A stretch of DNA of 64,000 nt from Fimbriosthenelais zetlandica. Taxonomy: Eukaryota. Location of the stretch: the NCBI GenBank assembly GCA_977030845.1, contig OZ365114.1, positions 15,934,001 to 15,998,000 of the forward strand, written 5' to 3'. The position numbers and the translations under genes were made by a program. Below the pieces are notes generated by a model, which was given only the letters and a program-made list of their open reading frames with translations, had not been told where the DNA came from and did no database searches. How positions within the stretch are numbered: the first letter of the stretch is position 1; every line of letters starts with the position of its first letter. Of this stretch, positions 1 through 64,000 are shown one piece after another.

Positions 1-3000
1 GGGGATGCAGAGGAAGTTTTAAAAAGTTGGAAACCATCTCTATGGATCTGAGTGGAAGCTGTTTGTAATGGCTTACTTTCCCAAAAGGGATAGCAGAAGA
101 GGAGTTATAATATTAACTGTATGGATGGATGGCATGATTCAATTTATGCATGCATAGATGAGCGGATGAATGAATAGATTATTGAAATTGATAGACGGAT
201 TGATGGATGATGAAAAATCGGAGCAAAGTATATGGACGATCTCATCTTAATAAATTGCACTGAATTAACTAACCGACGCCAAAGTAAAAGATCACTCTTT
301 CCGGATGTTATTGTAGTTGGTTATGGGAAGGTAAGGACTTACTGAGGGAAGTGAAGGATCTATGGACCTCCCCCCATCTCTGGATGCAACAAGGAGAAAG
401 CCATACTCATCTGTCGTGTGGAGGGATAGTAGGGGGTGGATTTCCGCATGAAAGATAACAGTAGAGGGATGATAACGGAGGGTCCTGGGCGACAAAAGGT
501 CGTTATTAACACGAGGGCTCTAAGCAGGGGGTTGTGTTGTGAGGGTTAGGAGATCAAAGAAAGGCCGTCATCCAGTCTCGAGGCACTGATTGCCATGGGT
601 CGTCACCTAATATAGCTAGATATGGTCCTAAATTGTCCACATACGACTCGTATATAAATACATGCTAGATCAAAACTATTTGGCACAGCTACAAACCTCT
701 TCCAGGTACTTGTCTACAATGTTATAAAGGCAATAAACTATTTATCTTGTGAAATTTCCATTACCAATATTATCAATTTTGCAAGGTTGTATCCTGGCTC
801 CTAATTGGAATTTTGAAAAGATATTTTCAACAAAGTGTGAGGAATCTCTCCCTCAATCTGTTGGAGAAAATGAATCTTTGCTACATTCCATTTAGAAGCA
901 GAGATACAACCTACTTCCTGAAAAACAGCCTTGTAAAACTGTATGGACTTTTGAGGAAAATATTAATTTTCGGGAACTACATATTATGAAAGAACTTGTT
1001 TAACCATCACTTCCAGGTCGTTGTGTAAAACGTTATAAAAGCAAGTAAGAACTTTCCATCGGATCGAAGTGAGAGTCGCGGTTTCAACCTCAACTTTTAT
1101 TACGCTATACATTTTGGCATCAGCATCGTTTCAACTGCCTTCTTAAAAGGGACGGATCTTTTCTCTGACATTTAATTGGTGGGGATTGCCACAGATTTCC
1201 ACTTATAATATATTGTAATGGTCCCTCAGATGCAACACGTGTGATAACCAAGGGCCCATATAATATACAATGGTGCACCACAGACAGACACATTATGATT
1301 ACACGGAGGGATGGAGATCTCAGGCAATGGCCTTTTTCTTTCTCTCCCCCTCTCAACTCTCAAGAACATCCTAAGTGTATTTACACTCAGGATGTACCTT
1401 TTCTTAAGGAGGAATGAATGAAAAATGGTCGTTACAAAGGCTAGGTATAGCGTGCCCCATATGGTCAGGTTTAATAGTGCTGAGAATCACACGCGAGGAG
1501 AGACAAGAGAGGGGGGAGGTCACTAGGGACGGTTGTCCTTAGGGGGCTGTTTCTTAAAAAGAAGGGAAGATGTGTTGCATAATGTAATAATAAGTGTATG
1601 AAATATATATGTGCATGGCACTGAACTGGGAGTTACCTTAAAAGTGGTTTTAAATTGAACCAAAGGGAATTAACGTTACTTTTTTTCGAAACAGACCCCG
1701 GTCGCCGAACAAGTGTGTGTGACAAGTGTAAACTGCACATATATGTAATATTCCCATAGGTTACGTCGTGAATGCCTATCCACTTTTACACGTACGCACA
1801 TATTTATCTGTGTAACCAATGATGGGTCTTCGCATTCATAGAGTAAAATGTGACATTGAGCATCTTACATGCTCCGACGAGAGCCTTTGTGGACTTGCGA
1901 AACAGACATGTTTTAACCCATGCAAATGGAGTGTATGCGCATTCTATCCTATCCAACTCAGTTGATCAATGCATGCATTCTATTTTCCATTTTCCCTGTA
2001 TAATTCTTATTCCTCCTTTGACATTATTTTCTTTCTGTGTTGAGTTAATTAAAAAAAACTGCCTACCTACCATTGAAGGGTCCTAAATTTCTCCTTCCGC
2101 AAGGTGTTGGGATATTCGTCCTCTGTACAGGATGACTTATTTCACCTACCTATCAATTAAAAAAACATTGATTACAACCACTCCAACCATTAATATTATT
2201 CAATTTAATCTGTTTATCAATATAGTTCATCAGTTAAAAGATGAATTACAATAATTGCAGGTAATCTATTTGGAAGAAGATGTAATCAAGAAGCAGTTCT
2301 TTCAAGGTTCTTGCTTGATGATATGAACTATAAGGCAAGACAGGAAACATCATGAAACTAGGCACAATTAATCCCTAATAACCCCAACTACTACAAGTCT
2401 TTGATCCCTGACCCAATTAAAATAATGATATACCTATCTCAATAAAGAGAAAAAACAGGCTGAAAACTAGCACATTAGAAGCATGGTTGGATGGCTAGAT
2501 AAGACAAATATGATTTATGTTGGAATTATATCACTTATACAATGTCTGTTATAATTTTCGGCAAGATAAGTGGATTAGCCTGACGTATGTAGGCCTACAA
2601 ACTTAAAAAAATGGCCCTTTGCTATAATTGGTGTATTAGAAATCTTCACCGAATTCACTTTTAGAGTGGGGGAGGAAATAAACGGGGCAAAGGATCTTGG
2701 TGATGGGTGTGAGAGGGAACCAGGGTGGGTGGGGGACTGCAAGAAAAATGACTGAAGAAAGGATCTAGCACATGACTTATCGACAAATTCTGCATGTAAG
2801 AACCAGAAATCATTGTACAGCATAGGACTGATTTTCTGTTTAGAGCAGTCGAAATGGAATGGTCCCATGCACTCATAACTAGCAGGAATAGCAGCAGAAA
2901 TGATAAAAACTTCATGTGCAAAATGCATCATTTATTTTCTCTATTTTGCTAATAGCTCAAATTAAGTAGGGCATAAAACTTCCCCAGTGAAATACAGACC

Positions 3001-3001
3001 A

Positions 3002-3057
3002 GGGGATGGGGAGTTTGGGGGAGGGGTGGGGGTGTTACACAAGTAGGGGGGGGGGGG
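3002..3057 (+). other. G-tract cluster with G-quadruplex potential
   Basis: Five runs of four or more G with short loops, then a G12 run. Confidence 0.5.
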
Positions 3058-5666
3058 TGATGTTTAATCCATAGAGCGAGCTGAACAATGTTTGTAGCAT
3101 AACATGAAAACGTTGCTATAGTAACATGTGAGGGAATGAGTCATCCTGGGTCATACTACAGAGAACACCTATCCTTTACTATAGGATCTATGCTTGGTTG
3201 CCTCCATTGCTTCATCCCATCAACAGTGTCTTCTAGGCTCGGTTCAAAATTAACAAGTCACCAACAATGAAAGTTCAGAGGTTAATAGAGGGGAGGGCAA
3301 AAATGATAGACGAAGAGGTAAATCAAGTATGTAACTATGTCAATCAGATAATTGCATTCTAAGCATTTCACTGCAGAACTGTGTTGAATGCGTGTGGCAA
3401 TTGTTTCCTGATATCATTATTTATCAGCTACTGGGTTAATTCTTCTGGATCTGTCAGGAAATGGTGGGAACTAGTTCTACTCAGATTTCATGTAGAATGC
3501 ATGTGTGAGAGCATTTGAATCAATAGCCTTCTGCAGTAGGAATTTCAGCGAAACCTCCTGAGGTCATAGAAAAATATATATATATGGGTGCCTTGAGGAT
3601 AAGTATATGCCACGTGTTGAATATTAATCTGCAGATTAAACATTTGTTCATGAAAACTGTGATTTGATCAGGATAGACTGCACTGAGGGTGGTTTAAACC
3701 TTTCTGCTCAAATATTGAATGGGTATTTAGGGTCATTTTTAGTGGATTTAAGCCTGCGGGATTCGTGAGCTCGTCCACTTATGATGGTAAAGCATATACA
3801 ATAATGCCTTCTGATGATACTCGCAAACATAGCAATAGATATAATTAGCATGACAGAAGGTCCATGGGTTTTCCTTTGACAAGTAGAGATACCCAATGTT
3901 ATATGGGGTTGAACTCAGGTCTGAGGACAAGCCTACTTAAATTGACCAAACAATAATGCTCTATTTATACCACAAACCTATCCCAATTGACAAGTTTCTG
4001 CAATCATGGAACACAGCTTACCTTTGGGACGGGTCTTAAAAGAAGGTGACAACTTAAGGTCAAACTTGGGTAATGCAAGGTGTGAATTACAAGGAAATTC
4101 TCACAAGTGGCACAAAGGAGTTCATGATCAGTTACTCTATAAAATTGGGTGATCAGTTTAGGTCAATCATGTCTGTCCTTAGCTGACTATACTGACTTCT
4201 CCTTCTCACAAAGAACCCAGTCATTGACAACCTTTGAGAGACTGTAGCTTATTTGCCTATGATGAAGTGGATGCTTTTAAACTATCATCAATCCATGTGA
4301 ATGGGTTTGGAGATTGGAGAGACACTGATATGGGCCTAGTTCAAGGTAAAATTGATTGAAAATATAAATTGGAGTGTGCTTCGATTTCAGGTAGTGCCAT
4401 ATACCACGGGATCACACGTGTTATTCGATAGTTAGAAGTGGCATTTTGAAGAGTTTTTATGTTCATTGGCAACGTTTTATGGATGGTGACAAACAAACTT
4501 TAATGTACGAATTGAAACTACATTGCTCTTTCTAAACCATTAAATCTAACAACTCAAAAACCCCACAAGTAAAATGACTTTTGTTTTTGAAGAACAATGT
4601 AGCTTTTCTAGAAATTATACACAATGAATGAGAAAAGAGTAAATGTTTTGTATTGCTGCATGCAAGTGAATGAAATTTAAAGCATTGTATAACTATGAAC
4701 AATGAGGAATCCTGAAACGTATATTTTTTTCTTGTTTACCATTGAATCACATTTATAGCAAGGACATCAAGGACTGGCGAGGAGAACCAAGCAAATTACT
4801 TTTTATGATCTTCATGATAAACTATTGAAGGTAACCTTATATTATTTGCATAAAAATGTTCCTCTACAGTTGAGTTTTAGAACTTGTAAACCTTTTACAC
4901 CTTGCTGTGGGTTTGCTGATTGGAAAAATAAAATTTATGTTTCTACTTTATGTAGACAAGTATAGCCTGAAGTGGTTCCCGTACCTTTTCCCCCTGTGGC
5001 TAGTAAACATAAACAATGCTTAAGGAGGACGTCCCACACAAAATGCGAGCTAATTGTTATCTGATTGTCACAAAGAAAGAGCAGGTCCTGGGAGGGTGCC
5101 AAATAGCTTGTATATTGCCAGTGGAGTCAGGGGTCTCACGTCTTCAAGGCTATGTCTTCCCTGACCCACAGGGGAGCAATTGTCATTGCTGTTTCCATGG
5201 AAATTAATGTTTCCATCATCGACTTTTTCCCATGAAATGTAAAGTATGACGGAGGAGTAACTTATCACAATGGGATGATGATTCAGTCAATTTGTGATGT
5301 TACAGCTTATCAAACATGAGAAAGCCGAGGGAACAATGAAACACCCAAAACAATTGGCAAACTATAGGAGTGTATTCTGGCAAGATAAAAGTGATAATGC
5401 GTTATCTCCTGGATTGCCTCATCAGAACCAAATCATCCTGTCACTCATTCTATGAATCATGGTTCCATGGATGAGTCAATCAATTAGAAAATTTGACTCA
5501 TATAATCTGAACTCATTATCGAAATTAAATTTACATATAAGCGACTTCAAAAGAAAAAAATAGACTATTTCTATCACTTTTAGATTAAAAAATCTAAACT
5601 TTTTTCAAAGTTCATTAAAATGGTGGCCAAACCTATCAAAAATGATCTGCACTTGGGAGTCAGACT

Positions 5667-5706
5667 GACTGACTGCATCACATGCAGACTGAATGCATCA
5701 CATGCA
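5667..5706. repeat. 20-bp tandem duplication GACTGA(C/A)TGCATCACATGCA
   Basis: Two adjacent copies with one mismatch. Confidence 0.85.
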
Positions 5707-8700
5707 ACAACATTGAACATAATATTATTCATTAATTCTAATTGCTGATGATATTACAGATGACAAAGCAAAACATGCAATTAAACTCCATGAATACAAC
5801 ATACTTTCTTTGGAGGTAAACACAAGCAAACACTGCACGTTTTCTTAAACCTTCATGCTCATAGTAATTAAACCCTGTTTACGCTCTAGCTGATTACACC
5901 TCTGCTACATAGCATAGACTCTGTTTATATATCTATGCCTTATCAAACACACATAAATTTTCAAAGTAAAAAAATGGGAATAATCACCGAAAAGAACTTA
6001 TTCTTGTCCTCCCCTGCCCTGATATTATATTGGCCTCGTGGTGAAGGCCAAAATAGTATAGAAATTTTTCTAAGAAATGGCCACCTTGCGTGGTCTTACG
6101 AGTCAAATGAGGATCGTGTATATCCGATTCTAGCACCCCACGAACTTCTCCTTATGCCCTCGTACCTCACACCTATCATTAACCATTCACCTATAGGAAA
6201 GTATCTTGTTACCTCATTGTAGTAACCTTATGCTAGCCCCTCATTGCTGTCACACACTTGTATGTACATGTTTGAATGACAAGAGTAGAGAGCGGGTGGA
6301 GGGGGGTGGGACACTTAACGGGGGAGGGGGTTTTGAAAGCATTGGAAGATCAAAGAAAACCTAGAGATCCAACCATACACATGGTCATGACACCTCAATG
6401 TGTCCTCAGAGGTGAAAATGTTGGGTCATCTTCAATGGTGGGACATTGTGGAAAGTGTCTCAGTCTAATTGTAAGGAGTAACCAAGCATTGTTCTCTTAC
6501 ACACTCCGTGAGGCATCTTCCCAAGGGGATAATTGTTCTATTGACCCTAAATCCCCGGGAAATTTTGATAGAGTGAAGAGAAGTATGGTTCTATTGTCCT
6601 GGGCATATCAATGTCATTCATGGTTGTCAGTTGGTCAGATGGAAAATTGGCGTATGGTGTCCATGTCCTTGGTCAGGTGAAGGGGGAATCAAGGATAAAA
6701 GGGAACAGATAGGATCAAGACTTTTCTCCCACTTAAGGTCATGTTTAAGGGTAAACTGAAACAGAATAAAGGTATGCTACCAAACGAGAGCCCTTAAAAC
6801 CTGTCCACATGTCTAGGATGAAGATTAACATTATTTCAAAGGCTGACCTCATCGGAAAAGAAGACCAAGATTTATTTTCTGGCTTATTCTTTCATGAGTC
6901 TAGTTGGGGACTGATTTAGGTTGACATCTCCTGGGACGAGGATTGTTCCACTCAACTCTGAAAAGGAATATGATATCTAAGTTGCCTTGGTAACCTTTAC
7001 ATTTAGACGCAATCTCAGTCATTGTTGCTTATTCCCCTGGGCGATAATAGGGAAACATGGCCCTTCAGAATAATAAGAGCATTCAGTGCCTTGTCCATTT
7101 CAAGTGCAGCCAACATTTGTGAAACTTCTGACAAATGGAAAGCATTAAAAGTATTAAGTGTCATCTAAATTTTACATTCAGTTTCAGTAGATGAAAAGGT
7201 ATGTAAAGCAAAGCAAGGCCAGGAAATGGTTATCAGTCAAATTCATACAGTTTATGATACCTTCTTGTCAATCGTATTCGTAGAACCCTATCATTAGCAT
7301 GATCGATATGCAAGATGATATTATCTTCCATCTTCCAAAACCATGTCCCATGACATTGTCCCTGATGCACTTGCAAAACATTCTTTCAAGGTGTAAACCT
7401 CCATCTTGATTTCCATCTTGCTGTTTTGAGCTTTTTAATTTTTCGATATCCATTTGGGTACCGTACTGCAAACAATTGTAATTGAAGGATCAGGAGATTA
7501 AAAGGATTATGTAGCCCAGCCGTCATGGTGACAATTTAACAGTTCCTGCCAGGCAGACAACATTTGGTTCTGTCATGTCAGTTTGCCTGATGACTTAGCT
7601 GCCAAGGGTTTGTTTCAGGTGAGTCGGCCTATTGTTGGGAGCTGGATGTTCGTCTGCCTTGGAACCCTCCCAAGGAGTCTCTATAGTATAACAAAACCCA
7701 ATACAACCTTTCTATGACTATGGCTAATAATGACATTGTAGAGCAAGACAGCAATATGGAATACATTTGGCCAATTAGATAATTTACCTTTAACTTTTCT
7801 TATTAATTGCCCAATTTTGTTTAATGTTTAATATCAAATTTAAATAAATTAGAGATAAGTAACATGAAATTAATAGCAACAATAAAGCGTCTCATTAGAG
7901 GTATCGCTAATGACTAGGTTTAGAGGGAAGCCTTTTGGTCTGGATGTCTGAGATGGAACAGTGAAGGCAGACAAAGCAGGGTTCATTTGTGTGTGTGCTT
8001 GAGATCTTTCGATGACATTACTCGATTTAACACCAACTCAAGCGAGCTTCATTCTTCTCTTATACATGCTTAGGTGTTCTCCTTCAGTTGGAATGGAGAC
8101 CTTGTAGTGGGATCCACCAGGTCAGAAATAATGGCATTTTAATGGCATTCTAATGCCAGTAATGGAGAACATATAGGTGGATCATTTGCCCCCGCTTTTA
8201 TTTACTTGAAAGGTAATTGTCCTCTTTGTATCATGTCTTATAAATGTTCTTGCTATTCTCTTCTTTCATTTCCTGCTCCAAAGGTGCCACAGATGTGGGG
8301 AATTGAACAGATGCCCTGGAATTGAGCCAAGATGTTGTGGGTGGGCCGGTAGCTTTCAGAGTCGTGCCTAGACCACAAACCAGAGTATTATATATAAACT
8401 CTCACTAAAGATAAATGCATGGTAAAACGGAGAAAAATTACATAAAAAGGCATCAGCAGGGGAAACGCAAGGGCAAAGCTGCTTTTTCCCAAAAAAGCTT
8501 TAATAATGGGAAGTGAACATTAAGTGCAATGAAAGAAGGATATGGCCCATTTTTAGCAGTGTTATATATTAGCAATTAATGAAAGGAAGCAGAGAGTGGA
8601 GGAAACGTTTGCTTATGTAATTTGCTATTCTTTTATCCCACAAATTGGGCATTTTTTGATAATGATGATAACAGAAATTGGTGTGGATAAAACATCAATA

Positions 8701-11700
8701 TAAAGAAAATCATATACCGGTGACAGACTAATAAATCTATATTAAATGACAATGCATTCAGTCAATTGTCTGCAATTTGGATGGGGTGTAAAGTTTAAAA
8801 CATCACACCAAAGGCTCAATGTGACATAATATATTATAATATTACACATACTTTATGGTGTGGATGACAATTACTAGTACTTTTAAAAACAAGTCAAAAG
8901 TAACTAAGTGTAAATAACTATTAATGACAAGCTGCCAGACAATGTATTATTCAGAATATAATATACACCAACCTTGTCATGCTTATTTATCAGCTGATTG
9001 CAATGCAATTCTTTTCTGAGAAAAATGTTATATTATTCATCTCTGATACCCATTCATTTGGTAAAACTTAATATCAGATTTATTACCAAGGGGCAAATAA
9101 TCTCTATATAATTATAATATGTCTCAGTCTGATTCTGAGACAAGCAGTGTGAACTTCACCTGATGGGAATAGATGCAGTCCACTATACACTTCCAACCCT
9201 ATGCTTACTTGCAAAAATAAGGAAAGGAAAAGATTGTCGAGGGGTGCAATGTTTGCACTTGATGAGAGGTTTGCACTAATTCCTCAGCCCCTTTGGGAGG
9301 GCATCTTTCTCGTGACAGCAGGATTATCCATCCTCTCTGCCATTTCCTGGGCACCAAGGGGTCCGTTTCAGAATAAAGCGATGAGATAAGCAAGTGTTAA
9401 TTTATATATTTGACTGCTATGCTGATTCAATGCCCAAAAGCAGCATGGAAATTATCATACTACCCTGGGAATATCATTTTTGTTATGGTCACGTTGAGCA
9501 CAAATGAATGCCAGATTTCACTCAATGATCCGTCATGTTGCATTTCATTGTACATCATCATAAGCATTTTATTATGACACAGACCCCTGGCCTGCTCCTT
9601 TTGCAGAAGTGGAAGGTAAAGAGACGTGGGGCCATTTTATGTGCTTGAGAAAAGCAGGCCTATGTGTACAGTCAAAAAGGAAGACGAGGAACTGTCTCCA
9701 TATGACCAATTGTCAGAGTGATGGCAGTTTTTCTTCATGTATCTTTTGCTTTTGTTAGTCTTGGGGATGGGAAAATGGAAGAGTGACATATAGACAGAGG
9801 AGTATAAGAAAAAGATATAGAAGAAAGAGAGAGCGGGAGAGACTAAGATAAAAAGGGTTTCGGTTTCTAGTTTGCTAGTTTCAGATTGTTGGAGCTAATT
9901 ACAACTTAGGAACAGCATAAAAATGTACTTGCATAAGAGCAAGCCATAATAAAGTAGAATATACAAATTCAGGAAAACCTCTTGTTTAGTATGTATACAC
10001 TTAAGTGAGAGCTGAATCTCAAGTTCCAAAAGGGCCTTCTTCAAAGCGATCCAGGTGGAAATGCATTGCACTTCAATACCATTTCCGGTCGGTGTATCAT
10101 GCATGATGTCCGCTAGGTAGTCTTCGGCGACGATTCATGCATCAACATTATGCATTAACCTTCCGAATCATTAAGCCATGTATCCGGCCATGCATCGTTT
10201 ATATATGCTCTACGCACATCTATATTATTCCAGTACACCTTGGGCTGGCTTGGTGCCCATCTTCGTCCCATTTCCGGGATTTGATGCTAATTGTGAGCTT
10301 AAGCGATTAATTAGAGGCACATTATTCCTTCAGCCGAGCATATGGATTAAGCGAAGCTTACTCTGCCACAGTCATTTTCATTTTTTGGGCTTTTCAAAAC
10401 ATAAAATGACATCTCGCCATTCGCTTCAATACAACCCTATTGCATACTAGATTGCTTACTTGGTCGCGCAATTTCATTTTAACTGCAGAAATATTGAGTG
10501 GATCACTAAGGACTCTTGTTTACGTAATAATTTTTATTTTTTCTTTCCACTTAAAGGAAAATGAAAACAGTCAGAATCTGTCATACATCAAACCAGACAT
10601 AGAGGACAATAGGGAGACATGGGAACAATGGTTCAGGCTAAAGGTTACCACTATACTCCCTACCCAACGAGCCAAAAAAGCCTTGGGAGTACTTGACATT
10701 GTCAACTTATTCCATAGATCAAGAAAAACATTTTCTAATCAACAACGTAATTTATCTAGAGGACAGAACAAAGATGAAATTAATCTTAGAGAAGATTGGC
10801 CTGCAACAACATGAATAAAAAAAGTGCCGCATGAGACAATATTCCTTATTAAAGATAACTATTTCTTTTAAGCATATTTGTATGATGCAAAGGACAGGTA
10901 TAAAGGACAAATTTAATGTCTTCGTCTCAAGATCGATTGGCTATGACCTCCTGATTTAAGACATTTTGCTAGCTAAAGAAGGAGCGATGAGTTGACAATT
11001 AGGTCCTAATGCATGGACTTTATAGCCTTTAGCCAGACACATTTGGCAGCCTCAGAGCCAAGTCAAACAGGGAAGCATCAGAACTTAGGCAGTTGACACT
11101 TTGCTGGCAAAATAGGAGAAAGAGGACCTTCCTAAGAAATATTTTGAAAAAGGCGGGAACTACTTTCTTCCCAACAATACAGTGGCTAAGGGGTGATGGA
11201 CTACTTCCTTCCGGGTGTAGGGATACATAGACTAATGTAGATGAGGATGAGATGTTGTTCCCATTCTGTCTGAAGACAACAAATATCTTTTCTATGCTTT
11301 CCGGGTTCTATGAGCTTCTTTCATACAGGAAGGATTGTTCTGTTGTATTATGAGTCCAATATAAAGTCTTCAGACATTGTAGGGAAGGGTTGAATGAACT
11401 CTGTGTAGTAGAGAACTACTAATAGCCTTGTCCTCACGTTCTTCTTTTCTTTGGACTTCCTTAATCACGTTAAAAATCACCACAATCCTACTGCAAATAA
11501 GGAGCAGACACTTCTCATCCTGCATCCAAGGCACTTTTTGAAAGGCTCTGTCTGAATATAATATTTAAAGCCTATATGCAGTAGTACTACACGCTATGAC
11601 CAAGGGAAAGTTTTGGTAACCTGGGGGCCATTCCATAAAAAGAGAAAAACAAATTTTTCCCTTTACATCCAAACACTCATTAGTGATGCATTATTTTTTT

Positions 11701-13139
11701 CTAATCTTGTACGATTAACGTTAAGAGTGATCTGTATTTTTGGTTCTTATAACATGGTTCGTCAAGAGAGTTATCATTGGTCATCTCTTCAAATGTATTT
11801 TCTGAATTGGCCCCGGGTTTATATATGTAACACGTCACCCCTGTCCCTCTCCTCCTGTTGCCTCCGATTTACACAATCTGTGAGGTGAGATTGAGAGGGA
11901 GTGAGAGACAAGAGGGCAAGTTGGTGAAGGGGGGTCATTCAGAGAGGAGGTAAACATAACCCCCAGAATCCCAGGTACAGATAAACTAAGACCTGCTGCA
12001 AAACCCAGACATCATGCCTTCCTCACTCCTCCACAGATCAAGTTAAGGTTCAGAATAAAGGAAGCGATTGAAGGGTTGCTACGTGAGAGGAATGGCTAAT
12101 CCTGCTGCAGATGCTGCAGAAATTTTTTTTTCCCAAATGGCCTTCCGAGGTTGCAGGCTGTGATGCTGTGACATTTTTTTTGGCAGAAAAAAAGTCTGTT
12201 AAATCCATTTGTTTTATTCATTTGATATTCACAAGGAAGAAACGAATTTTTTCGAGAAAGTCACTCAAAGGGATGAGTAAGTGAATATCAAGATGATATT
12301 ATGAAAATTCAAGCAATCTGGAAGGTAGAGGTTATAATGGACATTTTTCCCCAAACGGCCTTCCAAGATGGCAGGTTAGGATGATGTGGAAAAAATTTCT
12401 TGAGAAAAAAGGTTATTATGGAATAACTTGATCTGATGGGTTTCTTTTACATTTAAAGGGTTTCAATTGGCAGATATTTACAATGTGCATATTGGCCAAG
12501 GTTATTTCCATGGCATCAGGCAGATCTTGCATCCAATGCATGGATCGGAGGGGAATCACCAAGAGAAGGAGCATTGTCTGATCAAGGCCTTGAGAGACGA
12601 GAGAAAATAGTTCGCAATAAATGTTTGCTTTGTCCGTAATAGAGATCATAGTAAACTGAAATGATGCTTAAGGCAAATTTGGAACGAGTTAACACCTTCA
12701 AATTATACCCTTACCGCACACATGGGACCACTTTAATTCGCAATAAAGCTCAGACAGTTGTAGCATGATGCATGCAGTGTAACGAAAGGAAACAATTTCA
12801 TTCAATTTTTCCATTCCTATGCTTATATGACTGATATCTTTCCTGGCATGAACCCACAAGCTCTCTCTCACTAACTTGGGTTACTTTATTCTGTACACTG
12901 AGACAATTGTCCATTCAATTTTGCCTTAAGTGGATACATTATTATAAATCGGTGTATTGTGTGTAAAAGCTTTATGTTCGAGTAAACAGTGTGTAATGTT
13001 CACTGAAATAGAATGAAATTAAGTGTTGTGGAACAGTAGATTTGGCCAAGAGTCTAGCTTGGATTTGATTCAAAGTTTAAAGGTTATGAATTCAGAAATG
13101 TTGGATATTGCTATGGCCTTGAGAGAAGAGAAGCTGGTT

Positions 13140-13183
13140 GGGTGGGTGGGGGGTTGAGGGGGTGGGAGGAGTGGGGCTGGGGA
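13140..13183 (+). other. G-tract cluster with G-quadruplex potential
   Basis: GGGTGGGTGGGGGGTTGAGGGGGTGGGAGGAGTGGGGCTGGGG. Confidence 0.5.
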
Positions 13184-16100
13184 GAGAAATAAATAAGTTA
13201 TGCTGATCAGCCAAATTATTAAAGAAACTAGAGATTTAAAATACTATATTGCTGCAAGTTGATTGCTTTCAGAAAGCAAATGTCCAACTGATAGAATCAT
13301 GACACATTATTGGGTGATTTAATCTATTTGATGGGCTAAAAATAGGTCAAATTCTATTATAGGTGTCTGCAACATGCATGTTTAGGAATGAGGCATATGG
13401 ATATTCATGGCAGACATTCTTGTTAAAATCAATTGGAATCAATAATTAACATTGTTAGCGTCTGCAAGCGAAGCCTTCAACATACACATGCATGAATCAT
13501 ACTCCCAGACTTGAAAGAAACATCACTTATTGTACAAAGAAGGAGAATCCTCTGGTCAAATACCCGTCTTCTCCTGCATGTATTAAGGTAAGATCTTCCC
13601 TTAAAAATATTCACTTCTTTTATGTCAGAGTCATCATTCGGGCATTTTAAATTTCACAATATTCTCAGCAAAGTTCTGCCTTCAACAATCCATAACAAGT
13701 TATTTGTGAGCATGGTGGAAACGGGTAAAATGCCCTTATTTAAATTAATATATAAATGGAAAGAAAATTGTCGCTTATTGTACAATATACTGATCTGAGG
13801 AGCCTTAAATATTGCAATCCCAGTGAAGAAGTTAATAAGGATTTAAGAGGTTGGTTAATTGGATTAAACCAACATATACATGTAGTGTTGGTCTGAGCAA
13901 TTTACATAATCCTACGAGATCACAGTTAGTTGCTTACAATCATTGATTATAGGTTGGGCATTCTGCCAGAATAGAAACTATCTTTAATTTGAAGTTTGAG
14001 TGGAAGGGATTTATATAATTTAAGTACACTTAAATTATATATCATGTAGAGCATGACATGCCGAATCGAACATTAAACTAAGTCTTATAAAAAATAACAA
14101 GGGCCATGCAGTTCAATTCAACTGACCCACTGAGTGTGATAAAAAGTGTGATGAATAGATATAATGTCTTCAAACAGATTTCTGTCCATTGAAGATGTCC
14201 ATAGAAGAAATTTCTTTCCAAATTCAAAGACAAAGTTACTATAAGAACAACTTGTCACCTGTATACATGCATACATGTATAGAGGGCCCATATCTCTTCG
14301 CATTCGCTTCTTTACATGATGACAAGTCTAAGGAAGACATTTTGACTTGAAACTACATCTATTTGATTAATTACATGCCAATTTATATCTGTTGGCGACA
14401 GTCAAGATATCGATCAGGACTTTCTGCCGTACTGTCACTTACAAACTCCTGTACTCGTTGACTTGTAGATTTATAGCAAAGGAAAAAAAGAATATTCTGA
14501 ACACTGACAGATGTTCCGTCTACACAGAACACCTAACATGCAATAATATGCTTATAACTATAGGAAGTGATTAAGCAATTGTATAGTGAGAGGACACTCG
14601 TTGCATCATTGTGACAAGTTCAGGAACAATTCCATGCATGCACATGTAGAGGTTTGATGTATAAGAATGGCGTGTTCCTAACAGTTGCTCTGGCTTCGGT
14701 GTCAGAGTTAATGAGAAAGGGCCATTCATAAAATACCCCTTGATATATACTACCATCTCACCAAGGCGCCATCTGTACTATACATTTCCTTCCTATTTGA
14801 CCTTTGATCCTTCGACTACCTCATCAGGTCACATGGAGGCAGCCATGTTGCATGTGAGCGGCCCATTCAGCCATCTTCAGAAAGGTCCAATTATCGTTCA
14901 TGCTGAACGCCGTTATGTTACAGGGCCATACAGATAACGAGTTTGCTAACATTTTGTGAATGATGTTCACTGGGGGCCTTTTTCATTAATATTATGTACA
15001 AGAAGATAGCCAAAGGATGGTGTAACTATGACCGTATATGGTGCCAACATCTTTGAAAAGTTAAGGGGTCCCTGGATCCTTTGACCAATGAGAAGAGTGG
15101 AAAATGGGTCAGTGCCTTCATCCACTGGAACCAAAGATGAACGGGAACTTTGTGAATGAGTCCTGGCTCATGCAGTCGTATTATAAAGACAGGGACAAAT
15201 CTCAACGTCTCATATGAGGCCAATTAATCATGTGGCAATGCATGTTTTAATCTACATATGTCTTATCCAAGACGGAGAGATATAAGCAGGCTCCTACACA
15301 TTGACACATTCTAAGAACTTTTGGTTGCATCCATGGAATAAAGAATAAAACTGGAGGGACAGGGGTAAATAACTTATCATCCCTCTCATGCCCATCAACC
15401 CTGATTTATGGAGGGCACACGAATGTATGCAGGAGCTCTAAATTGCCCGTCTATAGAAGCATTTCCTCCCTAGACACTTTGATGAAATGGCTCGCATGAT
15501 CCATCCTTATCATGAACTATCAGCCCATGTCAAAAGGGCTTCACCCTAAAGGGAAATGCTTTACCGGCCTTCTTATGATATGATAATTGTGATAATGGCC
15601 AATTATTCAAAGGGACAACAAGCCATAACAAGCCAGTCTGCATCACCATATACGTTTACAAAGACATTGACCCCTTACTCATTGTTGCCTCGAATAATTA
15701 CAATAGTGGTAAGGGCAATTTCAGGATTCATATTTACGAAATGCACTCACGACATAGGTTCAAAGAAAAGTCAACCAACCCTGTTCATATAACTATAACT
15801 AACAGTAATATATAAATAAGAGGGAGAAAATGAGCAGGAAATTTAATATTCTCTCCATTTGCCTCTTGAGCAATTGGCAGCCATTATGCAGAAAACAATA
15901 AAGCTGACAACTACCTGGATGATTTCCTCTTCTATACCAATATTGACCCAGTTATTCAGATTGTCCTTATAACCTAAGAACGTCTTTTTGCAAACCATCC
16001 ACCTTTTCATTTGCTATACATTGTATTAAAGCTTCTTTCAAATACATGTATGCCAGATTCGCTTGGTCCATGCTTGGGCTATGACTGTCTTTCTTTACGA

Positions 16101-16254
16101 GTCTTTGAAACCTGGGATACCCCCTCCATCCCAGACATGGCCTAAGACCATTGTGTATCTTGTCTTGTGTTGACATGTACTGCTATATACCCAAGAATTA
16201 AAGGGTCTCCAGAACTCAACAAACAGTACAGAACGTGGTGCAAAAGTCCTCCAA

Positions 16255-16341
16255 TTTCTTTTGTAAATCGGTAACCTTATTGTAACCTTATTTCTTTTGT
16301 AAATCGGTAACCTTATTTCTTTTGTAAATCGGTAACCTTAT
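16255..16341. repeat. 25-bp tandem repeat TTTCTTTTGTAAATCGGTAACCTTA x3 plus an 11-bp partial unit
   Basis: Three identical copies seen directly. Confidence 0.95.
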
Positions 16342-17888
16342 TATTGCATGTCACTTCATCAATCTAGCACCTTAGTATGTATGTTACTCTGTGCTATAAA
16401 CTTGTAATTAATGAAAATGAACCCATTTTATTTTTCTGAACTCTATCCAATTGTCCCCTTTTATATGAAGAGTGAGCGACTCCCGTGAAAATTAAAAAAT
16501 CAAATAAGCCAAGTAGATCAATCTGGGAATGATTCCATATATCTGAAATCTGGAATTGGGACGCCGCTATTGCATCAATGCCTAAGAAACCTTTGATGTA
16601 ATATCTTTATAATTTTGTCCAAATTTGCAAGACATAAAGAGCTACCATTGTGGTCGATTGAAAGTATATTGACCTAGGATAAGGAACCCAGGGATCAAAC
16701 TACACGCCTGCACAATCAGGCATTCACTAGTCCCATGTCAAACATTGGCCATGAGATCAATAATGTTTTATGTAGGTTTAAATCTGTTTGTGTTAAGGTT
16801 CAAATCTGATTGAGACATTCAGAAAATAAAAGATGACAAAAACACCCCCTCTTGTTATAGAAACACTACAGCACCAGAGTAGAGCGGTCCATCTGGATTT
16901 AGTGCAATATGTATTTATGTTATGCACAACTGTTGTTTAAAAATGATGTTTTATCTTTTCCTATGGCACACTTGGAAAAGAGGGGGTGAATGTTTTCTCA
17001 AACTAAAAACGATGCTCAGACTATATTAAGAAAGTATGACATCATCTTCCAATGCAGTCTGGCAGGATTTGGCCCCCTATATATGCTAATCCATGAAACA
17101 CAATTTCCTTGGCCATGATAAATGTGTCTATTCTTATTTTTGAATTTATTCTAATTATTTGTTTTCCTTCATAAAACATCCTCAATCGTGCCAAGAGTAT
17201 TGAATTACACTTTCAATGGACGAAAAAACTGTTAAGTGTTATAGATAACTGCAATAACCCACGCTTTTTAAAAAAAAGTGTTCATAATTTTATATATGAT
17301 GAGAATTTGATGGGAGTCAAAGCCAGTCAGAAGAATGACTATTTCATCAACTCATAACCAAATATAATTCTTACTTAATACATGATATCCACGTTTCCTT
17401 CCACCTGGTCTTCCAGCTCGTCTTTCATCTCTGTGTATACATAGATGTTTGGTGCATTGTATCTAGAATGACAAGTTGTTATGGGTCATTTCATCTGCAG
17501 GAATTAGATAAACTGGCATGAGTATTTTCGAGTGAAAAATGAACTACTTCAAGAGGTCCAGGGACCAAATGGGAAGATGAGATGTTAATTATAGGGCTTA
17601 CTATGACATAGTGGGAAACTCTGAATGAATCAATTTAGATTTGTTCAAGCTTTCTCTCACCATCGTGAATAGCATATTGAAGAGTCTATTCTTTCAAATC
17701 GACTTTGTAATAGGATCTTAAGTCTTATGTTACACAAAGAATAAATCTCAGACATCGTAGCTTGCCCCCCTGGATGTTCTCTTCCTGGTTCACATGTAAA
17801 TCATGATCAATGTATTATACATTCTATCGTCATCTTTACATAATTATTGTTCCTACATACTCATATCAGAAATGTGAAGTTTGAGATT

Positions 17889-18015
17889 GATTTGTTGAGT
17901 TCTTGACCATGGTTTCCTTGACCATGATATCCGTTACCATGATGTCCATTGCCATCCACTATACTCAACGATTTGTTGAGTCCTTGACCACGATCTCTGT
18001 TACCATGATGTCCAT
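17889..18015. repeat. Degenerate 81-bp duplication built from 15-bp ACCATGATRTCCRTT sub-units
   Basis: gatttgttgagt(t/c)cttgacca at 17889 and 17970, each followed by 15-bp sub-units. Confidence 0.8.
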
Positions 18016-18017
18016 GA

Positions 18018-18330
18018 TGGCTTGTGGGAGTCGGGCTAGGTGGTGGCTTGTGGGAGTTGGGCTACGTGGTGGCTTGTGGGAGTTGGGCTAGGTGGTGGCT
18101 TGTGGGAGTTGGGCTAGGTGGTGGCTTCTGGGAGTCGGGCTAGGTGGTGGCTTGTGGGAGTTGGGCTAGGTGGTGGCTTCTGGGATTCAGGCTAGGTGGT
18201 GGAAGTTGGGCTAGGTGGTGGCTTGTGGGAGTTGGGCTAGGTGGTGGCTTGTGGGAGTTGGGCTAGATGGTGGCTTGTGGGAGTCGGGCTAGGTGGTGGC
18301 TTGTGGGACTCGGGCTAGGTGGTGGCTTGT
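18018..18330. repeat. G-rich minisatellite, 26-bp unit GGGCTAGGTGGTGGCTTGTGGGAGTT, 12 copies
   Basis: GGCTA recurs every 26 bp from 18034 to 18313, with one shortened 19-bp unit. Confidence 0.95.
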
Positions 18331-21300
18331 ACCATGATATCCATATTATTATTACCCCATCCTGATCCCTGCATCCATTAGCCATGGACCCCATCATGTG
18401 GCTAAAGAGAAGTGGGAGGGTGTTCGGAAAATGACTGGTATTGTGGAATTGTATGGTTGTTTAACGTCATCTTATAGCAATTTTTCAGTTATATGAGGAT
18501 GAGGATTGTGGGATGATTTGTTCCTGGGTTGGAATCCGGGAAGTATAGTGGGTGTGTGGGTGGGTGGCAGGATTGATTGGAGGACATTGAGGAGGGATGG
18601 AAGGAGTAGTGGAGACAGCTGTAACATCTCGTAAGCTTTAACCTTCTCATTTCCCTATAATGAACCTCTTAAAATCCCACTTGAAATATTACAAGGTATA
18701 GCACCTGCAGTTTATAATAAATCTCATCTTCTACAATGCAGATTTCTTGCCAGAGTCGATCTTATCTCCTTAACTTATACCTATCGCCTGTAGCGCTGAG
18801 GTATATACAAAAAAGACAGATAAATGGCCTAGATAAGCCCCAGAGCATGTTGTCACAAAAAAGACTCGATCATCTATAAATCTTTTGACATTATAGAAAA
18901 ATACATTTGTCCTTGACCCTATCCTTGGCTCAGTACAAAATATATGTATATTTTTTATCAATACATGTATTATCTTTATACATCTAGGAATTAAATAATT
19001 AAATGTGCATAATATCATGATGTAAAATGATATAGCCCATTTTAAAAAATGATTGCACTTAAATTTGTCACTTTCTGGCGACAATTTGATAAGAGGATTT
19101 CATGGAAATTGTACGGAAATGTTAAAGGATGGGAATGGTGTGATAGAGAGGGGGAAGTGGGAGTGGGAAATTGAATCACCGGGCTATTGTCGCGTGTTTC
19201 TATCGCTGTTCATTGAGGATATCTTACCCCTGGTGGCAGCTGAGCTTGACAAACCTTCGACCCGTAACAATGGGTGCAGCCACCTATTTTCAGCCCCTTT
19301 TGACACGCTTCCGTTGACCCTCGATCATTTGTAAAGGGAGTCCATCCATTGGACCACCCTCTGAATGTCCTTCCCACCTATACTCTCCCATCTGCTTCTT
19401 ACGTGATCATCCTTACCTTTATGCAATGCATGCACTCGGGAAAACAGGTTCCTCTCTTTAACCAAGGTTAACTAAATTAATTATCGGAACATGCAAGACA
19501 GATTCTGACATGTGAATCCATAAAAAAAAGATTTATATGAAAATGGCCTTGGACTGTAGGGTAATTGTAACCTGTGACTATAATAGGACGTGAACAGATC
19601 AGAAGGAAGTGGATCAGACATCTCATATTATGTCCCTCTTCACAGGATGAGAAGGTAATGGATGGCCTTAAAAAGTCTTGTATTAAAGAGAGAGGTACAA
19701 AAAACCTACCCAGAACTGTGATTAGTTGTGGAAAAAAAGGAAGGGCTGACTTCCCTGGTATTGAGCCAACAAGGCCAAAAGGTACATCTTTCACCCAGCT
19801 TTTATTTTCCATGTTAATTTAAGGACCATTTTTTTGCGTTTGAAATTCATGCATAGGTTTGTAAAAAAAGTATAATGATTTTCCATTGAAATCGACAATC
19901 GCAATCTCACCTATTCTATGTAGCTGTAGAAGATCAATTGTTAAGAACATCCAAAATGGTGACAGCTAACATATGAATATGAACAGGAAACTATTATTAA
20001 GTCTGAATTTCTCATGACATATACAATAGATGCACCCCAATGAAAAAGTGCGTATACAACACTTTTTAAACCCTCCCATTGAATTTCATACGGCTATAGG
20101 ACCGAGGAAAATGGAATACTTCAGGAAACCAATTCAAGGGAGATAATATAAATAGATAGAGAGTCATCGGTAGTATTAGATATACCTTTCCTCCACAGAT
20201 GAGATGAATGTGTGCAGCTGTCACGGATGTGCACACTCAGCGATCATTCATCAAGCTATACTTTGGGGTTCATCTAAGTCTGTCCCCTGAGTCAGAATGC
20301 CATTTCGAGCAAACGGGATACAACTTTCAGGAAATGCGATCGATGCTGCAGGAACTAATCTGAGATAGTTTAGACTCGATGAATCAGGAGGTAATGATCG
20401 TGAATCAATAGGTAAAATAATTACGACCATTGCGGCAGATGGTTCATTATCAATGTCTAATTATGGCATTTCAGGAAGGTTTCTCATTAGGAAACTAAGA
20501 TTTTCCTATTCCCATTTTCACGGAATCCGTTTGGATATATATCCTAGGTGAGGACGACATTAAGCAATGATAAATCAATGACAAAATTAAATAAACCAAA
20601 TCCTCTTTTTCATGAAAGTACCCTACATAGTCTGAGGAAACATAATAATGTCAATATCCAGGGGCCTTGTCCTAATAAAGTACGTATAGCTTTTAACTCC
20701 AGGGGTCTGTTCCATAACAAATATTAACCATAGACTTCCCATAGACACAGACCTCAGTAGCACTTGAATAAGGTGCATGGTTTTTAGGGAACATTCCCCT
20801 GATGGTGATTTTGATTATATGATGCGAGAGGTCGAGGAAATAGGGTTCATGGCACACAGCCTGTATACTAGCACTATTAATCACTGTCATCATACAGGTG
20901 GATCTGCTCTATGTCATCTCTTACTCTCATATAAAGAGCAAACTGGATTAATACCAACTTTGGCACCATCACATCACCCGATTATAAATAATAGTAAATT
21001 GTGAGAGACACTTATATTGTAGTTCACTAAGTGTAATTGTGGTGGCCAGGCCTACACAGTAATGGGCTCGATAAACCAAGTCCACCACTCGAATAATTCC
21101 GGCATTTTACCTATTAACTATTTTAACAAGTTGCAGTCATAAGATAAAAAAAAATCTATACCTGCAAAAACGACAATGAACTCCTCAGATTTTCACAGAC
21201 AGGACTGAGGAATTCTTTTGGAGACAACTTGCAAGTCGGCTTTACATACTTTTTTCAAGGAATATAGACCCAAATCAATGAAACTAATTCATCTGAATCA

Positions 21301-24300
21301 ATCATCTGTTATTTGATCTATTCCACAGTTTCTGATGTCTATAATATGAATAAAATAAGCAGTTTTCTTTGACAGACCGTCATTACCCATATCCTTTCAG
21401 TCAACAAGTAGCAATTTTATAAGCAGTACTTTTTGATAGTGTATAACTTCGCGTGCTTTTGAGAGAGTTCACACAGATTAGGAGCTCTTATTGTACTTTT
21501 AGAAGTTCATAATACAATATAATCTCTTCCTGCCATAAATACCAGGTAGTCAGGGCCGTTATTTTCATTGCTCACTATCACATATTTCACATTTTCAGGG
21601 TTCATCATAAGTACATTTTATCTTCTTACCTTTGAAGTCTTTTTCTCTTTCCTGTTGGTCTCTCATTCACTGTTCTTCCCCTTTGACACTTGCTGGCATT
21701 CTTCTCTGCTTTTGTAAGCCTGCAATTCCACACAAATATTCTGTTGGTAATCATCGCAATTGTTCAATGCCCACAGAAAAGACTGCTTATCAGATTCATG
21801 CAACTGCTTTGAAAAGCACATGGGCCATGAAAAGTATAGTACATTTTATTTCATGTTTCATATCATATATTTGCGTTTTGGGTGGAGTTTTTGAAAGGAA
21901 TAAAGTTTTCTTCATTTGCTTTCGAAACAATGATGAAGACCTATAGATACTTTCTTGATTGAATGTGGCTTATCTCACCAGAGAGACGAGAGAAGATACC
22001 ACATTAAAGACAGCAATGGAATCTTGCATTTCTTCTTTGGTATGAATGCTGTGGTTTCTTGAAACACATGAAAACCACGATTGTTTGATAGACACATCTT
22101 GTGGTATCTTGCATGGGAAGACTGTGTATTTAAGTTAGTGTGTGATCTATGGAGCATGGAACTGACAGGGGAACTATATACCGTAAGGACATGTAACCTT
22201 GACAGTTCATACTAATATGGACCAACGACTGCAGTGATGATCATCTGCCCTTGATCTAATAAACCTCTACAGCTTGCATCAAATTATATGTATCCCCTAC
22301 AACTTGCGTGATAGCCTTGTATTATGCCTGTAGATTAACAAGACAATAAAGCATGCCTCTGACATGATTTTTTTGTTCTTAAAATGGTTAAAATGGGGAG
22401 ACATCATGTGATGCATATATTCCATGGCATGGCATTGATCTTGGTACAAGAAACCCTTAAAGCATCTTAGTAATTCCTATACACAACACACATGTATACC
22501 AAAAGTCTTCTACATGAAAAGTCCCTGTAATTATCAAACTTTTAACTTAGAGCTTAAGATCTACATAGTGCACTGTCCTAAGTCAGATGTACTCAGGGAC
22601 TTCAGTATTAAATTCACATTAATTTTAAATAACTTTTAAAAAGGTGTTGCCATTTTGTCTCAGTGTGTCAACAAAACATAATTTATCAGACACAACACCA
22701 CACACTATAGAACAGGATGTTCAGATTTTTGTTTCCAGTTTGATAGATGTCTGGATAAGTGGATCATTTGTTTCTGTTGGTAAACAATCGGAACAGTCCA
22801 TCTCGTTCACAAACTGACAGATGCAGCTTTTTTTTATTCAACTTATTTTTACACATCTCTTTTGGACAATTAATTTAAAGACATTGAGACTAAGAGCACA
22901 CAAAATCTCCGCAGTCACAGAGTTTGGTGTTGAAAAGGGCAATGCCCTCTTGACTAAGTACGAAAAATTGGCGCACACTTCTCAGCAATTAAAAATGTAG
23001 TAAAAAGTGTAAGAAAAAGACCAAATGCTGCGGATTATCGAGACAACTATTATTACGGGAATCCCTCTGGTAAACCTATAATATATAGGGCCACGGACTG
23101 ATAGGGTGCGGAAGATGTATGCCATGCATTTACATATATTTTTCAACTCCTTTCAAAACCACTATTATTTTGATTAATGGCGGAAAACAGTTCACCTCAA
23201 AGGGCACTAAAGATAGATGTATAGATGAAAACAGATTACTCTTTAACACGAGCAAAGTGGGTAGAAAGGTCGTTCACCCTTAACAGTACTGTTTCATTAG
23301 TGTGAAAGAGTACGCAGAGAGGACTCTTTTGTGATGTTAATAATCTTACTTTCCTAGTAATATCAATCAAGAGATTGGTCATTAACCCTTGAAAACAAGC
23401 TAAAAAGAGAGCATTCGATGGATAACGCTAATATATCAGTATTAAACATTGAAAAATGGCTTCCTCTTCCTAAAAAATATCTGCATGGGAAACAGGGTAG
23501 AGAATACAAACACCGTATAGTACAATTTCACGACCTCTGTTCATTGAGATACAATTTTGTGGACGATGTCCAAATTATTAACTTGAAATTGGGTAATAAT
23601 TGGCATGAAAATCATGGGTTATTAGCCGATATATTTTCCAGTTTCTTTAAGTGCTTAATAATTGAGAACTTCACATTCCTCAAAGGTCCACGGGCCAAGG
23701 TTTTACTCACTCATACAGACGTAATTATGCATGGAGTTAAATGTGCATTATATCTATCCCATAAACATTGAATGGCGCTCAGTCTGACCAAATGCAGCTA
23801 GACGTCTTGGGAGTTATGAATACATAAATACCCAGGGTATTCTTAATGTTTATAACCTCCTTGGAAGCTTGCCTCACGTTTGATCATAATTTACACGCTC
23901 CTGTGCCTCCTTTCCCTTTCCCTGGGCCCGCTGAGCTTGAACAGCTTCCCTATGGGATGGCTGAACATTTCCCCAGTGGTGCGGTTCCGCTATGAGGTAC
24001 ATGTGGACTGGTCCACGTTTTGGTTGATCCAAAGGATGCACCTTTGGCTGGAGCCAAGCCCATACCATACTTATTCTCCTTCAATAATCAATATCAAAAT
24101 TCAGATGCAATTAATCTTAAAATCATCACTTGTTAATATAGGCCCCTATTCAAAATAATATATTGAAGTTTGAACATGGCTATTTCCAATTTGACGAAAC
24201 CATGTATTGAGCCTGAATTAATGCCCATTTGGCAGCAAGTAAAAGTTGTATACCCTCAAAGGTTTGATGTAGCTATTAATGAGGTAATTAGTATCTCATT

Positions 24301-27300
24301 AAGGGTGATCTAATGCACACACAGGTGATAAAAATCCTGTATGAGTTGAATGTTCAGTCAGTCTATATGGCACTGTATCATTCTCCCGCAATGCATTTAG
24401 TGCTTCCAGACCCGAGTTCAATTCCTGTGACTTCTGCACCAACTTCCCTGGGCCTGCTGCCCCAAACCTCATCTCCAGACACAACATGACCGTGTGGTTG
24501 GCCTTCTATTGATACACTGTGTATTAATATGAATCAAGTGTTGTATATGTGGACCATCGGAGGAAATCTGGGAGGAAATGGGGCATCAGCGCAGGTAATG
24601 GGTTCATGGTACAGCACGGCGGTCATTGCCCCGTGATGACATTAGGCAGCAGATGAGAGGAGTGTATTCAGGGCTTTGTTTTAATCAGACTTGGCTGATT
24701 GCCATGGAATAGGTGGCTCAGAACATCGATGCTATTCCTCTATAGAAACTCCCCAGTCCATGAGATGGCTATAACCCATGCTTTTATGCAGTAAAAAGAG
24801 GATCCCTATTAGTGGGAATGAGGTGGGATGAGACTCAAGGGTCAACCTGTGTCTGGATCCAATTTGGTAATTCGGAGGCCATAGGACAAGTGATCAGGAG
24901 GAAGATTTAACATCTGACAATCCATATTTCAGATACTTTTTGTCACTAAAAACATTGGAACGTAGGGGCAAAATAGATGAATCATCATAATCTTTAAAGA
25001 ATGCGATGCAAACACATTTTTGCTACTTATCCCGAGTACCTTTAAACCCTGAGTAAAAATAATCCAGCAAAGAACGTACTCTAACTAGCAAGCTAATACA
25101 CCACAAATCTGACTTAAGATCCTGTTTTGATCAAATAGATGAATCGAAATGCAAATGTCCTATATTCCGCCTCCGTCCTTGGGTCATACACAAAGGTGCG
25201 TCAATAAAGGCATTCAGACGATTCAACTAATCCTCCGTCATTTCCTGGTCAGTAACATCAACATAATGTGTAAATACATTCAATTTGTGAGCTCTCCAAT
25301 GGATTAGTTTGCATTCAATTTTTTCCATACCAGGATATGCAACCATCATACAAATTTCCCAGAGATAAATGCATTATGCAATTGAATCTTTTGTCCAAAG
25401 TGAGTTCGGATGATATTTTGGGAACCTATTCAATTAAAGCACAGGGGAATTAAATACCAAATAATCCCCCGTTAGCCACACCGCAGAGAAATAATTCAGG
25501 CAGAAAAAAACATCCGGCCATCGCATCAAAACATTAGTGTGAACGTCATTCACTTACTACATACATAATTCATGAATGGGAAAAAGTGCAAGCACGATAT
25601 ATTAAAGCATTAGGAGTTCCGGAATCAAGGAAGATTAACAACAGAATTAAACGATGTGAACTGACTTAGAAAGGTGAAACATATATATCCGTCCCAAGTT
25701 GACATTATGTAAGGTTGTATAACACTTTGACAGTAGATTCTACTTGGCTAAGGTGAACACTCTAAAGGATGTTAATACTCAGACTTTCCTGAATATATAA
25801 ACGGAGTGAGGTCAATGAGTTTAAATGACAAATTTCCGGAAACAAAAATAGATGCAAAGCTAGTGAAAGTATCTGATGCTGCAATGAGTATCACAGCGAA
25901 TTGCCTTCATTTGTTGAAAAGTGATTCGGAATTCTTGCAGAGAAAATGCAATGCGATTAGATTTCGGATGATAAAACAGTAAACGATTGTAAAGACCTGC
26001 AATGAAATCTGATGACGTTGATCCTTTACTAATCGTCTCAGAGTAACTTTTAGGGCATGCTTTACATAGCTTTTTTCCTCCCACCAGAGTCTATTTGACT
26101 GGCAGGAAACAGGATTCAGGACATTCAGAGTGCAAAAAACATCCCTACAAGGAAGAGGAAAGATGAAGGAACAAATGGTACCTGTGTGGTTAACAGCATG
26201 TTTTCAGGTAGCCAAGTCCATTAAAACTTTTTTCGCCAGTCCTTCTTGTACATATGTAAAGCAGAGCACAATCAGGGGGGATCACTATAATGGGGAACAA
26301 GTGACAAGGAGGAGTAGTCCGCTGGTAGGTCTACAAGGACCAAACAAACATGTTCAGTCCTGGGGCTATGCGAAGCACAAGAAAAGAGCACAGTCCATTA
26401 GACAGGGCACACTACATTCATTTATGATCACTCCCTCAAACCTTTACAAACCATAGGTTCCCAACCTAACTACCAGATCAGCCATGACTTCACTGCATCG
26501 GCAAACACAAATATTATTAGTTTTCAACCAGCAAATGTTCGTGCTCCGATAGCTTTGCCCCCCACAGCATCAATTCATTAGTCCATATATGAGTCGCTGG
26601 TCATTGAGAATGACAACACGAGATGCGCATGGGTTTTGGCTGTATATTTCAGTTAGGGGCAAAAGTAGAGAAATCGTATAGGAATACGTACTGTTAGAAA
26701 AGATAAACTTTTACAGTACATGTAAACTCCACATGTTAATGCTTTGATGAGTCAGAAGTAAACACAGACCATGTTTTACTCCTGGCTCAGATGCCTCCCA
26801 ACAAGGTCTAGAGGAGAAAGAGGGGGATCCACATCCAGAGACCTGCCTTTGCTCTTGTTTATTTTTTGCTGTTTACAGTAAGTGCAAAAATTTGGCGTGC
26901 ATGTTTTATTCGTGCATCTTGAGGATTTTAAGTCGATGGAGAGGAGGGTGTTAGCATGGAGGTCGATGGGATAATACCCAAGTATTATCTCTAGAAGTTA
27001 AGGTCTTATAATTCCTTGGTTTTGTGACTAAAAGAGATGAAAAAGATTGACATAATGCTTCTCAAATAGACAGATCTCTTATACTGATGTCACGATCCTT
27101 GGCTTGGGAGCAGCCACAAGGGGATCTTTGTGCCCTTGAAGTTACTTTAAGCCTGATTTTAAACCAAACGGAGCACAGGGGAAAGTACAAGTCAAAGGCA
27201 ATGCTTGTGGTTCCTTCTCATTCCAAATGACATCTCAACTGGTTATCGTCAGAAAGACATACTGAAATCAGTGTCACGATTAATTTACAACACCTCTCCA

Positions 27301-30300
27301 AGTAACTCTTTTTGATGTTATAACATCGGTGGAAAGGAAAAAGAAATATTTATATACACATCAGTTTTATTACCTTGTAACAATCAATGGTAATTAATCC
27401 GTTACATCCTGCCATTAATAGTTGGCATAAGATATAGTAAATCAGACTTATGTAATTATAAGAATCCACTGCTCTGTAGACTAATTAGAGACAAGGTGGG
27501 TAAATTGAAGGTCTAATGGGATAATTTATATTCCGTTCAACGAACGGAGGTGTTCTACTTTATTGTTCAGGGGGCGAATCAATCATCATTGACTGCAAAT
27601 AGAATCAATATTCACCCACATGTTATGCCTCATTGGAGCTACTGGTTTCACCAAATTGCACAGCATGGAAGCAGTCATTAGGTAACACAGTCGTGCTTTA
27701 AAGTTTGGAAAGTGAGAGAGTATAGAAGCAGAGCTTACATGTATATTCACTGCATGCGCATGTGGATATTCAGTATCATATGACCCATATTTCTTTCAAG
27801 ATAATAGATGGGAAAAACTTCGAATTCATGTTATCATCAATACTGCTGACTGGGGTTGATAGTCATTGCCGCAAAAGTAAAGAATTAAGAAGGATAATAA
27901 CAGGGGGATTGAACAAGATAAAAGTAAGGCATAGCAAGGTTGAATAGGCACAGGGATGATTATGTAAAGTTTGTAAAGTTAAGATAAAATGAGAGAAGGC
28001 CGAATGAAGCTTCCGAAAAATTTATCAATAGGTAACATTGCATCAGTACTGTAGACTCCTCCAACTCCCCAAGGAGACAAACCTGAACTGAAACTAAGCC
28101 GTTCCAAGCTGTACCTGAAGAGGCATATCCACTCAGGATCTAAGGATGTCTGCCGACAGACAGTCAGGTGACAGGGCCAAATTGCCTATTCACCCACTTA
28201 TGTCAGTTTTTAACGAGATTTAGTCATTCAAAGCACATATTATGCAGCCAGACTATCTTCCTAGAAGTTTCTATAGATACAAGTGTCACATCATCACATT
28301 AAGTGTATCTTTTGTATTTTGTTACACATTAAAGGCTGCTTCAGACTCTTTGACTTGCTTTTTTGGATTAAAATTGTATATTCTGGTCTTTTCCAGACAG
28401 GATGCTTGGAGTTCCAGTAGGGAGACACTTAGACCAGTGAGGGATAGTGCATGTGAACAGGAGTGACTTTAATGTTTAACAGTAGTTTTGTTCTGTAGGT
28501 GGTCTTCTTTAGCTGTTTCATACACAAGGTCTTTGAAAAGATACCTGCTGCAGTCTCTGTGAAAGGTTTGAAACCTCTCTTTTACAATCTGTTAAAAATG
28601 TACTGTATTCATCAACTGAAACAACTGATGCCTGGACGATTTCTTAAATTAATAATCTTTTTGAGGTCACTAAAAATCAGTTTGACACAGTGTTATGCAT
28701 GACTATTTTCTTAGCTCTGTTTGCTCGAGTTTCTAGCCATGACCATACCCAAGCAAGGGACCTAAAAGACTTCGAAAGAGTCAAATTACCTCCTGAAAGA
28801 ATGGTTTGTAACTGTTCAACCACTCCATTGCTATCTCCTTAGAAAGGGACCCTGGGGAACTCCCAAATATAAATGAACAATACATCGTTAAAAATCGTTA
28901 ATCTACATTTGACAGGACAACATATTGAGGACTTCATTATGGTGGAGCAGGGAAGTTCTAGGAAGGACCTTCCCCTAACACTAAGAAACCTGAATGAATA
29001 TTATTCAAGGAAAACCACAGTTTACACGCATTCACTCTTCCAAAAAAAGGCCAGTTTGCACTGCTTCTGTCTAGTACTATACCTTTTGAATTCAAATGAG
29101 AAGCACTTTGAAAACCATTGCATTCAGTGCAACCTGTTGGTGTGCACAATGATGTAGGCCTTTTGGTAAAATTGGCTGTATTTTACTTGCATTTAAATTG
29201 ACCACTCCTAAAATGTCCCAGGGGCATTGGAGGGCTGGAGAAAGCAGAGTATACACCATTTCTGATCCATTTATGCATCAATTATGAAACAGTAAATGTT
29301 ATAAGGGCTGAATATAAGGTAATTATAGGAGAAGATTTATATAAATGAAAAAAGTACAAGTTAATGACAAAGGAAATGCTCTCAAGGGATCTATCTAGTT
29401 ATTATAGCCACAGTAATATGAGGAAAAAGCCTGCCAGACCACATTAAGTGACAGCTGATATTGCCATTAAGTGACTCCCTCAACCACTCGGCAGACACGC
29501 TGTTTTAGCGGAGTATTTTGATCTTTATTTCCCGTGTTTTAATGATTTTAATAGAGAGGTGAGTCAGAACTTAGCCAAGCTTGTAGACTCTCGTGACCGG
29601 CATTCGGCTCGAGGGGAGTTGTGCTGCTAGTTTTATTTTTCTTGTCTGCTTGACCCAGAGAACGCGTGTGCATGCTACAACTCATGGAAAATGAGACTTC
29701 TCTGGTCATGCATCAGTGAAATATCTTTCTATAGAAAACCCCTGCAACAATTATAAAGAATCCGGATCTCAGTAATTTCAAAATAAGACAAACAAGAAAC
29801 TTGAACTATGGCCATTATTCGAACAGCACATGCAAGTCTGGATGATATCATTCCGCGAGGTAGCATTTCGGCAGGAAATTGCCCGAAAAATTACTGGAAA
29901 AAGTGGTCAATCTTTTATGCCTTCTAGTGATGACCCAATTTATATTATTTAAAAGCCCTTCTCTTAAGAATCTGGGCATACGATGTTCATAAATATAATT
30001 AGGTATATTTTTCGGCAAGCAAAATGATTGACTTCTCTCTGCACCAGGGGTAATATATATTGGAGCTGTCATATTATTATTGATTAGTATATTTATTGCC
30101 CCAGTCTCAAAATGAATACATATATGGTGCCCCAAACTGATCGATGTTTCCTTTGACATTAAAGCTGAACATGTTGGATAATACATTGTTTCTGTTTGTC
30201 ATAGCCCTTAAGTGTTCAAAATGATACATAGGCATCACTCTGTACTATATATGACAGTATTTACCTTGCCCTGAAGCTATAATAAGGCACTAGTTACCTG

Positions 30301-33300
30301 TAATTGACACTGACTGATTGACATGAGCAACAATTTGCTGGTCTATTTGGTCCTGAAGAGGAAAACCCAACCTACCATACCCGAAACGATGCCATTAATG
30401 CTGCATGTCCTCGCCTACAGAACAAACTGACGCTCAATGATTATACACATATGAATATGTATCTACAAATCACTTAGACTGGTGGGAAGGGGCATTTAAG
30501 GCCAATAGACCCCCACCCCTAATTGTTCCCATTGTCGGCGTCTTCCCCCATAATGGGTAATAGTGGACCAAGGTTGCACACATCACAGATGCACATACAT
30601 AAAAGGATGTTACAACCAGCCCTGCTCCCTGTCCTCAAGTGAGACGATAAGAGTTTATTATTGTTCAATTATCCTAACCTCCCATCCGTGACAGATCAAG
30701 ATGCACTCTCATCCCTCTCTCTCACTCTCTCCCCATCAGTAAATGGCTGCTTATACCTTTTGGTTACTTTGAGACTATTAGAATATCTATACTGGTCACA
30801 AGAAATGTTCCTTGATAATTTTGTTTAGACTTTGGTTATGGCCATTATTATAGTTGGTTATAATATATAAAATGTGACAAATTCCTTTAACATCGATTTC
30901 ACTTGTTTCTATGAATAACATCCAGTTAAAATTTAAAAAAAAAGAAGTAATGCTTATACTGTAAATTTTCTGATCCACAGAAGACAAAATGAATGAAAGG
31001 AGATCAAAGGAAATGTCAGTGCCCTTTTAATGAACACATTAAATAAGCCCTGGGGATAAAAACTAGACACCGGATGTGCGAATGTATTGATGTTTTATGC
31101 TTGTGCATAAATGTGTATGTTCACAGAGATCTAGGTGTGCTACTGTGTATATATGCTGTGGAGGTCGAGGGTTGGCTTAGAATCCATTGCAGCCATGCAT
31201 GGACCTTTGTACAGATTAAAGTTACAGGAAGGGACATTATGATCCTTCCTGTAATAGTATTTCTATTACATAGCCTTTATATATATTACATTATAGCTAT
31301 ATATTATTTGGAGGTGCCTGGGGCGTCAGGAAACGACCTATATATAAAGTTTATATATGTGTGGTGAAGGTGGTATCAGCCATGGAGGAAGCAGGTAACA
31401 GTCTGCTACCATCACCTCTTCGCACCGTCCCTCATATCTCTCTTACAAATCATTGCACAGAATGTCATAAAGAACCAAAAACCAAGGGGTGATAAATATA
31501 AGCAAGAAAAGCAAATGTACTATTATCGTTTTTATTCTACGTAAAACAAGACTGGTACCATTTGTCAGAGGCCTTAAAGTCCAAATTACCTCTTCTTGTA
31601 AAATCTATTAGCAGTGGTTATCCCCAGGCAATGACTAGGAGCGGTGGAGTGTCTTGTATTTGGGGATATGAAGGTATTATTGGACACACATTGATAATGC
31701 ATGTTATTTAATTGGATTTAGTAAAGGAAATTAGCAAATTATACACACTAGTTTAAGGACCGTAAAGCTAGATCATATGAAAGAAGTTTTTTAACATCCT
31801 GCCAGGAAAGATTATAGAGAAAACTATTAATCAATACACATTTAATCTAACATCTAAGGCTGTACAAATGCATCATCAAGATATGTCACACATTTTCACA
31901 AGATACACAACACATTGCCCAATAATAACCAATAGTTTTCATACCCTTTGACTGATCCCCTATACATCTTTTTATTTCACAGATTGTGTGAACCTACTGC
32001 TGACTCAATGGTGACATCAGGAAGGAGTCAAGTACAGTCATTTGACATCACATAATGTCAGTGCAGTAAGTCTTTCTATCAACATATGGACTCTCATTAA
32101 AAGTATAGGAGTCATATGCCATCTTCAGAGGGACGTCTCTTCATGGTAGACCCAGCTGATGAACGAACACCATTAGGACTTGCCAATTGCACTTGCAAAG
32201 ACACCTTGGAAAAGGACCAATACTCTTGATATTTCTTGGCATTGTTTCCCATCTATACCTAGATGTTCTGTCTGCTGTCTTCCTCTGCATCCACTTGTTG
32301 GATTGTGAAAGAGCTGGTGAAGTGGAGACTGAGAAGAATACTTGGCTGGGTTCTATCCTCTTTGTAAAAGAAAGAAGGGTACGAAGCATCTCGCCCTCTC
32401 CCTTCAGCATGGGATATTCATAATAGACATACATGAGAGGGGAGGGAAGTACTTGCAACGCTCTGTTAGCAAATGCAGTTTACTATAACTCGCTCCCAGT
32501 CACTGGGGACCATACTACTCTAAATGGCTTAGCTGTGTTCAGGTACCAGCTTTAACAGGGACTTAGGATCACAGTGAAAATTGATGAATGAACTTTCTGT
32601 GGGAAACCTCAATCAATAACTTGTGTCAACATTGCTGTGATCAGATCAATGTATTTAGGGTGAATCACAGGTTGTGATAGATGCTGGCGTCGGAATAAAC
32701 TCATAGGACCCATTAATGTGCTGCAATCAATCACAATCTCAATACTTTATACAAATAAACAGTTAGGGCTACCACCATACACCACAAAGGATTAGGAGGT
32801 TAGGCATCGGTTCATTTGGTCTCCGCTGGCTTAGGGAGCTTTCTGGCGCTACATTGAATGTTGACCAGCACAGGTGTGCCAGAGCAATGCCGGTCCTGGT
32901 TTCCCGAACACCTCCACCTGTCTACCAATGTGAAGTAAAATCTACTGTCCTGGACTGAAAGGGTGCAGTCTGCAGTCCACACCAACTGGTGGAAGGGAGG
33001 CAGGTGACATCAGGAGGGAAGGTGCATGCTGCAGGAAGGAAGAAGGGAAAGAAAGAGGGCCCACCACAGAGTAGGTGGGGTACAAGTATAAGAAAGGCAA
33101 GGAGAAAGCTGGCTTTGACAGTTGGACTACAACGAACCCAGGAGGCAACAGCAAGTGAGAGAGCAAGAGAGAAAAAGTCAGCTGTAGCAATTGAAAAGAG
33201 ATTGACTTGACACCAAAGGCTGGTTTAAGGACAATTTAGGATTCTATCACTCAGCATCATCTGTATAAGAGTGGTGACTTTTTGACAGAACATTAGATCA

Positions 33301-36300
33301 TTTAATTTGAGCTTGCATTGTTTTAATGCAATCAGCAGAGCAGCAGGTGGTTCTACCTCTCCCAGCTAGTTTCTCTATTAGTTGTTAGTAGAGAGTGAGT
33401 GGGAGAGTAGAGAGAGATCAATCAGTTGGTTATCAGACACTGGGACTGCAAGTCACTGGAGCAAAGAGGACAGATCCTGCACAGCCAAGGATCCTGAAGT
33501 ATTTAAGAGTGGCAAGAGTCCTGGCTTTTCTATCATTTGCACGCGACCTCCCAACCTGTGCACATCCAGAGGCACAGAACAAGACTTCAACCAAAGAAGA
33601 CTCATATTCTTATCCAACAAGAAGATCACCTCACTTTGCCTACAAAGTGCAACAGCACAATTAATATTATTCATCATTTCCCATTCAGGAGTAAGGATCA
33701 CTGTACTTGTATGCATTCAAGGAAGAACTTTGAAGCTTCAATTAAATCGATCCGGGAAAGGTCCTCACATTAGGTCTATACAAATGATCCTTGGACAATA
33801 ACAATATTATCACAAAATGGATAGAAGGACTTACACCTCAGTCACCCTACTAGGGATCTATTGCTTCTGCATCTTATTTGAACTGGTAGGTCCATCTTCC
33901 AACTTTTTTGTTCTCATTGTTTCGTTAATTGTGCCGTTGATGGCATGCTCAGCATGGGCACACAAAGACTCATCCAATACCATGATGAACAACTCAGACC
34001 ATTTGACAATTTAGGCCATTGATATAATTCTGTGAGGCAAGGCTGTCATTCAGCTGTACCCATGGTTGTTGAAGTCATAATCTCCCTACGCTATTCCAAT
34101 GTATTAAATTACGGTTGACCACATTCGTGACGAAAAGCCATTAGCAAGCTCACAGTACTGAGTCAAAAGAGAAATAGCCAAAAACAAAACACTCCGCCAT
34201 TCAAAGGAGATTCACTGGGGTCTTTGTATACCCAGGGTCTACACAAACTTGGCTGCAAAGTGGTGGGCAGACGTCCCCATCAGCTGATTGCAGAATCACG
34301 CCTCCCCCCCTCTCTCAGCCCTGCCATCCATCTTCCATACACCCGATCATATGGAGCAGGTTTATCTGCTAAAGTCTACACGTGGACCTCAGACAGATTA
34401 ACCACAACTGAAGTGTTTTTTCTTCTAAGCGCACACAATGCCAGTGACAGGTTTCACCCCCTCCTTATAAAGCCGTAGTTGAGTTGGTGTAGTTTTTATT
34501 CCAAATTCAACACTCACCGTCCTCCTTTCCTCTGCTTCTAGTTGCCTTATGCACCCTCCCTTCCACCCCCACTTTCACCCCAGAAGGAAGTCTTTTCTAA
34601 GTCAAGATGACAAACGATATTTATATATCACTCTCTCTAAATAAAGGTCGCTAAGTGGATAAGAGGGATTTGGGAAGAGAATAATTACTGTTGGCAAACT
34701 GCCCACTGGTCAATAGGATCAGATGATTCTACCTGACTGACCCTGACAAAAATATAGAACTATTTATATCCACTATGTCCTTATCAGCAAAGTTCTTTAG
34801 CCATCATTTTAGTTGCTTGCTTTAAGGTTCAGTGACTCTAGGAGTGATACCCAAACAGAAGCCTGCTTATATAAGGTCACAAGTAGCACTAGGATATCCT
34901 GAAGGTGGCTTAGGCTTACCTCAATGTTGGCCACCTGTTGGTATAATTAGACATGTAAGGGAGCAATTTCTCCTTGTTCCGGGATCCTGTGTACCTGGTA
35001 ACCAGGGACCTGGTAGTTAGGGAAGTCCGTCCATCATACCACAAATGACCCTGTCGTACTCAGACTCGGTCAGCTGTTTATGTTGCTATTGTCAACAGAT
35101 CAGATTTTTTGGTAGGATGGACGCGCCTTTTATTCTTAATGGGATGGTCAACTTGCCTCTACTTAGCAAATAATGTACACATGGCTGGTGTAGAGACTTA
35201 GAATATACTCCTTAACCCTAGTTTTAACCCAAAGCTCATTCAAAACTTTATGAATGAGGTCCGATGTTCTTGCCTTGCTGGGGACACGCTTTTCAGCATC
35301 GCTCTTGCGGTTGGTCTGTTTCAGCAAGGTCTCCTTCAGAAGTCTGAGCTTTGATCTCTTCCTTACAATCGATGAAAAGTCTTTATCAATGAGGAAAGTC
35401 AAATTGAAGGCCATTTAGGTGAAAGGTCGGGGGCAGAGGGGGCGTGTGGGGTGTCCTAGGACCTATCAGTCCATGGGTCTGCCCGACCCCAGCAAAGTAT
35501 CATTCTGATCTTTCTGTTCGCGGCAGTGTCACGCCCCTTACCTCCCATGTAGCTTTAGCTAAGTGGGTGGTACTTGAATCCATCTAAATTTAAGCATTGC
35601 ACGCTATATTTATCAAAATAATGGGGTTTCAATGATTTCTCCAGCTATTGCCATGTCGCAGGAGGATTTTTACAGGATCTGTTGACAATATCGGACACGT
35701 CTGATCGTCAAAATAGTTGATGACCTGCTTTGATCGCTTGCCCCAGGGTTCTTCTGATTTCAGAAACGGCCGTGAGCAATTGTATTAACATGGAGGGTAC
35801 ATCATGGGCTAGCTTGTTGAAGAAGACCTGCAGGAGAGCTCTGACATTGAACTGTTGGGTATCTCCTGAAAAGGTTGCCTTCCTGACAACTTCAACTGAC
35901 CACTTGAAGTACTAGGCACATATAGATCATATACCTTCAATCTATTTTCCAAGCTTACATTTGCATCAGAACAAGGTTGACATGGAAGATAGCTAAAGGA
36001 CAGGCTACTTGAACCCATTTCCCATATTAATATGTCAATCATTGGACAATTCAGTGCAAGAGGGCATATTGTATTCCTTAGACAAGATCCATAAAGCTTT
36101 GAACATAAACTGGTGACCTACATAGTTCCAGTCAGCTGATTCTGAAACGCTGCTGACTGTTCCCAGGGAGGAGGAAGAGCACCACCCCCAGAGAAGACAA
36201 ATTTGGAAAACTGCTGAGAGATTTTAGTATTATTATAAGTATATTATAAGACATGCATGGCTTGCAGACCTAACAACTCAGTAGGTGTGTCTAAAATACA

Positions 36301-39010
36301 TTTTATAATTCCACAAAAGACACAGAAATAATGATTACAGTGACCTCATAACCATATATGATTCATCATCGCTAGTCCTAAATATGAGATCCCTCTTTTC
36401 ATCTTTTTTTAATCTGATGACATAAAAGAGATATAAGTGTCTTGGGAGTCCAATCAAAGCTTTGAGGAGTGATTAACGGGGACAGTCAATGATTCCTCTG
36501 AACACTGACATGTGTCTTATTGGTTTCATCTCGCGTTTAATTATCATGACATTAGTCCTTTGCATATATATGTCCCCAAAGTATCTAGATGCCAATGTTC
36601 TTTTGTTAATCAGACACATTCACTTCACTGTCTGTAGGCAATGGGGACACTTTTTCTTTGCAGACACAAAAAAGTCATCAGTATAGGGCATTACGGTTAA
36701 TTTTGTCTCATTCAGTCGGATGCACTTTTTTCAGATAATTTTCATGAAGTGTCTCCCACGGTAACTAATTCCAACGACTATCTGCTCGATTCGACACTTA
36801 ACTTTAACTTCAAGTGAGATCACTTACAGAAGTAAAAGGGAGATTAATGCACCATTATGAAAAGACTGCAGTGTTCTCAAATCAAGAACGACTCTGAAGG
36901 AGAGTCCTGAGTGTTTTTTTCTCACTTCTTCACACATCTACTCCAGACACAGCTCAGTATGGGACAACCATTCAGTAAAGAGTTTATTTCCTCAATTCTT
37001 GTTAGTTTAAGCCGTCTGAGACTTGTGAGACGAATACAACTGGTGCTTTGGAGATGGGATTTTCTCTCTGAGACATGTTTCTGGGTCAGTCACACACGGT
37101 TCAGCCCCCCCCCCCCCCCCACCCTTACTTCTCCCGTCACCCTCTACTGTGCTCCTATATGCCTTCTCCCTTCATCACACCATAGATAGACAACCATAGG
37201 TGTGCGTGTTGAGTCAGGATGCAAAACCATATGGACCTCTCCGTGCCCTCTACATTTCCGGTGCATTATGACGTCACGACTGCAATTGAGCCATGGCTGA
37301 ATATAGCGTTGAAGCCTTTTGGAAGTGTCGATGTTAGAAAAAGAATGTAGCCTAGCCTTTTTATGTTCTCTTCTTCTCTCACCCAGTCTGCTTTCAACTC
37401 TTTTCGTGGTGGCAAGTAGCAAGACCTGAATGACCCATAGTGAATTTGGCTTACTGAGCAATAGGAGATGCAACTGTTACCTTATTGTGCCAACTGTCAA
37501 CTTTGTACATCAAGGCTTTTTTTGAATTGTGTCTGCTTCTACTTTCTCACATCTTGGTGAGATTGCTGATGGAAGAATACATGGAAGGGGGTGGGTGAGG
37601 GTGGTGGGGGTTAGTTACAGGCTGGTAAGCACCCCCTTCTTGTCTTGCTTTTGGTCATGGGGTATTATGTATGGGGTAACTAACTACTACACTATCCGAA
37701 TCACGTACCTCCCTTGAGGCTAAAGTGTCCTCTACCTCTGAGAGGAGGTCCTGGAGAAGATGGTGGGAAAAAGAAGATAATGAAAAGGAGAGAATGAGGT
37801 TGAAGACAATAACTATAACTGGTTGAAGACTATATCTTCAGAATTTAATACATTTAGAATCCTGTTTAACCATACTTGACATACTCTGAAGCAATAACAA
37901 ATGTTAAACATTTAAACTTCAATAACAATAGACTAGATGACTTCCTTAGTACCATATACTACAGTAGAGCGCTTTTGAATACAATACGGATAAGAAGAAG
38001 GCCTCAATAGCGTTTCCCTGGATCCCAGTTTATGATGATGACTATGCTTAATTGTTACGTTATGTTGCATAAAATGTAGGCCAAATGCTTTATGGTTCAA
38101 GCGAAAGTCTATAATTTAGGTAAAATATTGCTACGGTTCCAAAATTCGCTCCATAATGTTTGAGCTTTTGGTCATGGATGAAGTCTGTTCAACTGCCTCA
38201 GGCTACATTATAATAGTCAGTTTTAAATAATATTGCTGTTCGGTAATTTACAGACTGAAAGTGACTCATTGGGATGCAAACAAGGACTGGGTTGCATTTA
38301 ATGGAGATATCAATAACTTTTTATGAAGGCAACGCAGACCGTGGCCAGACAGGCAAGAGTTGAATGAAAGTTGCCAGGTACATCTATTCTGCATGTCATC
38401 AGTGATGTTATTAGTCGAGACCAAATTGCTGTAGAGGTATGATTTTTCACCGGTCGAAACACCTTAGACGACTTGGCAAAAGGCCCAAATCTGCCAGCGG
38501 TCTTTAGCATGAAAAATACACTTTGATATATGACTTAAATTTTTGTTTCGAACTTGGGGGAAATTGATATTTACGAGGTCACACGAGAGACAGACGGTAA
38601 AGAAACTAGTGCAGTTGTGCGTCTCTTAACCCTATCTTATAATTAGGCCTACGTATAAATAGGTTGCCTTAATAAATCACACTTATTAGCAGTTGATAAT
38701 TGTTTAAATGGCCTATATTTATTGTGCTTTCTGCTCCCCACCTTTGCTGTAACTTACCCCGGACAAGTATTGTATGTCCCAAGGCATTATTAGACGGTGG
38801 GAGCTGCTGGTGTGATCGCATTATGTCGTTATGGACATGCAGCAAGTGGAACAGAGATCCTGTCATGTTCGCAGTGAGAGCATGTTGCCTAATTGTTGGA
38901 GGCTTTTATTGAGTCTAGGAAAAGGTGTGATGCTTGGTCGGAGCGACCTGAATGGGACATATGGGACAAGTGTGTGAGGAGTGAAGATCTGAAGCAAATC
39001 TCTGGGAATC

Positions 39011-39121
39011 GACACTTCCTTCACCTACCTGATCAGGGTTAGGGCTCGACATTTCCTTCACCTACCTGATCAGGGTTAGGGCTCGACATTTCCTTCACCT
39101 ACCTGATCAAGGTTAGGGCTC
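39011..39121. repeat. 37-bp tandem repeat x3 containing AGGGTTAGGG
   Basis: GACATTTCCTTCACCTACCTGATCAGGGTTAGGGCTC; copies 1 and 3 each differ from copy 2 by one base. Confidence 0.95.
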
Positions 39122-42100
39122 CTTCAGTCCGGTTGGGATGTTGGTGGCCTTTTGGGGGCCATTGGCAACTGTGTTATAGTATAAAATGCACTACAAATCA
39201 CTACATATGATATCATATTTCCTTTCAGTCTGTACGATCATGACCTTTCTCTCATTCATTTTTTTTGGGTAAATCTGATACATGTAAATCACAGAATGGA
39301 TCCCCTTTCATTACATAAGATTCTCAGATAAATGAGCCCAGTATTTAAATCTATTTTAAATGTCCTTGGGACGATGCTCACTTTGACAGTGATATAAAAC
39401 ATAGAACCCGATACATGTTCATCCTACAGGATTCAAGTGTGGAAATAGTCAAGCACTTTGCCTGATTTATAGCAGTCAATTCAACCTTGGAGGGCTGCAG
39501 TCATTCAACCCCCCGATGAAAATAGATCACCACCCTCAAAAGGTTGACCACATACATGTCACTCTCAACTGAGATAAATTTCCTATATTACCCATCTTAA
39601 AATCTGACATTTGATGGTCTAGCTTTAATACCCCAGTTTAATGGACCTTATAATTCCCAGTAATTATAAACGTGGCACACTCCCTTTCACCTGGGGGCCG
39701 TGTCAATCTTATATATGATCTAGTTTTGGAATGGGTTGATCACATTGTTATAGAATGTATATTTTACATGAGTCTTTCATATAGATCTATGAGCAGGATA
39801 TACTAAATCATGCTCATAAAGATATCTATTGCCTTTTAATGAAACCTGGAAAGTGACGAAGTGATAAGCACCGAATGCTTTACCTAGATAAATATCACCT
39901 TCTTCACCTGGTTCACCCCTTGGGATCAAATCTTCACTGAATTACCTGGTGATATATCGACCTTTCTTTATTCCACTTCCTTTGGATCTTTCCGACCTTT
40001 TTAATAGATCTGCAAGAAGGACCACCAGAAGGGCCTCTTTTTCCTGGCCCTTTTCTCACACTGGACATTGAGTTAAATCTCTGGTCATTGTCCAACCAAC
40101 TGGAAATGAGCATTTCCCTCCCTGGCTTTTCCAAGGCCGCATTAATTAAAGTACAATTTTCGGTCTAATCTATGTCCCTATTGCAGATAAAGTGAATACA
40201 TAAATTGAATACAGTAGGTCCCTGGATGGGAAGAACGACATTTAGGAAACCAAAATAGATACATGGTTCCCACACCCAGGAAAAGGATATTAGGTGTCCT
40301 CCTCAATTGGGATAGAAGTGCCCCCATAAATTGGAGAGGGTGTATTCATGTGAAATGATTTTCCTCTTCCCATCTCCTATGCATCCTACTTATATTTGCT
40401 CTTGTCTTTTGTTTACCTAGGGTATATAGAACAGATATCTGTGTGAATATCTGTCCTCTGTTTCGTTTGTCAAGAGCTGGAGGACATATTTATCTGTGAG
40501 AATATCTCGGGGAATATTTTACACACATTGGATTGGAGCCCTAGACAATGATATGCATCTTTACACACCCATCAAAGTCAAAATCCTTCAAGATAAGCTT
40601 TGCCCGACTATTCTTTACCCACAAGGATGTCCCACATTGTATCCATACCCATTCCTATGTATTGTTTAGCATCATTAATGCGCTTCAATTCTTCGATAAT
40701 GTCCTCAGTCATTGAATGGCTGGAACAATACGTTCACATAGAAACTTACCCAATTCCCAGTTACCCTTGCTGGTATAATCAGCGAGGCCAGAGTATAGTA
40801 CCCACCACAGCTAGTGTGAATCGCTTGACCTACAAAAGTAATAGACCTTTAATAACTGAATAAGCCCAGACCCTTGAAACACCTATTATGATTAATAGGT
40901 CTCCCTTTAATATAGGCAAACCTTCCAGGTAAATATATAATAAACTACCACCATGGCACATTTATCACAATCTTTACATTGGCAGTTTTTCATGTGAATA
41001 CGGAACGGTTGTTAACACAAATAAATGTATAAAAGCATTGTATTATATCAATTTCTATACACATGTGATTGTAGGTTACCTCTATTTGATTGGCAAGACT
41101 GATCTCTAACTTTTTCCGGTGAGGGGAGTTCAAAGAAGGAGAGGAGGAAGGAAACTGCCCTGCTTTTGCAAGCAGCGTGAATATCTATTAAACCCCATGC
41201 AAACTCATGTCTACACTATGAACATGCGTCTGACTCGAGGATTATTGCCTGTCTAGGGCAACAATACATACACCTACCTGACCTTACTCGGTACACAAGG
41301 GCATTTTTATAGAATGGAAGGCCATTTGGATAGACGGAGACTGAAATGGAAAAAACTGAAGGAAGTTTTGGGCTTGGAGAAGGGCAAGGCCATACGGGAT
41401 TTTTACATAAAGAGGGGGAAAGAGAGGACCGTATATAGGCAATCAGTCTGGTCTGTAATTCCTCATTGTTGTACATGTGTAATCAAAGCATCCTCAGTAG
41501 AGAATGGTGTTGACATAAGACCATAATTTTATGAGGTGTATGTATGGGAGGGATGATGGAATAGGATTAGGATGGGAGAAGGTATTGTGGGGTCCATGCA
41601 AACAGGAGCACGTGAGATTGTCACGCCTATCTGGTCTTAGATTGCACATGGACTTCCCCTTTCTCCCTTTCCTTGTCTCATTTCCCCCCTCTACCCTTCT
41701 GCATCTCTCCTATCATCCCACCCATTTACTCTTCTGCTCACTTTCTTCCTAACGTCGATAACACAAAGAAAATGTTTCCTTCGAACCATTCAAATATTGA
41801 CCTCTGCTCGAAAGCATTACTTGCGGCAATTGCCCATGATGGAAGACAGACAAATCTAATTGACCAATCCTATGTACAATAAGCCGTATAATACGAAAAT
41901 AAAGTATCATAAAATCAACAGACACACGCCCTCGACCCTGGTGAAAAGGTTATATACACACATAAAAGATTAAAATCGCTTAACAATACACCGGGTAACA
42001 ATACCCTGGGGGTGCACCTAAGAAAGTTTTGTATCATCCGGAGAAGCTTTTTACAAAGCCTTAACGAAGCACGCAATACACTGTCTCTGGCTGGATTTTT

Positions 42101-45100
42101 GTTTCCAAACCAGCGCATCTGACAAAGCATCTATGAGTGGTTCACGGTCCCCCAGCTTTCCTAATGGTCTCCTCTATGGGAGAGTAGGTTTTAGCAAGCC
42201 AACTTGCTGGGAAATTTGTATACACACAAACTTACTATAAAACATTTCCAACAATTGTAGACAAACTGAAATTCCCAAGCACTGGTGTGACCCTGGCTAT
42301 AGCAACTGGCACAGTGGATTCAGGGATGCAGAGGAAACTACAGTCATCAATATTTCACATGCTTTTCATGAGACCTAAATGTTCACATTATGTAGGCCTA
42401 TCATTTCATTATGTATTCAGTTTCCATTCAAACTTCTTTAGGGGGTTTCAAGTGATTGTTTCTGGGATATGTCAGATTATTACCAAATTTTGTGAGTTGC
42501 ACCTGCCTCTTATGAAGAATTACAGATGGTAACAGGTTACCATGGCGAGCCTCCTCCCTGAGGGCCTTAAGAGTCAGTGGACCAGATCACCAGGCATAGA
42601 GAGGACAAAGATTTACTGCTCTTTAAAGTTGATTGTTTTACTATCACAACTTATAGCCCCTGGCTTCGTCACTCTGGGACAGACTCCTTCTCCCATGGTA
42701 CATTATTTCCATATAGAACCTGTGATAAAAAGCTAATTCTTGGTGATTCGGAGGTGGGTTTTGATGTCATTGTGTCAAAAGAACACTCATTTCACCCCAG
42801 GGTTGGAGTATATACTCCCAACAAAGACATTCAGGGAGAGAGAGCACTTTTTAATGCATTTTCAATTGGCTCTAAATTGAATTCAATTATCCAAGTGCAG
42901 GTCTATCATTTCTGCACCCCAAGGTACCAACCAACCTCTGAATAAGCCCTAAGAAAGTTTGCTGATGTTTATTCATCTAGAGAGATCAACTTTATAATGA
43001 AGTTATTATAATAAAGTTAGTGGGAATTCGGTAGGGGATTGAAGGCTGGAAAGCATAGGTTTGCCAGGAGGAGTTCTGGTTGAATTTTTCTCATGGTTTT
43101 CACGGGCGATGACTTACATTTCATGCCTTGCTGCGATTCCGCCCATCCAATTGAACCGGCAAAGCAATAACTTGAACTTATGATCAAACCATTCATGTAT
43201 ATATAGACATGTATACACAATATTTTATTCCCTCACTTCTGGCAATCCCTCCGCTGCGCTTCAATTGACCCGGTCTTTTTCGGGGGCAGAAGAGATTCAG
43301 GGTCAGGATCCCTTCTTTGATCCTGTCTTTGGCAGCCCACCAAATGATTGGGCTCAGTGCCAATTCTTAACAGCTCACACTAGTATCTTCCATCTACTCC
43401 CGTAAACCCCCCTTAAAGAATCATGGATGCAAGTTATTGGAGAGCAAATTGGCTTAAAATTGTCAGTGTGGCAAGGTGGAAAGCAATCATACATTTTTCA
43501 GCATGAATTACCAATTACTGAAATCATGTTATGGAAGATTTAATTAGGATAACCCTTATAAAACACATACGATCATGCACAACATCCACCAATAAATCTT
43601 TCATTTTGAATGAAATCCAAAGACATGGGTATTCATCTTGTTGTCAACTGCCATACTTGAACCAACTGGTCTTCCTAAGTTGTAAATCGAGACAATGACA
43701 ATGTCTGGACAAAGAGGTGGGGCTACAACAGACGTTTACAAGCCGCTATACAATGGAAACTGGATGCAATTACTCCATTTGTTTGCTGCTTAGGTACACA
43801 GAGAGACAAGAAAATATCAGGCTTGGTAACCGCAGCAACCTATTTGAACGCATGTGGCAAAGACATAGTAAAAATCATGATTTATTCATGAAGATTATTC
43901 GTAGTTATTGGATGGTAATCGTCTGAAAGTTTAAGGACGCAACAAAATGGTTAAGGGTCCCTTATTTTCAGAAGCTTAAATTTATATCCAAAACAGTTCC
44001 ATGTGAACCAAAAGCTGCCTGATAATAATTAGAATATCTAGGACATCTCTAGCTAGGACATGTATCTAGCTGTTTGCAAGAGGCACTGCCAGACAATGGC
44101 AATAGATAACATCTGAGGATAATCTCCTAGAGCAATCTCAGGCTTCTCATGCAACAGAAGAATGAGAAAAACTCTGAAACAATTGCAACAATGAAGAAAT
44201 TACATCCTGTCTGATTGTCTCTGCAAGGAATTCCAAGCTGATCAATTGCATGGGTTGACACATGCGATGCCAGATAGGACAGTATGATGCCACAGTTTCC
44301 ACACAGACACCTTAATCACATCTCCATTTCGGGGTGATGTTTGACAATAGACAAATTATTCTCTATATCACATCTTTTCTCATGGTAAATTCGCAGCAGT
44401 TGTTATAGTTGTAACACATGGTACACACACATTTGCATTTTAAAGTGTGCAGCATGCATGATGTCAGAGTGACAGGTCCCTCCCCCTCTCAAGTTCTGAT
44501 CTACATTTAGGAGGTTTGTGTGACAGCAGCAAGCATAACCAATAGCTGACAATTACGGGCCGGAAGTCATCAAGTAGTAGTCTGGTCCATGCTGCTCCTC
44601 CCGGGATAACCGAGGTCAGCCAACCAGAACCACGACACTTTAGGCGCGAGGAGGTCCACACGGCAGTGAAAGATCGACCCAGTTTTCCGGTCCAATTTTG
44701 CCCCAGTTTACCTTTAACCATCTTTCTCTCATTGATATAGTGAGTAAAGCATATTGTAGAAGGAACATACAGCAGAGACTTGGTAGTGGAAAAGGGCATC
44801 CGGTACACTTCCAACTTCTCTTCTTTAATGCTGACTGTATGGGGAACAATTGACACTCAAAGCACTTGAGTGGAAGAAAAGTGAGAATGAATGAGGTAGA
44901 ACTTGATTTCCTGCTCTAAAAAGGTCCTATCTATCAACTGGTATCTGTTTCTTCAGGGTTTTTTTAAAATCTAAGGTATCGTGCCAACTGTCTCAGGAAA
45001 AAAGTGTCCACACACTTCAAACGCTTGGTGGGAAAAGCACAAGGCAGACATTATGGCAGAGGGCTTCTACCAATATTCCCCTCTGCCAAGGACTAATCAG

Positions 45101-47957
45101 TTGGCAACGTTGTCAATTCGAAATATGGGGAAAAGGTTTTTTAGTTTGATATGCCTTATTACCGAGATGGTTGCTCAAGCTGGAAATGTTTGAATCGAAA
45201 CTACACCAGTGTGCATAGATACTTATCAACGCTTGGCCTACAACACTTTGCTGAATTCCTCTAGGTTAGGATTGCGGAATGAAAATGATGATTGCGAATA
45301 AATTCTGCAGTCAGGAGCCTGTTTCAAAACAAATATTAGCCATACACTTAGCATTGCTAATATTCCGTTTGAAACAGGCCCCAGGATGCACATACTGGGG
45401 CACAAATTTCTGACATGTAGCAAAGTACATACGATAAGATAATGACGACAATCAAAAAGCAACTTTAATCATATTATGGAGGAAGGCCTTGCTCGAAAGG
45501 ACACCATAAAGATAGAGCGCTATCAGAACGAAGAAAAAAAATACTAATATGTTTATAATGATACTTGCCATTTATATATATCTAAAATTATTTCTTTAAA
45601 TCAATATTACTTAAAGGGATCAACCTCTGGGGCCTCACATAATTACCAAAGATCTCATATATATCCCAATTCCCATTCGAAAGACATGTAGACCACCCCT
45701 AAAACTAAAAGGAAACTTCAATAAGACTAATAGGCTGCTATAACACCATACTGAGTGTAATCACTACATCACTATCTCCATCCCTCACTGGCCTTTTACA
45801 ACTCACTAGAGTTTACCACCCAAGGCCCTGTCATGCCCTTTCTTTGAAAACCTTTGTACAATACCTCATGACCATGACGTATGATCTTGCTGTCGCCCAC
45901 GACGAAATGTCATTATGGTCTCCAAGGTGAGGACATCAGACCTTTCTTTGATCTCATCAGCCTCTTCTCTGTCTCCATAGCTCATGGAGATGCTGTTGTG
46001 CCTATTGCCTACTCAAGTGAGACGGCAAGATCCCATGGGCTGTAGGGGGTAGACCTTTGTAATCTGACAGGTGGCACTGTTAGGGTTAAGCTGCATCCTT
46101 AACCTTTGGAGGAGACCTTTTCCATTGAAAAAACGTATCTTTAGTTAACACCCCATTGGTTCCTTTCTTGCATCATGACGTTGGTGAAAAAGAACATCTT
46201 GATTATATCTCTCCAGCAAAGATGACCTATGTGCACTTTCAATCAGAACAAGGCATTGACATCATATATTTATTGACAGTATTGACAGCAGGTACCAGAA
46301 TCCAACACGGCTTTTCAAGGACCAAAAGTGGACCATTCCCATTCAGCAAGCACGACAACAGCTTACCTCCGGAACTAAACATGCACAAAAAAGATGCATT
46401 AAAACTAGAACTTTAAAAAAAATGAAAGTGGAAGTCTGGAGATGATTGTAATTTAACCATCTGGGCGGAGGTAGTCTGTCCATATAATAACCCTCCCCCT
46501 CTCTCTATTATATATTTTAGTTGTATTGTGTGTGGGGTAGATAGGGTGAGACTGGCTCGAAACATTTTCCACTTCATATCACATGTGGGGTGCCTGACAC
46601 CTTTTTTTTCCATCTCCATCTCGCCACCCAGACAGCATCATATTGAGAAAACCTCTTGAGCCAAGGATACTATAGAGGCAAAGGGCACAGACATGCATAC
46701 ATATTGCCTGCTTCCTTCCTTTTAGTCATTTCACCATTGTTCACAAAGCTTAAAGTTAGGAAAACGTTTTTGATGAAACTGAACTCTGCCTGTACAAAAC
46801 ATAATGATTATCACCTCTTTCAAGGGGGATACAAAATGTAAAAGAGCCACTTGTCGCGCAGACATTGCACTTGTTCATTAAAATAATGGTGAAGACAATG
46901 CCTAATTTCAAATTCATTTCAAGAATTGGTTATGTATATATCTTCCTCCTATCCTCTGCAACATGCCCCATAAGTTTCCTTTCACGGACCAATCTCAACA
47001 ACTGTAGTTTTCCTGAAAGCATGCTCTTCATATATAATTATGATGCTCATGCAAAAACGCATTGCCCCACACATTTATAAAATACGATTAGGCGATCCAT
47101 CTCTATCCCCAGTCGTTAAACACACATTATGTAATGGGTAATAAAAACTGGGGATTGCGGATAAATGTATATCAATGATGTGGTTGTTTAATCTTAAATT
47201 ATATTTTTGGCAAGAGATGCACCTTAGCGGAAATAGTAAGTAAATGTCTTGTCACTCGGCCAGTCTCCCAAGCCTCCTCATTTTTGGCACTTCGCCAAAT
47301 GTATCACACAAATGCTCTCTAAAAGTCGTCTGCGGTTTTTGAGGTTTTGTCACTGAAAAGTATCTCAAATAATATCACAATTAAATTGTTAAGTCACTGA
47401 AAGAGTTGGAAAACGACTTTGCCAGCCGAGTTTTTCTGCTTTTCGTGCATTATTCTCGATAATAGAAGGCAGCTGGAGTTTTGCAGCATTGAGGGCGTTC
47501 TGCTTCTGCTAGCGAGAGGGCAATTTTTCGCTCTCTCCACAGGAAGTGATAAAGCAAATTATTCTGTTTTCTAGACCATAACGTAAAGTATCATATAGCA
47601 CACAAGCTTATACCACCCTGCTTTCTTCCCTACAAATTACCCAACCACCCTGATGTGAAGTGAAGGAAATATAACCCTTCTAAAATATAAACCATTCATA
47701 AAACTTCTACTGAATTTTCGGTAGAACACCTCTTGATTGCATAAATTCCACTACACAAATTATATATATCACCAATGCCCTTCTTTGAAATCATTCACCA
47801 TAGGCAATCTAGAGAGAAAAAGAAACCGCTACCCAAAAGTCTGATGCTTTACATGAACCAAACTGATGTCTTTTTTGAGGTATAATACCTATGAGAAAAA
47901 AATAAAAGGAATTTTATTGAAAATAAAGAAATTTAAAACTTTGCATTTTTTTTGCAG

Positions 47958-48170
47958 ACTAGTGCCTCATTGAGATGGTCGCCCAGAATGATGTTGAGTG
48001 CCAACAGTACAGTAGAAGAGAGAGCCTTGTACGACTGCAGCATACAGAAATGGATGGAGTGCAACTCCTGCCAACCCTGCCAGGAAAGAAAGGAGAAATG
48101 CAAGCAACTCAGATCCATGGCTGCCAGCTGTATCAATGCCGAACCCAAAGATGAGAATACACATCAAAAC
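47958..48170 (+). CDS. Exon: Cys-rich N-terminal segment upstream of the propeptide (phase 0-0)
   Basis: Acceptor tttttttgcag and donor GTAAGC. Only one frame is open across the exon (TSASL...CSIQKWMECNSCQPCQERKEKCKQLRSMAASC...HQN), and its phase fits the next exon. Confidence 0.7.
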
Positions 48171-51100
48171 GTAAGCCATACATATCATTAAATTTCATTA
48201 AAAGCATCTCCTGAAACACTTCTAGATTGGATGTATTAGTTTTGCGGGTATACTGACTGTGGTATTTTTTTGCCTTTCAGTTTATCCGGTCTCCCTTCAG
48301 TCCCAGCTGCTTTGAATCCGACCAAATGTTGGTGGATGAGCAGATAGGGACAGTGATGGACCAACTGTCCAACACATGCGGCAGCCATCGCCGCGTCAAG
48401 CGAAAGATCAGGCGATTTGCTGACTTCCCAATCACCAAATGGGACGACAAGATCTACTACAAGATCGATGGTTCACTAAGTAAGATGATTCTACCTATTT
48501 AAATTGACCTTTTATGTCTCCCTTTTCTCAGAATGCAGAATGCCATCCCATTAATCATTGTAAGAAGACTATAATTTATTCAGAGTATAGTGTATTTTTT
48601 CCCTTCTGGACCTTGACCTGTCAAATTATCTTCCCTCAATAGTTCTATTTGAATGTCATTGAAATACAAATATAATATAGAACAGTGATCAAAGAGCCCA
48701 TTAGGGAAACAAGCGAAACTATTATGCTTGCTTTACCATAGCAAATGTCATTTGAAGAAGTATGTATTTCAATTCCATGGCCTTTGAAAATAGAATAAGA
48801 ACATAATGAAACGTAATGCATTTCAGCGATGTTTCATGTACAACATTATCTTTATAGGAGATCATGAAGCAAGGATGATTCGTAGAGCCATAGGCATGTG
48901 GTCAAAAGACACCTGCCTTGAATTCGCACAGGTCGGCGTTAACCGAAAAATCACAGACAATCATATTCTCTTCTCTAAAGTTGTTGGCTGGGGGTAAGTC
49001 AAAGGTTTTTTTAGAATTTATCCAATGAACTCCTATGATAAAACATTGTCCTCGTATTCTCCCAACGAATCATTCTACAATATGGGATCGTAATACTATG
49101 TTATACTAAGGAGTTCAATGTTGGTTTTTTCAGGTGTTATTCGTACATCGGCAAAGCTTCGGTCATCCCTCAACCCATCTTCCTTTCTTTCACATGTTTT
49201 TCCTCGGTGAGTAATGTGTTAAATATGAAATATTTAATCACTTTCATTATTACCACAATACCGCATTGATAGTTATAATACAGGATATTGTTAGCTATAA
49301 ATTGAATTTTGAATCAATTTTGTCTCCACAGGTGGGGTACATTGCCCATGAAATAGGTCATTCACTGGGATTATTCCACGAGCACCAAAGAATCGACAGG
49401 GATAATTACATTCAAATACGCAAAAACAATATTGGTGACGGAGCAGAAGGCAACTTTGCTATGGTCCTGGCCAAGTTCATTGAAGACAAGAACGTGCCTT
49501 ATGATATGGCTTCAGCAATGCATTACCGTGCAATGGTATGTATCTTCTTAAACTTGTACTGCAGGGTTCAATGCTTTGGTAAAAGACCCAAAGAGGGAAT
49601 CAAGTCTGAACAACTCGGTGATTTTACAGTAGTGACCCAGCGAAGGGCATAGGGGCATAGCATGCATAGACATGCATTAGCTCCAAAAGTAATTAGACCA
49701 TTCTCGGAGGTTTGGCTAATAACCCAATATAGGTATATTATACCTATAAATAAAGGTCCCTGGATATATTGAGAGCTTTATTTTCTTCTCTAGAACCACT
49801 TAAGAGGGTCATTGTTTTGGACCGATAATTACAGCTCCCAGATGCCAAGATAGTATGTGTGAGGGGTGAGGCAGGCATGGCGTGATCAAAGACAGGTATC
49901 AACAAAGGCGGACATTATGAAGAAAACACCTATAGTCTTCATTATCGCTGTTTGCTATATCCCCAGGCCAAAGTCAAGGAGGTGGTCGTGGAGAATAGGG
50001 GGAAAATAGAGCTAGGGTAGAAAAATAAACAGAGATTACTTAATTTGTATGCTTAAACCCTTAATTTCATGTCAAACTAGTGTTGTTTAAGAAAGGACTT
50101 TGGTTCGTCTGAAGCTTTTGTTATGTACACTAAAATTGCAGCCTGTTCCGAGAGTTAATTCATCAATTTAGGTAGTTACTTGACAATATGTTCTAGGAGA
50201 AAAGGGGAAAAAAGAAATAGAAAGAAAAATTGAAGACAAAAAACAGCTTCAAAATTATGTTGAGTTATAGGTCGACGAAGGCCATTAAAGAGGCAGTGGT
50301 GCATAAACATGGTAACTTGTTGCCGTTAAAAAAATCACCCCATTCTATTAAGGAGCGAAAGGGGTAGACAAGTCTCTCTCCTAAGGTACTTTACATAAAG
50401 TATTTATGGACGCTCATATATGGTACTGCAATGCAATATTATCAGAGAGGAAAGGGAAGTGGGTATACATGCATTCTAAATCCTCACTCCTCCAATGATC
50501 AATTGGTTTTTAAGGGCTGGGATGATACACTTTTTATACATGATAACTACCACCTTGGCCACATGCTGATTGCTGCACTTAGTGGCCCCTGTGGTGTCGG
50601 TGGACCGACATTAAGGGATGAGTTTACCTATATCACAGGGTAAATAGAGAGTCCAGATTGCTCTCTATTGTCCTCAGCATCTCTCTATATGTACATAAGC
50701 CAAGCTAACCCCAGATGAAGGGCCTTCTCCCTCACAGTGTTTGGTGAAAGCTTAAGTTTGAAGGATGGGGTTATGATGTTCTGGGCGTGAGCTCGCCACA
50801 TGAAGCTGACAATACTGATGCTGACAATGTGACGTCACTGGACGTGACATATCATCCTCCCAGTGAAGAAGGGTTTTGGTTTTGTTTGACTGAAGGGCTT
50901 TGAAATGTATCGCTGGCACGGAATGAATGATAGGCTATAAAGGGGGTGAAGAATCTACCGCGCTTCCATGTTCAAGGGCAATGTTTCCATGACTACATTG
51001 CCCCAGTGTATATATCTGCAGGGTGAATGCGACCCCCTTTTAGGAATTATTGGGTTGTAGCATGCACTATTTAGTATGCTCAAACAATATCAAACCTAGT

Positions 51101-54100
51101 GAATCTATGAGTGAACTTTGTTGGTGGAAACAGATGCGCAGATGGATGTTCTTTGAAAAGTGTTCAGAAAGTTCAGTAGGATCTTAGACGACTATACGCA
51201 TGTTTCATACATGGTCGACAAGGAGTAAACGGATGCAACATTTTTAGAAGATGGGCGATGTCCGACACAATGAGCAATTGAATTGGGTTAGATTTACCTT
51301 GTAATGGTCATTGCATGTGTGGATGACTATTTTCTGCCCTCTTCCCCTCATGTTCAAAATCCTTTTCTACATATAGAATTACAGTCAAACATCGTGCTCT
51401 ATCCTTGTTTAAATTGGAGTAAAAAGTTAAACAAGGACAGGTACAGACTTGTGCTGGGGATAAAAGGCGGAGGGAATTCTTTAACACAATATGTATAGTA
51501 CTTCCTCAAGTTCCTGGAAGAATATTTTTAAAAGTGGTTTCTTTCTTTTATGTGTAGAAAAATGATACTTGAGAAAAGTTCTAATCATATTCGTCTGTGG
51601 TCATTGCAAGCCTCATTGTAGGCTTTGAATGCCTTTGTTTCTTGAAGTATCACTTCAAAACATATTACTGAGTGGTTCCATCAATTTCAGGCATTTTCGT
51701 CAAATGGAAGGAATACCATTCAAACCGCAAACCCTCTATACCAAAGAACTATTGGGCAACGAGTGGAGCTCTCCTTCTCCGACTTGAAAATAATCAACTT
51801 GGCCTACTGCACTAGTAAGTAGTATTCGAATGACTGTATTGCATGAACATTGAAAGAACGCATGATATAATTATTTTATGTGAAAAATCAAACCCGCTTT
51901 AATCGAGCATAAATTTCCTTTCAGGAAAATGTGCTGGTTCACCACTTCCTCAGCCTTGCCAGAATCGTGGATACCAGGACCATGATGACTGCACGAAATG
52001 TAAATGTCCTGATGGTCTTACAGGCCGATACTGCGAGGATACCAAAGTCAATGGTGAGTGAAAATTTCCCTTTATAGTATCATCCTGAATTAATTTAAGG
52101 AGGAAAGAGCCACGAGAAACTAGAGAATTATTCAGGAACTGTTACTGCTGCTACTTGCATACAGTAGCATGAAAATATAATAAGATGTAGGGCATCCGTT
52201 GGTGATGCTTTCTGTTGGTTTAGTCTTAATAATGGGTGTCTTTATTGATGTTGATTATCTGATTGTTCAGATCAGTGTGGTGGGGATGTGATCGCCTCTA
52301 CAGATGGCAGTAACCCTCCTGGTATCATCTCCTCTCCTGGATACAGCCGAGGTTACTATGATGTGGGCACGGAATGCAGCTGGAGAATCAAGGTATTTTA
52401 TATTTCAATAATTTGTCAAAAATTGTGATTTTGTTATAGCTTACATCGGTAAATCTTTCATTCAACCAAGCTGTCTCATTCAGTCAAGCTCTCTGTAACA
52501 TTACATTGGATGTAATAGTATTCATTGATCGTTGTTTCAGGCACGTGCTGGATACCGTGTCAAAATCAAGTTCAGAGACACTTTCGCAGTATACTGCTTC
52601 TCTAACAGGTGTCGCCATTGGGTAGAGATCAGGCACAGTGGTGACCTAGGAATCACGGGTCCTAGGTAAGGCATTTCACTAACAAGGAGTCAAATTCCTC
52701 TCTTCCATTAACTTGTAAAGGGTGGACTCTTCGTGATGGAATGGCTAACACAATGTCTGGGGTACATTAGAGAGTTCTTGCCGCACTGATAAATCTCGGC
52801 ACATGCTAAATTCGTTAAGTCCAAGGCTTCGGGGCCTGACACATAATCTTAAATTTTCTGAAGGTAGCATGAATATTCAGTTATTCTATTGCTGATCAAA
52901 AAACAGGAGCTAAGACCAAATGATTCGTAGGAGTGGAATTAATAATTATCTGTTTTCTTTCCCTAAAGGTTCTGTTGCTCGGGAACTCCGCAGGAGGTCA
53001 TACTCTCTGAGGGCAATGAGGTCTTGGTCATATTCAAATCCTTGGCTGCCACTAGCATAAAATCCAACAGGAAGGGATTCAAGCTAGAATATACAGAAGG
53101 TATGTATTTTGACTATATACAAAACATTCCAAGGCATATATATTTGACCTTATACAGTTATGTTTTCAATGTTGTCATCTATTTTCTTGTCACGTCTTTT
53201 GAAATACAGGTAAAGCTATCATTTTCCCCCCCACTCTGTTAACACAAATAGCATGACTCTTCAAAGCCGCATATTTTGCCATATGATTACTAACTCCCTC
53301 GTACTTAATCTTTGCAGTGAAGAAGCCCTGCCCAACGAACCCTTGCAAAAATGGCGCCTTTTGCTGGCAATCATCCAGAAGCACCCAGATTTGTGAGTGC
53401 CCTACTGGATACTACGGGCCCTACTGTGACAACTATGGTCATCCAGAAGTACCAACCCAAGCTCCATATCCAACTAGAACATGGCCTGGTTCATCTAACA
53501 CTGACAAAGCTGACATCCTCTTCCTATTAGACTCTAGCGTTCATTCATACAAGCCTTGGAATGATTACGCTCACTTCTTAAGGGAAATGCTCAATTATGT
53601 TACCTTCCATTCGGACACTGATCGTGTGGGTGTTATCACATATGCCCGCTATGCCAATGCCACAGTTCAACTAGGATCCCATAGCAATCCTGATGGCATC
53701 ATTGATATAGTCCAGGGGGTCAGTCTCCAACCATGGCAGGCCAACCCATACAAGCCGCTCTGGCTGCTTCAACACGAAGTGCTCTTGGATACATATCGCA
53801 ACCGTAAGGATGTGCCAGATGTGGCAGTCATCGTTACAGACTCTAACTTCCCAGATAACTTCCCCCAGGGGATCATAGTCCAGGGGGCCATGCAGGCAAG
53901 GGAAGCAGGCATCAGTATCGTGGCTGTTGGGGTAGGGCATGAGGTGAGAAGGAGCACACTCAATGTCCTCGCCGGAGGAAATGACAAATCCTTCATGCTC
54001 ACCTATGAGCAACTCCACAGTAGTAATCAGGCTCGGCAGGTTATGGACAAAGTCAGGGAACTAGGTACGAACCATCAGATAACATTTAAAATAAGATAAA

Positions 54101-55182
54101 CTGACAATATACTGAAATTCATGATAACATGTAATTTCATCATTTTGTGTTGCATATCAAACTGCAGTTACTTTTATTATATTATGGTATTATGATATAT
54201 TTTTATATATTTATAGCCAATGCAGGATCTAGCGGTGTAGACAGACAAGAAGGAAGTCCAACCCCAACTCCAAGATCCACCACATCAACAACAGAACCCA
54301 CAACATCAACAACAACAACAACTAGGGCAACTACAACCACTCGTCCAACAACAACGACAACCAGACGTCCAAGATGGAGGCCACGGCCAAGGACTACCAC
54401 CACATCTACAACAACTACCACCACAACAACTACTACAACTAGACCAACCACTACAACAACAACAACCAAAAAACCTACAACAACCACAACAACACCAAGG
54501 CCAACACCAAGACCAACACCAAGGCCGCTGCCTGCTCGGCCAGGTAGCCAGTCACGTGATAGCCAGCCTCGCGGTATCCAGCCTCATGTTAGGCCATCAC
54601 CAGGTCGCCAGTCGGAATCTTGCTGGTGGGAAAAAGTGGGCAACTGTTCAGAACCCTGTGGTGGTTGTGGAAGACAAAAATGGCGATATCTATGTCGGCA
54701 ACGGAACGGAGCAGAGCAAGAGTAAGTTTATACTACTGTTTTGGTTACTCATTAATGTGAATGATAGCAAACCCTAATCTGCTGTGACATTGTCTAATAT
54801 TATATTTCGAGTCTTGATTGTAAAGAAAATAAGCCCTAATCAAAGTATCCTTCTCTTTCAGGCTCGCTACACGGAGTGAGCCATGCAACGATATGAAATG
54901 CCAAGGATGGTGCTTGATGTATATTGCTAGAGTTTATTATATGTAAGTATCTAATATGCCATAATATCTTCCAATATCAATGGTAGCTATGTCAAAGTAT
55001 GACTACATAATAGTTAACAAGTGTCACCAAATCTTATAAAGTAAATGACCTATAAAGGAAAAAAACATACCTTTTGATGTAAGCTCTAATTTCTTGATCT
55101 TCCTTTCAGGCCATGCGGTCCAGAGTGCTGCGGCGACTATAAACCACAAGGCCAAAGATGTGTTCGGGCGCAAACGGTGTGA
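47958..55182 (+). CDS. Multi-exon astacin-family (M12A) zinc metalloprotease: Cys-rich segment, propeptide, astacin, EGF, CUB, EGF, VWA, Thr-rich stalk, TSP1 (BP10/SpAN- and nematode NAS-35-38-like); 5' exon(s) not located
   Basis: Manually spliced exons 47958-48170, 48281-48479, 48858-48993, 49134-49206, 49332-49535, 51691-51814, 51925-52053, 52271-52392, 52541-52665, 52969-53099, 53318-54064, 54217-54721, 54862-54942, 55110-55182. All are GT-AG with matching phases and total 2862 nt (954 codons including TGA). Motifs: FESD, RRVKR, HEIGHSLGLFHE, SAMHY, CUB with RFCC, TSP1 with CSEPCGGCG. Confidence 0.93.
48281..48479 (+). CDS. Exon: propeptide, furin-type site and start of astacin domain
   Basis: FIRSPFSPSCFESDQMLVDEQ...HRRVKRKIRRFADFPITKWDDKIYYKIDGSL; acceptor tgcctttcag, donor GTAAGA. 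Confidence 0.92.
48858..48993 (+). CDS. Exon: astacin domain (IRRAIGMWSKDTCLEF)
   Basis: Astacin-typical AI..W...TCL.F; acceptor ctttatag, donor GTAAGT; phase 1-2. Confidence 0.93.
49134..49206 (+). CDS. Exon: astacin domain (CYSYIG)
   Basis: CYSYIGKASVIPQPIFLSFTCFSS; acceptor ttttttcag, donor GTGAGT; phase 2-0. Confidence 0.92.
49332..49535 (+). CDS. Exon: astacin catalytic zinc-binding motif and Met-turn
   Basis: HEIGHSLGLFHEHQRIDRD (HExxHxxGxxH+E) and SAMHY; acceptor tctccacag, donor GTATGT. Confidence 0.97.
51691..51814 (+). CDS. Exon: C-terminal part of astacin domain
   Basis: AFSSNGRNTIQTANPLYQRTIGQRVELSFSDLKIINLAYC; follows a 2.15-kb intron; donor GTAAGT. Confidence 0.94.
51925..52053 (+). 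CDS. Exon: EGF-like domain 1
   Basis: KCAGSPLPQPCQNRGYQDHDDCTKCKCPDGLTGRYCE; phase 1-1. Confidence 0.94.
52271..52392 (+). CDS. Exon: CUB domain part 1
   Basis: QCGGDVIAS...IISSPGYSRGYYDVGTECSWRIK. Confidence 0.93.
52541..52665 (+). CDS. Exon: CUB domain part 2
   Basis: ARAGYRVKIKFRDTFAVYCFSNRCRHWVEIRHSGDLGITGPR; donor GTAAGG. Confidence 0.93.
52969..53099 (+). CDS. Exon: CUB domain part 3
   Basis: FCCSGTPQEVILSEGNEVLVIFKS...GFKLEYTE; donor GTATGT. Confidence 0.93.
53318..54064 (+). CDS. Exon: EGF-like domain 2 plus von Willebrand factor A domain
   Basis: CPTNPCKNGAFC...CECPTGYYGPYC, then ADILFLLDSS, RVGVITYA, VAVIVTDS, GISIVAVGVG; acceptor ctttgcag, donor GTACGA; phase 1-1. Confidence 0.92.
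54217..54721 (+). CDS. Exon: Thr/Pro-rich mucin-like stalk and start of TSP1 domain
   Basis: Poly-Thr tracts, then SCWWEKVGNCSEPCGGCGRQKWRYLC; acceptor atttatag, donor GTAAGT. Confidence 0.9.
54862..54942 (+). CDS. Exon: TSP1 domain continuation
   Basis: LATRSEPCNDMKCQGWCLMYIARVYY; phase 2-2; donor GTAAGT. Confidence 0.87.
55110..55182 (+). CDS. Terminal coding exon
   Basis: PCGPECCGDYKPQGQRCVRAQTV-stop; a Cys-Cys tail like those of astacin-TSP1 proteins; TGA at 55180-55182. Confidence 0.87.
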
Positions 55183-55197
55183 CCATCGACGTCATCT

Positions 55198-55203
55198 AAT
55201 AAA
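55198..55203 (+). terminator. Candidate polyadenylation signal AATAAA of the astacin gene
   Basis: Canonical hexamer 15 nt after the stop codon. The region is AT-rich, so chance is possible. Confidence 0.45.
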
Positions 55204-58200
55204 TAGATAAAAATACATTTGATAATTTAGTGAGAAGATAATACTGGATACCTCATTAACTGAAGACCAATGTTCTGACTCAATGAGGGGGATGTATCCC
55301 TCAGTTAAGCTACCTCTTAACTCTAATACAACCAAGAATGCCAAGGTGAGAAACTGACGTGATGACGTCACCCCCACCGAGGCACAAGAACTTCAACGTC
55401 ATTTGTGGCGTTCTCAGGACAATGAATCAGCAAGATTCGTGTACTATATTATTATCCCTCTATATTATAGGGAACCAATTTGTGAAGACCTGCAGATTGT
55501 AAAATAGATTTCTACGGAATCCAGCCATATACATGAATCTATCAAATGAACTGGGACATGAACAATTCAGGGTAGTAGTGATAGTATACAGTGACTGAGT
55601 GTCGGATGTTAGGTCAAGGATGAATGAAAGAAAGCAATGTATGTCTTGGATATCATAAAGTACTTATTGGAAAACAGCATTCAGAGGGTATAAGTCATAT
55701 GGGGAGCCAAACAAGGAGTATGGCCTACGCAAGCTCTTCCTCTGGTGCTTGTCTCTTAAAGCTCATCCCGCACAGAAATGTTTGAAATATTTTTTACTAG
55801 ATTTATAAAGTTTTGGAATGTATATCATGCTGAAAAGCGCTCAATGCCGTTCTCTGTAAACGCACAACTTTGCTGAAGGCCGGCCACTATCTACACTTAT
55901 CTACATTCCATTTGTCACAGATTGTATTAATTTATTAGTATTTCAAACTGTTGATTGAGAAAAGACCTTTCCAATGCAGTGTCATGGTAAGGTTTCATTA
56001 GATCTTTCTCCCGGAGGAGGGTTATTGAAAATCAATAACCAAAATACATGTACATGTCCATGTGTTAAGGATGTGGAGCCCAACAGTCTTCTAGGAAACA
56101 TTGCCCTTCTTGTAATAACCAATAAGGTAAAGCTGTTGAGAAGATTATCATTGTTAAACTACGATTCATGACTAGAAGGGCTCCAACATAGTTCTAAATG
56201 GTGCTAAATTTAATGTATATTGTATATGATTCTTATTCAATCTTTTGTAGCATATGATAGTTGTACTACTACAACAGGCTTGTAACTTATTACCCCGTTA
56301 TGAAAGGATCCGAGTAGCAGCTCTTTAATCAATGGTAAAACCTAATCTTAACATTGATTGAAGTCTGAAAGTTCAGTCGACACCAATCAATCCATCTTCA
56401 AGGTTGTGCATTTGATGACCTTCTGAAGTCTTGGTGTTCCATAGTGATAATGTGATGGAAATGTGGACCTCAGATATTTTTATACTTGAGTTAAAATTCT
56501 CATCTTCACCAAGTGCCCAATCTGAAGCGGGAACGTATTAGTGTCGGCAGTTACTCCATTTATACGTGTAAGTGGAGTAGAATATCTCGACGACGTTTTA
56601 AAGAGCATAAAGCACTCTCCGTGTATTCTACCCTCAATGAACAGGCATAAATATATTCATTATGAGATTCTCATGTTATTCATATCACTCGGATTCCTCA
56701 TGTCACTCGTTTGTGGTGTGGACCAGGTTCTAGAGGATAGCTACCAAAGACAGACAGCCGATTGATGCACTCTAAAAAGCATGTTTTAACATAGGCTTGA
56801 TTAAGAAATTTGGGATGGATTTATGTATTGCATCGATGCGCATATTTCAAGGATAGAATATCTGCTGTAGACGTGTCTTGCATTATATGAACATGTCTGT
56901 TGTCTTATAAGATAGTCTAATGACAAACTGTATAGATGTTAGGTGTATATAGTATGATATAATTATTTATAAAAGCGTTATTAATAACTTAATTATTACT
57001 TACAAGCAATCAACATTTTCCTCTAGTGTTGAAGGATTATTCCTGCCTGCCTTTGAAGAGTGCAATACATTATTGTGTTGAGGGTGGGATTTATCCACAA
57101 TTATTTTGTACCCTATTTTTTTCCTGCAGTTCCATTCCATCTATTTCATGAAACATGTTATTTTGTCATCATTATGCAGCATATCCATCATTATCTACAT
57201 ATTTCTGTTAGTATCATAGATTTCATCTTCATTGTTACTTCATCCAACAATCACCCTTCGCATAAGTGCCACTAAGTCAGCTAGGAAAAAATAAGTAAAA
57301 TATCTTCAGCAAAATTTAGACAAAGTAATTACTTATAATCGAGGTTAATTCATTGAGTTATAATTTCAGAATTGAATCAGTGGGGATTCCATTGAATATA
57401 TTGTATGTACATAATATGGAAAAACTTCTAGGTAATCAAGGACATCGTGACATGCTAAAATGACTATCATTACGTACACGTTCGTGTTTTATTTTTCATT
57501 GCTGGATTTGTTGTTTCATTTCCTCACCTCGCCAGTTTGTTTCACCTCATTTCTTTCATCTGTGATGTTTCAAACCGTGTATTTTATTAGTAACTGAAGA
57601 TATTTGATACTTGCTTACATTATTGTATATAAGATATTGAAGTGTATGTTTCATGTGAATACTATCGAGAGAAGGAGAAAAAGAAATAAAGCTATGTTTA
57701 CAGATAAATTCATGAATGACTCTTTGTGATAAATTCATTTGACTCTTCTGCATTTAGGCCTTGGACCTATAATTGCTAAGCTAAAATTAATGGGGGCGCA
57801 TCGATCCGTCTTGGGGAGGTTGGGTATAGACCACTTTGATATGTGTTAATGAATTAACCACAATTCTATAATCGCAAGATGAAGTCGAAATGGAAATCTG
57901 AAATGGATTTCTTCCCTCTTCACCAATCTGTAGCATTATCCCTTTAACTGTTGCGCCACCTCGTGTTATCAAGGATAAACTTATACTAAACTGGGTGACC
58001 TGATTGAGGCAGTCTTGTCAAATGCAACACTCAGTAACAAAACGGAAATTCCTATCCCCAGGCAACAATTCCACAGAGTTTCGAGAAAAAAAATTAAAGG
58101 GTAGGGGCCCTATACACTGGAAATATACTGAAAATGTTAAAGAGGCTGGCAATAAAACTCTGAGCCACACAACTTAGAGAAACTAATGGTGGACTTCCAT

Positions 58201-59312
58201 GGACTAAATTTTGGAAAGTTTGAACAATTTTGGATAAAAGGCCGATATTTCACACAAAATATATGGGAAAAGTTGGATATTTGACAATAAGTAGATCTAC
58301 AGTTTAGGCCTGTACACTAAAATTTGAAGTGTAAAATGTACAGTTGAAAAACTCAAAATTTTAAATTGGTTGCAAAGGGCACTTCAACTCATTTCTGAGG
58401 AATGAATCGTTCAGGAAGCAAAGTTAGCAGTAGCCTAACCTCATTTACTACGATAGACAAGGGGAAATCTAGATTTCCTATTTTTGATTCGAAAGATTTA
58501 CCATAATTGGTGCTGCATACAGTGCTGCACATTATGTCATCAATTGTGTTACATTCAGTGTTGACATCCATCACAAAAAATTCATAAGAATGTACGCAAT
58601 ATACTTCCTAACAACATGCTAAAATAGGCACAGTTTACAATCATATTACTCAGCATTAAAAGAACAAAAACTATTTAGTAACTCATGCGTAACTACCACT
58701 AAAATCTTCCAGCCAAGCCATGAGATTCATAACATTGTCATGGTTCATTGACTCTAGCCTGACTTAGATTAAGGGTGCAATTTATACACTATAAAAATAA
58801 AGGAAAAGCCCAAGCATAATCTACATCTTATTCATATGGAATGGGGGTAAAGATATCTCAATATTATAAAACAAAAAAACAGATTTTGATGCCAACATGA
58901 ACAGAAACATTTCAGATTAATTCTTTCAATGTTCACAATGTTATGTTTTTGATAATCGTTACAATTCATAAAATGCTTTTAGATGTCTTAGAACTTTTAG
59001 AATAAAAAGTAATATAATACTTAGCACAATATGTGTATAATACCTAGTACAAGAGTACTTAAGATATGATATGCTATGTTCTGCAGTGTAGAAAACCAAT
59101 TGAGCCTACGCATGTATCTCAAAGGCACTGGCTACTAAATCAAATTTGTTTGACATATTAAAATGATTAGGTGTTTTCAGGATTCGGTATCAGTGTACTC
59201 ATTCGTTCTTTTGGAGGACCACCTTATATAACTTGAGAAAATTGAAGTAGAAGATCCATGGAAGAAAAGCAAAAGACCCTTACAATAATATAAGGATATT
59301 TACATTAAGACA

Positions 59313-59536
59313 ATGGGTGATACGAGGGAGGTTACAGAATGTGCAGTGTGTTTAGATCTGCCTTTAGATCCACGCTTATTGCAGTGTACTCATTCATTTT
59401 GTTATGAATGTTTAGTAAAGCTCTCTGATGGCAGGAGTGTGAAGTGCCCACTGTGTAGAAGGATCACTCGCGCAGTGATTAGAACCCTACCGAAGAAGAG
59501 TTTCGCAAAACAAGGATTGTCACCAAGAAGAACAGG
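59313..59536 (+). CDS. C3HC4 RING finger, TRIM-like N-terminal coding exon (or an 81-aa RING-only ORF to 59558 if unspliced)
   Basis: ECAVC...DPRLLQCTHSFCYECL...VKCPLCR...LP has full RING ligand spacing and TRIM-type context. There is a strong donor GTATGT at 59537 and an acceptor-like gtgttttcag at 59171-59180. Confidence 0.75.
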
Positions 59537-59770
59537 GTATGTATATGGATTTCAATAAGGGAACATTTCACCTATACCATGCTAAGTTTTGGTAAAGTGT
59601 ACTACACAGTTGGTGTGAGCATGGTGAGGAGCAATGACTTATTTACTCGAAAATCATGACACAAAGAATAAGGGGCAAGTATTGCACAACCTACACAGTT
59701 ACTCAAAATGGTGACGCAATGGATAAGGAGTAAGTATGGTGTGCAGACTTTTTTTTATGGTATGCAGACG

Positions 59771-59835
59771 TTTTTTCACTATTATTTACTATTTTTTACT
59801 ATTTTCTTCTATTATTTACTATTATATACTATTAT
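59771..59835. repeat. 10-bp tandem repeat (ATTATTTACT)x~6.5 abutting the element 3' terminus
   Basis: Exact 10-bp periodicity with substitutions; the last unit merges into B2. Confidence 0.85.
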
Positions 59836-59890
59836 ACACATGAGCGAACTACTGAGTGGTTTGGCTAGCTTATCATTTAATGAAGGCTCC
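59834..59890 (-). repeat. Terminal direct repeat B2 (57 bp)
   Basis: Identical to 60149-60205 (atacacatgagcgaactactgagtggtttggctagcttatcatttaatgaaggctcc); contains ATTAAA on the element strand. Confidence 0.92.
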
Positions 59891-60148
59891 TAATGCATCA
59901 CATACAGTTACAGCAGTAAGATGGTAGACATACATATATAATGATACAATGAGAACATACAAATATGTAGCACAAGTAAATTTTTTTTTTTTTTTTTTAA
60001 ATGGGCTGCTGCCTGCTGGGCGCTGGTCAGTGGAATGTTGACCGTGACGTAGGCGGTGACGTAGGTGGTTACGGAGCCGTCGAGGTGGAGACGTTGCTAA
60101 GTCAGAGTCTCGTCTTGGTATAATCACCATACCAACGTATGGTTTACC
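59891..60148 (-). repeat. Putative A2 segment (258 bp) of the split direct repeats
   Basis: Lies between the two B copies. Its partner A1 is predicted upstream of gag, outside the window, so it is unverified here. Confidence 0.6.
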
Positions 60149-60205
60149 ATACACATGAGCGAACTACTGAGTGGTTTGGCTAGCTTATCATTTAATGAAG
60201 GCTCC
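60149..60205 (-). repeat. Direct repeat B1 (57 bp)
   Basis: Begins 32 nt after the YR stop codon; identical to 59834-59890. Confidence 0.92.
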
Positions 60206-60237
60206 AAACCGCCAAACAGAGAAGTAGTTAGTGAAAG

Positions 60238-61161
60238 TTAAATGTTCTTAGAAAAACGAGAATCAACCTCAAGCCTGTGAGACACTGAAGGCTTTAAATA
60301 TTTAAACACACATGCGGATTTCCAAGTTCCCCTGTCCTTAATGTCAGCCAAGGAGCATCCTGACTCCAGCATATAACTGGCACCACCAGATCTTAGTGAA
60401 TGCGATGAAAAGTTCCCTTTAATCTTGGCTTCCGTCAGCAGATTTTTGAAGCACGTAGAGAAGGCATTATAGGTTAAGTGGGGTAGCCTATGAGTAGAGA
60501 AGACTGCAACACAGGCAGAAGGGTGAAACTTGGAATACAAGCGCCATAGCCAATACACAGGACATATGGACTTTTCCTTGAGCGACCTGACAGGAATAGT
60601 AACAGGTTTCGCTCTAGTTATAGTCTTTGAAGATTGCAAAGTTAACAAGAGACCCCAATCTGTAAATTCTATGTTACCCCAACACAGTGTATGCACTGAT
60701 TTCACAATATGAGAGACTCGTAAAAGAGCCCTAAACATTAACAGAGATCCGACATAAGTTAAACATTCAGTATCACAGTCAAAATCCACACCAATATATA
60801 TCTTCCTGAGGTGTGAAGGTGTAATAGGATCTTTTGAATCCGGTATATAATTTTTCTTTAAACCATCCAGCATCATCTTAACACTTGGGTGAGATAAGCG
60901 CACCGGGTCATAACCTAATACACAATGATAAAATACAATAGCTTGAACATATGCAACCACTGATGTGGGGGACATCAGGTTTGACAAAAAGGCAACATAT
61001 AAGCACATTTGTGCAACATCACATGGAATAGTTTTAAGGTTGTAAGAGGTGCAAAAAACGCTCATAGCAGGACCATTGTTTAGATCTAGTTTTCTGCGTC
61101 GATGGCGCCACAGCTGACAATCGTAGTTTCTGGACTCTATCCTGAAGAGCTTTCACGCTCC
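60238..61161 (-). CDS. Tyrosine recombinase of the retrotransposon, with an apparent +1 frameshift near its N-terminus
   Basis: Catalytic signature LLRVSH, HSLRSG (HxxR), GTWKS (H/W) and FKY. The N-terminal helix VKALQDRVQKLRLSAVAPSTQKTRSKQWSCYERF is in a different frame and joins CTSYNL if one base of the A6 run at 61053-61058 is removed. Confidence 0.9.
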
Positions 61162-63182
61162 CTGGAAATAGAACATAACAAGGAATCGAAACAGCACAAA
61201 AATGCACCAGACAATAATTCTACTGCCTTTTTCTGAGTGTCAGGATAAGCCATACGAGACAAGCTATCTGCTACCAAATTGTTCTTGGTAGATATGTACC
61301 TGGGAGTTAGTTTAATTTTATACACTTTACACACCCAGAAGAGCTCCCGCAACCAAGCTGTACACGTTACACTGCTACTGGTGCCCTTAGCCACCATGTA
61401 GTACACTTGAGTGTTATCTGTGAAAATCATTAATTCTTTTTCCACACATTCGGGACCCCATCTTTTAACGCCCTGGAGGATGGGCCAGAGTTCCATAATG
61501 TTTATGTTGTCCACAGGTAGGGTTGGGTCCATGGGTGGGTATGATACATGGCCACAGTTACTATCCACCTCTATTCGATTGGACTGATCCCAGAAGCCCA
61601 TGATCCAGTCGTTGTTCATGTATGCTGCGAATCCGCGGGATGAAGCATCAGTCACTAGGGGGTATGGGTGGCCAATTGGTGCCAAGGACGTAACACCATT
61701 GAAGCAATCACAAAACGAGGACCACCACACAATGTCCTGACGTACCTCGTCAGTAATACGAGAGGACTTTATATTCTTGTTAATCATGAATTTATACAAG
61801 TTAAATAGTCTTCTACAGTAGATTCTCCCACCTTCAACCAGCGTGGCACAGTGGGACAATAGGCCTGTAAGGCGTTCAAGCTGCTTCTTGCTGATCGATG
61901 AGGCAGCAATATAAGTGTGAAGAATCTTTCGTAATTTCACCAGTTTAAGTTGTGGTAACCTCAATTGCATTTTCAAAGTATCAACTTCAATACCAAGAAA
62001 AGTGGTTGTCTGCGATGGAGGACTGACTTTGTTCCATGATATATGGAAACCTAGGTACCTTAATACTCTTATGATAGTCAATAAGGCCTCCTGACCTTCA
62101 GCATAAGTAGGAGTTATGCAGGCAAAATCATCTAAATAATTGACAACTTGGAGCTTATGTACCTCAGTAAGAATGTCATGGATGACAGTAGAGATCAAAT
62201 TGAAGTAGTATGGGCCTGTTTTAAGGCCGAAGCAGAGTCTATTGTCAATAAAGGTAGCATCAGAACCATCAATGCTCCATCTAAATCCCATATACTTTTT
62301 GTGGGCTGGCAATATGGATACTGCTCGGTATGCTGATTTAATGTCCACAGTTGTAATAAAATCACCTTGATTCATGAAACCAACAACGTCATCGATGCCT
62401 TTGTAACAGAATGTCTCATACAAAGTAGAGCAGAAGGAGTTTACTGATTTACCTTCAGGCTGGCTGCAGTCAGTGATTGGCCTTATGTCAGAATCACCCT
62501 TAGGGACGCAGCCGAGGGAATGAATACACTGAGGTTTCTCCGTGGCTACCTCTATCATACCCTCTGCTAACTCCTTGAAGATTATAGAATCCATCTTCTT
62601 GCTTGCCTCAGGCATCAAAATGGAATTGTAGTTGGGACAATCATAACTAGGGGGTTCACTATCCACGACTGGAAATCCTTCTGCTACCCCATTAAAAACT
62701 GCCCAGTGCAACTCGGATACATCCTTCTGAGCTGCAAATATATAGCTGGAAAACCTACATGGTTTCAACTGGGCTTTAGAAGCACCTATGTAGTGCTCAC
62801 AGTGACAGCGGCCACTGATACAAGAGTTGTACACAGTTATTTTCCTATCAGCCGATGTGGGGGGAGTGACAAAACTAACCTCATCGTCACACCCTACAGG
62901 CAAATCGTCATATAAGTTGAGAAGTACAGGCTGAGGAGGTGAAGAAACATAACTAGAGTCTTTAAGTAGATCCACTGGGGGCTGCGGCCCTTCACAAGGA
63001 GAAATTTCATAGTCAAACTCCGTGGAAATATCAATAAGACTTACTTCCGTGCGGTGATCGTGCGTGTGGTCATATGTTTGTGTACACACATTTGTGGTGA
63101 CGTCATCCGAGTCAGCGGACTCTGTATTGTTACTGTTAGCCAAACACGCCGATACTGCCTGAGCTTCCCAACTCGCCGGATC
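61137..63182 (-). CDS. Reverse transcriptase / RNase H (pol) of the retrotransposon
   Basis: Uninterrupted frame with RPITDCS, VDIKSAY, LCFGL, NYLDDF (RT) and TDAS, NIMELW, FTDN, ADSLSR (RNase H). The track start at 63143 is a TTG; the frame is open back to the gag TAG at 63183-63185. Confidence 0.95.
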   Translation of the reverse strand, partial: DPASWEAQAVSACLANSNNTESADSDDVTTNVCTQTYDHTHDHRTEVSLIDISTEFDYEISPCEGPQPPVDLLKDSSYVSSPPQPVLLNLYDDLPVGCDDEVSFVTPPTSADRKITVYNSCISGRCHCEHYIGASKAQLKPCRFSSYIFAAQKDVSELHWAVFNGVAEGFPVVDSEPPSYDCPNYNSILMPEASKKMDSIIFKELAEGMIEVATEKPQCIHSLGCVPKGDSDIRPITDCSQPEGKSVNSFCSTLYETFCYKGIDDVVGFMNQGDFITTVDIKSAYRAVSILPAHKKYMGFRWSIDGSDATFIDNRLCFGLKTGPYYFNLISTVIHDILTEVHKLQVVNYLDDFACITPTYAEGQEALLTIIRVLRYLGFHISWNKVSPPSQTTTFLGIEVDTLKMQLRLPQLKLVKLRKILHTYIAASSISKKQLERLTGLLSHCATLVEGGRIYCRRLFNLYKFMINKNIKSSRITDEVRQDIVWWSSFCDCFNGVTSLAPIGHPYPLVTDASSRGFAAYMNNDWIMGFWDQSNRIEVDSNCGHVSYPPMDPTLPVDNINIMELWPILQGVKRWGPECVEKELMIFTDNTQVYYMVAKGTSSSVTCTAWLRELFWVCKVYKIKLTPRYISTKNNLVADSLSRMAYPDTQKKAVELLSGAFLCCFDSLLCSISRERESSSG

Positions 63183-63554
63183 CTATTTAGAGTTAGATTG
63201 CCTATCCTTTTTATGGCAATCTTTCCAGGCATGGTCCCTGGAGCCACAGTCGGAACAACGATGGGTATAGATGCAGCTCTTAGAAGAGCAGCCAACGTCC
63301 GAGTTGAACCTCCGACATGTGGAGAACCGCTTCTTCCTCTGGCTATGGCCGCCGACATGGGCGCGGCCATCTTTACTGGCGTTTGCCTCGATAGAAGTAT
63401 CAAAACAGAAGAAGCGAAGTAACTCATCATGGCCTATACCTCGGAAGGCTGACACACCCTTTCTATTCGCCCTAGCACGTACAGACTTGTCAAAGCGCAT
63501 GAAAGCCTCAAACGTATACAGCTTGGTTGCCCCCTTCTCTGTCAAGGTGCGTAT
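63183..63554 (-). CDS. gag-like ORF1, C-terminal part with tandem CCCH and CCHC zinc fingers
   Basis: IRTLTEKGATKLYTFEAFMRFDKSVR...CRRFNSDVGCSSKSCIYTH (C-x8-C-x4-C-x3-H), then CSDCGSRDHAWKDC (C-x2-C-x4-H-x4-C). Confidence 0.85.
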   Translation of the reverse strand: MRTLTEKGATKLYTFEAFMRFDKSVRARANRKGVSAFRGIGHDELLRFFCFDTSIEANASKDGRAHVGGHSQRKKRFSTCRRFNSDVGCSSKSCIYTHRCSDCGSRDHAWKDCHKKDRQSNSK

Positions 63555-63603
63555 AGTCTTTCAAAATCAGCAGAAATAAGGAAAGTTTTTAAATGGGCTG
63601 TCT

Positions 63604-64000
63604 ATGCTGTATAATCCCTTTGACATCATCACCGTCTTCATACAACTGCTCTAAGGTATTCATGGCCACCATCAAAATTTTTTCATAAGAGTCAACAGAA
63701 TCCCCCTTGTCAATAAAGTTTTTCTGGTCAAAAGGCTTACTGTTGCGTTTACGATGCTTCCTTCCTCTTGAAGATGACTGGGAGGAGCTGGAATCTAACG
63801 ACGAGTCAGATGAGGATGAGCTATCCCTAGTATCAATCCTGTGGCTGTGGGCGTGGCCGTGTCTGTCACGGTGGACATCTCTCCTCCTATGACTGGACCT
63901 GGACCTGGAGTGGCTTTTAACTGTGAGCTTCTCCAGCATGCCTTCAATACGGTCCATACGGTGTTCTAATGAAGACAGTTCACCATGTTTATCAGCTACA
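63604..64000 (-). CDS. gag-like ORF1, upstream part (open to the window edge)
   Basis: Frame open from 63999 (VADKHGELSSLEHRMDRIEG), with an Arg/Ser/His-rich low-complexity tract, ending in KGIIQH. It is separated from the downstream part by a 49-nt interruption. Confidence 0.8.

What the first reader, a model, noticed from the sequence alone, without database searches (positions are those of the whole stretch)
47958..55182. Astacin protease with an unusual EGF-CUB-EGF-VWA-mucin-TSP1 tail
The astacin-EGF-CUB core with RFCC and the CGGCG-type TSP1 end match nematode NAS-35 to NAS-38 and, for the core, echinoderm BP10/SpAN. I know of no described member with a VWA domain between CUB and TSP1. 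VWA domains commonly bind collagen or matrix, and DPY-31/NAS-35 processes cuticle collagens, so this may be a matrix-tethered procollagen or cuticle protease on a glycosylated stalk (inference). All catalytic residues look intact.
Basis: partly seen in the sequence, partly recalled or inferred. Interest (0 to 1): 0.72.

Follow-up and report, generated by a model that had tools for sequence, protein, structure and literature searches.

The report
Annelid astacin protease carrying VWA domain
This is a real, intact gene in an annelid worm for a secreted zinc protease of the astacin family that has picked up an extra matrix-protein module (EGF+VWA) and a sugar-coated stalk. The same layout is kept in a second, distant worm, so it is a modestly interesting new domain combination rather than a new kind of system.

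Summary
A 14-exon, all GT-AG gene on the + strand (47958-55182) gives one open 950-codon frame. Its order is: Cys-rich propeptide with an FESD Asp-switch-like motif and a furin site, a complete astacin catalytic domain (HEIGHSLGLFHE, SAMHY), EGF, CUB, EGF+VWA on one phase 1-1 exon, a 128-residue Thr/Pro/Arg mucin stretch, and a divergent TSP1-like module.

- **Missing piece:** the signal-peptide exon lies upstream and was not located.
- **Conservation:** a 10.4-kb contig from a deeply diverged relative (synonymous sites saturated) has exons 1-13 in the same order. It keeps conserved splice sites and has dN of 0.03-0.29, VWA exon included.
- **One gene, not two:** intron 10 is 218 nt, with a TACTAAC branch site, no poly(A) signal and no upstream in-frame Met.
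- **VWA:** the modelled fold resembles collagen VI, PTMP1, integrin alpha1 I and vWF A3 domains, but the MIDAS site is degenerate (DxSxH, Thr lost).
- **Host:** an annelid, judged from mitochondrial gene order.
- **Novelty:** no astacin+VWA protein appeared in the papers searched, or among the 150 best VWA matches out of 1.84 billion representative proteins.
- **Not testable here:** no RNA run was listed, so exon joining is unproven, and a database-wide architecture query could not be run.

Verdict: a new variant of a known kind, of moderate interest. The scan also noted the EGF+VWA exon separately (s1-196227).

The parts
47958..48170 (+). Exon 1 (phase 0-0). Holds the probable end of the signal peptide and a six-Cys N-terminal part of the propeptide. 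A signal-peptide exon must lie upstream.
   Evidence: The AG acceptor and GT donor are present. The frame is conserved in L001 from the first codon, with 74% identity and dN 0.15. Pfam finds no family.
48281..48479 (+). Exon 2. Holds the rest of the propeptide, with the FESD Asp-switch-like motif and the basic RVKR-KIRR furin-type site, then the first residues of the mature catalytic domain.
   Evidence: Motifs were located in the model. L001 shows 79% identity and dN/dS 0.08.
48858..48993 (+). Exon 3, astacin catalytic domain (profile positions about 19-44 and onward), with the first conserved Cys.
   Evidence: Pfam Astacin partial hit, E 0.016. Conserved in L001 at 75% identity with conserved splice sites.
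49134..49206 (+). Exon 4, astacin catalytic domain (profile 57-77), holding the Cys pair of the second disulfide.
   Evidence: Pfam Astacin partial hit, E 0.11. 92% identical in L001.
49332..49535 (+). Exon 5, astacin active-site exon with the zinc motif HEIGHSLGLFHE and the Met-turn SAMHY.
   Evidence: Pfam Astacin E 2e-23, profile 79-145. Aligns without gaps to BMP1/TLL1 and ZHE1. 96% identical in L001.
51691..51814 (+). Exon 6, C-terminal part of the astacin domain (profile 147-189), ending in the last conserved Cys.
   Evidence: Pfam Astacin E 4e-8. 90% identical in L001.
51925..52053 (+). Exon 7 (phase 1-1), EGF-like module 1 with six Cys.
   Evidence: Pfam EGF_2 E 0.025. Cys pattern seen in the model. 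86% identical in L001.
52271..53099 (+). Exons 8, 9 and 10 (52271-52392, 52541-52665, 52969-53099). Together they form one CUB domain bounded by phase-1 introns.
   Evidence: Pfam CUB hits to profile 6-32 (E 0.048) and 76-110 (E 0.07). The exon 8 piece hits neuropilin-1 and PCPE-1 CUBs in the PDB (E 0.01). 69-80% identical in L001 with conserved splice sites.
53318..54064 (+). Exon 11 (747 nt, phase 1-1), EGF module 2 plus a Pro-rich linker plus a VWA domain with a degenerate MIDAS site.
   Evidence: Pfam EGF 8e-7 and VWA 8e-19. AF2 model pLDDT 84 with a VWA fold. Foldseek top hits are collagen VI alpha3 N2/N5, PTMP1, integrin alpha1 I and vWF A1/A3. Orthologous exon in L001 is 71% identical, dN 0.21. 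Single copy in the genome.
54226..54611 (+). Exon 12, first part: a Thr/Pro/Arg-rich mucin-like stalk of 128 residues.
   Evidence: Composition is 52 Thr, 22 Pro and 19 Arg out of 128. L001 has a Thr-rich stretch of different length at the same place.
54612..54721 (+). Exon 12, second part: first half of the TSP1-like module (WW..CS.PCGGCG..WRY.C).
   Evidence: Conserved in L001. No Pfam or PDB hit for this half alone. hhalign of the two orthologous tails against five TSP1 repeats gives probability 72%, P 3.5e-5. Single copy in the genome.
54862..54942 (+). Exon 13 (81 nt, phase 2-2): second half of the TSP1-like module, then a hydrophobic segment ending YYM. If the next intron is retained, a TAA stop follows at once.
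   Evidence: 88% identical in L001. In the last 13 codons all seven differences are synonymous. AG and GTAAGT are conserved.
55110..55182 (+). Exon 14: a Cys-rich C-terminal 23 residues and the TGA stop. AATAAA lies 16 nt downstream, at 55198.
   Evidence: The acceptor and the frame join to exon 13. Poly(A) signal found. Not verifiable in L001, because the contig ends first.

Best explanation
One single-copy gene of an annelid encodes a secreted, zymogen-type astacin (M12A) zinc endopeptidase.

Shown here:
- The catalytic domain is complete and intact.
- It is followed by EGF, CUB, a second EGF fused to a VWA domain on one symmetric phase 1-1 exon, a Thr/Pro mucin stretch and a divergent TSP1-like Cys module.
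- The whole arrangement, VWA exon included, is kept under purifying selection in a second, deeply diverged species.
- Every extracellular module is bounded by phase-1 introns.

Inferred:
- The EGF+VWA exon was inserted by exon shuffling from a matrilin / collagen VI / AMACO-type matrix protein into an astacin-EGF-CUB-TSP1 scaffold of the kind known from nematode NAS-33 to -38.
- The enzyme is made with a signal peptide from an upstream exon that I did not find.
- It is held latent by its propeptide (FESD Asp-switch) and released by a furin-type convertase at RVKR/KIRR.
- It then acts in the extracellular matrix. The VWA and the TSP1-like end would serve as anchoring or targeting modules, and the O-glycosylated stalk as a stiff spacer.
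- Because the MIDAS site is degenerate, any VWA binding is more likely metal-independent, as in vWF A3 or collagen VI N-domains, than integrin-like.
- The substrate (cuticle or other collagen, or another matrix protein) is unknown.
For: Gene model: 14 GT-AG exons and one open frame.

Domains: Pfam, PDB and profile evidence is.

Orthologous locus L001: exons 1-13 are collinear, all AG/GT sites are conserved, amino-acid identity is 63-96%, dN is 0.03-0.29 with dS saturated, and length differences are multiples of three.

One gene rather than two: intron 10 is 218 nt with a TACTAAC branch site and no poly(A) signal. The exon 11 frame is open only from 53287 with no upstream Met, and its first Met lies inside the VWA.

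VWA: fold and structural neighbours; MIDAS state from a 30-sequence alignment.

Intron phases: EGF 1-1, CUB 1-1, EGF+VWA 1-1.

Copy number: single copy, and no paralogue above about 54% identity in the catalytic exon.

Host: annelid, from mitochondrial gene order matched to PMC2639372.
Against: - No transcript evidence: no RNA or DNA run was listed for this sequence, so inclusion of exon 11 in mature mRNA is unproven. Because the exon is symmetric, an isoform without VWA is possible.
- The signal-peptide exon was not found.
- The last exon is unverified.
- Pfam does not recognise the TSP1-like module from its first half.
- Each CUB hit is below Pfam's cut-off when taken alone.
- The degenerate MIDAS site leaves VWA ligand binding open.
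- There is no functional data of any kind.
Confidence: 0.62

Rival explanations
1. The EGF+VWA exon is an alternative cassette. The main product would then be astacin-EGF-CUB-mucin-TSP1-like, with the VWA form a minor or tissue-specific isoform.
For: Exon 11 is 747 nt and phase 1-1, so skipping it keeps the frame. Its donor here (GTACGA) is weaker than most others in the gene. No RNA data exclude skipping.
Against: The exon is under clear purifying selection in two deeply diverged species (dN 0.21, dS saturated). Its donor in the relative is a strong GTGAGT. Constitutive 1-1 exons are the rule in modular matrix proteins, so symmetry alone says little.
Confidence: 0.2
2. Two adjacent genes have been read as one: an astacin-EGF-CUB protease gene and a separate EGF-VWA-mucin-TSP1-like matrix protein gene.
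For: No transcript evidence is available. Many proteins consisting of EGF-VWA repeats alone exist.
Against: Only 218 nt separate exon 10 from exon 11. That gap has a consensus branch site and acceptor and no poly(A) signal. Exon 10 ends at a conserved GT donor with no stop codon. Exon 11 has no initiator Met or signal peptide in frame. The spacing (about 215 nt) and the phases are the same in the relative.
Confidence: 0.05
3. The gene is as modelled, but the enzyme is a developmental signalling or hatching-type protease, like sea-urchin SpAN/BP10 or tolloid. On this reading the VWA would mediate oligomerisation or regulation rather than matrix anchoring.
For: The nearest solved catalytic domains are BMP1/TLL1 and a fish hatching enzyme. 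VWA domains with a degenerate MIDAS site, as in collagen VI and matrilins, often serve assembly (general knowledge). A Thr-rich region also occurs in SpAN/BP10 (from memory).
Against: There is only one CUB domain, so the tolloid architecture is not met. The structural neighbours of the VWA are matrix proteins. None of this distinguishes substrates.
Confidence: 0.13

Closest known systems
Nematode astacins of subgroup V (NAS-33 to NAS-38, including DPY-31/NAS-35, NAS-36 and NAS-37)
   Same: The order is the same: signal peptide, propeptide, astacin, EGF, CUB and a C-terminal TSP1-type module. The zinc site and Met-turn are intact. These enzymes act on the collagenous cuticle: DPY-31 processes SQT-3, and NAS-36 and NAS-37 are needed for moulting (PMC11304992). 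The domain order of the nematode enzymes is from my own knowledge of Mohrlen et al. 2003 and Park et al. 2010.
   Different: This gene has an extra EGF+VWA module and a 128-residue mucin stalk between CUB and the TSP1-like end. The TSP1-like module is divergent and not recognised by Pfam from its first half. The host is an annelid. Orthology was not tested by phylogeny.
Sea-urchin blastula proteases SpAN / BP10
   Same: Both have an astacin domain followed by EGF and CUB and contain a Thr-rich region (from memory).
   Different: SpAN/BP10 have two CUB domains and no VWA or TSP1-like module, and the Thr-rich region sits elsewhere. There is no evidence of orthology.
BMP1 / tolloid procollagen C-proteinases
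   Same: The catalytic exon aligns without gaps and scores best against BMP1/TLL1. Both have furin-activated propeptides and CUB and EGF accessory modules.
   Different: Tolloids have three to five CUB domains and Ca-binding EGFs and lack VWA, mucin and TSP1. This protein has a single CUB.
Matrilins, AMACO (VWA2), collagen VI N-domains and mussel byssus PTMP1 (EGF-VWA matrix modules)
   Same: The exon 11 module is EGF directly followed by VWA. It gives the best sequence and fold matches to these proteins.
   Different: Those proteins are non-enzymatic and mostly carry several VWA domains. In this protein there is a single VWA with a degenerate MIDAS site (DxSxH, Thr lost) and without the flanking Cys pair, and it is fused to a protease.

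Membership tests
Astacin family (MEROPS M12A, Pfam PF01400) | Zinc-binding consensus HExxHxxGxxHE | tested here: met
   HEIGHSLGLFHE lies in exon 5. Pfam Astacin E 2e-23. Ungapped alignment to BMP1.
Astacin family (MEROPS M12A, Pfam PF01400) | Met-turn SxMHY with the Tyr zinc ligand | tested here: met
   SAMHY at model residues 268-272. It aligns to the SIMHY of BMP1.
Astacin family (MEROPS M12A, Pfam PF01400) | Complete catalytic domain with the four conserved Cys of the two disulfides | tested here: met
   Pfam hits on exons 3-6 cover profile positions about 19-189 in order. By eye, exon 2 supplies the mature N-terminus. The four Cys lie at model positions 157, 184, 204 and 315.
Astacin family (MEROPS M12A, Pfam PF01400) | Secretory zymogen: signal peptide, propeptide with Asp-switch, basic activation site | tested here: inconclusive
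   FESD and RVKR-KIRR are present. The signal-peptide exon was not located; there are only unverified candidates at 33817-33885, 44337-44384 and 45984-46016.
Nematode-type astacin-EGF-CUB-TSP1 architecture (NAS subgroup V) | EGF then CUB directly after the catalytic domain | tested here: met
   EGF_2 E 0.025 with six Cys on exon 7. CUB N- and C-terminal profile hits on exons 8 and 10. Neuropilin and PCPE CUB hits in the PDB.
Nematode-type astacin-EGF-CUB-TSP1 architecture (NAS subgroup V) | C-terminal TSP1 domain directly after CUB | tested here: not met
   About 380 residues (EGF, VWA, mucin) lie between CUB and the TSP1-like module. The module itself is only weakly TSP1-like.
Nematode-type astacin-EGF-CUB-TSP1 architecture (NAS subgroup V) | Catalytic domain groups with NAS-33 to -38 in a tree | not tested
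   No nematode or other reference astacin sequences could be obtained. The spliced protein could not be given to the database tools.
BMP1/tolloid subfamily | Three or more CUB domains interleaved with Ca-binding EGF | tested here: not met
   Only one CUB (exons 8-10) lies in the open frame.
VWA domain (Pfam PF00092) | Profile match and Rossmann-like alpha/beta fold | tested here: met
   VWA E 7.8e-19, above the curated cut-off. AF2 model pLDDT 84. Foldseek probability 1.00 with TM by target 0.8 to collagen VI, integrin I and vWF A domains.
VWA domain (Pfam PF00092) | Intact MIDAS site (DxSxS ... T ... D) | tested here: not met
   In alignment A1 the motif reads D-S-S-V-H. The Thr column holds Ala and only the TD(S) Asp is kept. 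The orthologue has D-R-S-I-H and the same loss.
TSP1 repeat (Pfam PF00090) | WxxW...CSxTCGxG...RxR...C pattern with six Cys and a profile match | tested here: inconclusive
   The exon 12 half gives no Pfam or PDB hit. A five-sequence TSP1 HMM scores 4.3 bits for the window tail and 7.8 bits for the L001 tail. hhalign gives probability 72%, P 3.5e-5 over 46 columns. There is an extra Cys in CGG-C-G and one canonical Cys is missing. The full spliced domain was not run against Pfam.

The most novel reading that the evidence does not exclude
An annelid lineage built a new class of matrix-anchored astacin by shuffling a matrilin / collagen VI-type EGF+VWA exon and a mucin stalk into an astacin-EGF-CUB-TSP1 scaffold. 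On this reading the enzyme is the worm's cuticle- or collagen-processing protease, held at its substrate by a metal-independent VWA. That would parallel nematode DPY-31 while adding a tethering mechanism not described for any astacin.
Probability: 0.22. Interest if true: 0.55.

Novelty: new variant of a known kind. Interest (0 to 1): 0.36.

Why it matters
Astacins are specified largely by their non-catalytic modules: CUB and EGF in tolloids, MAM and TRAF in meprins, TSP1 in nematode cuticle enzymes. A conserved astacin with a VWA domain on a mucin stalk would add a new way of placing such a protease in the matrix. It is also a clean, datable example of phase 1-1 exon shuffling between a structural matrix protein and a protease. 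If it acts on the collagenous annelid cuticle, it would allow a test of whether cuticle collagen processing by astacins is shared between annelids and nematodes. Without expression or biochemical data it remains a plausible but ordinary piece of extracellular domain shuffling.

Tried and rejected
- **RNA evidence.** The look-up of sequencing runs was busy three times and then listed no run for the 5.9-kb stretch or for exon 11 alone. Read laying therefore could not be used.
- **Database search with the full-length protein.** This was not possible.
- **Searches with single exons.**
  - Exon 11 found only the ORF fragment P0003.
  - Exon 5 found only a 52%-identical fragment.
  - The exhaustive search with exon 11 gave 1223 hits. 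None of the top 150 has an astacin domain, but that list favours multi-VWA proteins and would miss single-VWA proteins below about 85 bits.
- **Atlas and AFDB searches.** They showed only EGF/VWA matrix families.
- **Contigs carrying the other two VWA fragments.** Those for P0136 (56% identity) and P0076 (36%) gave no DNA.
- **Signal-peptide exon.** Scans for ATG, a hydrophobic run and a phase-0 donor gave only unverifiable candidates. The conserved block at 47188-47602 is non-coding.
- **Conserved blocks in intron 5.** I tested them as possible extra exons. They have stops in all frames.
- **Rfam.** Nothing found in the window.
- **CUB region.** It found nothing among the fetched proteins. 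The exon 10 piece found no CUB in the PDB.
- **Run accessions.** They are not in the paper library.
- **Readings rejected.** A pseudogene (frame intact, dN far below dS) and two separate genes.

Full report
**1. What is there**

Translating the + strand between 47.7 and 55.4 kb shows a chain of open segments with recognisable astacin, EGF, CUB and VWA sequence. Joining them at canonical sites gives 14 exons, all AG...GT, and a single open frame of 950 codons ending at the TGA at 55180-55182. AATAAA lies 16 nt after the stop.

Exon 13 (54862-54942) was found through its conservation in a related contig. It carries the second half of the TSP1-like module.

**2. Domains**

- **Astacin.** Pfam hits on the exon pieces cover profile positions about 19-189 in order over exons 3-6 (E 2e-23 for exon 5, 4e-8 for exon 6). 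By eye, exon 2 supplies the mature N-terminus. HEIGHSLGLFHE, SAMHY and the four conserved Cys are present. The active-site exon aligns without gaps to BMP1/TLL1 and a fish hatching enzyme.
- **Propeptide.** It has a six-Cys N-terminal part with no Pfam family, an FESD motif that resembles the astacin Asp-switch, and RVKR-KIRR just before the mature N-terminus. The roles of these motifs are inferred.
- **EGF 1.** Exon 7, phase 1-1 (EGF_2 E 0.025).
- **CUB.** Exons 8-10. The two ends hit the two ends of the CUB profile (E 0.048 and 0.07). The exon 8 piece hits the CUB domains of neuropilin-1 and PCPE-1 in the PDB (E 0.01). The middle exon alone hits nothing.
- **EGF 2 plus VWA.** Exon 11, a single 747-nt phase 1-1 exon (EGF 8e-7, VWA 8e-19).
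- **Mucin stretch and TSP1-like start.** Exon 12 starts with 128 residues, of which 52 are Thr, 22 Pro and 19 Arg. It ends with WW..CS.PCGGCG..WRY.C.
- **TSP1-like module.** The exon 12 half alone gets no Pfam or PDB hit. A small HMM made from five natural TSP1 repeats scores it weakly. A profile of the two orthologous tails aligns to those repeats over 46 columns with hhalign probability 72% and P 3.5e-5. I therefore call it TSP1-like and divergent.

**3. Is it one real gene?**

No RNA or DNA run was listed, so I used comparative evidence instead.

The only close database match to exon 11 is an ORF fragment, P0003 (71% identity). It lies on a 10.4-kb Logan contig, L001. That contig carries exons 1 to 13 in the same order and on the same strand. 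Details:
- Every acceptor and donor is conserved.
- Amino-acid identity is 63-96%.
- dN is 0.03-0.29, while synonymous sites are saturated.
- Length differences are multiples of three.

In the last 13 codons of exon 13, all seven nucleotide differences are synonymous.

Intron 10 is 218 nt here and about 215 nt in L001. It has a TACTAAC branch site and no poly(A) signal. The exon 11 frame has no upstream Met, and its first Met lies inside the VWA. Two separate genes are therefore very unlikely. Exon skipping cannot be excluded.

Exon 1 begins at a conserved acceptor with what looks like a signal-peptidase site, so a short 5' exon is missing. The candidates are unverified.

**4. The VWA domain**

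An AF2 model built from a 30-sequence alignment has pLDDT 84 and the expected alpha/beta fold. Its closest solved structures are collagen VI alpha3 N2/N5, mussel byssus PTMP1, integrin alpha1 I and vWF A1/A3. Its closest predicted families are matrilin-2-like, VWA2/AMACO and MUA-3. The best-scoring named sequence relatives are giant EGF-VWA repeat proteins of Branchiostoma, a Hydra collagen VI-like protein and a bivalve VWA protein.

The MIDAS site is degenerate: D-S-S-V-H instead of DxSxS, and Ala in place of the Thr; only the TD Asp is kept. The orthologue shows the same state. The flanking Cys pair common in matrix VWA domains is also absent.

**5. Context**

- The genome is 447 Mb in 79 contigs, and the window lies on C21.
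- Contig C79 is a 15,667-bp mitochondrial genome with all protein genes on one strand. Their order is cox1-cox2-cox3-nad6-cob-atp6-nad5-nad4L-nad4-(rRNAs)-nad1-nad3-nad2. This shows all four derived features of the annelid pattern described in PMC2639372, so the host is an annelid.
- The genome has at least 48 astacin exon matches, several in tandem clusters.
- This gene has no close paralogue: the best is about 54% identity in the catalytic exon.
- Exon 11 and the TSP1-like piece are single copy.

**6. Mechanism**

- *Shown:* an intact, conserved, modular astacin gene whose modules are all bounded by phase-1 introns.
- *Inferred:* secretion, latency through the propeptide, furin-type activation, and matrix association through the VWA and the TSP1-like end, with the mucin stretch as a spacer.
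- The degenerate MIDAS site argues for metal-independent binding if the VWA binds at all.
- A cuticle-collagen role, by analogy with DPY-31 (PMC11304992), is attractive because annelids have a collagenous cuticle, but nothing here tests it.

**7. Novelty**

- Four full-text searches found no astacin described with a VWA domain. Papers that hold both terms treat them as separate proteins.
- None of the 150 best VWA matches among 1.84 billion representatives has an astacin domain. Any annotated orthologue with roughly 33% or more identity in this module should have been in that list.
- The only close relatives are raw ORF fragments from unannotated assemblies: P0003 at 71%, P0136 at 56% and P0076 at 36% identity.
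- This points to a lineage-restricted variant. An architecture-level query of InterPro was not possible, so I cannot exclude that unreviewed astacin+VWA entries exist.

I rate it a new variant of a known kind, of moderate interest.

Noticed in passing
window 47188-47602: A 415-nt block 350-770 nt upstream of exon 1 is 68% identical to L001:683-1082, although synonymous sites between the two species are saturated. It is single copy in the genome and has no conserved reading frame. It may be a conserved regulatory element in the first intron or the promoter.
   Followed up: partly
window 51371-51452 (intron 5); also 49797-49963 and 50534-50677: Three conserved non-coding blocks lie in the 2.2-kb intron 5. 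The first is 83% identical over 84 nt and single copy. In this species it folds into a hairpin with an 11-bp perfect stem (z -3.7), but the fold is not kept in the relative. There is no Rfam match.
   Followed up: partly
G000:C79 (loci L006, L007): A complete-looking 15,667-bp mitochondrial contig, 34% GC, with all protein genes on one strand in the annelid gene order. ARAGORN with bacterial settings found only one tRNA.
   Followed up: partly
G000:C21:11.07-11.38 Mb, C11:3.47-3.57 Mb, C11:5.21-5.33 Mb: The astacin family is expanded, with at least 48 exon-level matches. It includes tandem clusters: five near-identical copies on C11 around 3.5 Mb and six hits on C21 around 11.1-11.4 Mb. Several hits have in-frame stops.
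   Followed up: no
window 33817-33885, 44337-44384, 45984-46016: Short ATG-initiated hydrophobic ORFs that end at phase-0 GT donors. Any one of them could be the missing signal-peptide exon; none could be verified.
   Followed up: partly
window 54943-54945: The donor of intron 13 overlaps a TAA (ATG|TAAGT read through). Retaining the intron would end the protein 23 residues early. The arrangement is identical in the related species.
   Followed up: partly

What the first reader, a model, noticed from the sequence alone, without database searches (positions are those of the whole stretch)
63143..63200. gag and pol in one frame separated by a single UAG, with an 8-nt spacer and a GNRA hairpin: candidate stop-codon readthrough in a YR retrotransposon
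gag ends QSNSK-UAG (63185-63183) just after its zinc knuckle, and the same frame continues GAU CCG GCG AGU UGG... through all of RT/RNase H. The first in-frame AUG of pol is residue 177 of the track ORF, downstream of the conserved GVAEGF pre-RT motif, so independent initiation looks unlikely. Exactly 8 nt after the stop is the stem-loop GAGUU-GGGA-AGCUC (63174-63161) with a GNRA tetraloop. An 8-nt spacer before a structured element is the established geometry of MuLV gag-pol UAG readthrough. DIRS-order elements are mostly described with overlapping ORFs, so conserved readthrough would be a notable expression strategy; I cannot confirm novelty without a search.
Basis: partly seen in the sequence, partly recalled or inferred. 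Interest (0 to 1): 0.78.

Follow-up and report, generated by a model that had tools for sequence, protein, structure and literature searches.

The report
Gag-pol stop-codon readthrough in Ngaro retrotransposons
A tyrosine-recombinase (Ngaro-type) retrotransposon has its gag and pol genes in one reading frame split by a single stop codon.

Summary
On the minus strand, gag ends with a CCHC zinc knuckle and UAG (63185-63183), and pol continues in the same frame. An 8-nt spacer precedes a 5-bp hairpin with a GGGA loop.

The stop is not a private mutation. All 13 copies in this genome keep it. One in-frame stop sits just after the gag zinc knuckle in 22 distinct families: 13 here and 9 in two other public assemblies, with pol 33-51% identical.

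The linker after the stop is unalignable and 77-272 codons long, yet always open and in frame. It often has no AUG before a conserved Cys-rich pre-RT motif. One family instead overlaps gag and pol with an A_AAA_AAC -1 slippery site.

Together this strongly supports translational recoding that yields Gag-Pol.

The hairpin is weak (-3.5 kcal/mol), no better than shuffles, and not conserved. What is conserved is AAA-UAG-G (12 of 14 UAG-clade families), and in 7 of the 15 junctions scored (the 14 families plus the degraded copy L029) a G-run 14-17 nt downstream.

The window copy itself is dead: gag has a 49-bp insertion and YR is frameshifted.

The parts
59833..64000 (-). Ngaro-like YR retrotransposon, about 4.5 kb. 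Its 5' end (the A1 repeat and the start of gag) lies about 390 nt beyond the window end.
   Evidence: Boundaries come from pairwise comparison of 12 genomic copies and mapping of a complete copy (L017) onto the window.
63186..64000 (-). gag-like ORF (the part inside the window), interrupted in this copy. It has no Pfam match.
   Evidence: Translation. Copy L017 carries an uninterrupted 380-codon gag frame ending in the same UAG. Pfam finds nothing.
63556..63604 (-). Private 49-bp insertion that breaks the gag frame in the window copy. It repeats sequence from the A1/5'-leader junction of the element.
   Evidence: Alignment A1 against two other copies; blastn gap.
63216..63257 (-). CCHC zinc knuckle (CX2CX4HX4C) at the C-terminal end of gag, preceded by a CCCH-like finger.
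   Evidence: Translation. The same knuckle sits just before the stop in the other families.
63182..63188 (-). Recoding context AAA-UAG-G. The stop codon is at 63185-63183.
   Evidence: Identical in 13 of 13 copies. AAA-UAG-G occurs in 12 of 14 UAG-clade families, with +4 G in 14 of 14.
63175..63182 (-). 8-nt spacer GAUCCGGC. GAU-YCG-GC is shared with families L054 and L034.
63161..63174 (-). The loop GGG at 63169-63167 is the G-run that recurs 14-17 nt after the stop in 7 of 15 junctions scored (14 families plus the degraded copy L029).
   Evidence: Hairpin at -3.5 kcal/mol, context z about 0. Chance frequency. G-run enrichment (background 4.4%, P about 1.6e-6, post hoc).
61137..63182 (-). pol ORF (variable linker, Cys-rich motif, RT, RNase H region). 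It is in frame with gag and uninterrupted in this copy.
   Evidence: Translation; PF00078 E=4e-14. Homologues are 37-51% identical, some carrying PF17917.
62751..62840 (-). Conserved Cys-rich pre-RT motif (I-x-V-Y...C-x-C-x-H...Q-L-K-P-C-R-F), residues 115-144 after the stop. It lies upstream of the first in-frame AUG (62615).
61983..62507 (-). Reverse transcriptase domain.
   Evidence: Pfam RVT_1, residues 226-400.
60238..61207 (-). Tyrosine recombinase ORF. It overlaps the end of pol in the +1 frame. In this copy its N-terminal part is frameshifted by a 1-nt indel near 61065.
   Evidence: PF00589 E=5.7e-9. Comparison with L017.
59834..60208 (-). 3' split direct repeats: B1 60208-60149, A2 60149-59994, B2 59893-59834.
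   Evidence: the repeat finder on L017; mapping to the window.
63511..63530 (-). 5' arm (in gag) of a 20-nt long-range complementarity with 61349-61368 (in pol). It gives 19 Watson-Crick pairs plus 1 G.U in the sense RNA.
   Evidence: 0 of 100 shuffles; identical in all copies.
61349..61368 (-). 3' arm of the long-range complementarity.

Best explanation
The locus is a copy of a young Ngaro-type tyrosine-recombinase retrotransposon family. In this family, and in most related families, pol (linker, Cys-rich motif, RT, RNase H) has no start codon of its own. It is translated as a Gag-Pol fusion when a small fraction of ribosomes decode the gag UAG as a sense codon (programmed stop-codon readthrough).

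Shown: the single in-frame stop is conserved across deep divergence. The post-stop linker is kept open and in frame although its sequence and length drift freely. Conserved coding sequence precedes the first AUG. The stop sits in a conserved AAA-UAG-G context, or UGA followed mostly by C or U in a second clade.

Inferred: the bypass is translational readthrough by a near-cognate tRNA, and the local context (A-rich -3..-1, +4 G, possibly the GAU-YCG-GC spacer and a G-run at +14 to +17) sets its efficiency. The 5-bp hairpin is at most a minor contributor.

These elements encode no protease, so the fusion would physically tether RT/RNase H to the nucleic-acid-binding Gag. The window copy itself cannot do this, because its gag and YR frames are broken.
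For: (1) All 13 copies (95-100% identical over the 161-nt junction; 97-100% over the 501-nt query) keep UAG and its flanks.

(2) I walked up the pol frame from the RT match in 20 further loci of this genome and 9 loci from two other assemblies. This gave a single in-frame stop directly after a gag zinc knuckle in 22 distinct families, with pol 33-51% identical to the window. Gag C-termini are at most 55% identical between families, and the first 120 post-stop residues at most 24%.

(3) The linker is 77-272 codons, never interrupted, and always in the gag frame.

(4) There is no in-frame AUG between the stop and the conserved Cys-rich motif in the window family, L030, L048 and L043. The first AUG comes after more than 220 codons in L027 and L044.

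(5) Context. In the 11 UAG-clade families tested, the last gag codon is AAA in 10 of 11, although AAA:AAG is 125:140 elsewhere (P=0.003). The +4 base is G in 11 of 11 (P about 5e-6). Three more families also have AAA-UAG-G. AAA-UAG-G and UAG-G are documented type III readthrough contexts, and UGA-C is a documented leaky context (PMC3542737).

(6) A sister lineage (L039 and L053) replaces the in-frame stop with an ~85-nt overlap carrying A_AAA_AAC in the gag register, two codons before the gag stop. This is the canonical -1 frameshift route to the same fusion.

(7) Elements L048 and L050 have no DNA match in this genome, so they come from other genomes.
Against: There is no expression data: no RNA-seq, Ribo-seq or peptide evidence.

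The downstream RNA of the window family is not unusually structured (z = +1.1 to -0.03). Efficient UAG-G readthrough in known systems usually needs a 3' structure.

In the Candida Tca2 retrotransposon, a gag-UGA-pol junction with a predicted pseudoknot did not drive readthrough in reporters and contained a cryptic promoter (PMC2194720). An in-frame stop alone is therefore not proof.

The statistics treat families as independent, and shared ancestry inflates them. One family has UAA, normally the tightest stop.
Confidence: 0.75

Rival explanations
1. Pol is expressed separately from Gag. The route would be internal initiation at a non-AUG codon, an IRES, termination-reinitiation, or a subgenomic transcript from a promoter in the junction. 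The in-frame stop would then be a true terminator.
For: The Tca2 junction holds a cryptic promoter and does not support readthrough in reporters. A TTG lies 13 codons after the stop. The downstream region shows no strong stimulatory structure.
Against: Independent initiation puts no constraint on the gag/pol frame relationship. Yet 22 of 22 scorable families keep the same frame with exactly one stop, despite many indels in a 77-272-codon linker. The open frame always begins exactly at the gag stop. The one exception carries a canonical -1 slippery heptamer, which only makes sense for a fusion. No AUG lies near the stop to allow reinitiation.
Confidence: 0.12
2. One reading: MuLV-style readthrough, in which the hairpin 8 nt after the UAG (63174-63161) is the stimulatory structure.
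For: The hairpin exists with the stated spacer and appears in the MFE folds. Across 19 families, 7 have some hairpin of at least 5 bp starting 6-10 nt after the stop, against 18% background (P=0.04). A few families do have stable 3' structures (L034, L048, L038, L042, z about -2).
Against: The hairpin is only -3.5 kcal/mol and no pseudoknot partner is seen. Context z-scores are about 0 or positive. It does not vary among copies, so no covariation test is possible. Families sharing the same spacer and G-run (L054, L034, L030, L029) cannot form this hairpin. Mean z over 16 families is -0.4.
Confidence: 0.15
3. The stop is removed from a fraction of transcripts by splicing or RNA editing, giving a continuous gag-pol mRNA.
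For: Three families have GU directly after the stop (UAG-GU or UAA-GU), which resembles an exon/intron boundary.
Against: Most families have GA or GG at +4/+5. No conserved acceptor is seen. All genomic copies, which derive from reverse-transcribed RNA, retain the stop.
Confidence: 0.04

Closest known systems
Gammaretrovirus (MuLV) gag-pol UAG readthrough (type III signal)
   Same: gag and pol share a frame and are separated by one UAG followed by G. There is an 8-nt spacer before a predicted structure. The outcome is a Gag-Pol fusion made at a low ratio (PMC3542737, PMC4178896).
   Different: MuLV needs a compact pseudoknot. Here there is only a weak, non-conserved 5-bp hairpin. The element has no protease, no DDE integrase and no LTRs. 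It is a YR retrotransposon of an invertebrate.
Luteovirus/polerovirus CP-readthrough (AAA-UAG-GUA) and Tombusviridae replicase readthrough (UAG-GGR)
   Same: They use the same heptanucleotide core, AAA-UAG-G. In the review table these signals rely on long-distance base pairing rather than a compact local pseudoknot.
   Different: They are plant RNA viruses. Their distal partner pairs with a structure just 3' of the stop. The 20-bp long-range duplex found here has its arms 330 nt upstream and 1.8 kb downstream of the stop, and no role for it has been shown.
Candida albicans Tca2 (pCal) gag-UGA-pol
   Same: It is a retrotransposon with gag and pol in frame, separated by one stop with a predicted 3' structure.
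   Different: It is a Ty1/copia LTR element. Reporter tests showed the flanking sequence is insufficient for readthrough (PMC2194720). This is the main cautionary precedent.
Ngaro elements as described in fish, frogs, fungi and protists
   Same: They have three ORFs (gag-like, RT/RNase H, YR) and A1...B1-A2-B2 split direct repeats, with no protease or methyltransferase (PMC9210276, PMC3783388, PMC8969392).
   Different: The accessible descriptions speak of overlapping ORFs. [quoted passage not shown] None mentions an in-frame gag stop or readthrough.
Alphavirus and type II UGA-C readthrough
   Same: The second clade here (pol 35-40% identical) has UGA followed by C (3), U (2) or A (1). UGA-C is the classic leaky context.
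   Different: The full UGA-CGG or UGA-CUA motifs are not present. Extended stem-loops are seen in only some of these families (L038, L042, L041).

Membership tests
Ngaro-type YR retrotransposon (order DIRS) | Reverse transcriptase / RNase H pol ORF | tested here: met
   PF00078 E=4e-14. Homologues also carry PF17917.
Ngaro-type YR retrotransposon (order DIRS) | Tyrosine recombinase ORF in place of a DDE integrase | tested here: met
   PF00589 E=5.7e-9 / 1.9e-9. No integrase or protease family was hit.
Ngaro-type YR retrotransposon (order DIRS) | Split direct repeats A1 ... B1-A2-B2 (not ITR plus ICR) | tested here: met
   A1/A2 are 156 nt and 100% identical. B1/B2 are 60 nt and 98% identical, with B1 abutting A2. 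About 99 nt of unique sequence lies between A2 and B2.
Ngaro-type YR retrotransposon (order DIRS) | No methyltransferase domain (this separates Ngaro from DIRS1-like elements) | tested here: met
   Pfam scans of pol and the flanking ORFs show only RVT_1 and Phage_integrase.
Programmed gag-pol stop-codon readthrough (general) | gag and pol in the same frame, separated by exactly one stop, conserved among relatives | tested here: met
   13 of 13 copies and 22 families.
Programmed gag-pol stop-codon readthrough (general) | Downstream ORF lacks its own usable start; coding constraint begins at the stop | tested here: met
   There is no AUG before the conserved Cys-rich motif in 4 families. The first AUG lies beyond residue 220 in 2 more. 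The linker is always open.
Programmed gag-pol stop-codon readthrough (general) | Measured readthrough product (Gag-Pol protein, reporter activity) | not testable with these tools
   No expression data are available.
MuLV-type (type III) signal | UAG followed by G | tested here: met
   +4 G in 14 of 14 UAG/UAA-clade families.
MuLV-type (type III) signal | Compact pseudoknot or stable structure about 8 nt 3' of the stop, conserved with covariation | tested here: not met
   There is only a -3.5 kcal/mol hairpin. z-scores are about 0. The hairpin is not conserved in relatives. No dedicated pseudoknot predictor was run.
Luteovirus-like AAA-UAG-G signal | AAA-UAG-G core context | tested here: met
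   12 of 14 families. AAA is preferred over AAG (P=0.003).
Luteovirus-like AAA-UAG-G signal | Long-distance base pairing that stimulates readthrough | tested here: inconclusive
   Perfect long-range gag/pol complementarities exist in three families (20, 15 and 14 nt). Their geometry differs from the viral cases and no function is shown.

The most novel reading that the evidence does not exclude
Ngaro retrotransposons as a clade depend on translational recoding to make Gag-Pol. They would use a previously unrecognised animal readthrough signal: AAA-UAG-G, a GAU-YCG-GC-like spacer, and a G-run positioned at the ribosomal mRNA entry site (+14 to +17). This signal would work without a pseudoknot, possibly tuned by long-range gag-pol RNA pairing. 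Sister lineages have switched to UGA-C or to A_AAA_AAC -1 frameshifting, which mirrors the recoding diversity of retroviruses in an unrelated, protease-less retroelement order.
Probability: 0.2. Interest if true: 0.7.

Novelty: new member of a known kind. Interest (0 to 1): 0.5.

Why it matters
How DIRS/Ngaro elements express RT relative to Gag is essentially unstudied. The accessible literature only says that the ORFs 'overlap'. A conserved in-frame stop with a defined context would add an order of retroelements to the list of recoding users. A -1 frameshift variant in a sister lineage strengthens that case.

It would also give annotators a rule: do not call these copies pseudogenes, and do not start pol at the first AUG. 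It offers a compact, apparently structure-poor UAG-G readthrough context from an animal for mechanistic study.

It further implies an uncleaved Gag-RT fusion, because no protease is encoded. That bears on how these elements package and reverse-transcribe their RNA.

Tried and rejected
- Private nonsense mutation: rejected. All 13 copies and 22 families keep a stop.
- Stable local RNA structure in the window family: folding 28, 86, 152 and 156 nt gave z = -0.03 to +1.08.
- Structure across families: mean z is -0.4, and only some families reach about -2.
- Covariation test of the hairpin: impossible. The copies are identical there, and other families are unalignable after the stop (alignment A2).
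- Rfam scan of the element: only two sub-threshold chance hits.
- Pfam on gag and on the post-stop linker: nothing.
- Literature: 'Ngaro' plus 'readthrough' returned 2 hits that I did not open; from their titles they concern zebrafish TE expression and dinoflagellate 5hmU. 'Tyrosine recombinase' plus 'stop codon readthrough' returned no relevant paper. DIRS and Ngaro are absent from the large frameshifting review.
- The original Ngaro paper (MBE 2004) and the RNA 2003 recoding survey are not held. Prior description therefore cannot be excluded.
- Taxonomic breadth: the tools give no organism names for the ENA and Logan samples (ERZ25767047, ERR14368249). I could not test fish, echinoderm or fungal Ngaro elements.
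- The genome search scored only 83 of 591 candidates and later could not cut loci, so the family survey is a sample.
- The large representative-protein search was not used, because the protein family is not in doubt.
Full report
**What is there**

The finding lies in a roughly 4.5-kb retrotransposon on the minus strand. It spans window 59833 to about 64393, so its 5' end lies beyond the window. A complete copy elsewhere in the genome (locus L017) shows this order:
- A1 repeat;
- a 380-codon gag-like frame;
- UAG;
- a 679-codon pol in the same frame;
- a tyrosine-recombinase ORF overlapping the end of pol in the +1 frame;
- B1-A2, about 99 nt of unique sequence, then B2.

Pfam finds RVT_1 in pol (E=4e-14) and Phage_integrase in the third ORF (E about 1e-9). 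It finds no protease, integrase or methyltransferase. With the split direct repeats, this meets the definition of a Ngaro-type element of the DIRS order (PMC8969392, PMC9210276).

I did not check that.

**Checking the observation**

- The CCHC knuckle is at 63257-63216.
- The UAG is at 63185-63183, and the frame stays open from 63182 to 61140.
- The first in-frame AUG is residue 190 after the stop. That is residue 177 of the mechanical TTG-started ORF, and it lies after GVAEGF.
- The 8-nt spacer is followed by the hairpin GAGUU-GGGA-AGCUC at 63174-63161.

A private 49-bp insertion at about 63556-63604 shifts the gag frame; its sequence repeats the A1/leader junction of the element. A 1-nt indel shifts the N-terminal part of the recombinase ORF. 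Only pol is uninterrupted here.

**Is the stop a private mutation?**

No. A DNA search of the 447-Mb assembly found 13 copies. They are 97-100% identical over the 501-nt query and 95-100% over the 161-nt junction. All carry the UAG and essentially the same flanks; two have a C-to-U change in the spacer, and none changes the hairpin. These copies are too similar to count as independent evidence. They do show that the transposing lineage carried the stop.

**Deeper comparison**

A six-frame search with the pol protein found at least 86 matches at 33-52% identity. I fetched about 1.9 kb upstream of the RT match for 20 of them and walked up the pol frame.

Fifteen of these loci represent 12 further families. 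In each, the first stop upstream is a single in-frame codon directly after a gag zinc knuckle, and gag is open in the same frame for 76 to more than 400 codons upstream, in several loci up to the edge of the fetched locus. Four loci (L029, L032, L033, L035) were too degraded to score. One is discussed below.

The word-based protein search returned only unnamed proteins from ENA and Logan assemblies, at most 51% identical. I fetched nine of their contigs, from ERZ25767047 and ERR14368249. All nine show the same arrangement. Two of them have no DNA match in this genome, so they come from other genomes.

In total, 22 distinct families have gag-stop-pol in one frame. Between families, gag C-termini are at most 55% identical. 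The first 120 residues after the stop are at most 24% identical, which is effectively unalignable. The linker between the stop and the RT match varies from 77 to 272 codons.

Many indels have therefore occurred in this linker, yet frame and openness are always preserved. That is expected only if ribosomes enter pol from gag.

**No independent start**

A Cys-rich motif ending in Q-L-K-P-C-R-F lies 50-180 residues after the stop, upstream of RT. It was found by motif search in nine of the 19 families examined. In the window family, L030, L048 and L043, no in-frame AUG lies between the stop and this motif. In L027 and L044 the first AUG comes after residue 220. In the window it occupies 62840-62751, while the first AUG is at 62615.

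**A frameshifting sister lineage**

In L039 and its sister copy L053, gag lies in the frame that requires a -1 shift to enter pol, and the overlap is about 85 nt. The heptamer A_AAA_AAC sits in the gag register two codons before the gag UAG. Both copies keep the run of seven A. This is the canonical eukaryotic -1 slippery pattern X_XXY_YYZ (PMC3542737). An alternative recoding route to the same fusion strengthens the case that Gag-Pol is the product.

**What the signal is**

The hairpin is weak.
- It folds at -3.5 kcal/mol.
- The downstream 28-156 nt fold no better than dinucleotide shuffles (z from -0.03 to +1.08).
- The exact geometry occurs at 0.9% of positions, and a relaxed one at 18%.
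- Among 19 families, 7 have some 5-bp hairpin 6-10 nt after the stop (P=0.04). A few have clearly stable 3' structures. There is no common structure, and Rfam finds nothing.

The local context is what is conserved.
- In the clade closest to the window (pol 41-51% identical, 14 families), 12 have AAA-UAG-G, one has AAG-UAG-G and one has AAA-UAA-G.
- For the 11 families tested, Lys codons elsewhere are AAA:AAG = 125:140, so 10 of 11 AAA at the last gag codon gives P=0.003. A +4 G in 11 of 11 gives P about 5e-6 against codon-position-1 composition.
- Three families share the spacer GAU-YCG-GC with the window.
- In 7 of the 15 junctions examined (the 14 families plus the degraded copy L029), a run of 3-6 G starts 14-17 nt after the stop. 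Background is 4.4%, giving P about 1.6e-6, chosen post hoc.
- The encoded residues at that spot differ (W-E, R-G, E-G, G-G, R-D), which points to an RNA-level rather than a peptide-level constraint.
Families that share the G-run cannot form the hairpin.

A second clade (pol 35-40% identical) uses UGA followed by C (3), U (2) or A (1). Two further families use UAG-G and UAG-A.

All these P values assume independent families, so they are optimistic.

**Comparison with known systems**

The review table in PMC3542737 lists these type III readthrough signals:
- UAG-G plus a compact pseudoknot (gammaretroviruses);
- UAG-R plus an extended stem-loop (epsilonretroviruses);
- AAA-UAG-GUA with suspected long-distance pairing (luteoviruses, poleroviruses);
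- UAG-GGR with proximal plus long-distance pairing (Tombusviridae).

It lists UGA-C as a leaky context. The Ngaro junctions match the primary-sequence part of type III, and most closely the luteovirus heptanucleotide. They do not meet the MuLV pseudoknot criterion.

Tca2 is the cautionary precedent. Its gag-UGA-pol junction did not drive readthrough in reporters and hid a promoter, although pol was shown to come from the gag-pol RNA (PMC2194720).

**Prior knowledge**

In the open library, the Ngaro and DIRS papers I opened describe three ORFs that 'frequently overlap' (PMC9210276, PMC6681497, PMC3783388). None of those I read mentions an in-frame gag stop or readthrough; two further papers that co-mention Ngaro and readthrough were not opened. 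The large frameshifting review does not mention DIRS or Ngaro.

The founding Ngaro paper and the reviews by Poulter and colleagues are not held. That laboratory also described the Tca2 in-frame stop, so it may well have noted this layout. I therefore rate the finding as a new member of a known kind, and not as something categorically new.

**Verdict**

The readthrough interpretation is well supported by comparative evidence (about 0.75). The MuLV-like hairpin is not supported (about 0.15). The informative features are the AAA-UAG-G context, the +14 G-run and the frameshifting sister lineage. Direct expression evidence is lacking.

Gag and pol were always searched as separate pieces.

Noticed in passing
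window 63511-63530 and 61349-61368 (minus strand); also L051:937-951 / 2478-2492 and L048:2561-2574 / 3096-3109: There are long-range complementarities between gag and pol inside the element RNA. The window family has 20 nt (19 Watson-Crick plus 1 G.U in the sense strand; 0 of 100 shuffles; identical in all copies). L051 has 15 of 15, with its 5' arm ending 12 nt before the UAG. L048 has 14 of 14. Their function is unknown. Possibilities include RNA cyclisation, dimerisation or modulation of recoding.
   Followed up: partly
L039 (G000:C15:42670-44620, minus) and L053 (G000:C14:1293800-1294500): This is a Ngaro family in which gag and pol overlap by about 85 nt. It carries a canonical -1 slippery heptamer A_AAA_AAC in the gag register two codons before the gag UAG, and both copies keep it. 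It is a likely -1 programmed frameshift variant.
   Followed up: partly
window about 63556-63604 (minus strand): The private 49-bp insertion that breaks gag in the window copy duplicates the junction between the A1 repeat and the 5' leader of the same element. This suggests a template switch during reverse transcription.
   Followed up: partly
L017:8238-8308; L047-L052: The tyrosine-recombinase ORF is in the +1 frame relative to pol in 7 of 7 elements checked, usually overlapping the pol end by 25-70 nt. How YR is translated (frameshift, reinitiation or a separate RNA) remains open.
   Followed up: no
window 62751-62840 (minus strand): There is a conserved Cys/His-rich motif (C-x2-G-x-C-x-C-x-H ... 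Q-L-K-P-C-R-F) upstream of RT. A motif search found it in nine of the 19 families examined. It has no Pfam match and may be a zinc-binding pre-RT module specific to this Ngaro clade.
   Followed up: partly
L047:2585-2600 and L048:2972-2987 (approximate): Two families from assembly ERZ25767047 share a hairpin (CCAUC, a 6-nt loop, GAUGG) starting 23 nt after their stops (UAA and UAG), in otherwise unalignable sequence. It could be an RNA element or a conserved short peptide.
   Followed up: no
window 63135-63140 (minus strand): The window copy has a private 6-bp tandem duplication (AACAGT-type) 40 nt after the stop. It adds two residues in frame relative to the other 12 copies.
   Followed up: yes
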